Assembly (NCBI RefSeq): GCF_009914755.1
Contig: NC_060929.1
DNA: 64,000 nt
Origin: the human T2T-CHM13v2.0 reference genome, Homo sapiens
Reading direction: 5' to 3' (one strand)
Shown here: piece after piece, positions 1 to 64,000 of the stretch
Position numbering within the stretch: the first letter of the stretch is position 1
How the letters are laid out: each line of letters begins with the position of its first letter
Position numbers and translations under genes: made by a program
Notes under the pieces: model-generated
The model's input: only the letters and a program-made list of their open reading frames with translations
What the model was told of the DNA's origin: nothing
Databases searched by the model: none

Positions 1-278
1 CCTGGAATGGTAACTTCTTCTTGCTTTTTGGGACTTTGGCTCAGAGCCAAGGTCATTGTGCAAGAAAAGGGTGAAATGGTTGGATTTAGGCTGTATCTTG
101 TGTCAGTCATTTTTGCAAATGCAGCATTTTGACCAAAATGCAGCCACATGGCTCTAGGAAATGCTGGTTTGCAAACACACTTGGTGTGGTTTGCTGTTTT
201 GTTTTTTCTCCCCCAATTAAGGTTTCTTGATCAGCTTGTCTTTAGAACACTTGTAAAAGTGTTCTAAGGTAGAATTCT

Positions 279-591
<313 letters not shown>

Positions 592-1914
592 TTAACCTGT
601 GGCAAATAATCAACAATACTCCTCATTTTAAGTTTGAAGAAGATATGCTAGGCACCAAAAAGAAATTGCATCTGAATATGATAGAATCATCACATTCCTT
701 GACCAGAAGAGACCTTGGTTCTTTCTTCCTTGTCCCTATCTTCTTGACAAAGACCCACTGAAAACATCTTCAGAAAAGACATAACATTAAAAAAAAATCC
801 TTAAAGAGAGCCCAACTTTTCCTTATTATTAATTCTAGTGTTTAGCAACTTGGATTGTATTTAAATAACAGAAAAAAGCAGTTGTTGACAAGGTTGATCC
901 AACTCTGTAACCATATTCCTCTTTGTTTTGGCCAAAATATAGCCAGTTTAATTGATTTTGTAGACATCAGCTATTCAGATGGAAGAAGATACCAGAATGG
1001 GTTATGTGGTACTCAGGTCACAGTGAAAGACCTAACCTCATTATCAGTAACTTCATCCTTTACCTAATCTCAATCATGGAAGGTGTGATTCAAGTAAACT
1101 TCCTCTGAAGCTGCCCTAAAAGGAGGTAGAAATAGCTTTTTGCCATTTACTGTGCAGGGAACCTCCATGTATACTGGAAGATAAGGACAAGAAACTTTGG
1201 ATCTTTAGAATAAATCATCAGAGGCTCCTTTGCTGCTCAAGTCATTCAAATGACCTAAAGTTGTTCATTAAATGAAATAATGCTTGTAAACAATTGAGGA
1301 CAAAGCCCTACAGTCCTAAGGGCTTAGTAAAAGTTAACTGTTATTCTTATTTAGAGAGACTGGTCCCAGAGCTTTAACATCAGCCCTCCACTGTCTCAAT
1401 CCCTGCCACACAGAAAAGGACAAAGGAAGGTGATAGAACAAGACCCAGGGAAAGGGAGGGGAACAAAGCCATTGGCCTAACCATTCCTGCTGAACAACTG
1501 TCATTACTTTAGGGAAGAGGAATTCTTAGTCACTACCCAAACCTCTCTGTGTGATAGCTGCAATCTTGTTTCCATTTTATTTAGCCATTTAGTAAGCTAT
1601 TTCCTATATATCCACAGTTGACTGCATCATTCTCAAATCCTCTTGTTTGAAGGCCCAGTTTAAGACCCTTTCCATTACCGTCTGCAGCAGAAGTGTCTGA
1701 CTCCAGATGGCCTCTACCATCTGAATGAAGGGCTAGTTTTGGTTGGGTCCAGCAGATCCCTAAAGTACTTGATCACATGAAATGAAGTGACAACCCCACA
1801 CTAGTGATCTAAACAGGGCAGTGGCATTGTCTCTGTCAGAGCTGGTGAAAGATGCTACTCTTGGAAAAAATTCTTGCCAATAGACTCCTGTTGGCAGTCT
1901 TTTGCATTTATTCA

Positions 1915-2065
1915 TGCATATGAGTCATAAAGATCATCGAAATTCTCCAGGGTCCTTTTAAAAAAATATAATTTCCTTTGCACTGCCACCTGATATTTTG
2001 ATTAAGTTTGACGTAGGACCCAGGAATATGTCTTAAAAGCTTTGTAGGTGATTCTAGGAGACTTT
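1915..2065. mobile_element. MER5-like (hAT-Charlie) DNA transposon fragment
   Basis: Degenerate match to recalled MER5 motifs (...GACCCAGGAATATG...GTAGGTGATTCT); boundaries approximate. Confidence 0.45.
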
Positions 2066-2298
2066 GATCTAAATAATTGAGCCTTTCCAAAGAAATGATT
2101 TCCAAAGAAATGATTTATCCTAAGTGAATGGGGAAGCTCTTTGAGCTTTCATAGTTTGCTCACTATGAGCTTTGGAGCTTTGGAGGGCTCTGATTTAGTT
2201 ATAATATTAGCCTTTTTGAATTAGTTGTGTCTGCTGTGGAGTTCATGAGCCACACCCAGTTCTTAATTGGGATTTCAAGGTAGGATGAGCTCAAAGTC

Positions 2299-5030
2299 TT
2301 TTTTTTTTTTTTTTTAACTTTTACTTTAAGTTCAGAGGTACAAGTGCAGGTTTGTTATATAGGTAAACTTGTGCCATGGGGTTTGTTGTACAGATTATTT
2401 CATCACCCAGGTATTAAACCTAGTTCCCATTAGTTATTTTTCCTGATTCTTTCCCTCCTCCCCACTCTGAAGGCCACAGTGTGTTGTTCCCCTCTATATG
2501 TCCATGTATCCTCATCATTTAGCTCCTACTTACAAGTGACAACATGTGGTATTTGGTTTTCTGTTCCTGTGTTAGTTTGCTAAGGGTAATGGCCTCCAGC
2601 TCCATCCATGTCCCTGCACAGGGCATCATCTCATTCTTTTTTATGGCTGCATAGTATTCCATGGTGTATATGTACCACATTTTGTTTATCTAGTCTATCA
2701 TTGATGGGCATTTAGGTTGATTCCATGTTTTTGCTCTTGCAAATAGTGTTGCAATGAACATATGCATGCATGCATCTTTATAATAGAATGATTTATATTC
2801 CTCTGGGTATATACTCAGTAATGGGATTGCTGGGCCAAATGGTATTTCTGTCTTTAGTCTTTAAGGAATCACCACACTGTCTTCCATAATGGTTGAACTA
2901 ATTTACACTCCCACCAACAGTGAGTAAGTATTCATTTTTCTCTACAACCTTACCATCATCTGTTATTTTTTGACTTTTTAACAATAGCCATTCTGACTGG
3001 TGTGAGATGGTATCTCCTTGTGGTTTTGATTTGCATTTCTCTAATGATCAGTAATTTGAGCTTTTTCATGTAATTGTTGGGCACATGTATGTCTTCTTTA
3101 GAGAAGTGTCTGTTCATGTCCTTTGCCCACTTTTTAATGGGGTTTGTTTTTTCTTGTAAATTTGTTTAAGTTCCTTATAGATGCTAGATATTAGACCTTT
3201 GTCAGATGCATAGTTTGCAAATATTTTCTCCCATTCTGTAGGTTGTCTTTTTACTCTGTTGATAGTTTCTTTTGTGCAGAAGCTCTTTAATTTAATTGGA
3301 TCCCATTTGTCTATTTTTGTTTTTGTTGCAATTGCTTTTAGTGTCTTTTATCATGAAATCTTTGCCCGTGCCTATGTCCTGAATGGTATTGCCAAGGTTG
3401 TCTTCTGGGATTTTCATAGTTTTTGGTTTTACATTGAAGTCTTTAATCCATCTTGAGTTAATTTTTGTATGTGGTGTAAGGAAGGGGTCCAGTTTCAATC
3501 TTCTGCATATGGCTAGTCAGTTTTCCCAGCGCTATTTATTGGATAGGGAATCCTTTCACCATTGCTTGTTTCTGTCAAGTTTGTCAAAGATCAGATGGTT
3601 GTAGGTGTGTGGTCTTATTTCTGGGTTCTCTATTCTGCTCCACTGGTCTAGGTAACTGTTTTTGTACCAGTACCATGCTTTTTTGGTTACTGTAGCCCTG
3701 TAGTATAGTTTGAAGTTGGGTAGTGTGATGCCTCCAGCTTTGTTCCTTTTGCTTAGGATTGCCTTGGCTATTCCAGTTCTTTTTTGGTTCCATATGAATT
3801 TTTAAGTGTTTTTGATATTTCTGTGAAGAATGGTCAATTGTAGTTTAATAGGAATAGTGTTGGATCTATAAATTGCTTTGGGCAGTATGGCCATTTTCAC
3901 GATATTGATTTTTCCTATCCATGAGCATGGAATGTTTTGGCATTTGCTTCTTTCATCTCTGATTTGTTTGAGCAGTGGTTTGTAGTTCTCCTTGTAGAGA
4001 TCTTTCACCTCCCTAGTGAGCTGTATTCCTAGGTATTTTATTCTTTTTGTGGCAATTGTGAATGAGACTTAGTTCCTGATTTGGCTCTTGGCCGGACTGT
4101 TGTTGGTGTATAGGAGTGCTAGTGATTTTTGGACATTAATTTTGTATCCTGAGACTTTTCTGAAGTTATTTATCAGTTTAAGAAGCTTTTGGGCTGAAAC
4201 AATGGGGTTTTCTAGATACAGGATTATGTTGTCTGCAAACAAGGAGAGTTTGACTTCCTCTCTTCCTGTTTGGATGCCCTTTAATTTCTTTCTCTTGCCT
4301 GACTCCTCTGGCCAGGACTTCCAATATTATGTTGAATAAGAGTGGTGAGAGAGGGCATCTTTGTCTTGTGTTGATTTTCAAGGGGAATGCTTCCAACTTT
4401 TGCCTATTCAGTATGATATTGGCTGTGGGTTTGTCATATATGGATCTTATTATTTTGAGGTATATTCCTTCAGTACCTAGTTTATTGAGAGTTTTTAACA
4501 TGAATGGATGCTGAACTTTATCAAAAGGTTTTTCTGCATCTATTAAGATAATTGTGTAGTTTTTGTCTTTAGTTCTGTTTATATGATGAATCACGTTTAT
4601 TGATTTGCATGCATTGAAACAAACTTGCATCCCAAGGATGAAGCCTACTTGATCATGGTTGATAAGCTTTTTGATGTGCTGCTAGATTTGGTTTACCAGT
4701 ATTTTGTTGAGGATTTTTGCATCGATGTTCATCAAGGATATTCGCCTGAAGTTTTCTTTTTTTGTTATATCTCTGCCAGGTTTTGGTATCAGGATGATAA
4801 TGCTGGCCTCATAGAATGAGTTAGAAAGGAGTCCCTCCTCCTCAATTTTTTGGAATAGTTTCAGTAGGAATGGTACCAACTCTTCTATGTATATCTGGTA
4901 GAATTCAGCTGTGACCCCTTCTGGTCCTGGCCTGTTTTGGGTTGGTAGGCTATTTATGACTGCCTTAATTTCAGAATTCGTTATTGATCTGTTCAGGGAT
5001 TCAGTTTCTTCCTTGTTCAGTGTTGGGATG
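2299..5030 (-). mobile_element. 5'-truncated older primate LINE-1 (L1PA13-16-like), 3' ~2.7 kb, ORF2 fragmented
   Basis: Poly(T) at 2299, L1 3'UTR, and - strand ORF2p fragments ([42 protein letters not shown]); diverged TSD-like flanks gagctcaaagtctt / gtgctcaggctctt. Confidence 0.95.
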
Positions 5031-5667
5031 GTGCTCAGGCTCTTCTTAAGTTATCTTCAGTTTCTGAGCCCTGGGCTAGTGGAATGTGTGAGGGCTAGCA
5101 ATGCCTGATTAGCTGATCTTCCCAGGTACCCTGCTGCAGGTTTAGCCTCTTTCTTGCCACAGTACTGCACAGGCCTGGAAGTATGTCAGTGGCCTTAGTC
5201 TTATTTTCCCGCATCTGGCTTGAGTCCTACCACACACAGGTTGTATTTGGTGTATTAGATGTGAGTGCTGTGTGACTCTGTTGGAGCCTCTCCTTCCTTC
5301 CCCTGACATGCTAGCTTCTGCCTCAGTTTACCAGCATAATGTTCCAGTTTTTCACTGGATCTGTGGTCTGTCTTGAGCCTTAGCCCACAACTTTTAGCCC
5401 ACTGACTTACTGCCTGGTTCTTGCCCCTTCTTGCCTATGGCCTGCTCTCTGGACTCTCTACCACTGACTGTTCCTATAGCACATGGAGTGGAGTATACTG
5501 TGTTGCCAGCAGCCAGCTCTGGATTTAAACTGCCTAGGTTGGAAGCTGGCTTGTGCACTCTCTACCTGGGTGGGCTTGGGCAAGTGACATAACCACACCA
5601 TAATTTCTTCATCTTATCTTCTTCATTTTTCTTACCTTAGTTTCTTCATCTGTAAGGCAAAGAAGTA

Positions 5668-6285
5668 TAGTAATCCCTCAGTATCTGTTGGGGGTTGGTT
5701 CCAGGATCCCCCTTAGATACCAAAGTCTGAGGATGCTCAAGTCTTTTATATAAAATTATGAGGTATTTGCATATAGCCTACACATATCTTACATACTTAT
5801 TAATCTCTAAATTGCTATGTAAATAATTGTTATACTATATATATTATGTACAACATATATGAAATATAAATAAATAAATATGTGTGTGTGTGTATATATA
5901 TATGTATTTTAAGAGACAGGGTCTCAATGTTGCCCAGACTAGAATGCAGTGATGTGATCATAACTCACTGTAATTTCAAACTCCTGGGCTCAAGCAGTTC
6001 TTCTGCCTCAGCCATTGGGACCATAGGCACACATCACACCTGGCTAATTTTTAAAATTTTTGTAGAGACAGAGTCTTGCTTTGTTGCCCAGGATGGTCTT
6101 AAACTCCTGGCCTCAAGTGATCCTTCTGCCTTGGCCAAAGTGCTAGGATTACAGGCATCAGCCACTGTGCCTGGCCATTTGTTTTATTTGTATTTTGTTT
6201 ACTGTATTTATGTATTTATTTTTGAATATTTTCTAGGTTGGTTGAATCTGAGTATGAGGAACCCCTGGATATGGAAGGCTGACTA
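5668..6285 (+). mobile_element. MER2 (TcMar-Tigger) non-autonomous DNA transposon, interrupted by an Alu
   Basis: 5' end CCCTCAGTATCTGTTGGGGGTTGGTTCCAGGA...GGATGCTCAAGTC and 3' end GGTTGGTTGAATC...GGATATGGAAGGCTGACT match recalled MER2 termini. Confidence 0.8.
5907..6176 (-). mobile_element. AluJ-like SINE with tail decayed to (TA/TG)n
   Basis: GAGACAGGGTCTC...CCTGGCC on the + strand is a reverse Alu; carries a private 4-bp deletion (TTGGCC^AAAG). Confidence 0.93.
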
Positions 6286-6557
6286 TAATAGTATTTACCT
6301 TACAGAATTGTAAGAATTAAATGAGACAACACATGTGAGATATGTAGAAAGTGCTCAATAAGTATAAGCCTCTCTCACTGTAAATATTACTGGCTTCCCA
6401 TCAGTCATGAAACCATTGCCTGCTTGCTTACAAATTTTACGTATGTTACCTGCCACATAGAGGAGTTCACCACATTCTTTGGACATCATCCATTGTGCTT
6501 CTCAGCACAACAGTTCCCAGCTGCCTGTCTTCCCGATTCTCCCACCACCTGTACTAT

Positions 6558-7612
6558 TGTTGTAGGACTTTTTCTTGATCCCTTTGTCAGACTTGTGACA
6601 GAAGTGCCTCATTTATTTGACCCACCGCACAGACAAATGGCCAGGCATGGTGGCTCATGCCTGTAATCCTAGCGCTTTGGCCAAGGTGGAAACATCACTT
6701 GAGGCCAGGAGTTCAAGACCAGCCTGAGCAACCAAGCGAGACTCCATCTTTACAAAAAATTTTAACATCTTGTGGGAAGGAGTGTGTAAGCGAGTGAATG
6801 TGGGATCTGTCCAGCTGCTTTGGGCACCAGCAGGAGCAGGCTTCATGCCATCCCTGCAGCCAGACCAGGTGTGAGCGAATGAGTGCAGGATATGGCTGGC
6901 TGCTTTGGGCACTGGCAGGAGCAGGCTTTGTGTGAGCCCTGTGGCACCCAGGTTGGGGTGCCTACAACCCTGGAAGCCTGAGGGGGTGTGTTGTAATGCT
7001 CTCTTAGCTCTGCTGTCTGTGGACAGTGGTGTGTTATCAGCTCACTGGATCCCTTCCCTTGTTGTGTGGGGTGGCTGCCCTCCTCCAGGGAGGGCAAAGG
7101 GCCAGTGTGACAGCCTTTTTTGGGTGCTCATACTTGGTGGGTCCTGAGCTCTTGTCTGGCATCCAAGAAGAATGAAGTCACTTGGAGGATGGTGGAGGCA
7201 GAGAATTTTATTTAGCGATGGAGTGACTTTCAGTGTAGAAGGGAGCAGGAGAGGGGACAGGACGGGCAGATAATCTTCCCTGAAGTCTGTCTGGCTCTGG
7301 CTGGCTCTTCTCCGAAGTTAAGCCCTCTCTCCTCCAAAGTCCAGCCGTCCCTCTGAAGTCAAGTCACCTCCAGTCGAGCCAGTTCTCTCCCCTACTAACT
7401 GAGTCTGGGGTCTTTATAGGCACAGGATGGGGGGCAATACTTGTTTGGTAAAAAGACAATATTCAGAAATAACCAATCAGGAGAGAGCAGGCAAATAGGG
7501 ATAGAAATTCTCACTTTGGGCCGTGGGTTTCAGGAATTTTGGCTCGAAGGTGGAGTTTTGCCAGGGACCCGCCCCTGCCTGCCTAGCATTTCTCTGCCTC
7601 CGGCCTCTATCA
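6558..7612 (-). mobile_element. ERV1 solo LTR (MER52/LTR1-related family)
   Basis: TG...CA termini; - strand start TGATAGAGGCCGGAGGCAGAGAAATGCTAGGCAG...GGGTCCCTGGCAAAAC; 4-bp TSD-like flanks CTAT (6554-6557) / CTGT (7613-7616). Confidence 0.8.
6633..6765 (+). mobile_element. Alu left-arm copy inside the LTR (apparent inverted duplicate of 6051-6182)
   Basis: Shares the 4-bp deletion, CCTAG variant and ACAAAT flank with the Alu at 5907-6176; no TSD or poly(A) tail seen. Confidence 0.85.
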
Positions 7613-8388
7613 CTGTTATCAGCTATTTTGTGATGAACCTCTTGCCTAACCAGCATTGTTTATGACTATTTGTTCTCTCTAGTTTTCTTGGGGTTTTTTT
7701 TTTTTTTTTGACTAAATTGTCTAAGTTCCTTCAACTTCATAGGCTTATTTTCCATTCATTCAACATCTTATTGCCTCCAGTTTAAACCTTTTCCTAATCC
7801 TTTTCTCATTTAGTTGCTTAAGAAAATGAATAAGATCTCAAGAAACTGCCAATCTATTATGGGAGGCTTAATGAGAGGCTGCTCTTTTTGCAGTGGTGGA
7901 GATAAGAAAATAACTATGGGACAAGAAGAGAAAGAGTATTGCTATTAATTAGTACCTATTAATATTTTGTTCCATGCACTGATCTAAGGGTTTAGGAGAA
8001 TATCAGTAAATAAAATGGATAAAGATTCATGTCATAGAAATTCTGTCAAAGGTGGATACAAAATCAATAGTTGTTTTTTAATAAAAAATATTTTTATTAA
8101 AATTTGGAGGGCAGAAATATTTTCAGATATGTTAATGATTAAACATATTATCAAGGATGGGAATTATAACTCTTTTTTAAATTATTATACTTTAAGTTTT
8201 AGGGTACATGTGCACAATGTGCAGGTTAGTTACATATGTATACATGTGCCATGCTGGTGTGCTGCACCCATTAACTCGTCATCTAGCATTAGGTATATCT
8301 CCCAATGCTATCCCTCCCCCCTCCCCCCACCCCACAACAGTCCCCAGAGTGTGATGTTCCCCTTCCTGTGTCCATGTGTTCTCATTGT

Positions 8389-12251
<3,863 letters not shown>

Positions 12252-12299
12252 TTATTTTGCTCATTAGTTGATGCAGTTTCTTCCTAGTCTCGATGGTCT

Positions 12300-13316
12300 T
12301 TACATTTTGGCATGATTTTGCAGCGGCTGGTGCCAGTTGTTCCTTTCCATGTTTAGCACTTCCTTCAGGAGCTCTTTTAGGGCGGGCCTGGTGGTGACAA
12401 AATCTCTCAGCATTTGCTTGTCTGTAAAGTATTTTATTTCTCCTTCACTTATGAAGCTTAGTTTGGCTGGATATGAAATTCTGGGTTGAAAATTCTTTTC
12501 TTTAAGAATGTTGAATACTGGCCCCCACTCTCTTCTGGCTTGTAGAGTTTCTGCCGAGAGATCCGCTGTTAGTCTGATGGGCTTCCCTTTGTGGGTAACC
12601 TGACCTTTCTCTCTGGCTGCCCTTAACATTTTTTCCTTCATTTCAACTTTGGTGAATCTGACAATTATGTGTCTTGGAGTTGCTCTTCTCAAGGAGTATC
12701 TTTGTGGCGTTCTCTGTATTTCCTGAATCTGAATGTTGGTCTGCCTTGTTAGATTGGGGAAGTTCTCCTGGATAATATCCTGCAGAGTGTTTTCCAACTT
12801 GTTTCCATTCTCCCTGTCACTTTCAGGTACACCAATCAGACGTAGATTTGGTCTTTTCACATAGTCCCATATTTCTTGGAGGCTTTGTTCATTTCTTTTT
12901 ATTCTTTTTTCTCTAAACTTCCCTTCTCACTTCATTTCATTCATTTCATCTTCCATTGCTGATACCCTTTCTTCCAGTTGATCGCATCGGCTCCTGAGGC
13001 TTCTGCATTCTTCACGTAGTTCTCGAGCCTTGGTTTTCAGCTCCATCAGCTCCTTTAAGCACTTCTCTGTATTGGTTATTCTAGTTATACATTCTTCTAA
13101 ATTTTTTTCAAAGTTTTCAACTTCTTTGCCTTTGGTTTGAATGTCCTCCCGTAGCTTGGAGTAATTTGATCATCTGAAGCCTTCTTCTCTCAGCTCGTCA
13201 AAGTCATTCTCTGTCCAGCTTTTTTCCATTGCTGGTGAGGAACTGCGTTCCTTTGGAGGAGGAGAGGCCCTCTGCTTTTTAGAGTTTCCAGTTTTTCTGC
13301 TCTGTTTTTTCCCCAT
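12300..13316 (-). pseudogene. L1 ORF1p (RNA-binding chaperone), full 1017-nt span with two premature stops
   Basis: ATG at 13316 (ATGGGGAAAAAACAG); CGA>TGA stops at codon 49 (13170-13172) and codon 130 (12927-12929); RRM/CTD portion (RPNLRLIG...YPAKLS...HAKM) is open. Confidence 0.95.
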
Positions 13317-14221
13317 CTTTGTGGTTTTATCTACTTTTGGTCTTTAATGATGGTGATGTACAGATGGGTTTTTGGTGTGGATGTCCTTTCTGTTTGTTAG
13401 TTTTCCTTCTAACAGACAGGACCCTCAGCTGCAAGTCTGTTGGAGTACCCGGCCGTGTGAGGTGTCAGTCTGCCCCTGCTGGGGGGTGCCTCCCAGTTAG
13501 GCTGCTCGGGGATCAGGGGTCAGGGACCCACTTGAGGAGGCAGTGTGCCTGTTCTCAGATCTCCAGCTGCATTCTGGGAGAACCACTGCTCTCTTCAAAG
13601 CTGTCAGACAGGGACATTTAAGTCTGCAGAGGTTACTGCTGTCTTTTTGTTTGTCTGTGCCCTGCCCCCAGAGGTGGAGCCTACAGAGGCAGGCAGGCCT
13701 CCTTGAGCTGTGGTGGGCTCCACCCAGTTGGAGCTTGCCGGCTGCTTTGTTTACCTAAGCAAGCCTGGGCAATGGCAGGCGCCCCTCCCCCAGCCTTGCT
13801 GCCACCTTGCAGTTGGATCTCAGACTCCTGTGCTAGCAATCAGCGAGACTCCGTGGGCGTAGGACCCTCCAAGCCATGTGCGGGATATAATCTCCTGGTG
13901 CACCGTTTTTTAAGCCCATCGGAAAAGCGCAGTATTTGGGTGGGAGTGACCCGATTTTCCAGGTGCCGTCTGTCACCCCTTTCTTTGACTAGGAAAGGGA
14001 ACTCCCTGACCCCTTGCGCTTTCTGAGTGAGGCAATGCCTCGCCCTGCTTCGGCTTGCGCACGGTGCGTGCACCCACTGACCTGCGCCCACTGTCTGGCA
14101 CTCCCTATTGAGATGAACCCGGTACCTCAGATGGAAATGCAGAAATCACCCGTCTTCTGTGTCGCTCACACTGGGAGCTGTAGACCAGAGCTGTTCCTAT
14201 TTGGCCATCTTGGCTCCTCCC
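13317..14221 (-). promoter_or_regulatory. L1 5'UTR: internal sense promoter plus antisense promoter (ASP) firing on the + strand
   Basis: Complete 5'UTR, YY1 site AAGATGGCC intact, CpG partly retained; promoter activity is assumed from established L1PA biology, not shown here. Confidence 0.75.
13772..14026 (+). CDS. ORF0: L1 antisense ORF0 homolog, 84 aa, open
   Basis: MAGAPPPALLPPCSWISDSCASNQRDSVGVGPS...GVTRFSRC matches the primate L1 ORF0 peptide; ATG context GCAATGG; C-terminus differs from and is longer than the 71-aa L1HS form. Confidence 0.7.
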   Translation: MAGAPPPALLPPCSWISDSCASNQRDSVGVGPSKPCAGYNLLVHRFLSPSEKRSIWVGVTRFSRCRLSPLSLTRKGNSLTPCAF

Positions 14222-15844
14222 AACATGCTTTCTATCGGAATTATAACATTTTTAAACATGCTTGGCAAAAACACAGATGTTATTAGTGATATTTGCATTA
14301 GGAAATAATTATAATAAAGAATAAATGTAATCAGTTTTACCTTGATATAAATTTTACATTTTCCAAAACCAAATTGTGTAATGAAAGCCATTACAATTTT
14401 TTCTTTGTAATCTGGAATCTTACTAGAAAATGTTGATGAGGCTTTGAGACTCGAAGATAAATTGTTTGTTGTGGAATTTACAAATGCTTTTTGGCAGTGA
14501 TCAGTTGTCCTCTAAGAGTGTTTGGCAATCTTTTGGATTCAAAATGTTGGATCTTCACTTGCTAATATTTCTGAGCAGGAGTGGGGGTGATGTTCCCATC
14601 TGTGAAGAGTCAAGAGAGGTGGGAAGGAAGTGTTCTGGCTTGAAGATTGTATCTTCTGCACACCTGTGTGGCAAAGTTGTCTGGTGGGTGGAGGATTTAT
14701 TTGATGAGGGGGCAGCAAATTGAAAGAGGATGCAGAAGCGGTAGAGTAGTTTTCCCTGGGCTTTAAAAATACAAATTATTTGGGGAAGATACCACATCTT
14801 AATTCTTTATAAACTAACGTCTTAATATCATAGGAAAGAAACCACATAAAACTGTGTTTCAAAATGGTTCTATTTTAGTATATTTAAAGTACATGTAAAA
14901 ATGATAAAAAAAAAAGAAAAAAAATAAAGCACCGCTTTTAGAAGAAATCGAGTGGAAATTTAGAAATTCGGAGTGAATGCAAGAAACTGTTATTGAAAAT
15001 CCAGTCTGTGTCTAGCACTTTGCCAAGGCCCCTAGAATAAAAAAGTTGGCTAAGATACATCTCCAGTTCCCAAAAACTCTCCATACATTAGAGAATGGGG
15101 TGACATACAACACCAAATAAATACTGTTCAAGATTGCAGATGGTTTATCAGGATAGATTTCCACAAATTACAGTGGGGGTGGCTGGTTCTGGGAAGTTTT
15201 ATCATCAGGTTTTTTCTCTTGTTTTATTTACCCGTGTGCTTTTCTTGATCTTACAGTTTAATTGTATGTGTGGCTTTTTGTTCAAGTTATCTCAATTTCT
15301 TCTGAGAAGAAATATAGTTTCAAAATCAATCAATAAAGATAATCCTCTGATAAAGTAAGATCTGAATATACAAATCATGGTTACAGTAATCTTACCATTA
15401 TATATAAATTACCTCTCAAACAAATGGGCCATTCAGAAAAAGGCTCAGAGTGAATTAGCTGGAGGGGTTGTCAAGGGTCATAGTTTTTACTGCTTTGAAG
15501 AGATTATCACTGGATGATTTCCTCACATTTATATAACTTCAGTCTCCTGTTCTTTTTACTCTGGCTGAGGTACAAGGAATCAGGAAAGAGAGGGCAACTG
15601 TGAGGAAGGAGCATTCTCCAGGTGGGAAGGTTAGTAAAATTAACCATACAATTACAGAATGGGGAAAATGAGGCCTGCCTAGGTGATTAGGGAAGGAGAT
15701 GGTTACAAACTTGGAGATGTCTAATCTCAGTAAGCAGGTCAAAGAGGTCAGCTTTCACTTAGCAGCTCCAGAGCACAATCAGATGAGTATAGCTAAATGT
15801 TTTCAATTCTAAAAAATCAAGTCAGGGAGAAATTTTGTTTGGGC

Positions 15845-16688
15845 CTAATGGGAAACAGTTTCTCTGCTCACAACATTTCTGACACCAAGTATATGGATTT
15901 TCTAGACCAAGAAATTCTCGAGTTCTCTTCAGAGACCAACTGGGGATCAACAATTCAATTTAATTCTGACACCCAAGGTGAGTGCAGACCCTACAGGTTA
16001 AGGGTTCAGTCCCACAAGACTGCTCCCCACTTCTGATGCCAATCACAAGTAGTGAGTCCCCAGGTTACCTATACTTCTGACCTGGCTACGTGGACCCCTC
16101 CTCAAGTCTGATAATTTGCTATAACCACTCACAGAACTCAGAGGAACACTTCGTATTACTGGTTTATTATAAAGGATATTCTAAAGGATACAAATGAACA
16201 GTATGACAGTCAGATGAATAGGTTCATAGGACAAAGTCCAGCCAATGGTCCTAGGTACAGGAACTTCTGTATCCGTGGAATTTTGGATGCATCACCTTCC
16301 TGGCAAGTGGACACATTCACCAACCTGGACACTTTCCCAATACCTTTGCTTAGGGGTTTTATGAAGGCTCTATTATGTAGGCATGATTGATTAAATCATT
16401 GGCCTTTGGTGATTAGCTCAATCTCCAGCTCCTCTTCCCTCCCCAGATGGGGCTGAAGGTTTCAATCCTCTAAACACACAGTTGGTTCCTCTGGTAACCA
16501 GCCTCCATCCTTCAAGACTCACCTCATTAGCATAAACTCAGGTGTGGTTGGAAGTGGCTTATTATGAACAATGAAAGATGCTGCTTTCACTTCTATTACT
16601 CAGGAAGTTGCTAGTGTTTTAGAAGCTTTGTGCCAGGAACTGGGGACAAAGACCAAATATTTATTTATTATTATATCACAACATCACA
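15845..16688. mobile_element. MER21-family solo LTR
   Basis: TTCTGACACCAA...CAATTCAATTTAATTCTGACAC...CAGGTTAAGGGTTCAGTCCCACAAGACTG...ATATCACAACATCACA match recalled MER21. Confidence 0.8.
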
Positions 16689-16777
16689 GTACCTAAGAAG
16701 CAAAGCTACATTCAGCAAGTACTGATGGGAGTCAAGGTTATATGTTGGAGGGCACCAATTTATTTGTATGGATTTGC

Positions 16778-16918
16778 TTTATTTATTTATTTTTGTAAGT
16801 AAATAAATTTGTCTTGCTATGTTTCCCAGGTTGGTCTCAAACTCCTGACCTCAAGCAGTCCTTCCACTTTGGCCTCCCAAAATGCTGGGGTTACAAGCAT
16901 GAGCCACTGTACCCAGCT
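16778..16918 (-). mobile_element. Alu monomer/left arm (FLAM-like)
   Basis: GTCTTGCTATGTT...AACTCCTGACCTCAAGC...GGCCTCCCAAAATGCTGGGGTTACA. Confidence 0.85.
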
Positions 16919-16929
16919 GTGCATTTTTT

Positions 16930-17180
16930 TAAACTTTATTTTATGTAGTTTTAAAACTATATATATTTTATATAGTTTTTTATAATTAGAAATGTTAATG
17001 AGTAGTTTTCTATTTATATTATTAGTTTAATAAAAGCTTCTTTTATACAATAAGAAAAATGGACTCAATTATTAATATATTCTCAGTTATTAATAATTAT
17101 ATTCTAAATTACCAATTCTCAATTATTAATATTCAATCAATAATAATATGTTAATATATTCTCAATTATTAATATTCTGA
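16930..17180. repeat. AT-rich low complexity with short imperfect repeats (CTCAATTATTAATAT)
   Basis: Seen directly: about 4 imperfect copies at 17063-17178. Confidence 0.7.
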
Positions 17181-17594
17181 GAGGTGTGTCTGGGGAAAGC
17201 CAGTGGGAATATATTACCTAATTCAGGACTCCATTTTGTCCCCTAGCAGCTATACAAATTGTAGGCATAGTGATCCTGCCTGGGAAGTAATAACCAGCCT
17301 TGTAAACTGGAACCTACTGAGTGAAAGTAAACATCAAATCATGGCAAAGATTGGTTGGCAATTACTGTAAATAAAAAATGGAACCTATTATATTGTGATT
17401 GCTTACTCCCATATCCTCCACTAGGAGGATAAATTTTGTGAGAGCAGGGACTGTATTTGACTTATTTAAAGTTACATATATATATCCTAACTGTGTATAA
17501 TACATAGTTGCTATTAAAGAAAAAATATTAAATGAATAACTGGGGTAAGTCATGAAGAGGGAAGCAGAAACGAGAGAAAATTGAACTATATTTA

Positions 17595-17968
17595 GAGATG
17601 TTCCTTCACTTACAAATGGGTTACATCCTGATAAACCCATTGTTAAGTTGAAAATATTGTATAAATGGAAAATGCATTTAATACACCTCAGCTACCAAAT
17701 AGCATAGCTTAGCCTAGCTATGATGAGCTGAAATGTGCTCAGAACATTTATGTTAGCCAACAACTGGACAAAATCATGTGACAACATAGTACAATGTAGA
17801 GTGTAGGTTGTTTACCCTCATGATCATGCGGCTGACTGGGAACTGTGGTTCATTGCTGCTGTCCAGCATGGCGGGAGATGGAGAGAGATAATATCATATC
17901 TCTTTCTATTGAATGCACATCACTTGTGCACCATAGTCAAGTTAAAAAATTATGTCAGGGACCATCTG
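17595..17968 (+). mobile_element. MER47A-like (TcMar-Tigger) DNA transposon
   Basis: AGATGTTCCTTCACTTACAAATGGGTTACATCCTGATAAACCCAT...AAAATGCATTTAATACACC...GTCAGGGACCATCTG followed by TA. Confidence 0.8.
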
Positions 17969-19209
17969 TATTTCCCAAATTTGTTTAGAATCCTCCTTGG
18001 TTTCTCCCATAGATGGTTGATCCCATCTAGAAGGGCTTATTAAGTACCAAAGAAAGTCTTAAGTTTTGTTTCAAAGTATTGATTTATCTCTACATTGACA
18101 GCATGCTTCTTAACAGCAGGCTAGAAATTGGATTGGTGGTTTCTTTTAGTCTTAGAACTAAGACTTCAGGGCAAAGATGTGGAATTTGAGACCAAATTAT
18201 GTCCTTCACCTAAAATGCACCAAATCAAATAAATTGTCTCTAGGTAATCCTTGGCATGCAGGCCTGTCTATTTTATAGAGAGTGGGTAATCCAACCCCTT
18301 CCTGAAAGTGCCTATTTAATTTATCTGAATTAAGTGGGAACAACAAACAGAAGTGTTTGAACCACAAGATAAAGTAACTGAATTGCAAAGCCAGGAATGA
18401 GTCCAGGTTAGTAGACACACATTAGGAAATGCACTGCAAAATATAAAGTGGGAGTCTTGCACCTTTGCAAGGATTAATGCTTTGAAAATATGATAGCTCA
18501 GAGAAAAAAGAAAGTTTTAGGAACTTAGTGCCATTAGGAACTTAAGGCCATTTTCTAAAGCAGCCATTCTCACCCAGAGGGCAAAAGACGCCTTTCAGCT
18601 GGAGTGGCTTTTGCCATTGCCTGGTGCCAGGGAGCTGAAGCCTTGGCAGCTGGTTGTACACAGCTCTTTCCTTGCAGGAGTGCCAGTAAGGAGAGGCTTC
18701 CAGAGCATGTCTGCACAGGAGACCAGAGAGCTCAGGTTTTTAAGTTCTAAATAAGGAGATTTATTCTGACTAAGACTCCTCCTTAGTCAATCCTTGATGA
18801 CTCCAGAGATGGCAGGGCTGTTAGTTTCGTTATGTTATTTAAAAGAGTGTGTTGAAGAAAATGTTAATTGATCCAGATGACTATGTGCATTATATCACAA
18901 AAGAAAGTTCATTTTTCACACTTTTGTCATCATCAGTCCCTCTATTTTTTATACTACTAGCCTGACCTCTTAGGCTCTTCTAGAATTTCAGAGAGCCAAG
19001 AAACATGTTTTTTAAAGTACCATTTTTCAACAATAAGTGTATGAAAATAAAAACAGTTTGATCATCTTCTCTCAGCAAAGGTAAAACATTTTTAGGCAGT
19101 AAGTAAATAGAAGGTTGTTTTAAGGTGCACTAAACCTGGGCAAGGAAAAGTATTCTGGAGACAAACAAGAGCAGGAGAGATAGTAGAAGCAGAGAAGAAA
19201 TCTGGGTGG

Positions 19210-19605
19210 GATATTCTACAACCCTGTGACCCCTAGAGTGGTCTGTGGACCAGCAATGTCTACAACACCTGGCAGAATTCAGTCCTCTTATCCCTCCAAC
19301 CCACTGAATCAGAATCTGATTCTTAAAAGGATTCCCAGGGGATTTGTATGTACATTGAAGTTTGAGAGCTCAGCTCTTGGAGCCCAGAGAGGAAGAGTTC
19401 TGAGTAAATCTGCCACCACTGAGGCTCTCAAACTTTGGTGAATATAGGAAACTCGTGAAAAGGTTACTAAAAAGGAGTGTTTACGGGTCAAAGAGGTTCT
19501 GATTCTATAGACTTGTGTGGTACCTTGAAAATCTGTATTTCTAACAAATTTTCCAGGGCTTCTGACACATATGATCATTGAACCACATGTTAAGAAACCT
19601 CTACT
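19210..19605. mobile_element. Two MER5A/B-like hAT fragments
   Basis: GTGGTCTGTGGACCAGCA...ACTGAATCAGAATCTG...AAGTTTGAGA and CTCAAACTTTGG...TTCTGATTC...TATTTCTAACAA. Confidence 0.6.
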
Positions 19606-19829
19606 GCTGATTTCATGATTTAATGAAGGAAGACTATGCTTACTAAATAATACCCACTGAAGCAGCAGGCCATAAGAGGCTTTCTGCCTGGGAGAAGCGT
19701 AATGGAGTTGCCTGTCTAAGATATAGTTACTGGTTGCAGGGCCCCTAAGACCTCATCTTTCTAGACTGATCTGTGTTCTAATCACATTGAGCTCTCCAGT
19801 TTCCCAAAACTAGCCACATGCTTTGCAAT

Positions 19830-20610
19830 GCTGTTTTCTCTGCTCAAGTTTCTGAGTCAGTTTGGATTCTTGTTTAAGGTATGTACTAGTGGTGTGACCT
19901 CAAGCAAGTGACTCACAATGTGTTACACTCAGTTTGCTCATATGTAAAATGGGTTCTGTAGTATCTGTCTCATGGGGTTATCGCAACAATTACAAGAGAA
20001 ATGGCCCATGTAAAATATATAGATAGCAGAGTGTATAGCATTTAACAGATATTTAGTACATGATCATAACTATTGCTTGCATTCTTTCTTGTCTGAAGAA
20101 CTCCCGTTTTTCCTCCAAAACTTAGTTGCTCTTTGTAAGTCCTTGACAAGCTCCCCACTACCACTATGAAGTTGCTCACACATCTGTGCTCTCAACAGTA
20201 CTTAAACATTTCTCTCTGTGTCCCTTGTGATATGTTGTTATTCGTTCTCTTTCTTTCTGCTGAACTGTGAGCTCATCAAAACAAACAATAAAAACAAACC
20301 CTGTCTTATCTGTCTGTATAGTGTTAGCACCACACACCTAATGATAAAGGCAAGGTGATTGTTTATGGGCTAGGCCCTGTTCTAAGCACTTTTAATGAAT
20401 TAACTCATTGATTCCTCAGAACAACCCTATTAGGTAGGCATGGCTGTTACCTCCATTTTATAGATGGGGAAGCTGAAGCACAGATAAGTAACTTGTCCAA
20501 GGTGATACTATTCAGTGGTAGACCTGTAATTAGAATCAATTTAATAGCAGTCTGGTTCCAGAGTTCAAGGCAGCAGACACTCACTCAATAAAGGCTTGTT
20601 GAATTGCATT
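19830..20610. mobile_element. MIR (+, ~19830-20075), L2 fragments and MIR (-, ~20350-20570)
   Basis: MIR cores GTGTGACCTCAAGCAAGTGAC...CAGTTTGCTCATATGTAAAATGGG and CCATTTTATAGATGGGGAAGCTGAAGCACAGA; L2 3' end CTCAATAAAGGCTTGTTGAAT. Confidence 0.65.
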
Positions 20611-20892
20611 ACACTGTGAGTATACCAGCTTTAGATGTGGTCTTCCTGCTTTAAGAAATGGTGTTCTGAAGGTGACTAAGGAGAAAGTCAAATCATTGTT
20701 ACAGTTTTCTGATGTGTCTTATTGACCTAAAACAATATCAAAACATATCACAGATGTACAATGTTTAATGGGTTCATTCTGAAAGGACACCTCGAATCTG
20801 TTACGAAATTGTGAAGTACCCAGACTATTTCAAAGAGCAAGATTTTGTAGAACAACAGGAGGAAATGAAGACTTCCTGACATGGTCATTTCT

Positions 20893-22275
20893 TTCTTTTT
20901 TTTTTTTTTTAGCTTTATTGAGGTATGATTTACATAAAATAAATTTCTCTTTGAAGTATACAGTTTAATGAATTTTGGTAATTGTAGATAGCTATTATAA
21001 CTTTTACCATAATCAAGATATAGATAAATTATATTATTCTAGAAAGTAGCCTTTGTGCCCCTTTGCATTTTATCCGTTCTCCTGACCTCTGGCTCCAGGT
21101 AACCATTGATTTGCTTTCTGTCACTCTAGTTTTACCTTTTCCAGATTGTCATATACATGGAATCATACAATATGATAGTCTTCTTAGTCTGGATTGTTTT
21201 GCTTAATATAAAGCTTTTGAGATCCATCTGTATTATTGTTTTGATCAGTAGTTTTTTCTTTCTTATTGATAAGTAGTATTTCATGTCATAGATATACTCT
21301 GATTTGTTTACCCACTCACCAGTTGATGGACATCTGGGTTATTTCCAGTATTTGGCAATTATCAATAATGCTGCTATGAGTATTCATGTAAAATTCTTTG
21401 TGTGGAAATATGTTTTCATTTCTCTTGGGTAAATACCTAGAAGTGGGTTTGCTGGGTCTGCCATACTGTTTCCCAGAGTGGCTATACTGTGTTGTACTCC
21501 CCAGCAATATATTAGAGTCTGGTTGTTCTTATCCTTGGCAACATATGATATTGTCAGTCTTTTTAACTTTAGCTATTCTAGTAGATGTTTAGTGGTCGTT
21601 CTTGTTGTAGTTTTAATGTACATTTTCTTGATGAGTAATGACATTGAGCATCTTTCTTAGGCTTATTGTTTATTTGCATATCATCATTTGCATATTGTTC
21701 ATTTGCATGCCATTGTGCAAATCTTTAGCTTACTTTTTTAAAAAATTGGGTAGTGTATCTTCTTTCTACTGAGTTGTATGTATTTTTAAAAGTATTCTGG
21801 ATTCAAGCTCTTTGTCAAATATATGGTTTGCAAATATTTTCTCAGAGTTTGTGGCTTGCATTTTTATTTTATTTTTAAATTATGGGGTTTTATTATGCAT
21901 AGAAGGCTCATTCCTTCTTGACTACTTTCCACATGGCAACTTGAACTTTGTATGCTTGGCGGGGTGGCAGTAGTGGCTGTACCCTGGCTTGCTCATGTCT
22001 TGGTCACCCTGAAGCCTTTGTTAAGGATCTCCGCCTTGGAGGTGAGCAGCCCTGGCTGCTGCTTTCCAATGGCTTCATTTCCTTACTTGTGTCTTTAGAG
22101 AGCAAAAATGTTAAATTTTGATTAACTTCATTTTACCTATTTTTTTTTCTTTATTGTGCTAATTGTGTCTTGCTTAAGAAATTTTTGCCTAACCCAATGT
22201 CACAGAGATTTTATTCTAGAAGTTTAATAGTTTCTTATATTTAGGTCTACCATTTATTTCAAATTAATTTTGAAT
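20893..22275 (-). mobile_element. Old L1M (L1MB/L1MC-type) 3' fragment, interrupted by a retrocopy
   Basis: Poly(T) then AGCTTTATTGAGGTATGATTTACAT..., CCAGTTGATGGACATCTGGGTT; ORF2 C-terminal remnants. Confidence 0.85.
21864..22069 (-). pseudogene. RPL36: Degenerate processed pseudogene of ribosomal protein L36 with a large internal deletion
   Basis: - strand reads GGAAAGCAGCAGCC(AGG=lost ATG)...CTTAACAAAGGC...GTGACCAAGA-CATGAGCAAGCC...CCAAGCATACAAAGTTC | GCCATGTGGAAAG...CAAGAAGGAATGAGCC...AATAAA...A-rich tail, matching recalled RPL36 mRNA; TSD TGGCTT(G)CATTT at 21852-21863 and 22070-22080. Confidence 0.8.
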
Positions 22276-24199
22276 CCGACATAGAGATTTAAACCCTGCT
22301 TTCACAAGAGTCCTCTCTTCTTGGTGATGTACCACATAGCTCATCACATAACCCTGTCACGTTAACCATGTCCGTGTAGAAACTAGTATAAAATAGTGTG
22401 TGTGTGTGAGACTCAGGGAAACCTTTTAAAGCTGGTAGCTGTTCAGTTCTCAAGTTCGACAATAAATGGTATTGTTTAAATTAGGCTTGTGATTTTTTCC
22501 GCGTGTCAGATGTGCAGAAAGAACGTGTGGGAAATAACTTATGGTAGATATGAACTTCAGGTAATTTTTTAAAGTCATTAAACTCTGGGCAGATATGTTT
22601 GAAGCAAAGTTAACTGGATAGAATAAGGAATGACTGTAGTGCCCATTTATGCCTCCAAGTTTTGTTAAGTCTTAAATATTAGACCAAACGATATTGTTTT
22701 GCTTAGTTTTTACTTCTCTGCCCATTTCCAGGAAGCACCAACTCTTTATTTGAAAAGGACAAACTATTTTCTTATTTCTGCAAATCTGTTTGAAAAAGGG
22801 AAGAACCAATCTTGGGAAAAAAATTCAGCCTGATGTTCTTTTTCCTAGCATGCCTTTTGCCCGTTACCACTTCCACATCCCCTGTTTCTAAGATAGTCTG
22901 AAATTTCAAAATGCCTACAAAAAGTTCTCTGTCTTTAGGTTGTTTGGAATTGTTAATTATTGGTGGCAATGGATGAGTGTTCAGCACCTTGGAACTTTTG
23001 CAAAAGAAACTTAATAAGGATACGTTTGCTGTAGTTGGAAAAGTATTTGATGAACAGCTGACCTTTCAAATGTTTACATGAGTTGAATCTCTGAACTGCT
23101 AATGTTTGGAAGGTCCAAGTTCCAATTCAGACTTAGACACTGAATCCCTTTGTAGAGAAAGCTTTGAAATCTCTTCAGCTGTAGTTTTCTCTCTCTTTTT
23201 TTTTTTAAGGCCAACTTCACCTACCAGTTAATTGGTTAATGTTTGTGAATGCTTTGAGTAGGCAAAAAGCACTTTCTCAGGGCAGTGCCCCATTGTTCCC
23301 TCTCCCAATTGTGGTTTGCCATTCACCTGAGTAAGTGGATAAGCCATGGGCCAAGTTTGCATTGTAGAAAGGAAATGATTCTACAGATACTTAGCCATAG
23401 GATGGAAAAATATGTTTCTTTCACGTAGAGTTTGTGAATAAAGCTTCCACTGTGCTGAGCAAAAAATGCAAAAGGAAGCCTTGTTGTCTGGATTAGGTCA
23501 CTTATAAATACCTTAAAAATATTTACATAAATGTCTACTGACTAACCAATTCTCTGAGCACATTCCATAAAAATTTCTTCTCAACTGCATTTGGAAATTT
23601 GCTTTTTTTTTTTTTTTTGGTCCATTGTGTTCGTGGCCTGGTGTTCATGGTGCTCAGTTGACTTAAAGAAGCCAATCCATCTAAAAGAACTAGGAAGGTG
23701 GGCTGAGGAAGAAGGTTGGGGCTGGGGAAATTAACAAGAGCCTTCTTTCTAATTGTGGCTTTTTCCCCTGAGGTACTGTTTCAGCATACTTTTTTTTTTT
23801 TTCTTAGCGTCAGTTACTTCATTGCTTAAGTGACTCTTTTAGCTAAGTTCATGTGTTTCTCATGGGCTACTCCAATCAGCAGGGCAGTCTCACCCTAACT
23901 AGTTTCACCACACTCCCTTTGTGGTACTGGACATTATACAGAGAGCAGCAAGCCAGGGTACTTCCGTATCTTCATTGGAAAATGTCGTTTTTAAATTGCT
24001 CTAAATGCATGCATCATTTTGTGCTTGCAGTTGGACTATAATGGGAATTATCAGAGAATCACATGTCTTTGCCATAGACTTAATCTGGTTCCCATGAGGG
24101 GAAAAAAGGATTGTGTTGTTATTATTGGAAGTAGACAAAAGAAGTCAAGGGATCTCTATTGAGGTCTGATCACACCTTGAAGGTATTTGGAATGGAGAC

Positions 24200-24480
24200 C
24201 AGAGAGGTCACACTTAGGTGTTTTATTTGACCTATATAGAGTTGAAAAAATTTTTTAAAAGTTTTCAGCATGGTGTTCAAAAATTAAAACAGAAGTAAAA
24301 ACAAAAACAACCCAAACCCCAAAGTTTCCAGCATTTAAAATCTAGAGGTTTCACATTAAAAAAATCTGGAATCCCAGCTTCTTTTAAAAAATGGGAAGAC
24401 CTGGGATCTCTAGATGTGCATTCCTAAGTGGCAAAATTGACTAGATCAGAGCAGCAGCTGCTTGTTTGGAAGGTCTGGGG
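24200..24480. mobile_element. Old hAT-Charlie fragment (MER102/MER113-like)
   Basis: AAAATCTGGAATCCCAGCTTCTTTTAAAAAATGGGAAGACCTGG; a related motif occurs at ~46270-46320. Confidence 0.4.
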
Positions 24481-25059
24481 CTCATATCACCAGCTTGTAC
24501 CCTGGAGATATAAGCTGGAGGGTTTGCATAATCTGTTACTAAAAGAATGAGTGACTATTATGTTTTCACATATATATTTTCTGTTCAAAGGAAAGAAACT
24601 ATCTAAAGAAAGTGAAAAGAATGATTTAAGATGACATATTTGAACCTTTATTCAGCTGTTTATAGTCAGAATGTCACAAGGTTATTCATCTATGAACCAG
24701 TTAAAATATACTTCCTTTGATTCTTCTGAGAGGAAGGTGTAGTAGATATGTGTTATGTATTATGTACGCCTAAAAAGCAAATTAAATATTTTTCAAAATG
24801 GCATATCTAGAGATTTAAGGCCTTTCAAGCAAAAACTTTGTGTGACCGCTCAGCAGCAAAATAATCTCCACGGCAGTCTGGTAAGAACCAGGATTATGTT
24901 TTTATCTAGAGAGGGTAAAATGACAGCTGGACATCGCCAGTATCTTTTTACTGAAAAGTATGTGTCAATTTGTGAAACACGTTTTATTCCGAGATATCTT
25001 TCACTTATAATTCTGCCTTTATCCACTAGATAGCAAATAGTATCTAATGGACATAAATA

Positions 25060-25520
25060 GCTTCCTAGTCTAGGCTTCTTAGCATTCAGTCTTCCTTCCT
25101 ATTAGCATCCAGGTTTCCTTTTGGGGTGTTATCTCTCTCCCACTGAGGGCAGTCCTGAGGAACTGGGGCTAATGAATAAAACTGCCTTGGGCTCCTGCTA
25201 GAGAAGCCCTTGATTCTCACCTTCTACTGTTGGGTATGAGCCAAGAAATGGGCATGTGACCTAAGCTTGGAAAGTTGGATTTTCCTGGTTAATTGAATCT
25301 TGAGTGGAATGGTGCAAAGCCGGAAGCAACAGTTGGAGCTCATGCATTCCAGAGATATTGCCCTGTAAGTAATCCCTGGCCTTGCTCCTATCCTGTTTGC
25401 AAGTCTGGTTTTCTATATTCCCTGTCAATTTCATGAGATTCACCAATATTCTGTGAGCTTTTTTTTCTTTTGGTATAATGGTTCTCTGTTGCATATAATC
25501 AGAGAGCTCTAACTTATATG
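25060..25520. mobile_element. MaLR LTR (MLT1-type), degenerate
   Basis: GGGCATGTGACCTAAGCTTGG...TTCTCTGTTGCATATAATCAGAGAGCTCTAACT. Confidence 0.5.
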
Positions 25521-25539
25521 TTCAGGCTCTGACCCTGTG

Positions 25540-26305
25540 CCCTGCTATCACCCTTGTCCCTTCCCCATCATCTCTTGCCTGGAATACCGTAATAGCCTCC
25601 TCACTGATCAAAGCATATGTATATATATAATATACATATATAATATATACATATAAATAATATATATTAATGTGCCAAGCATTATTATATGTATATAATA
25701 TACATATATATAATAATATACATACATATATATATATAAACTTTTGTGACCTTATCTCTTTCTCCTTCCTTGCTATACCGATCTTCTTGCTGGTCCTCCT
25801 GGCCAGGCATAATCCTGCCCTAAGCCATTTTCACTGGCTTTTCCCTGTGCCTCAATTACTTTTTCTCCAGATAGCCATTTTGGCTTACTCTCTCACCTCC
25901 ACCTTCATATCAAAGGTGATATTCACTCGTGTTTCAATACCACGTACTTGGTGAGACCTTTCCTAGCCACCTTGTTTAAAAAGTCAAGACTCTCCCACTA
26001 TAGGCATTATCTACCCATTTCCCAGCTTATTTTAAATTTTATTTTATAGACTTTTATCACCATCTAAAATACCACATGACTTTCTTATTGATTTTTAAAA
26101 GAGTGCCTGTTTATGCCCACTGGAATGTAAGCTTCAAAAGGGCGTAGTGTTCACTGCTGTTAGCCCCAGCATATAAAATAGTGCTTGGCACATTAATTTG
26201 TTGAATAAATGATGTGGCTTTGGGGGAGCCCTTTTGTTTTATTTGACTTATATTCTTAAGATTAAGCACAGTGTATGGCACAGAATAGGCACATAATAAA
26301 TTTTG
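25540..26305 (+). mobile_element. L2 3' fragments with an embedded (TA)-rich tract at 25615-25740
   Basis: ATCATCTCTTGCCTGGA...AATAGCCTCCT, GAATGTAAGCTTC...GTTCACTGCTG...AGTGCTTGGCACA...TTTGTTGAATAAATGA. Confidence 0.7.
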
Positions 26306-29164
26306 TTTTTGTTGTTGTCCCTGGCTGCTAGGACTATTAAATAGGACAGTCTTCAGGATCTAATCCTTTCATAGTTTCACTCTGGTTGATAAGTGTTTTG
26401 TAATAATCATAGGGGCTAACTCCACCCAGTATTTGAGCTTGCATTCATTTTGATGAAAAAAAAAAAAAGCAACCTGATCAGGATAGAACTTGCTTAAAGA
26501 AAGGCTCAGATTAGTTTCAGTGAGTTTACACAGTCAGCGTTTTGGCGGTGAGGCTCTGAAGTTGAATCAAGCCAAGAAATACAATTGATCATCCTAGTCT
26601 GCAAATTTCATTTGCAAGTTCAATTGAAGTGTAAGTGCAATGGGATCATGTTATTAGTTCTCTTAGAGGCAAAGATTCCCAGGATAGGAAAATTTGTGTG
26701 TGCTTGCTGGGTCAGTGAGAAATGGGCTGGCAATGCAGTGTTCCTAGGGACACTCCTGGGATGGAAAGAGACATAGGAAGGGACTATTACTAAGCAAGGT
26801 GCTTTGATCCCTCTCTCCTTTTCTCCACCCACCCCCTGCCCACCCCTGCTCTTGATTGAAACAAATGATTGTGGTATTGTGACAAAAAAACAAATATAAT
26901 TTTAATCCAAATTTAGTTCATTCTTTCAGTAAGAATATCTTTTCTTCCTTCTGCAATTAAGCATTCTAATTTTCTTTTTCCACTGCAAAATTGTGTCTTT
27001 TAGGTTGGCAGGGCTTCAAGTGGTATTGATTGTAATTTCTAATTATTTAAGCTATTTCAGCGATTAGTGAGAACTACTTCTATGATTATAGGATACTGTT
27101 GAACAATGGAGTTCTTTCAAAATCTCATTGGTCAGTTTCAATTTAGTTAGGAAAAAAATCACAAAGGCAAAAAATACAAGTTTTGAGAAACTACCCTTTT
27201 TAGCTTCAAACATGCATTTGTGTTCTTCCTATCAGAAGTAGAGTAAAAATTTTGCTGTACACTTGAGAGAATACTTCTTGTGTTGAACTTCTTTATAATG
27301 CAAAGATAACTTTTCCTTTCTGAGCAAGTTTTGAAATGCTGAGATACTTTTTTTCCTTTATAACTCAACTCTGGAACCAAAAGTTCCTTCCTTGGATTTG
27401 TGAATTCCCAACCCCCAAGAGTATAGTCCAAATTGATTTTGAGCCTTTTTTCTATTCAATAAAAATAGTAAATGGCACTGGCAATATTTGAGTTAGATAA
27501 ATTCCAGTTAAGGTAAAGTCGAACTTGTTTGAGACCTGCTATTCAAATCATAACCAGTTCGGGCTGGAGGTGGTTCTCTTGCATCCATGTGTTCGAGGGG
27601 GTAGAAAGTTTATTCTCAAACTTCATGTGCACATATCAGTTGAAGAAATAAGATAATTATCTAAAAACTGAAAGCAAGAGTTTACTGTTTTGTTTTGGGT
27701 TTGCTTTTTGTTTTTTTCAAGCTGATATATTTATAGAAGTGAAATTTGTTATGTGGATGTTTAATGGATATTCAGATGGCAGCATCAGTTTTGTGTTTTT
27801 ATTTTATGTCTGCTTTATGAGGTCAAATAAAGTAACTGTCCAGCTCATACAGTGTGATCATTTTCATTATTTATCAGATAATATGCATTTATAGTCAGTG
27901 GAACAACTGTAAGCTCCAAATATTGAGTACCATTCTTATTAATTTTTCTATACCCAGAGCACAAGAAATATCTCCACAATGTTCAGGATGTAGTAGGCAT
28001 TCTATACATGCTTAATGTGAATTAACTGAACTAATGGGATGGTTGTTGTTGTTTTATTGTGATCTAGTTTTTTGACCTATAGAAATGCATCAATGGTCTC
28101 TTTGATATGTTCTATTCTCATTATTATGCCATTGAGAGGGTCTTAGGATACACGTATTAGGCTTATAATAATAGTTTCTTGAATTTGAATGACTTTAAGA
28201 GAAACACTCATATCCATTATTTTATCATGTTCTTACCACATCTCTGTGAAATTAGGAGGTATGGAAACCAAAAGTTTAAGTGATCATTTTTCATCATTAT
28301 TTACTTGGACACCTAGGCCAGTTCTCCATTTTTTACTAACCATGTGGTGGGCATAATGAACACATTATTAATGTCTAATAAAAAATTGTCTTCCTGAAGG
28401 CTTGTTGATTGACAGGGTTAAAACAAAATCATGATGTGGAACTCAGAAATAAAGCTCTGACACCTTTACATTATTGGCATGCATTTTAAGGCTTTATTTT
28501 AAGTAGCTATTTTCAAAATTGAAGGTTGGCCTGATGGAAAAGTCAACTCAGGGCTATCTACTTGAGGATTGTTTGCTTGATAGATTAGCAAAACAGTTGC
28601 TGGTTCATTCCAAGTTTGGCTTTTTACTGGGTACAACTGAAGGTTGGTATGTACCCACATTGCAAAATAGTTTTAACAGCAAATTCAACAAGATGGAAAT
28701 GCCTTCTCAATTATACTAATGCACCTATGGTTCAACTCCCGAGTGGGAGAATTGAGAACTGATTTTAAATGAAAAACTTTACATTAAAACACTTATTTAA
28801 GGTCTGCAAACATATTAGAAAGAAATGGCCTATCGTTCCTTAAAATTGCTTAGATTTTTTTTCCCCCTGCTTTGCCTATCTTATGGTCTTTCTCATTCTC
28901 TTTTTAGCGTCACAAGGCCTGAGGTTCTATTCAGTTACCTCTTGTTTCCATACACAATTTTTGCAGTTGGTTCTGTCAAAAAGATGGTCAATATTTAATT
29001 GACTGATGTTTCAGATTTTAGATCTGGAAAAGTCCTGTTTTTTCACCAAAATTTAATCATCCCAATCATTAAGGCTGTCCTTATGTTTGCTCAGATCAAA
29101 CTTTCATTTCCTAAATTTTATTGCAGAGATAGAGCTTGGCTTTTTGTTTGTTTTATTTTATCTT

Positions 29165-29328
29165 CTTTCAGTGATGGGGTCTGGCTATGTTGCACAGGCT
29201 GGAGCACAGCGGCTATCTGTAGGTGAGATCATGGTACACTGCAGCCCCAAACTCCTGGGCTCAAGGAATCCTCCTGCCTCAGCCTCCTGAATAGCTGAGA
29301 CTGCAGGTCCATGCCACCATGCCCAACT
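29165..29328 (-). mobile_element. Alu right arm/monomer (AluJ/FRAM-like)
   Basis: GGGGTCTGGCTATGTTGCACAGGCTGGAG...AACTCCTGGGCTCAAG...CCTGCCTCAGCCTCC. Confidence 0.85.
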
Positions 29329-30464
29329 CTAAGACAGAGTTTATTAATGCCCTCAGAAACTTTTATTAAGACAGTTGAATTCTATTATGCTTATTTTTCT
29401 CTAAATGATCTAACCTAAAAATTTCAAGCATTTTTATTCTTCTTTTTAAACTCTGTGATTTTAAAAATCTTGAAACACATCCAACTATATGGTTGACTCA
29501 GATTTACTTGTAATTCATTATAACTTCCAATTTTTTTCATCTTAATGTATCAACCCTTTATGGACAGGGACCTTACTTTGTTCCATTTTCCTTTCGTTAA
29601 TTCCTATCCTGTAGGATGTGCCTGTTATAGTCATAGGATGAGCTTCTTACATAGTTATTTACTTAATAAGCAAATTGATAGTAGTCTGTACCTGTATTTC
29701 TTAATAGTGATGACCAACACTTTAAACATTGTTCTCATATAAATGTTAGATAAGTTAGTAAGAGTGGTAACAAAACAATGAAATTTTTTTACAGAACTGA
29801 GGGTTATAGCAACTATTGCACAATAATTTGTGTTGAAGATAATGAGAAAGTTATCTCAGTACCATTTTATGTCCACCTTGTTTACCCTGTCTTTTGATAT
29901 TTGAATAGGACAGCAGTAGACTTTAAAGACTAGCCTTCTGTGGTTATCTTCTTTTCTCCCTTGATTAAATTTTTAAAAGAGTAGCCCGATTCTTAGAACA
30001 AAATTTTACCACTTGGTTGGGGCAAAGATATCTTAACCCACAAGAACAGTTTATGTATATCGTAACTGCCCATACCTTACCAAATGAGACTCTGATTCTA
30101 TGTAGATTATTCTAAGCCTGTTATTTAGAAAGATTCTGCAGCCTTTGAGAGCAAAGCAGTCATGGGATGTATTCCTTAAGTTGGTGATAGGTTTTTGCTT
30201 AACATTTTAAATGGTGTCTAAAGTCCCTGTAAATTTAAAGAGTGACTGTTGGGTTGCTAGCCCAGTGATTAAGAACTCCGTAAATGTCATATTTCATGGG
30301 TAGATATGAATAACTGTAACTTCTTATCTACAGTGACCTCAATAATTTTTCTCAGTGATGGAGCAGGCATCTAAAGGTTAGCTCTTTAAAGTTCAAAGCT
30401 AACTCGGATAGTGAGGCATTGGATCAGATGTGCAAGTGGATTTTTCATCTAATGTGCAGCAATG

Positions 30465-30685
30465 TCAAAGGGCTTTGGAGTTTGCCTGCCTGACTTTGAA
30501 TCCTGGCTCTAGTATTTGCAAGCCCTGTGGAAATGCTAGTAAATGATTTAACATTTTTGTGTTTGTTTTCCTATTTGCATAAAGGATATAATTATAGTAC
30601 TATCCTCGTAAGGTTGTTGTAAACTTAAAATGGTACACTCAGCTTAAAGTGCTCAGCGCTCAATAACAGTCAGATATTATCATTC
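30465..30685 (+). mobile_element. MIR
   Basis: GGCTTTGGAG...TTTGAATCCTGGCTCT...GGTTGTTGT...GCGCTCAATAA. Confidence 0.6.
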
Positions 30686-33600
30686 TTCCTTTTCTATGAG
30701 GTATTTCTGTATCTTTTTTTAGCCATCTGCTCAACTTTTCCAGGACATATCTGGCACAGGGACTACTTCAGTCTGCTCCCACAGACTTCCCCTCTCTTCC
30801 CTTTCTTCCTTTCCAAACCGGCAGTGGTGTGGAATGCAGTCTTTCTAATTTGTTGTCCCTTTCATTTTCAGGGTTTTGACATTGCTTACTAGGAGAAAAC
30901 AGACTTTAACAAGCATGAGGAGGTGTTAAAGCTTAAATTCTACAGAGTACTTACAGTTATGATCTCTGGTATGATTCTTGCTTTCTTTGCAGAAATGTTC
31001 TTTATTCATTCAAAAATTACCTGCTTTCTCCTTTCTCCATGAAGACCCTCTTTTAGAAGAATCAGTACAGAGTGTGTGTGCTTGTTTGATAGGGTAACAA
31101 TTATAGATTTTTGCTCCATGAAGGAAAGGTTCCTTTGGGAATTCCTTTGCAAACTCAGCACAAAGTCTGTTATATTAATAATTTCTCAAACTCAAAAAGT
31201 GCTTGTGGTTGCTCCGTATGGGACTTCTGAAAAAAAATGTATAGCTGCAATTTGTGGGGAAGCTATACTGAGAAATAGATTGTGAAATTTATCTTTTATA
31301 AGGGTATTGTTGATGTTTTTGTTCCATTCGTTGTCCTCTTTTGAATAACTCTTGGGAAAAATTTCTATCTTGCTTTAGTATCAGTTGATTATTGATTTAT
31401 TTTCCTAAGTCATTGTTCCATCTTAGGACTCATACTATATATAACTGATAAAGCTCATCTTTTCTGATATTTTGCCTTTTTTAAAACCTCATCTTTTTTT
31501 TCCCTTTTTCTTTTTAGTGTTTACATTTTGACTTAGTGACTTTATATTTTAAATATCTTTGTAAGCTATCTTAAATAGTTCCTAAAACCAAGGTAGCTGT
31601 TGTATTTGTAAGTATTCAAACTAGGGCATCCTAAAATCCATAATTTCTTCACAATAATTATAGTTATTTGTTTATCTCCATGTACCACAAACTGTACAAA
31701 AACACTGTGTACAAAACACTGTATAAATCATCTTTTTTAATCTCTATAATAGCGTTATGCAGAAGATATTATTTTCCTTTTTAGGTGAGAAAATTAAGGT
31801 ATAAAAAGGTTAAGATCACAAAATTATGACCTTAGAAATTAGAAAGTCATATTTTGAATTCAATGGGACCCAGAACTTGGGCTCTAGCCTCTACCATTTC
31901 TAATTACTTGAAAAAGGATGAAGTAAATAGGTCCTCCATGTTTTGAAGGCTTATTGACTTATGACTTTTGTATGTTAGGGGCATAAGTATGTGGGCGATC
32001 CAAATCTTCGTTGGCAATGGTATTTGAACAGCTCAATGTCCAAGGACTTTAAAATATGTTGGAATAACTTAGCATTATTATCAAAAGTCAAGTTACAGAT
32101 CAAGGTGAGCGTAATATATAGCTTTATTTGCAATCACCTCTGATAATTTTACCTGAATTTATTTTAAATGGTAGAGTGTGGCCAGAGGAGATTATTAGAT
32201 GCATCATTACAAATTACAATTTTTGTGAAATTGTGAAATTCAGTAATTGGTTGTGTGAAGAAAGATACTCTTAGGGATAAACTTTCATTGTTATTGTTGT
32301 TCACTGTATTTTATTTCATTTTAAAAATCTACCTGATAATTCAGACAGGTGGTGTTCATTTTAAAAATGAAATGTAAATTCATCTGAAAATGAGCTAATA
32401 TCCTCAAGTGTTACCACTTGCTGTGTCTGAAAGCTGAGTACTTCACCCAGCCACACCTCCTAGTTGTACTGATGAATTGTGAAGGAGAGAGGAGGGAAGA
32501 GCAGTTTGTTTTCATCTGTCCTTGATTGAGAAGTCCAAATATATTTTCTTTAGAGTATGCTTTATGGTCTTTCTACAGAATATTAAATTACAAGAGAAAA
32601 AAATGTTTCTTCTCTCTTTTTTTGTTCCCAATTTCCTTTAAAAATTTTTTTCCTAACAGTTTTGGAAAGCATTCTCCTTCCAAGCATTTAAAAGCTTTTT
32701 TGGCATCAAATGCTGCCAGTGTTAACACTGGCAATTGGTGCAACTTACAATAGTGCATTAAATATAAATCTAATTTTTATATCACTTGCTTAAAGTCGAT
32801 TTGTGATAAACCCTGTTGGTAATGATATGAATTATATGGTATTATGAATTATTGCATGTGTGCCTCATGCGACTGAACTATATGGATGTAGGCATTTACA
32901 TGTTAACTTCAGTATCACTGAAGCTCTACAGATTAATTTTTGTTGTGTCTTTGTCAGCTTTGAATAAGGTCATGATGAGTTTCTATGTCCTTGAGTTAGG
33001 TAATTTCCTGTCTGGGAAAGAGACACTGAGTAATTAAAATAAATTATTTTAAGCACTTTTTGGAATTTCAAATTAACTTCTGACATAAACCTTTCTCATC
33101 TGGATAACTTCTCAGTCTTGAGATTTTTAGTGGCATGCCCTGTTCCCTTCGTGTAATTAGAATATTGCAGGGTATTTGAGCATTTAGCAGGTTTATCAAA
33201 TGTTTTGAAGCCCCCTGAGGAATACACAGAAGCATAATATTTTCTAAACTTTTCTGGTCTGTCTCTTTTTGTGAACGGGAGCGTTTATTTTGGTTTTAAC
33301 TACACAGTATTTGATTTTAGTCTGATTGATGTTTCCTCGGCCCTGGACTCTGCACAGTTAGGTTTTGCTTAGAGCACTCACCTTCAGTGAGTCTAACTTT
33401 TCTCTTTGCTTCCTTAGTTCTCTAGAGACCTTTTGGCTCCTGGTTTATTTTTTATTGTTGTTCTAGGGTCTGTGCCTTTACCAAATTAGATTTTCCCCTC
33501 AATTTAACCTTGCTTTTTAAAACAGAAGGTGAAAGCGACACTATCCTCCAACCTTTCTCAACTTCAGCTGAGGTTCGCATGAGAGAAGCAAGCACTACTG

Positions 33601-35003
33601 AAAACGACTTCAGTAGTTGTTTTCTTGTCTCCTGAGAGTGGTACATAGGTAGTACCCTTCTGGATACATAGAAGTGAAATTAATTCACTCCATTAACTGA
33701 TGCCTCTGGACATTAGAGCTTAATTATCTTGCAGAACCCCAGTTCAGAAGGACAGTAAAACTTGGTTTAAATGGATCCCCCAAAAATGGGTGGGATGGAT
33801 ACTGCTTCCTCAGGGCCTACATTGCACAAGGTCATGTACAGGACATCTTAAGATGGATTATTTCATTTAATATGAGACTTCACTTGAAAAGCTGTGAAAA
33901 TAGGGCCAGTGATTGAGCTTCAGTTAGACCTTTCATTATCTTTTATTTATTTTTTAAAAGGCTTACAGGAGACCCAGGCTAAGTCAAGTATGTTGTTTTC
34001 TCTTGCAGCTGAAATGATAAATCAAAGACCTTAAGACTGAGCTACCTAGCAATAGAGACCATGTCCATTTTGCACTCTTCTCTATCCTTAGCAAATAGAA
34101 TTTCTGGCCTATTACAGGTGTATGTTAAATATTTTTGTTAAAAGTCAGATGCAATCTAGACCAGATATACTGTGCATATTCATTCTTAATATCCCCCAAG
34201 ACAGTTTTATATGCTTTCATTTAAAATGTATACAGATTGTAAATAGAATATGAATCTGGTTATGGTCTGGCTGAGCCCCCAGATCTTTATTAAAGTGGGT
34301 GGATAACAATTCAGAGAAGGCTAGGCTTGAGTGGATTTGTTTCATGAACCTGGTGGGTGAGAGAGGCAAGCTTCAACAAGAGGAAGTCTTGTCCTGGAAG
34401 TCTGTCACAGGAAGCTCAGATTCTCTGGTTCCTGGGCCTTTGGCTGATGCTGCACCAGGTAAATGAAGAAGGAATTACAATAGGACAGACACTTCTCATC
34501 AGGAACTGTCATGAATCACTGCTTTATTGAGAAGAAATTGTTCAGTAATATGAGGAAATTGTTCACTTTTGACATAAGAGTGATCATCAGTGGCACAGTG
34601 ATGCATGAAATAAAGTATTCACTACTATTTCCCGATCCATTTAAAAATAATTTAGGCTTAAAATGACATCAGAGATATTTTTCTATATTATACATATTAA
34701 GAACAATATGACTTTGGTGAAAAGGACTCTAATAAAAACATGAAATCATTTAGAAAATGGAACAAAACTTTGACAAGTAGAAAAGTTTATGATTTCAAAT
34801 ACTATGAAGCTATTTCTAAAAAGTATTAATTAGTATTAATTATAATAGCATTGCCTTGATTACCTTTGTTTTTTTACCCAGAGTGTGGTATTTTGAGGCA
34901 TCCCTTATAACTAATTGTACTTTGTTGAAATCGGTATGCCAACTATGTGAGATTACATACAATTCCATATGAATAAATGCACCAGGTAAGAAAACACACA
35001 CAC

Positions 35004-35052
35004 TTTTTTTTTTTTTTTTTTTTGAGACGGAGTCTTGCTGTCCCCTGGGCTG
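35004..35052 (-). mobile_element. 3' end (tail + 29 nt) of the Alu broken by the inversion
   Basis: T20-GAGACGGAGTCTTGCTGTCCCCTGGGCTG then an abrupt switch to L1MC sequence. Confidence 0.9.
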
Positions 35053-35630
35053 CAACTTTCTTCCAGAGTACCTGTGAAAAAAGGGTTAGTGGGGAAGAGT
35101 AACTTACAATGGAGAAACATAACAAACACTACCTCAGCCAAGTGATTAAGATCATCACCAACAATGCTAAGTCATGTTGATAGAATGTATCTTCAATTTG
35201 ATACAATTAAAATAGCACTTCCCATAACCCCAGTCCAATATGTGAAAAAAATCAGACAAATCCCAATTTACGGATATTCTACAAAATACCTGATTAGTCC
35301 TCCTCAAAACTGTCAAGGCCATCAAAAAACAAAGAAAGTCTGAGAAATTGTCACAGCACAAAGGAGCCTAAAGACACAGAAGATGTAACATGGTCTCCTG
35401 GATGGTACTCAGGAACAGAAAAAGGACATTAGGAAAAAAAAAAAAACCTAAGGATATTATCTGAATAAAATATGGACTTTAATTAACAATAAAGTATCAT
35501 ACTGGTTCATTAATTGTGACAAGTATACCATATTAATATGAGATGTTAAAAATAGGAGAAACTGTATGGAGGGTATTGTTCTGCAAATCTAAAGCTGTGT
35601 TAAAATTACATGTTTATTTTTTAAAATTGC
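35053..35630 (+). mobile_element. L1MC-type 3' end (continuation of 41015-44100, flipped by the inversion)
   Basis: CAGACAAATCCCAATT...ATTCTACAAAATACCTG...CTCCTCAAAACTGTCAAGG...AAAGTCTGAGAAA; homologous to the - strand copy at 59357-60050. Confidence 0.85.
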
Positions 35631-35639
35631 ACATAAAAG

Positions 35640-36390
35640 ATTACTAATTCTAAAATATAAAATATTACAAATCGAAAAGAGAAAAACAACTCAAAGAGAG
35701 GGAAAGGCTATTTAACAGGATATCTACAAGAGAGAAAATCCAAATGACCATAAAATTTAACCAACAAACCAAAAGAAGATACTGACCTTATCTAATAAAA
35801 ATTAAAACATGATACTCTTTTATAACCATCAGTTTAGCCTACAATTAAAAGAGTAAAAATATCCATTGCTTACAAGCATGCAGAAAAATGGACAATCTCC
35901 TACATCGTTGAGTGAAGTGTGATTGCTATGACCTTTTACAAAGTATGAATAATATCTATCACAATAAGAAACATACATACACCTTTATCTAGCAATTGTA
36001 GTTTCCCAATCTATCCTACAGCAATAAAAGCAGCACAATGAAAATACATATGCATTGTTACATTGTAATGTTGTAAAACAACATTTTCAGTGGTGAAAAA
36101 TAGAAACAAACTTAATGGCCATCAATAGGGTAATGGTTAAATAAATTATGGTATATATAGACTGTAAAATATCATGCAGTTACTAAAAAGAGTATATGTC
36201 TATTAACCTAGAGAGATGCTATGAAGTTATTTTAAGTGATGAAAGAAAATTGTAGAGTAATATGTACAGTGTGATAGTATTTTTAAAACCCTTTCTATGT
36301 GCCTCTAAGTTTAAATATTTTTGGAAGCCTGCACAACTGGCTGTTAACATCAGTTATCACAGGAGAATGGAATGCAGCTGTAAATTTAAT
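35640..36390 (+). mobile_element. Ancient L1ME-type fragment
   Basis: Degenerate ORF2 C-terminus/3'UTR motifs (ATGGCCATCAATAGGGTAATGGTTAAATAAATTATGGTATAT). Confidence 0.65.
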
Positions 36391-36402
36391 ATCTTGTTAT
36401 TA

Positions 36403-36455
36403 TACACACACACACACACACACACACATACATACTAAAATAAAATAAAATAAAA
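36403..36455. repeat. (CA)n microsatellite followed by (TAAAA)n
   Basis: Seen directly. Confidence 0.9.
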
Positions 36456-37244
36456 CCTCAAGCATGATTGCCGTATGTTACATTTAGCTGTGGGATGTTC
36501 AGGAAAAATAAATGGCAGAGCTGCAGCAATTGACTTACATGATTGCTGCCTAGCAGCATTTCTGTAACACAGTAAAATGAGAAGATATTCTCCTTGGGAT
36601 CACCGTAACCTACTTTTTACATTAAGAGAAAAAGCACCAAGGTATTTATTTTTATCAGCGACCTACATGAGAGCAATGAGCCCAGGAAGTCTGTATTTGC
36701 TCTCATATAGGTGAGACTGCTAACTTCCTAGAAGTTGGGAAGAGTTCACACCAACTTTTGATAATTCAGAAAAATAGCATTTTAGAAAATAAAATGAAGT
36801 CCCACAAACATAAGTATCAAATCATACACAGGGAGGACCCAAAACAAGAAATTCGATTCAGGTGATGTTGGCAGCCATGGGACATGTCTGAAACCAGTTC
36901 AATCAGCAAGAGTAGCAGGGTACATTGAAAAGACACAAACCCAACTGGATAAGTCTAGAAAGCAAAAGCCAGAAAATGGAAAATGTAGTAGAACATTTCA
37001 AAACTGTTCAATTTCTTCTACACACAACATAGTCAAAGCTTTATTCAGCCACACAAAGGAAACATAGTATCTGAAGCTACTCAATCCAATCTTAAATGTA
37101 TGGCTATACTTATAATCAAACACTGTTTAACAGAAGCAGTGTCAATGAGTATGTTTTGACAGAAGGGAGGGAGGGAAAGAGGGAAGCAATTAAAAGTAAA
37201 GTTGCAAAAGATAATGTTGAAAGCCTGCACTAGGGAAATAGCCA

Positions 37245-37640
37245 TTTTTTCTTTTAAAAAATTTTATTGATACATAGCAATGGCATGTATTTATGGGGTA
37301 TATGTGATATTTTGATACATTTGTACAATGCATAATGATCAAATTAGGGTAATTGAGGTATCTATCACCTCAAATATTTATTTCTTTGTGTTGAGAATAT
37401 TTCAAATCTTTTCTTCTAGGTATTTTTAAAAATACAATAAATTACTGATAACTATAGTCACCTTACTGTGCTATCAAACACTCCAGCTTATTCCTTCTAT
37501 CTAACTGTACTTTTGTACCCACTAAACAACCTCTCTTCATTCTCGCCCCCCATTTTTCCCAACCTCTAATAACCACAATTCTACTCTCTACCTCTATGAG
37601 ATCTGTTTTGGCTCCCACATATGAGTGACAATGTGTGATA
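37245..37640 (-). mobile_element. L1MA-type 3' end, 5'-truncated
   Basis: TTTTATTGATACATA...TATTTATGGGGTA...CTCCCACATATGAGTGA; diverged TSD-like flanks GGAAATAGCCAT / GGAATGGCTCAT. Confidence 0.8.
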
Positions 37641-39699
37641 AGGAATGGCTCATCTTTAATTTGAAAGACTATGGATATAGAAAGGCAGACCTTCTTGAGT
37701 CTTCATGGACTGAGAGAACAGACAGAAGGAAAATTATATAAATATTTATAGCCAACCTGGTTAACACAGTCTTGCAAATTGAAGGAAAATATGTCCCAGC
37801 TGTAGTAAACCTATAGAATGAGAGTTTTATGAGCAATCTTGAAGCATATCCACTGGACTTTATAGTAAGTTCTCTAGACATATGAATATAAGACAAGATG
37901 CTAAAAGGAACAGATACAAAGGAATCCACATGCCAGATAAGGATATCAGTGTATTTCAGATTAGAGCTTCAGAAATATTAAGATGACAGGCAAGAGTCAG
38001 GCCTCAGAAGTGGCAAAATTACAGTGCTTTCTTTTGTAACCAAGTCTGTCACATGAAGGGTACATCTTAACTCCAAAGATGTCAGGAAGAAACAGAAAGT
38101 GTTTTAAAAGTCTTACTTACACTCAAGGCATTTGCTGAAGCAAAAGAATAAAGTAGAAAAGAATAATATGCTGTGACCAGACAAAACAAAAGTTAACATT
38201 AAGAGATTAGCAAATGTATCCACTCTGGCTTAAAGACCACTTTTGGTTCTGGTCATAGACCCCTCAAAACGCTTTGAGAAAAAAAAAACACACACACACA
38301 CATGAGTTTTCCTAGAAATGTTAAGCCTCCCTCAATGAGGTAATTTTGAGAGAAAAAGGATGTGGGGACAAGGCAGAATAATGGAAGGAGTGCTGGAACA
38401 AAAGTGAGAAACCTTAGGTTCTAGTCTTGGCTCTACCCCTGATTCACTGTGACACCCTGAGGTTTTCTGTAACATTCTTTACGACATGAGAGGGGTGAAG
38501 TATCCCATTCCAATACTTTAAGTGGTATAACTGAAATGTGTTTCATTTTGCTTTAAATGGAAATTTACTTGTGCTTATGGTTCTGAGTTTGAGCCAGTTT
38601 CCCATATTTTCCTTCTGAATAAGGCTATAATAAAATCTTCATTACAAATTTTTGTAATATTTTAAATTCTTACCTGGAACTGCAATGGTCTAGGCAAGTG
38701 TTTATAAACTTGTTTTACAATGCACTTTGATCAACAGGCTGGTTACACAAAGACTGATGTACAAAATAGAAAAGGGGGGCTGCATTGGTGAAGACTAGAA
38801 GCCAGGGTTTGGAGAACAGGAACAAGGGCTACGAAAGGTCAAGTTCTGCTCACTCAACTTCCCCACTGTGTTTTTGGAGAGGCCCCTGTGGGCTGCTACT
38901 GAAGCCCTCAGACTCCTAAGATTAACAGTGAAAGTCAAGGTTCTGTGAGAGGTTTTACCCCAAACAAGTGATGTGGGCACACATATTTGGCAACAAACGT
39001 TGAGGAACACAACTCTGTTTAAACCACCGTAAAACCTCCGTTTCTACAGTGAGGGAACTAACACCATTTGGCCTTTAGTTGGTAACAATTAATCACAAAT
39101 GCCTGTAAAGGACTGAAAAGGCCGCTACAGTGCTCTGTTACAGTTTTCCAGGTTACCCCAAATGTGCTCATGTGAATTTTTTGTTTACAGAACTATTAAA
39201 ATGAAAATACAAACATAAAACCAAAACCGTGTGACAACTGCAGACCCACAAGAATATGCCTTTCACCCCATAGAGTTTCTCTAACCTCTTTTTGATTAAA
39301 ACTGATTTCAGAAAGGGCAATGCAATCTCCATTTTCTTTCTCAGAAGTCTTTAAGATATATATTACATCTGTGAAAAGTCGCTTTACTGAATAACTGGCA
39401 CAGACTTCAATGATGAATACATCAAGAATCTCAGCTTCAGCCCAATCTGTGCCTCTACTGGGATTCAGCTGCTCCTGGGCCTTTAGGGCGACCCAAGGGA
39501 TTGCTCCCACCCACAGCCCACCTGAGGCCTGTTTGCATGAGTCAGTTTGTAGGAAGTCTGGTGTGGAAGCAAGAAAGGGCTACACAAAAGTCAAGATATG
39601 GGGTAGCAAGCCCTGTGGATTTCCCTAAGCCATAGGAAGAGAGAGGTGGCAGGCCAGTGGTACCTAAAGGCACAGGAGAACATCTAAATAAAGAAGTCT

Positions 39700-40470
39700 C
39701 TCACCCAGTCAATATTTATGGAGTGCTTACTATACATTCCATGTATTGTTCCAGGCAGTGGCAATACAGCAGTGAAAGAGCCACGGTTTTCTGCCTCTAG
39801 TAGGAAGAATAGCACATAAGTAAGTTGTAAATCTTAACAAGTGCTATGAAGGAAATAAAGAAAGCCTGTGGTAAGTGGGGACAACTTTGAATAAAATATA
39901 AAGGGAAGACCTCCACAAGGAGGGACATGGGAGCTGACAAGGAAAGATGAGAAAATGGAGTGAGAAGGAGAAAGACACTTCCAGGAAATAGCGAGAACAC
40001 AAGTCCTGTGGCAGGAGAAAGCTTGGCACTTGCAGGGACCAGAAGGCCGGCAGCATAGTGGGAGCCTATTGAGAGTGGGTGGTACAGCAGGACAGGCCAG
40101 GTTCCCTCCCACACCATAAGGGTTTGCATTCAATCCTCAAAGCTATGGAAACCCACGGGATGACTTTAAACAAATAATTTATTTTACTTACTGCTTTAAA
40201 ATATCACTCTGCTGTGAAAGGATGGAGTATACAAAGCAAGAGTGTGTAAAGGGAAAATAGAATTATCTTAAAGTCAGCCAGGAAGAAAATGATGGTGTCT
40301 GGGACCAGGGGTGGCAGTGAGAATGAGACAAGAAAATAGTTTCAAAGTTTATTTTGGAAATAGAATTGCTGATGGGTTGGTTATGGGAGGTAATGGAAAA
40401 GGCAAAATCAAGAATGACTCCTAGGTTTTAGCTTAAGTAATTGGATGTATGGTGGTGGTTTAGGTAAGGG
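39700..40470 (-). mobile_element. L2 fragment
   Basis: AATATTTATGGAGTGCTTACTAT...GTTCCAGGC...; GAATTGCTGATGGGTTGG...AAGAATGACTCCTAGGTTTT. Confidence 0.7.
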
Positions 40471-40761
40471 GTAAGGGAGAAGTTAGCACAATCTTAGGAG
40501 AATAATATGAGATGTTGACTAATATTAACCAAACATTAGCTGGAGATTTCTAACTCTTAAGATCTAGGTAGGACAACCTTGAGATCTCAGATCTATAGCC
40601 TGGGAAAGAGTAGATTCCAAGATTTCTCTTTTTTCCCAAGGGCTTAGGATCTCACCATTGTCTTGTGTTTCTGCCTTCTGTGTCCTCACCTCCAACCTCC
40701 ATTCATCCCTCTCAGCCTTTTCCCTATTTTCTTTTTCTTTATTTTAAAAATGTGTATATGA

Positions 40762-41014
40762 GGCCAGGCATAGTGGCTCATGCCTGTAATCCCAGCACTT
40801 TGGGAGGCTGAGGTGGGCAGATCATGAGGTCAAGAGATAGAGACCATCCTGGCCAACCAACATGGTGAAACCCCATCTCTACTAAAAATACAAAAATTAC
40901 CTGAGCGTAGTGGCACACACCTGTAGTCCCAGCTACTCAGGAGACTGAGGCAGGAGAATCGCTTGAACCTGGGAGGCGGAGGTTGTGGTGAGCCGAGATC
41001 ACACCACTGCACTC
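40762..41014 (+). mobile_element. AluSc-like element lacking its 3' end (which lies at 35004-35052)
   Basis: GGCCAGGCATAGTGGC...GAGGTCAAGAGAT.GAGACCATCCTGGCCAAC (Sc-type); stops abruptly at ...CCACTGCACTC with no tail. Confidence 0.92.
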
Positions 41015-44000
41015 TGTGTGTAGCCCAAACACTTAAAGAATGGAGAGTTATGCTCAACCTCTTTTTGAGGGTCCAATGTCTACGTAAATTATTTGTAATT
41101 CTTCTCTCAGTGAGATTGTTTGTTCTCTTCTCCCCTATTTATGTATTTCTTCAATCACTTATTTTTGTCAATAAGTGCTGTAGAGCAGTGGATGTTAATT
41201 TTATATTTTGGGTTCTAATTTGATATTATGTTATTTATTTTAGTGTTCCTCCTTCACCCCACTTATTAACTAGAAGAAATTTTTTCAGTTCGCTCCTGTC
41301 TCCTGTGCCCATTTGACATAATTGCACCTCTTTTGTTTTTTTTATTTTGTTTTGTTTTTGAGCACTTCCTTAGCTTTCTGGGACTAAAGATACTCCAGGC
41401 TCAAGTTGCATATTTTCTGTCCCAGTTCTAGAATCAGCCACTTCTCCAAGGAGCCCTGGTTCCTCTTGTTGGATACTGTATTAGAAAACAAACAAGCTAA
41501 CATTTGGACACTAGATATGCCTGCTGCTGTGGCAGTGTCATTGCCTCAAGGCCACCTCAGCTGATAAAACAAGGAAATGTATCTATATATACATATATGA
41601 ATATATTTTTCTATATGTAACCATCTGTCTATATTATGCTCAATATGAGTTTATACTAACATCCACAATGCTAATTTATTACTACCTGTATAATTCTAGC
41701 CTCTTCCTCTTGCTCATCTGTAATCTCCCTCCAACAATGAGAAAAACTGGCTTTCCTCAGCTGTCATTCATTTTTTAATTTGTTGCATTATATATATGAT
41801 ATCAGAATTGTTAACCCATACTCGCAGGGGAAACAACTTTATCAACAAGAGTTCAATATTTATGACAGTTTTTTTGCCTTTAGTCTTACATATTCCACTT
41901 ACTTCCGAAGCTATTTGGGTTAGCACTTTTTGTCCCCACTCCTTTCTGTGAAGTTGTTTCATAATTTTTTAATACAGTTAGACTGCTTTGTCACATTCTG
42001 CAGGCTATCCTGGTATCCTTTGAGCTCCTAAATTATATTTTTAAATTTTCATACCTTAAGGTTTACCCTTTGTGCTGTAAAGGTTTGGACCAACTCTCAT
42101 GTATCTGCCATTTCAGTAATACAGAGGATAGTTTCAATGATCTGGAATATCTCTGGTGCTTCAGTTGTATGAGCCCCCTAACCACTGATCTTTTTATCTT
42201 CTCACTACTTTTGTCTTTTACAGAATGTGACATAATTGGAATCATAGAGTAAGTCTTCTCAGACTGGTATCTTTCACTTAGCCATGTGTATATAAGATTA
42301 ATACATGTCTTTTCATGGGTTTATAGCTCATTGTTTTATTGCTCAATAATATTCCATTATATGGATATATTGCAGTTTGCTTATCCATTCATTTATTGAA
42401 GGATTTCTTACCATCTTCCAGATTTTGCTGATTATAAATACAACTTCTGAAAACATTCATGCTCAGGTTTTTGCATGGACATAAATTGTCAATTAGGTAG
42501 ATACCTAGGAGTGCAATTATCAGATCATATGGTAAGACCATATTTACCTTTGTAAAAAGCTGCCAAAATGTCTTCCAAAGTGGTTGTACCCATCAGCAAT
42601 GAATGAGAATTCATATTGTTTTGCATCCTTGCTAGCAATAGGCATCATCAGTTTTTAGATTTTTAACTATTCTAGTAGATATATAGTGGTATCTTGTTGT
42701 TTTAATTTGTGACTTCCTAATGACAAATTATGTTGAGCAATTTTTCATATATTTATTTGCTATCTGTATATAATCTTTGGTGAGGTGTCTGTTCAGATCT
42801 TTTGTCTGTTTTTTAGTTGGTCTGTTTTCCTATTGTTGATTTTTAAGTGTTCTTTCTATATTTTGAATTTAAGTCCTTTATCAAATACATATTTGCAGTT
42901 TTTTTTCTCCCAGTAGTGGCTTGTCTTTTCATTTTCGTAACAGTGTCTTTCACAGAGCACACATTTTTAACTTTAACAAAGTCCAACTTATGAATTTCTC
43001 CCTTCATAGGTTGTGCTTTTGGTGTTATAAATGAAGTTCATCATTAAACCCAAGAACACAGGTATTTTCCTATGTTTTCTTTTAGAAGTGTTATAATTTT
43101 GAATGTTACATTTAAGTCTGGGATCCAGTTGAATTAATTTTATGAAAGGTATGACGTATGAATTTAGGTTCTTTTTTTTCTTTTAACATATGGTTATCTA
43201 ACTGTTTCAGCACCATTTATTGAAAAGACAATCCTTTTTTTCATTGAATTGCCTTTGCTTCTTCCTCAAAGATAAAATGATCATATTTATGTAGGTCTAT
43301 TTCTGTACTCTCTATTCTGTTGCATTGTCTATTATTTTTGTAATAACACATTGTCTTGATCTCTATAGCTTTATATTAAGGCTTTATATTAAGTCCTCCA
43401 ACACTGTTCTTCTTCTTTAGTTATTGTGGTGGCAATTCTAGGTCTTTTGCCTTACCATATACACTGTAGAGTCAGTTTTTCAATAGAGACGAAATACCTT
43501 GCTGGGATTCTGGTTGGGGTTGCTTTAAAGTTACAGGCCAAGTTGGGAAGAATTGATACCTTAACAATGTGTGTTTTAATTCATAAACACAATATTTCTC
43601 CATTTATTTAGATGGTTTTTATTTCTTTCATCAGAATTTCATATTTTTTGATATATAGATTTTGTATATATACATAAGTATTTTATTTTATTTTTTGGGT
43701 GCTATTTTAAATGGTATTATTTTTTAAGCTTCAGATTCCAATTGTTCATTGCTTTTATATAGAAAAAGAATTGGACTTGCTTATTAGTTCCAGGAATTTT
43801 GTTGTTATTGTTGTTTCTTTGGGATTTTCTACATGGACAATCATTGCTATTTGTAAATACAGTTTTATTTCCTCATTTATAATTTGTTTATTTTTTATTT
43901 CCTATTTTTGTCTTATTGCACAAACTAGGACTTCTGGTACAATGCTTAAAGGAGTGGTGAGAGGAGGCATCCTCACCTTGCACCTAATTTAAAGGAGAAA

Positions 44001-44100
44001 GTGTCCAGACTTTCACCTATATGTATGAAGTGAGCTGTGGGTCTTCTGTAGAAGTTCTTTATAATTTTCAGGAAGTTCTCCTCTATTCCTGGTTTGCTGT
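41015..44100 (-). mobile_element. L1MC-type element (~3 kb), body of the copy cut by the inversion
   Basis: 3'UTR motifs (AGAATCAGCCACTTCTCCAAGGAGCCCTGGTTCCT) then ORF2 remnants (CAGCACCATTTATTGAAAAGAC, GGAGTGGTGAGAGGAGGCATCCT). Confidence 0.85.
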
Positions 44101-44314
44101 ATGTCATCTATTTTGCAAATATCATTCCCATTCTATAATTTCTCTTTATATTTTATTTGATTTCTTGCCATATCTACATTTTATGCTTATTTAGTTTAAT
44201 AATCTCCATTCTCTAAGATCTTCCTATATAAAGTCTCATATAAACTTCAAGCTCCTTTTATCACTACCTCTTGCATTCTCCCTTTATTTCTCTCTCCAAT
44301 GCCTAAGACTTCCT

Positions 44315-44556
44315 AGTGTTTTAGGGCTTAGTGTCTAGGAGTCAGCATTTTCTGGGTTCAATTCCTAGATCTCCACTTACTAGTTACCTAATCTTGGAAA
44401 ATTTAACCTCTCTGAGTTTTAGTTTTCTCCTCTGAAAAAGTTGGGGTAGTATAGCTTTCTCACAATGTCCTTGTAACATATATATATACATATATATATA
44501 TGTGTATATATATACATATATATATGTATATGTATATATATGTGTGTGTGTGTGTG
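44315..44556 (+). mobile_element. MIR followed by a (TA)n(TG)n microsatellite (44477-44556)
   Basis: CTGGGTTCAATTCCTAG...AACCTCTCTGAGTTTTAGTTTTCTC; the microsatellite is seen directly. Confidence 0.7.
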
Positions 44557-45499
44557 CTTAACAAGTCGTTGCTGTTATGTTTATTTTTTATGAAGAAAGT
44601 TGCTGTATTTTTTTCATTCTGGAAAGCATTAAGATGACATAATCAGTTTTGTGGCATATCTGGGGAACAAAAGTGGCCAGGATATAGCTCCATTTATGCG
44701 ACTATTTTCTTCTGTAAGTAGATAATTATCTTTGTCATATTCTAGGTCCGACCATGTTATGTCACTGTTATAAATAATATTCCCCTTCTAATTACTAATT
44801 TTGACCTGAACAATAGAAGTGGTATTAAATTTTTATTGCAGTAAAACTTTAAGAGGGTGGGAGGGCAAACTCTCATCAGACATAAATAAAATGTGGCTAG
44901 AACCTAGAAAGTTGATTGCTTAAATGCTTTACATCCATTGCAAGGAATAAAAAGGGTTACTAGTACACAAAAGAAAAGTCTTAGTGTACCATTATTTCAT
45001 ATTGATATTCAAATGGAGTTTGTAGTTCAGCACACACAGTTGGCTGTGGAGAAGTTGATGATGGCTGTTCTTCTTTGTCACAGTAGTCATTTTGTATTTC
45101 TTAGATTGACATCCTAAATTAGGAACCACTTGGCTAGAAATAGCTAGGGTTCTACTGGGGAGAGGATTTAATTGGGAATATGCTCTTGGAACTTCTGAAT
45201 TTGAAGAAGTGTGGTTGTTGAAAGCATATCAAGTATTTGGAAAGTAATATTTGCCAACCATGTGAAATCAACATTATTCCTGGGCTGGAGATTGAGCTAT
45301 TTGGGTGCCAGGAACCCGTTGTTTCTCTTGCTTTAAATTGCTTAACCTTTCTTGATTTCTTCAGATATAAAAGTTATCACACTTTTCATTATTTAGATCA
45401 CAGAATCTTGTGAGAACAGAATAGAATAATGCAGGTCTAAGATTCTTCATTTGCTTTCATTACTTATAGGCTGAAATCTCAATTCTTTTGGCAAACTCA

Positions 45500-45750
45500 T
45501 GGTGGCTGAAAGCACGGTTTTTAGAGTTAGATAAATGCTCTGAGCCCAGATTCTGACTCTGCCACACACAGCTATGGCCTTGGACAGTTTACTTGACCTC
45601 TCCAATCTTCAAATTTCTTACTTATAAAATGGAGATAATGATAATCTCTTCCTGAGTTGGTTGGTGCGAGAGTTATGTTGGGTAATGTATTTACAGTGTA
45701 AGCACAGCACTTCATGCATTATCTGTGTTCAGCAGTGATAGCTGCTGGTA
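45500..45750 (+). mobile_element. MIR
   Basis: GGCCTTGGACAGTTTACTTGACCTCTC...TATAAAATGGAGATAATGATA. Confidence 0.7.
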
Positions 45751-47118
45751 TCCTCATCACCATGACACATAAGGCCTTTGTTACCTGGTCTTTCCAACTT
45801 CATCTGGCATCATTACCCCTATCAATTTATCCTTGTTCATCCTGAATATATTTCTCTATTGTAACACTCCTCACTCTATTGTAACACTCCTTACCTCCTG
45901 ACTTTTATTCACCATTACACTGTGTCTTTTTGATGTTAGAAATGTTACCTTATTCATAGCTGGATCTTCTTTAGTTAACATATAGTGGGATTGCCGCCAG
46001 TTAACTCGAGAAAATTATGCATAGAATTAAACTAATATAGGGATAATCATAAATATGTAGGAATTTGTCAGATAAATGTATATTCATTATACATTCAGAT
46101 AAATGTATATTCATTATACATTAATGATTCACTGCATTCATAATTCAGTGAATGATAATTCCTATGTATGTAATACATCTTAAACTGGTGGCCAATGGGC
46201 CAAATTAAGTATATTGACCTGTTTTGTTTGGATTTTTGATGTTAAAATAAATCAGGAGACTTTACAACAAACATCTGAATTTCTGGCTTCTCTTGAGAAG
46301 GTTAGCGAGCTGGCAACACTAAACCTCCATCGCATAGAAATGGTTGGCATTCTCCAATTAGATTCGTTTTCTACTCAAATGATAAGTAACATAGACACCT
46401 CACACTAGTGGCTTTTTGTGTGGCCACCAGCTAAAAGTTCATCCTTTCCCCCAGAAAAAAACAATTTGATAAATGCAGAATAGGGAATTGCATTCCTCTT
46501 TACTTATTCCCAGATGGGTGGGGTATAACTGCTCTACCTGAAGGAGCAAACGCGGACACCCACACCATGCCCCAGTTTGCCTAACCAATGTTCTTAAACA
46601 GGTTTGATCTTACTAAAGTCTATATCTCTATTGCTATGTATAGTCTTGCTATTGAAAATCCTATTCAAAGCTGCTATTGTTGATTTTATTCTGTGCTCTT
46701 CTGAGAAGTCCTACAGCTTGTAAAGATAAACTTGAGTTGTTTATGGAGATGGTTTGTGTTGGATGAGCTCTGTTCTCTTACTTACAACCCTACGACCAAT
46801 GGGCACATGGTGTCAGCCACATAGTGACAGAGTGGAGGGGCGGCATGCGCTAATGTTAGGAGGGTGTGTAGCAGAGTATTTGACATTGGCATCAGGCCAG
46901 CTTACAAGTTTTTTCTTTTTGAGTGTACACATAAATGTTGACCATTTGAGGAGTTAAATGTTTGTTATCTTCTGTGGTTACAAGTTCATTCCATAAATGC
47001 CCATGCTTAGGAGAATCCCCAGAAAGAACAAAGGAAAATGATTTAGCAATAATCTCATTAATTTGGTCAATGTAGACATTCCAATTGGCTATATCATATT
47101 CCTTTTAAAATTTGAATT

Positions 47119-47408
47119 GGCCAGGCACAGTGGCTCACGCCTGTAATCCCAGTACTCTGGGAGGTCGAGGCAGGCAGATCACAAGGTCAGGAGTTCGAGA
47201 CAGCATGGCCAACATGGTGAAACCCCGTCTCTACTAAAAAAATACAAAAATTAGTCAAGCATGGTGGCGTGTGCCTGTAATCCCAGCTACTCGGGAGGCT
47301 GAGAGGCAAGAGCATTGCTTGAACCTGGGAGGCAGAGGTTGCAGTGAGCTGAGATTGTGCCACTGCACTCCAGCCTGGGCAACACAGCAAGACTCCATCT
47401 CAAAAAAA
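47119..47408 (+). mobile_element. AluS (Sg-like), short tail
   Basis: Full dimeric Alu; TSD-like flanks AAAATTTGAATT / AAAATTTTTGAGTT. Confidence 0.95.
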
Positions 47409-49660
47409 TTTTTGAGTTGTGCACTTTTTAATTGTTTACATCGACTAACACTTTATTCTGTATTTTACAGGCACAGCATAAAAGGCAGATTAAGCAAAGA
47501 GATAGTATTTTTCTCTGGGCAGAGTGTGGGAATTTGAAGCTCTTATCAGACTTTGATACCTATAAATGTTAAATTATACTAGGTTGGCACTTCCTGTATT
47601 TCCTTGTCATTGAATATATTTTCTTCTTCTTCAGCCCCAAGTGAACTTTCAACAATGTGTCTTTAATCTACTCACATGAGAAGAGGTATGGTGGAGGTGC
47701 AGTGGGAAAATACTTAAAAATGTACTAAAAATTGTGTATAATTCAGCTTAAATACAGGAATAAACATGATTTGTGTGAGGCTTGGCAGCTTCCCATTCCT
47801 CTTTCAAAATAAAGCACATCTGAAACACCTTCACAGGGCATGTACTAATTAGCTCTTGGTGTTTGCTAGTTATTGTGTTATTACCTAATCTTATCCAGTC
47901 AGACATCCAAAAGGAGGCCCATTTCCAAGAGGCAGTATGATTCAGTAGATTAGAAACAGACCCTGAAGTTTGACACTCTGGTGCTGCTGACTTACCAGAT
48001 TCTTGGGAAAATCACTCCACATTACAATGTCTGAGTTTCAATAAGGGAGAACGGTTTTCTTTCTTCCGACTTCAACATAATGATATTGTAACAACTAAAA
48101 GTAAATTGCTGTAAAAGACAATTCAATGACCATAATAAGAAGTAATTGGATGTATATATAAACAATATTTATAAGAGGATGTAATAACAGTGATGCAATT
48201 TTCCTTCCCACATGACTCTATTACAGGCATGATTTCTCTTGTAAAAACAGGAACTCTCACACAGTCTTCTTATCTGACCTGTGAAATGGACTTGCTGGGT
48301 TAACTGAGACTCCACTGAGGTGGGGATAGTGTGCCACCTGTATGCACTTTTAATCTATAGCTTAAATCTCCTCTGTGAAGCCTTCTCCAGCATCTTCCCC
48401 CATCTAATCCCCTGACCCAGTTGAATTTGCTCTCTTGCTATTGATACCACTTAACTTTTCTTACAGAAGCTGTGACCCAGAATTGAATTGTCATTTTCAT
48501 GTGGGCCGATTCCTAAACTGAGTGCCTTGAGGGCAGGACCCAGGGCGGGTAGAGTGCCTGGTCCCCAGCTGCCTGCTAGATATATGTTTATTGAATGGAT
48601 GAGTCTAACCATTAACAATGGTGCTTGGGTAAACATTTACTTTAATGAGGCTAAGTTATTTCAACTCTATAAACCTCAGATTTTTCCATCTGTGAATGAG
48701 GATTTGGACAAGCTTGTAAAAAAAAGTTCCCTTACAAGTCCAAATTTGAGTCTGATTTTGTATATTGTAAAACATGGCAAATATATATAACCTAATGCAT
48801 TTATAGAGCCTTTTTTTGGATGATGTGAAAAACAAAGATTTGAGTTTCACTTATTGAAATGTTATTTTTAAATTTTTATTTATTAGTGTCTTTGTACTCA
48901 TTTTTATTTCAGAAAGTATTGCTAAATAATGAGAATTAGGCAATCAGACACTTGAGGGGCTATTTGTTTCTATACATATACTTGGTAGGACGGCCTCTGA
49001 GAATTATAGCAAGAAAATGAACAATTACTTAATATACTTATGTAAAGTCAAATAATGAAAAATTGAGGCAGTAAAACATAATTAGGTGTCTTGACGGCCA
49101 GAACATAACAATTATGACTGTCACCAATGATTATTGTCCTAAGTGAAAATGCATCCGTTTTGGTGGAAACATTAATATTTGAAAGTTATCATTAAGAATT
49201 TTGATATATTAAAAATTTCAGGTAGACAGAGGCTTCTATGTACATATAGAATTAACTTTGTTAATACCAGATGACCCATCTTGTTATAACATGACTACTG
49301 ACTCCATTCTTTCAAAGATTGAAAGACTGACCAAAACGGAGTTTGAGACCTGCCCTTTCTTTAGCACTTTTTAAGGTGCTGAAAGCCTTGTTTTTCCTCT
49401 TCCCAGACCTGACTTGCTTTGGGAAGCTCAAAGCTGCAGAGCCTGTTTAGCCGCTGCTATTTACATGACTAAGGTTTGTATCCCAATTGCTTTTAGTTGA
49501 GAAAGCACCTTTAAGACATTTAGTGATGCTTGTGCTTGGAGGTATTTATATTTGAAATTCTTCTTTATCACTTCTTTACTTCCACTTTGGCCTCTTTTGC
49601 TTCTTTCTTTGCTATGACTGTCATTCATTTGTTCGTTCATAAACACATACCCAGACACCA

Positions 49661-49874
49661 TTTTTTTTTTTTTTAGACGGAGTCTCATTGTGTCACCAAG
49701 GTGTAGTGCAGCAGCGTGATCTCGGCTCACTACAACCTCTGGGTTCAAGTGAATCCAGGTTCAAGCGATTATCCTGCCTCAGCCTCCTGAGTAGCTGGGA
49801 CTACAGGTGCGCACCACCATGCCCAGCTAATTTTTTTTTGTATTTTTGGTAGAGACGAGGTTTCACCATGTTTG
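49661..49874 (-). mobile_element. AluS fragment, 5'-truncated, with a small internal duplication
   Basis: Poly(T)-AGACGGAGTCTC...; GGTTCAAG occurs twice (GGGTTCAAGTGAATCCAGGTTCAAGCGA). Confidence 0.9.
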
Positions 49875-50699
49875 CCACTTTTATATACCGAACACTTTGC
49901 TGGGTTCTGGAGATAGAGAGATACGGGTATGCTCCTCACCCTCTAAAATTTACTGCCCATATAATTTTTCTGGGTTAGAGGTCTTTGCAAGTTGCTCTTT
50001 TGCTAGTTGTAGCCTCTCGGCATGTACTTATACTTTGAATACTTAGCTTTTGACTCTTAGCTTTAAATAATTGATTCCTAAGTGCTGTAACATATTTGTG
50101 AACATCAACCTGCCCAAGCTGTCTTCAGCTATCAGTTAATAGCTATGATCACTTAATATTAGTTTATCTTTCATTTTGCAAGTATGTGTTTTCCCAAAGA
50201 AATTCAGAACTAGGATAATGCTTTTGCAGCTGTAAACTTTCTGGTAATCATGTTCTTGATCTTGTTTGGTTACTACATTTAGGGATAAATGTGGAAAGGA
50301 GAATTTTTATTTAGGTTGCAAAAATCTGACTCCTCCCTTAACTAAACTCTATTGAAATTCTCTGACGAGATTATGAACTTCTTGCTTCCATTTCTTTGTA
50401 TTTCGCCTTAACAGTTATGGATGTAGAAGACAAAGACTCAGATGTCTATTTGACACCCATGGGATAGGTAGTAAAATTACTACAAGCTTCCAGAGCCAAG
50501 GTTGGAGAAACAACTTACATTTTTTTTAATGTAAGCCAAAGAAGAGGGAAATATTAGGAAAAGGTCATTGCAAGGAGCCATGTTAAGTTAGTTTGTTTGA
50601 ACCAGAGAGAAATTTTTGGTAAGTAGAACCTATTAAAATTTGACTTTAATAGTACTTTTCAAAAACAATAAAAGTGAATATTTGATTCTCTATTGCTTT

Positions 50700-51150
50700 A
50701 TATCTTTCCTCTTCCCCTCAAACTTGGTGGTTTAAAACAATAGCCATTTTATTATATCTCCTAAATCTCTGGGCTGACTGTGTTCAACTGGGAGGTTCTT
50801 CTGCTCCACATAAAGTCATCTGGGGCTGTAGCAATCTCAGCTCAACTGGCCCAGGGCATGTAAGATGGCATACTTACATAGTGGATGGTTGATGCTAGCT
50901 GACAGCTGGTAGCTCAGTTGGGGCTGTCAGCTGGGGGTCTTAATTCTCCTTGAGGCTGCTTTTGCCTCCTCATAGCATGGAAGCTGCCAGTCCTCTTAAA
51001 GTCTAGGCTTACTGGCACAGCTTCACTTCTGCCACATTCCAATGGCCAAAGCAGTTACAGGCCCAACTTATATTTAAGGGGGTGGAGAAACAGATTCCAC
51101 CTTTCAGTGGGGGCATGACAAAGAATTTGCAGTTATCTCTGATCTATATA
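50700..51150. mobile_element. MaLR LTR (MLT1-type)
   Basis: AAACTTGGTGGTTTAAAACAATAGCCATTTATT...CACTTCTGCCACATTC...GGCCAAAGCA. Confidence 0.7.
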
Positions 51151-51344
51151 GCAAGGCTATGTGCAATTAATCACTGTAAAAGCTGATGTTTGAAAAAAAA
51201 TGAGGGGCATAAAAAGTAGGAATTTGAACATAAGTTGTCTGCTGACCGCATGTGATATAAAGGGAGAAATTAGCTGCATGAGAATCACATTCAGGTGGAC
51301 TCAAGGAAGAGCATCACATTCAGGTGGACTCAAGGAAAGGTTGC

Positions 51345-51527
51345 CTTAGACCAATTCCACCAGAATTACCAGGAAGATGTGTTAAAATGCAGATTGCTAG
51401 GACCCACTGCCAGAGTTTCTGATTCAGCAGGCCTCAGGCAGGGCCTGGGAATTTATGTTTCTAACAAGTCTTCAGGTGATGCTGATGCTATTGGTCTTGG
51501 GAACTACACTTTGAGAACCACTGCTTT
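51345..51527. mobile_element. MER5A-like hAT element
   Basis: AAATGCAGATTGCTAGG...AGAGTTTCTGATTCAGCAGG...TTCTAACAAG...CAGGTGATGCTGATGCT...ACTTTGAGAACCACTG. Confidence 0.8.
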
Positions 51528-51684
51528 AGACTGTGCAGGACCAGGAAAAGTGAGAACATTTAAATAGACAAAAAAAGGAATATTATTTTTCCTCTAATGC
51601 TATTTTTAGAAGCCTAGTGTCAGCAGCTTAAATTTAAGTTCTAGGCCACAGCAAACACATTAACATACAGCCTTTTTTTTTGTC

Positions 51685-52043
51685 AGGGTAACTAACCCTA
51701 GTGCTGCAACATCAACCCATGACATCTCATTAGCTTAACACAGCAAAGTTTTCTTCTCACTCATGTAAAGTTCATTGTGACTCAGCAGCTTCCCTGTCTG
51801 TGTCAGTATACCATCTGGAACATGTGGCTCTCAGTGTTGCTGAGGCAGGGGAAGAAAAGGGAAGAGAGTGAAGAATGAAGCACACTGGCTCTTAACTGCC
51901 TCAGTCAAGAAGTGACACGGTTACTTTGTATCAAAGTCCATTGGTCAGAACTAGTCATATGACCTCAATCTTAAGTGCAAAGGAAGCTGGGAAATGTAGG
52001 AGCGCACATGGATAGTCAGCAAGCCCTACCTGTCTCTACCACA
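51685..52043. mobile_element. MaLR LTR (MLT1-type)
   Basis: GCTTAACACAGCAAAGTTTT...CCATTGGTCAGAACTAGTCATATGACC...GCAAAGGAAGCTGGGAAATGTAG...CTCTACCACA. Confidence 0.7.
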
Positions 52044-52309
52044 GTACCAGATAACTTTAGTGCCCCATGTTCTGTGATTATGCACAGCTGGAAGTGGAAA
52101 GAGTTTCATGAGCCCTCAATTGTAGGTACACTTATAATTATTCCAACATTGTCATTATTACTTTTTAAATATTTATTATCATCTGTGAATAATTTATGGT
52201 TTTATTCGTAGTTTTCTATGTGGCATTAAACAGAATGCCTAATGACATCACTGTTTCGAAAGAAGATCTGTTGTAAAAACTACTTTTAACCTTGTTACAA
52301 ATAATTTGG

Positions 52310-52666
<357 letters not shown>

Positions 52667-53789
52667 TTACATCATTCTAGCTGTTCTATTGAAGACTGAT
52701 TAAAGAAGCCACCACCTCTTTTTCTTTCTCATTTTGCCAACCACACAATTCTTTAGGTAAGTGTCAAAGTGATTACTTATGCTGCCGTAGTCTAGATAGC
52801 CTGTGCAGATCAGCAACAGGACATTATCAGCACTTTAAAACCATCTTATGGTCATTTTTGAAAATAAAAAAAGAAATTAATTTTTATCCCATCCATCCAC
52901 ATGAATCCCACTGTTAGCTCAGTATTAGAAAATGTGGTACAGAATATTGTCAGTGAGAAACAAAACAGAAGTTTGGTTCAATTTCATCATCGGACTTATT
53001 GCTATTGCCTATCTTTTGTCTGGAATTCTTTTCTTACGGTGACTTCACAAAATTGACACTGTGAGAGGGACTATTGGTCACACAGGGACTCTTTGGTCAT
53101 GAGAAAATAGTTCCTAGTTTTCTTCTGCTGATGGGAAGATTTGTTTGGCAGATAAAACCTCAGGAACATGCTATGTACCCAGTCTCAGCAGGTTTGAGGC
53201 AAATTTCCATTTTAATTTTGTCTCTCAAATTCTGTTGGCTTAATCAACACCTCTGATATGTTGAAACAATATGATAATGATTTTTTTTGTGGAAATATGC
53301 TTGATTGGTAGCAGTCACCTGTCTGTTCGGCACACTAAAATACTGTCTGTCATGATTATTAGAAAGCGTCTGAATTATGTGTTTTGATGCCTTCATTATA
53401 TGGCTTTAGTTTATAATTAGAATCTTCATAAGCTTTTTCACCACAGTTATTCGGTAGTTTCTAGGCAGGCAGTTTCTTTAAATGAATAAGTACAGATCAG
53501 CATTACTCTCCCCACTGAACAGATGAAGAAACTGAGACAATTTCATGCCTAGCCCAACACGTTCTGGTGAGTCAGAGTCAGCGTTAGGATAAAACTTCAG
53601 TTTATGTGCTTAGGCCAACACATCTTGTGTAACTCTGAAGTTAAATTTCTGGAATCAGGGACACTCTTTTGGTTTAATATATGCTAGAGCAATAGAATGA
53701 TGTGCAGTTATAAAAACTGGAAACTATTAAATCAAGTTATCTGATCCCTACCTGAGCTAGGTGAAGAAATGCCTAACTATACACGGAAG

Positions 53790-53920
53790 ACTGTATAACA
53801 GTGGAAAGAGCAAGAGGCTAGAGTTGGAAGAAGCAGACTCCAGTGAGAAGAGCTGTGTGACCTTGGTCACGTCACTTAGCATCTTAAGAGCCTAGTGTCT
53901 TTACTTGTAAAGTGTGGGGC
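53790..53920 (+). mobile_element. MIR fragment
   Basis: CAGTGGAAAGAGCA...AGCTGTGTGACCTTGG...TCACTTA. Confidence 0.6.
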
Positions 53921-54999
53921 ATCTGAAGACACATTTTCTAAAGTCTAAATTTCTATTGCAGAATTTTGAAACTGTTATATTTGTGTTTGGAAGAATCCTT
54001 CTTAGGTGAATCTTAATTCAATCAAAATTTCTATTCTCTTAAATATTTATTTTTAAGTGGAAATTATTACAAGAGACAGTTTCCTTGGCTTTGACTTGGC
54101 GTATGGAGTCTTCTCTCTGTCATCAGTTCTGCTGAAGAGCACAGAAGGGAATTGGGGAATGAGACTTGTCTGTGAGGAAGCTGTGTGTACACTGCAGGCA
54201 CAAACTTGTAAGGCAAGGCTCCCTCCATAACTCCTTCCCATTCCTCCTGGGGCTGGAGGCCGAACTCTAAAACACCTCCTCCTACCCCACAGTGCCTTAT
54301 TGATGGATGGAAGAAGTTTTCACATGGGGAGGATATTTGCTAGCCTATTTTTCTAGCAGCTCTTGTTATCCATCACCATCCCTATGCACTTGGTCTGTTT
54401 GTCATGGAATGAGTCTGGGGGAATTTGCTTTTTCAGCTTCTTTCTTCCTTCCCATGCTTTTGCCAAGTGAGAAGAACATGGCATCAGCCTCATTGAAATG
54501 CAGTGGTGCCTCCCTATTTTTCCAAGGCTGCCCCTGTGAAAAAGGAGCTTGATGAGACTCATTAAGGGCAAATCATGGGGGTTAGGGTTACTTTGACGGG
54601 TTTTCTCTGCAGAGGTCCAGATTTATTTCTGAATATCACTGACCCAGAGGCCAGTTTCACATCCTGCAAAAAAATGCTCTAAGAGAATGTGTCAGCAGAA
54701 CTGGCATTGCATGTCTAGACAAAGAATTGACATTAGCATCATCAGCTAGCATCCAATCTGTTAATTCTTGTGTAAGCATTCGCTGTCTGAGCCTCAGGCA
54801 TTTTTGGACTTGAAACAAAAACTTTAGCTCTAAGATTTAAACTTAGGTCTTTCAGGAGCTTCTTTCAGGGGAAGGAATAACAAGGTAACTTATTTCAAGA
54901 TCAGATATTTTATTGATAAACATAAAAGTTCCCTCATCTTTTTTTTTCCTTCTTTAGTAAAATGGTGACTGTGTCATCACCATCTTCATCCTATTGTAT

Positions 55000-56720
55000 A
55001 TTTGTTATCTCAAAAAATATTTGTTAAATACCCACTGGGAGTTTATGCAGGGCATTCTGCTGATACATTGGTGAATAAAACAGCCAAGGTCCCTACCTCC
55101 TGGAGTTTATAGCTTAATGGGGGAGACTGCCCACAAACAAGTGTAACAGGATCTCTCTGTCTCAGTTTTGGCTGAGGCACCAGAGAACAAAGCAGTAGGT
55201 GTCAAGTCCCTTGGCTTTCTAAACTGAGGTGCTAGACTACCTCTGCAGGACTGGTGGAAAAGGTACTGGTTCTGCCAGTCAGAACCCATCATCTACCTCC
55301 AGGGCTCCAGGGTTGAGGAGAAGGCTTAGCGTTCTTGGAGGTTTCAGTGTTGGTAGAGGGGATTTCTTGAGGAGAGTTGTCACTGTGCTGTAAGGTTCCC
55401 CTCACTGCAGGGAGGAGCTGTGTATCCCCCACTCTCAAAACTAGTAGGGAGGAGGCTTCCAGGGAACCACTCAGAGAGAACGCTGTCCTGTGTTTCCTGA
55501 ATCTGGGGGACTTGGGGACTGACATATGAGGCATCTCAAGGCAGAGGCAGGGGCAGTGGAGAGAAGAGATGCTGTATTGAGAATGGCCAGCCCTTCCATA
55601 GTTGACTGGGTAAAAACTGACTCTGAGGAAGGAGCAGACTGGGTCATCTTGGCAGCAACTTAAGAGGGAGAAACTACGGAGTGAGGTGACTCTGGAAAGA
55701 GACAGGTCTCTAGAATGGAGTGGCAGAGTGGGATGGTGGGGAAGATTCTTAAGGGACCAACCCGAAAGACTATTGCCTGGCAAAGCAGCTGTGGGGGGCA
55801 GGGCCTCTGAAAACCCCATAAAGAGCAGGCCTGGGAAGCTTGGTTATCTGCCAGATGCAGAGGTAAAAACCCCAGATTACAGTGACATCTGACAAGACAG
55901 ACCTATATTCCCCTCTTCTCCATCTGCTGCCCCAAACCTGAAGAGCCACAATCCACAACTACAAAGATGGGAGGAGGTGGAGTGAGGAGAAAGCTGACAA
56001 GGCTGTCTTCCTGATGAGCTTCCTTGCCTGGATCAGAAGCAGATCTGAGCTGGGAGAGGGGAGGAATCATTGGTTAACTTAGGTTTAGAGTTCTGATATT
56101 AAAATCACCCTAGAAAACAGACTATTTGTTTAAGACTTGGAAGTGACTGTGATAGCTATGGGACTGGTGGAGATTTTTCATCTAGAGACAGGAAAGAACA
56201 TATGAAGACAGCAGATTCAAAGGGGCAGAGGAAGGAGAGGATCAATTGCTTTCTGTCTGCACATACTGATTCCAGTTTCTTTACTATCCTAACTTGATTA
56301 TGCTAGTAAATAAATAAAATGTTGAATTATAAAACCGTGACACCAGGTGAGGTAGTGTGTGCCTGTAGTCCTAGCTTTTCAAGAGGTTGAGGCATGAGGA
56401 TCACTTGAGTCCAGGAGTTCAAGTCCAGCCTGGGCAACATAGTGAGGCCCCATCTCTAAAAAATTAATAAGCAAATTAAAAAGAATCATAAAACTGCTCT
56501 TAAAGGATAGTGCAGAGGGTGGTAGTGGAGGAGACCTATTTAGACAGGGCAGCAAGGATTACCTCTCAAGAAACCATATGTAATGAATGAGCAGGAGTCA
56601 GCTGTGCTCAGTTCTTGGGGAGAGTTAGGGATGGGAGTTCCTCTAGGGTCCAGGCAGTGGGAACAGTATGTATAAGGTTTATGTGAACAGCATCCAATAA
56701 ACATTTGAGTGGTTTTAACC
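55000..56720. mobile_element. L2 fragments (55000-55140, 56480-56720) split by a purine-rich probable ancient LTR (~55142-56275)
   Basis: L2-like GTGAATAAAACAGCCAAGGTCCCTACCTCCTGGAGTTTATAG stops at TGTAACAGG and resumes after 56480; LTR family not identified. Confidence 0.45.
56340..56463 (+). mobile_element. FLAM/FAM Alu monomer
   Basis: GCCTGTAGTCCTAGC...GAGGATCACTTGAGTCCAGGAGTTCAAG.CCAGCCTGGGCAACATAGTGAG. Confidence 0.88.
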
Positions 56721-58149
56721 AAGAATATTTTCATTCTTTGTGCAGGGCACTGAGTTAAAGTCTGTCTTATAAACAGGATAAATGCCTCCTTCACTGAAAA
56801 CTGAGGCTTAATTGATCAGTCTTGGAAAAAACCCCTTGGATAGAAGGTAATGTCTAAAGGCTATAAAGAGCAAAGAGACTCTTGCCCTCTGTTCTAAGCT
56901 CCCAGTAACCCCAGAGAACATCCTTCTTTGATGAGTATTGTCATGACCAGCAGCCTCTCCTATGACACTAGTTCCCTTTTGTGGAGTGCAGGGGATTCTG
57001 GGTGAAGAAACACAGAGCTCACATGACAGTCTCAGGAGGAAGGAGGGAGGGAGGGAAAACCCTTGACTCGTTCTAGGGCTCTGTTTATGTGTAAGAGATA
57101 GAAAAGACTACTTGTTGGAAGCATGCCATGCAAAGTAATCGAGGTAAGATGTCAATGACTCCATCAGTAGGGGCAGGTGTAATCCCTTGCATTGACACAC
57201 TGATTGGAAAAATGACTCACCTTTGCTGATATACATTTGCTCAGGAAATAAAAAGAGCAAAAAGATGAACTGGTGGCCTAGTGAAGGCCCAGGGAGAGTG
57301 TCTGCAGGAATGTGGACACATCCATTTAAAGCTTATATCCTGGGCAGACAGTGACCTCAGCAAGGCACCTTCCCAGGCTTCTCTGGGTTTCCGGCTGGCT
57401 TTCAGTCTCTACCAGGGAATGGAGCATCTCTGGGCAGAGGGCAATGCACCAAAGTTTGTGAGGGGTCCTAGGAGAGGAAGACTGACTGAGAGCCCCTGCT
57501 TTCAGGGAACTCTGTCCGGCTGGGAGACTGAACTGGTATCATTGACACATCTCACAATCACATATGCAGAACCAACCCAAGGAGGTGAAGAGAGAGGAAA
57601 AATGTGCTTCTGGTGAATACTAGGAAAATCAGTGCAATCTAAACTACCAGAGATTTCCACATCTCTAGCTTTTCATTATATCTATTTGCTTTCCCAGTAA
57701 CACATGCTCAACAAAGAGACTGCCAAATACAGTGTAAAAAAATCAACTATTTTCATTTAAAAGATAATATTGTAAATAGAGAAGGAAGGAGCCTGTGTTA
57801 GGGCTTTCCTTTTTCCCATTGGTGCAAAGCAGTAACTTGCGCCATTAGAACCTGCACCACTTAGTGAGGAACCGATCTCCAAAAAGGCTGCCTGACACAC
57901 AGAAAGTTCCTGTAAGATGTATTTAAAAATCAAGTTGAGGAATTTAGAAATCTAAGCATTTTAAATTTTAAAAAATTGAATTAGGGTGCTTTGTAACTAG
58001 ATGGCTTTGCCAGTATCATATCTGAATATCAGACCTTAAGATAGGCTCTTTGGTACTCAATTAAAAGTACAAATAAAACGTGTGAAACATTTCAAAAATC
58101 AGCCTTCAAATTGATATTATGGTCCTTGGGTGTATTTTTTTTCTTTGGC

Positions 58150-58695
58150 AGCATATTAGAGTAGAAAGAGCATAAGCATTTGTGTCAGGCAAATCTGTAT
58201 TTGAACACCAGCCCTGCAGTCCTTAGACCTGGAGTCTGGGACCCTGCCCTAGATTCCCACCTTGGCTGGTTCACTCTGACTGTCTGAAAGACACAGCCCT
58301 CCTCACAGAGAGAGAGAGACATCTGGAGGGCCATGAACACGTGCTGACTTGAGACCTCTGTCCCAACGCACTCAGGTTCTGGAATTCCTTGACTAGGCCC
58401 TGTCCTGGACCTAGACAGACTGGCTGGGCTGTCCTCTCTTCTGGTGCAGGATGGAGCTTGACGAGAGGAATGAAAAGGGGAGTGGAGCAGCGGGCTGGAG
58501 GACCACCATTTTTATTCTTGCATTGGGCCCCAAAAATGTCAGGGGCAGGTCCTTGCAAGTGACTTCACCATTCTGAAGCTCATTTTCCTCCTTTAGAAAA
58601 TGTGCATAAGAATTTCTATCTTACAGATTTTAAGGATCCAATTAGATTATTCTATAAACATACTGATTATTGTACACAAATACTTATCACTGCTA
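58150..58695 (+). mobile_element. MIR interrupted at ~58217-58555 by a probable hAT-Tip100-type fragment
   Basis: MIR halves (GTAGAAAGAGCAT...; GCAAGTGACTTCACC...CTCATTTTCCTC) flank a GC-richer insert ending TTGCATTGGGCCCC. Confidence 0.45.
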
Positions 58696-58998
58696 TCAAT
58701 CTAGAGTTTCAGGCTAGACTGAAAATGTCTGTTAAAGCCACCATATAACTGAAATGCATTATTAATTATATTACTAGCACTAATAGTATTTCAGGTACAT
58801 AGTCTCTGACCTGAAGTCTTTGGGACCAAATGTGTTCAATATTCACAAGTTTTTTGATTTTAGAAATCCAAATGTTTCGAAATATATGCGTAAGGCAGAT
58901 ATTGCATTATATCTGAAATATTTGAGGCAGGGTCTCAATATGTTATTATTTGAAGTCATCAATACATTAATATTTCCACTGCAAAACTTAATGAATGA

Positions 58999-59300
58999 GG
59001 CCAGGCGTGGTGGCTCATGCCTGTAATCCCAGCACTTTGGGAGGATCACAAGGTCAGGAGATCGAGACCATCCTGGCTAAAATGGTGAAACCCCGTCTCT
59101 ACTAAAAAAACCGAAAAATTAGCCGGGTGTGGTGGCGGGTGCCTATAGTCCCAGCTACTCAAGAGGCTGAGGCAGGAGAATGGTGTGAACCTGGGAGGCA
59201 GAGCTTGCAGTGAGCCAAGATAGCGCCACTGCACTCCAGCCTGGGTGACAGAGAGAGACTCCATCTCAAAAAACAACAACAAAAAAAAAACAAAAAAAAA
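58999..59300 (+). mobile_element. AluY-like element with a ~13-bp left-arm deletion
   Basis: CTTTGGGAGG^ATCAC; GAGATCGAGACCATCCTGGCTAA; TSD AAAAC(T/A)TAATGAATGA at 58983-58998 and 59297-59312. Confidence 0.95.
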
Positions 59301-59356
59301 CATAATGAATGAATATTGTGATATGCAAAGACCATAAGCAGCCTTATTTAGGTCAG

Positions 59357-60050
59357 TTTTTAAAAAATAACTTAAAATTTTAGAACTGTTTTACATTTAT
59401 AGGAAAATTGCTAAGATAGTACAGAGAGTTCCCATATGTTCTATATGTAGTTTTCCCTATTGGTAACATCTGATATTACTATGGTACATTGGTCACAATT
59501 AATGAATCCATACTGATCCATTAACTAAAGTCTACACTATATCAAATTTGCTTAATTTTTACGTAATGTCCTTTTCTGTTCCGGGATCCATCCAGGATAC
59601 CCCATTACATTTAGTTGCCGCATCCCCATAGATTCCTATTGGCTATTATGATTTCTCAGACTTTTCCTGTGTTTGATGACCTTGACTGTTTGAGGAGTAC
59701 TGCTCCAGTACCTGTAGAATGCACCTTAACTGGGATTTGTCTGGTGTTTTTCTTAGGAATAGACTGGGTTATAGGATTTTAGAGTTGAAGACCACAGAGG
59801 TAAAGTACTATTCTCATGATATAGTAAGGGGACACTCTAGCAACAGGAGTTATCACTGTTAATGATGACCATGTCAGGTTTCCCCACTATGAATGTACTC
59901 TTTCCTCTTCAGTTTTTATACTGTACTATTTGGAAGGAAGCCACTTCCCCCACTTAAGCAGTGGGGAGCTATTTTCACCTCCTGGAGTGCAGAATACTTA
60001 TGTAAGTTATTCCAAATTCTTCTGCATGGGAGATGGATCTCTTTTCCCCC
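59357..60050 (-). mobile_element. L1MC4-like 3' fragment
   Basis: GATAGTACAGAGAGTTCCCATAT...TTTCTCAGACTT...TTTGATGACCTTGAC...TTTGAGGAGTACTG. Confidence 0.8.
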
Positions 60051-62189
60051 AAGGGTCAGGTTTTGCTGCCATCAGGTTAGGAAATATTTTCTTTTTTCTT
60101 TTAAAGTTTTGGTGTTGTGAATAAGGGATTATGGGCCAGAGCCAGCATTATATCTAAATTTTAAAATTCTTACAATGTGCTTTCACCCACTGTACCACGC
60201 TGGTGACAGAAGAGACTGACAATTCCTTATAATAAGAGAGAATCACAGGGACTAGTAGGCAGGGATAATGGCAGCCTAGAGAGCACTCCTGTTTCCCAGA
60301 GCCCTGGATGGTCCCCGCCCATCATGCATGGCTTGGCCAGACATTCCTACACAAGAAGTATGTTTGGCTGCTTCCACACCTTCATAACAAATTCAGCCTG
60401 AAGGGAAATACTGGGAAATACAGTGATGGCCAAGTTGAGTATACATTTTAAAATAGAAAACAAAATTTCCCTTTTATGCATTTGTCAGGCCTTTTTAAAC
60501 ATGCATTTTCATGGAAACTCTTACATTGGTATTAGTTAGGACTGGGGGATATGTTCCGATGGAAATCTAGGAGGTTCATGCCTGGGGCTCACACAGCGTC
60601 ACCAGGGGACCCACTGCATTTTCCTACGTTCTCACCTTCCTCTGAGGTGCTCCATACCCACTCCTAGGCAGCTCTACTTCCCACACAATCTCAGACTGAG
60701 TCCCATTTCTCCTCACCTCTCCTCTCCCTTCTCCCCTCCCAGCTATGTGAGACCCTCTTAGGATTTTTATTGTTATTCAATCCTTGCTCCTATGTGGTCT
60801 CTCTATGGCTTCTGCAACTTGCTTCTACCCAGTGGTAATAGTCCAAGATCTCACAGTCTATGCCCTAGAGCTGCAGCCAGGTCTTGTGCCAGGCCCTACC
60901 CTTTAGGTAGAGAGAGTCCTAAAGGGAGGGGGCCTCACTGAAGGATGGGGAGGGGCCCTGCAATAGCAGAGGACAGCAGCTATTCACCAACCTTCTCGAA
61001 GCCTTTTGCTATTTTAACCTATGCGGAAAGTAAATCATTTTCAAGTGTATTTTATATCGTATTGAACGTGGGAGCCTTCCAGAATTAAGCCCCAGCCTTC
61101 ACAGTCATTACTGACATATTAATTACACACTCTCAGGCTGACTTTCCAACTTTGGAATCACTTGCTGAGGCCCCAAGAGGACATTCATTTAATTAGGGCA
61201 ACAGTGACCTGATTGGTTTGTTGCTCTTCAGACTTACCCTTTAGTCCTAAGAGCCTATACCATTATGGGCTTAGGGGTAATTCACGATGTGGTATGAGCC
61301 CTGGGCAGCACATTATTTTTTTCAGAACTGACTGATTGGAATGTATCTGTAGTAGGGTTTTTCCTAATTCAGTCTTCAAAGGAGACCAGTAGAAAGCATC
61401 TCTTCTATTACTTTCATTTGGTCCCTATGACATCCTTGCATAAAATTACATGCATCTCTTTAGTATAAGATGGGTGATCCTATTTCTTCCACCCAATTTA
61501 GAGGAGGAATATGAATGTTTAGAAAATGGTACAAACTTCTGAGAAAAAGAAAGTTGTATGTAATTTAGAAGATGAATAATCTTCAAATAACTCCCTAAAT
61601 TTGAGCTCCAATTAGGGAGAAATAATTAAGCATGTTGGCATTGAAGAAATAAAGTGTTTCAACTCACCCTCTGATCTTGGTTGTGTCTCTTTACGAACTC
61701 CAAAAATTAAACATAATCATGGACTAGATAAATAAACTTATTACCCACCATTTGATTATGCCATTTGATGAATTGACTAAAGTTTCTCGGATATCTTTTC
61801 AAAGCTCCCCCAGGGGGCAAAATCCCTCCAGACCCAGTTTTTAGGGTGCCTTTGAACTGCCTACAGCAAAGGTCTGTAAACTTTTTTGGTCAAACTCCTC
61901 TATCCATAAAAATTATTTGACTACTTAAGTCTTATGTTCACACATTTCCTATTAAAATAATATATGTTATAAAACTTTATATAGTTCATTTGGAAATTTG
62001 TGTATTACCTTGTGACAAATCTTCTGTTGTATTTTGAATTGTTTTTTAAATAGTTATTTGTGATTTACACTGTCTTAGGTTTATTTTTTTTCTCTGAACA
62101 GATTTATTAAACTGTCAAGGTCAAGAATTTAAAACAATGTATTCCCTGTTTTTAATACAGCCCTTTGATTAATTGAGTTTTTTGGACCA

Positions 62190-62330
62190 GAAAGCCTCGG
62201 AGTTTTGTCTGGGTTTGCCCCACCTGTGTGATCACTAGCAAGCCAGTCAACATCCACGGGCCCTGGTGATCTCATCTGTAAAGGAAGTGGTTGGACTAGA
62301 TGATTTCTAAGATCCTCCAGCTTTATAATT
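62190..62330 (+). mobile_element. MIR (MIR3-like) fragment
   Basis: CTCATCTGTAAA...GGTTGGACTAGATGATTTCTAAG. Confidence 0.6.
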
Positions 62331-64000
62331 TGGATAATAGGATTTAATTTGGCAAATCTTCCAAAAGGATGTTGTCTAAGTTGGAGAAACCTGACCTAAT
62401 TTTGACCACAGATGTTGTGGATTTGGAAAAACCTTTTTTAGAAAACTCCTCAAAGACAAAAGTATACTCACTGGCACTAAAGGTGTGGTGTCCTTACTAT
62501 CTTTCCTAGCATAGATCTCCCTTACAGTGTGTCCAGGTGCACTGTGGAATGCCACACCCACAGCATACCTGAAGCAAGGGGCTGGTTACACATTAGAATC
62601 GTGAAACTGTTAGCAACGGAATTATTCATAAAAAGAACCTCAGCTGAGAGCTGAGTTCAATAATTTTTAGCCCAATTAGCCAGCAATTGGCCTTCTCACT
62701 TTCCTTGATTGCATTATTTTAAAAATCTTTGTTTGATTTTTCAAAACTGTGTGTCCAAGCTGTGGTGTTTAAAGAACTAGATGTACAAAAAATACAAATC
62801 AAAATGTCACATCCTGTAAACATACCATAAGCTGATTATGTTAAATGTTTTCTTTATTCAAGCACGTAGATTTAGGGCTTAGCAGTGGTAATAAACATTC
62901 GTCTGAAGAATAGATTTTGATCAAGGAAGTCTCCCATTTGTTCCGTGTATGATCTTTATTCTGTTGGTTTTCCCAGGGTGAAAGTCACACAAAAGAAACA
63001 AACTACAGCTCTTGGAATGTAATTCCAGTGCCCCCCTTACACCCCCCCAAAACAAACCAGAAAACAAACAAACACACACAAAAAAACCCAACACTAAAAC
63101 TGGCCTAACAATGCAAACTACCATGTAATAAGATCCTACCACACCTAGACAGCCACCCATATCCAATCTGTATCCTGGAAAGACTTATGACTAAGCAAAG
63201 AGAGGAGAGACCATGAAAAGAGTCAGTCATGGATTTTTAATTTGTAAGCACAGACTAATCCAGGGAAGACTTACAGCAAATTTTATTCTGATGCCTTTTA
63301 TTCTTTTTTATCATGCAATCTGTGTCTGTCAGCAACAGCCTTTGATTGCTTCTTTAGCCATCTGAAATGCTAGGAGGATCCTTGTTTAACCAGTTTTTAA
63401 TAACTGCATCTCTATGCCACCCTCACCATCATTTCATTTGCTTTCAGAACCAGAGTTTTTTACTCACTAGATAATATATTTAAAGATCTATAATAATATG
63501 ATTAAAGTCGGGGGGAGGACAGTAATTATAAAGGAAATGAAAACTCAAGAATCTTATATTTATTTCTGTTCCAGGCAAGTATCAGTTCTGCACAGCAGTC
63601 TCCTTTCCCTTGGGGATATTGTATGATAACATTGGTGAGAACATATTTGACACTTTATTTGTAAAAGGTGCTTTATGTTTGTCATCTAGAAAATGCTAAT
63701 GTGCAGTAGGCATTGGCATCAGATGTGGATGCTGTGGCTAAACACAAGGGGAGATTTCCCATGAAAAATTGATAAATGTGTATTTCATGAAAATGATTGC
63801 CAGCACTATCTTAAGTGGGTAATGCTGCCCTTGGTAAGAAGAATATAGAATAAATACCAGTTTTTATTTCTTTTATGCCACAGTTTGTATGTTAAAAGTT
63901 AGGTTAATTACCCTGATTATATGATTAATGCTGAAATTGACTTAGCAACACTAGTGATATTGCATTTTGTGACCCTCTTTTGTTCAAGCCAGCTATTTTG

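What the first reader, a model, noticed from the sequence alone, without database searches (positions are those of the whole stretch)
35004..41100. Hidden ~5.96-kb inversion (35053-41014) that cuts one Alu and one L1MC in two
Seen: an orphan Alu 3' end on the - strand stops at ...GCTGTCCCCTGGGCTG|35052. A tail-less Alu on the + strand stops at ...CCACTGCACTC|41014. These are the complementary parts of one Alu (GGGCTG+GAGTGCAGTGG). The other two ends also fit: the reverse complement of 35053 onward (...GTACTCTGGAAGAAAGTTG) runs into 41015 (TGTGTGTAGCCCAAACACTTAAAGAATGGAGAGTTATGCTC). A paralogous L1MC at ~59920-60010 crosses the homologous position uninterrupted. The reunited Alu has TSD-like flanks (AAAAATGTGTATATG at 40746 vs AAAAAGTGTGTGTG read off 35008 downward). 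Unique sequence inside is A-rich against T-rich outside. Inference: the inversion is younger than the AluSc insertion, so it could be lineage-specific or polymorphic. Repeat annotation would show only four unrelated fragments.
Basis: seen in the sequence. Interest (0 to 1): 0.85.

Follow-up and report, generated by a model that had tools for sequence, protein, structure and literature searches.

The report
Clean 6-kb inversion splitting an Alu
A 5,962-base stretch inside a long intron of the human CAST gene sits back-to-front compared with its original order, cutting one Alu and one old LINE-1 in two; it is a genuine but ordinary kind of rearrangement whose age could not be measured here.

Summary
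The minus-strand Alu tail piece (35004-35052) and the plus-strand Alu head piece (40762-41014) fit together with no base missing or doubled against 4 of 4 reference Alus in the window. The other two ends (35053 read backwards, 41015 read forwards) are neighbouring parts of one old LINE-1. 12 of 29 genome paralogs, and the in-window copy at about 59,884-60,011, run straight across the join. Flipping 35053-41014 therefore restores both elements, so this is a simple in-place inversion.

The reunited Alu has the usual insertion marks: a T20 tail, a 15-bp target-site duplication (12 of 15) and a TTTTT/AAAA nick site exactly where the duplication predicts it. So the Alu inserted normally first and the inversion came later.

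No inverted repeats and no microhomology sit at the breakpoints. Two double-strand breaks rejoined without homology is the most likely mechanism.

Not tested:
- Age, lineage specificity and polymorphism, because no primate or other human assembly was available.
- The names AluSc and L1MC.

No annotated exon lies inside the segment. This is an ordinary kind of event, and interest is modest.

The parts
34995..35009 (.). Left copy of the Alu target-site duplication (its last Ts merge with the tail)
   Evidence: It matches the reverse complement of 40746-40760 at 12 of 15 positions.
35004..35023 (-). A-tail of the split Alu, seen as T20 on the + strand
   Evidence: (period 1, 20 copies, 100% matches).
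35024..35052 (-). Alu 3' piece (last 29 bases before the tail)
   Evidence: It aligns to 52559-52609 of a reference Alu. It abuts the head piece in the alignment with 4 of 4 reference Alus.
35053..41014 (.). Inverted segment, 5,962 bp. Breakpoints are at 35052|35053 and 41014|41015
   Evidence: Flipping it restores both the Alu and the LINE-1. A/T skew is +0.129 inside and -0.108 outside.
35053..35577 (+). 3'-terminal piece of the old LINE-1, now on the + strand
   Evidence: It is 70-79% identical to 40 scored genome matches, from 3,163 first-look candidates. The matches cover query positions 76-600, which is window 35577-35053.
37244..37640 (.). Unrelated interspersed repeat of about 390 bp carried inside the inverted segment
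   Evidence: It is 77-79% identical to 39 other genome copies. Its family name was not tested.
40746..40760 (.). Right copy of the target-site duplication, now inside the inverted segment. The TTTTT/AAAA nick site lies at its outer edge (40745|40746)
   Evidence: In the ancestral orientation it reads CATATACACATTTTT followed by AAAATAAAG.
40762..41014 (+). Alu 5' piece, 253 bp, complete at its head
   Evidence: It is 86.8% identical over 242 bases to the Alu at 52321-52558. Alignment.
41015..44095 (-). Body of the same old LINE-1 (3' part of ORF2 and the 3' region), on the - strand
   Evidence: 41015+ follows the 35053 piece in 12 of 29 paralogs. 42298-44095 is colinear at 59% identity with 8472-10396 of an in-window LINE-1. 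That element has ORF1, endonuclease and reverse-transcriptase domains.

Best explanation
This is a simple in-place inversion of 5,962 bp (35053-41014) relative to the ancestral order.

Step 1, shown by sequence marks: an Alu inserted in the minus orientation by ordinary LINE-1-driven target-primed reverse transcription, about 5.2 kb from the 3' end of a much older minus-strand LINE-1.

Step 2, inferred: the chromosome later broke at two points, inside the Alu (29 bases before its tail) and inside the LINE-1 (about 525 bases before its 3' end). The fragment between the breaks was rejoined back-to-front by end joining without homology.

The Alu break was rejoined without losing or gaining a base. 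At the LINE-1 break, a change of up to about 5 bases cannot be excluded.

The inverted segment lies in an intron of long CAST isoforms and of a lncRNA and contains no annotated exon. No functional effect is expected or shown.

Timing: after the Alu insertion, so within anthropoid primate history if the usual dating of Alu S-type elements applies (recalled knowledge). Otherwise the date is unknown.
For: - Alu halves are contiguous to the base: reference Alu 52558|52559, and adjacent columns against 4 of 4 reference Alus.
- LINE-1 halves are contiguous in 12 of 29 paralogs, with spacing differences from -28 to +2 bp and 8 within 7 bp (alignment). The in-window paralog agrees.
- The second element is a LINE-1. 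It is colinear with an in-window element that has Transposase_22, Exo_endo_phos and RVT_1 domains.
- Classical insertion marks on the reunited Alu: T20 tail, a 15-bp TSD matching at 12 of 15 (7 of 10 outside the T run, P about 0.004), and TTTTT/AAAA exactly at the TSD edge. The chance of that motif lying 12-18 nt from a random point is 0.0014.
- No inverted repeat of 20 nt or more pairs the two breakpoints. The 3 pairs found all lie elsewhere.
- No shared bases at either junction (read).
- The A/T skew flips exactly over the segment.
- The segment is single-copy as a whole; its only full-length match in the genome is itself.
Against: - No outgroup or second human assembly was available, so the ancestral orientation rests on the repeats alone. 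It cannot be shown that this assembly represents the usual human state.
- At the LINE-1 junction, a 5-base patch differs from the paralogs at every position and is one base shorter. A small junctional change or filler cannot be told apart from ordinary decay of a copy that is 21-30% diverged.
- 17 of 29 paralogs did not show a clean crossing. Three have about 310-370 extra bases between the halves. Four align only to a later part of the right piece. Ten have no credible match to it within the 1.5-kb flank held.
- The element's own open frames gave 0 Pfam matches above the curated cut-off in 13 fragments.
- The skew is partly made by repeat orientation, so it is weak support.
Confidence: 0.85

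Rival explanations
1. A single event: the inversion was made during the Alu insertion itself. The first cDNA was primed at the nick next to 35003/35004. A second 3' end, from a break 5.7 kb away at 41015, primed inside the same Alu RNA (twin priming). The freed 5.7-kb fragment was then ligated back inverted between the two cDNAs.
For: - The topology fits. In Alu-sense reading, an inverted 5' part lies upstream of the 3' part with its tail, as in twin priming.
- Experimental LINE-1 expression produced two inverted halves of one RNA's cDNA at two distant junctions.
Against: - This model predicts no target-site duplication, yet a 15-bp one (12 of 15) is present, with TTTTT/AAAA at its predicted edge.
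- The site that would have been nicked under this model reads ...CACAC followed by TCATAT, which is not the endonuclease motif.
- There is 0 bp of microhomology at the would-be secondary priming junction. In that paper 71% of twin-primed junctions had 2 bp or more.
- The internal breakpoints are exactly adjacent (0 bp). All 32 twin-primed cases in that paper had 1-10 bp deleted (22) or duplicated (10).
Confidence: 0.05
2. A replication-based template switch (FoSTeS/MMBIR) produced the inversion, rather than two breaks and end joining.
For: In a study of 45 human polymorphic inversions, 18 of the 21 non-homologous ones had small deletions or insertions that the authors thought compatible with one complex FoSTeS/MMBIR event (PMC6748972, passages read). 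The odd 5-base patch at the LINE-1 junction could be such a scar.
Against: There is no microhomology at either junction. The Alu junction has no base lost, gained or copied. No duplicated or deleted flank was detected.
Confidence: 0.07
3. The inversion is not a general feature of the human genome. It is either an assembly error or a change private to the sequenced cell line.
For: Nothing positive. Perfectly clean junctions would also be expected of an artefact. No second human sequence could be consulted, and the three junction-word scans found 0 matches. Those collections are not expected to hold human DNA, so the scans say little.
Against: The segment is unique sequence, shorter than typical long reads, and without flanking inverted repeats that could mislead an assembler. 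This argument rests on general knowledge of how this assembly was made, not on a test here.
Confidence: 0.03
4. There is no inversion: four unrelated repeat fragments happen to lie at these places.
For: None beyond the fact that truncated Alus and LINE-1 pieces are common.
Against: - The Alu pieces are complementary to the base.
- The LINE-1 pieces are contiguous within a few bases.
- Both fits occur at the same two points and with the orientations an inversion requires.
- TSD copies are found only when the pieces are paired.
Confidence: 0.005

Closest known systems
Non-homologous (NH) simple inversions of the human genome, such as the HsInv series genotyped by Giner-Delgado et al. 2019 (PMC6748972)
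   Same: The size is within their range (83 bp to 415 kb). There are no inverted repeats at the breakpoints, and the event appears to be unique. The orientation can be polarised from what the breakpoints cut.
   Different: In that set 18 of 21 NH inversions carry small deletions or insertions. Here the Alu junction is exact and the LINE-1 junction is uncertain by at most about 5 bases. Whether this one is polymorphic is unknown. The main text of that paper holds no 'chr5' or '5q15', and 'CAST' matches only an author's name. Its supplementary tables could not be read.
Inversions by recombination between inverted repeats (NAHR, including Alu-Alu or L1-L1 recombination-mediated inversions)
   Same: Retrotransposons sit at the breakpoints.
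   Different: NAHR needs two homologous copies in inverted orientation and leaves chimeric elements. Here single elements are cut and no inverted repeat pairs the breakpoints.
Twin priming and LINE-1-associated rearrangements (Ostertag and Kazazian 2001, seen only as a reference entry; PMC11702581, passages read)
   Same: The 5' part of a retroelement is inverted relative to its 3' part.
   Different: The halves are 5.7 kb apart. A normal TSD and nick site flank the reunited element. There is no microhomology, and the internal breakpoints are exactly adjacent.
Human-chimpanzee inversion catalogues from assembly comparison (Feuk et al. 2005, PMC1270012; only the search listing and the start of the abstract were seen)
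   Same: The same class of submicroscopic inversion, detectable by alignment to an outgroup.
   Different: Whether this locus is in that catalogue could not be checked.

Membership tests
Simple non-homologous inversion (two breaks, end joining) | Flipping one continuous segment restores continuity at both junctions | tested here: met
   The Alu is restored to the base. The LINE-1 is restored in 12 of 29 paralogs and in the in-window copy.
Simple non-homologous inversion (two breaks, end joining) | No inverted homologous repeats at the breakpoints | tested here: met
   Only 3 inverted pairs of 20-23 nt were found in 33500-42600, and none pairs the two breakpoints.
Simple non-homologous inversion (two breaks, end joining) | Junctions are blunt or have only small indels or microhomology | tested here: met
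   There is 0 bp lost or gained at the Alu junction and no shared bases at either junction. The LINE-1 junction is uncertain by about 5 bp or less.
Simple non-homologous inversion (two breaks, end joining) | Outgroups show the opposite orientation | not testable with these tools
   No primate assemblies are held.
NAHR-mediated inversion | Highly similar inverted repeats flank the segment | tested here: not met
Classical target-primed Alu insertion (for the reunited Alu) | Target-site duplication flanking the element | tested here: met
   15 bp, matching at 12 of 15; 7 of 10 outside the T run, P about 0.004.
Classical target-primed Alu insertion (for the reunited Alu) | Endonuclease nick motif TTTT/AA at the edge of the duplication | tested here: met
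   TTTTT/AAAA is at the predicted place. The chance within 12-18 nt of a random point is 0.0014.
Classical target-primed Alu insertion (for the reunited Alu) | A-tail and complete body | tested here: met
   T20. The head and tail pieces together cover the reference Alus from first base to tail.
Twin-primed insertion or retrotransposition-coupled rearrangement | Microhomology at the secondary priming junction, and 1-10 bp deletion or duplication between the internal breakpoints | tested here: not met
   0 bp microhomology and 0 bp gap or overlap. The expectations come from PMC11702581.
Twin-primed insertion or retrotransposition-coupled rearrangement | Under the coupled-inversion model, no target-site duplication for the reunited element | tested here: not met
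   A TSD and nick site are present.
LINE-1 (identity of the second split element) | Homology to an element encoding ORF1, endonuclease and reverse transcriptase | tested here: met
   42298-44095 is colinear with 8472-10396 (59%) of an element with Transposase_22, Exo_endo_phos and RVT_1. Its own 13 open fragments gave 0 matches above cut-off.
Subfamilies AluSc and L1MC | Diagnostic positions of the subfamily consensus | not testable with these tools
No repeat consensus library is held.

The most novel reading that the evidence does not exclude
The inversion and the Alu insertion were one germline event. A twin-primed Alu intermediate had its second primer come from a break 5.7 kb away, and it was resolved by re-ligating the freed fragment backwards. 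That would be an evolutionary fossil of the LINE-1-driven rearrangements so far seen mainly in cancer genomes and over-expression experiments.

Separately, and not excluded, the inversion may be human-specific or still polymorphic. On a flat prior over the time since the Alu inserted, I put that at roughly 15% and a few percent respectively.
Probability: 0.05. Interest if true: 0.55.

Novelty: new member of a known kind. Interest (0 to 1): 0.27.

Why it matters
The locus shows that a balanced rearrangement can be recognised and polarised from a single genome, because two split repeats each give an independent check. The split Alu also sets an upper age limit.

The unusually exact Alu junction makes it a clean example of blunt rejoining.

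In itself it is an ordinary small inversion in an intron, with no annotated exon or functional element inside, so no biological consequence is expected. It would become more interesting only if it proved human-specific or polymorphic (a new marker near CAST/ERAP1), or if it proved coupled to retrotransposition.

Tried and rejected
- Junction 32-mers were searched in genome contigs (both junctions) and viral contigs (junction 1), hoping for stray human or primate contigs. There were 0 matches, which is uninformative.
- Literature searches for this locus found no paper on this inversion. 'inversion' + '5q15' + 'breakpoint' gave 18 papers, 15 listed, none about it by title or abstract start. 'calpastatin' + 'inversion polymorphism' gave 2 papers, both unrelated by title. 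This does not show that it is absent from catalogues.
- Pfam on the split LINE-1's own open fragments gave 0 matches above cut-off in 13 fragments. One fragment had two sub-threshold chance-level hits.
- Rfam over 33000-44000 gave 0 families.
- A first attempt at a fitted alignment of the in-window paralog was mis-parameterised and is not used. One search replaces it.
- NAHR is rejected.
- LINE-1 endonuclease motifs at the two inversion breakpoints are not seen in the sequence.
- Dating the inversion from the A/T skew is rejected as too coarse.
Full report
**What is at the two points**

On the + strand, a run of 20 T (35004-35023) is followed by 29 bases of Alu antisense sequence that stop at 35052. 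From 35053 the sequence is unrelated to Alu.

About 6 kb to the right, an Alu in the + orientation begins at 40762 and stops abruptly at 41014, without its last 29 bases and tail. From 41015 the sequence is again unrelated to Alu.

**Alu halves**

I searched both pieces against the window with BLAST.
- The head piece ends at base 52558 of the complete Alu at 52321-52609 (86.8% over 242 bases).
- The tail piece starts at base 52559 of the same Alu (82.4% over 51).

In a MAFFT alignment with four reference Alus from the window (three complete, one partial but covering the point), the two pieces occupy adjacent columns in all four. No column is shared and none is skipped. The two pieces are therefore one Alu cut between two neighbouring bases and now lying in opposite orientations.

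**LINE-1 halves**

The reverse complement of 35053-35652 was searched in the window's own genome.
- There were 3,163 first-look candidates, 40 were scored, and all 40 matched at 70-79% identity.
- This piece is therefore a high-copy, old interspersed repeat. Its matches begin at about window 35577, which marks the 3' end of the element.

For the 29 paralog loci held with 1.5-kb flanks, I aligned the 35053 piece and the 41015 piece separately.

| Outcome | Paralogs |
|---|---|
| Right piece follows directly on the same strand, spacing within 30 bp of expectation (differences -28 to +2; 8 within 7 bp) | 12 |
| Right piece follows, but after 309-371 extra bases (probably later insertions; not examined) | 3 |
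| Only a later part of the right piece aligns | 4 |
| No credible match (score 25 or less) | 10 |

The alignment of the 12 places the end of the left piece and the start of the right piece at the same spot of a conserved stretch.

The left piece aligns up to 59940 (window 35056) and the right piece from 59951 (window 41030), with no interruption. In 500 shuffles of the short left tail, 4 reached the observed score, so that single short alignment is only modest evidence. The 12 genome paralogs carry the weight.

The element is a LINE-1.
- Window 42298-44095 is colinear (59% identity) with 8472-10396 of a younger element in the window.
- The minus-strand frames of that younger element hit Transposase_22, Exo_endo_phos and RVT_1.
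- The old copy's own 13 open fragments gave nothing above cut-off.

**Precision of the junctions**

The Alu junction is exact.

At the LINE-1 junction, the left piece ends ...AAAGTTG and the right piece begins TGTGTGTAGCCC.... The paralogs have a 5-base patch there that differs at every position, and the split copy is one base shorter. In a copy this diverged, that may be ordinary decay, TG-repeat slippage, or a small junctional scar. I put the uncertainty at about 5 bases.

Neither junction shows shared bases between the joined ends (read). No inverted repeat of 20 nt or more pairs the two breakpoints.

**Order of events**

When the Alu is reunited, its flanks carry the marks of ordinary target-primed insertion.
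- A 15-bp duplication: CACACACACTTTTTT on the left and CATATACACATTTTT on the right in the ancestral orientation. It matches at 12 of 15, or 7 of 10 outside the T run. A random 10-mer from the window does as well with P about 0.004.
- The right copy is followed directly by AAAATAAAG, so the nick site reads TTTTT/AAAA exactly at the edge of the duplication. That motif lies 12-18 nt from a random point of this window with probability 0.0014. For the minimal TTTT/AA the probability is 0.011.

The Alu therefore inserted normally and was cut later.

This matters because the topology also resembles twin priming: the inverted 5' part lies upstream of the 3' part in Alu-sense reading. A recent study of experimental LINE-1 expression found two halves of one RNA's cDNA at distant junctions, and three insertions with inversions of neighbouring genomic DNA (PMC11702581, passages).

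The coupled model fits poorly here.
- It predicts no duplication.
- It would place the nick at a site that is not the endonuclease motif.
- It usually shows microhomology at the secondary priming junction (71% with 2 bp or more in that paper). Here there is none.
- It usually leaves 1-10 bp deleted or duplicated between the internal breakpoints (32 of 32 in that paper). Here the value is 0.

I give it 5%.

**Mechanism**

With no homology, no microhomology and an exact junction in the Alu, two double-strand breaks rejoined by classical end joining is the most likely route. This is inferred, not shown.

A replication-based template switch is the main alternative for the mechanism (7%). In a set of 45 human polymorphic inversions, 21 were non-homologous, and 18 of those carried small deletions or insertions (PMC6748972, passages). 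An exact junction is therefore the minority pattern but not new.

**Composition**

A/T skew is +0.129 inside the segment and -0.108 outside. Excluding the LINE-1 and Alu pieces, it is still +0.113 over 35600-40762. Among 233 sliding windows of the same length, the maximum starts at 34501.

Part of the interior is itself repeat: a roughly 390-bp element at 37244-37640 is 77-79% identical to 39 other copies. The rest could not be classified, so the skew is supporting evidence only.

**Context**

According to the annotation supplied with the finding, the segment lies in an intron of long CAST transcripts and of LOC101929710. The nearest listed exons (15906-15977 and 43010-43061) are outside it. 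Rfam found nothing in 33000-44000.

**What remains open**

When the inversion happened, and whether it varies among people, cannot be addressed with the tools at hand.
- No primate or second human assembly is held.
- Junction words were absent from the two other collections scanned (uninformative).
- Two literature searches for the locus listed no paper on it.
- The main text of PMC6748972 contains no 'chr5' or '5q15'.

The only bound is that the inversion is younger than the Alu.

The subfamily names AluSc and L1MC are unverified. Misassembly or a cell-line-private change is unlikely on general grounds but was not tested.

**Verdict**

The finding is real and correctly read. It is a clean non-homologous inversion that can be polarised from a single genome. 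It is a new example of a well-known kind, with no evident functional consequence.

Noticed in passing
window 8167-14224 (minus strand): A much younger, nearly full-length LINE-1. It has long open stretches (436, 238, 365 and 208 aa) that hit RVT_1, Exo_endo_phos, Transposase_22 and the two other ORF1 domains. Its frames are broken into several pieces.
   Followed up: partly
window 43010-43061: The alternative CAST exon listed in the supplied annotation lies inside the old minus-strand LINE-1 body (41015 to at least 44095). It is therefore an exon recruited from antisense LINE-1 sequence, about 2 kb from the right breakpoint.
   Followed up: no
window 37244-37640: An interspersed repeat of about 390 bp inside the inverted segment, 77-79% identical to 39 scored copies elsewhere in the genome. 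From memory it looks like the antisense 3' end of another LINE-1 family. This was not tested.
   Followed up: no
window 35004-35023: The tail of the split Alu is an uninterrupted run of 20 T, although the Alu body is about 13% diverged from a near-consensus neighbour. Such pure runs are usually maintained or regrown by slippage.
   Followed up: no
window 34995-35003, 40751-40760 and 41015-41021: Short CA/TG dinucleotide runs sit at the Alu target site and also at the start of the right LINE-1 piece. (AC)14 and (AC)7 arrays lie inside the segment at 36404-36432 and 38288-38302. No link to the breaks is shown.
   Followed up: no
window 39500-40500: A local rise in G+C (0.44) and in G-over-C skew (+0.27) just inside the right end of the inverted segment. 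It was not examined further.
   Followed up: no
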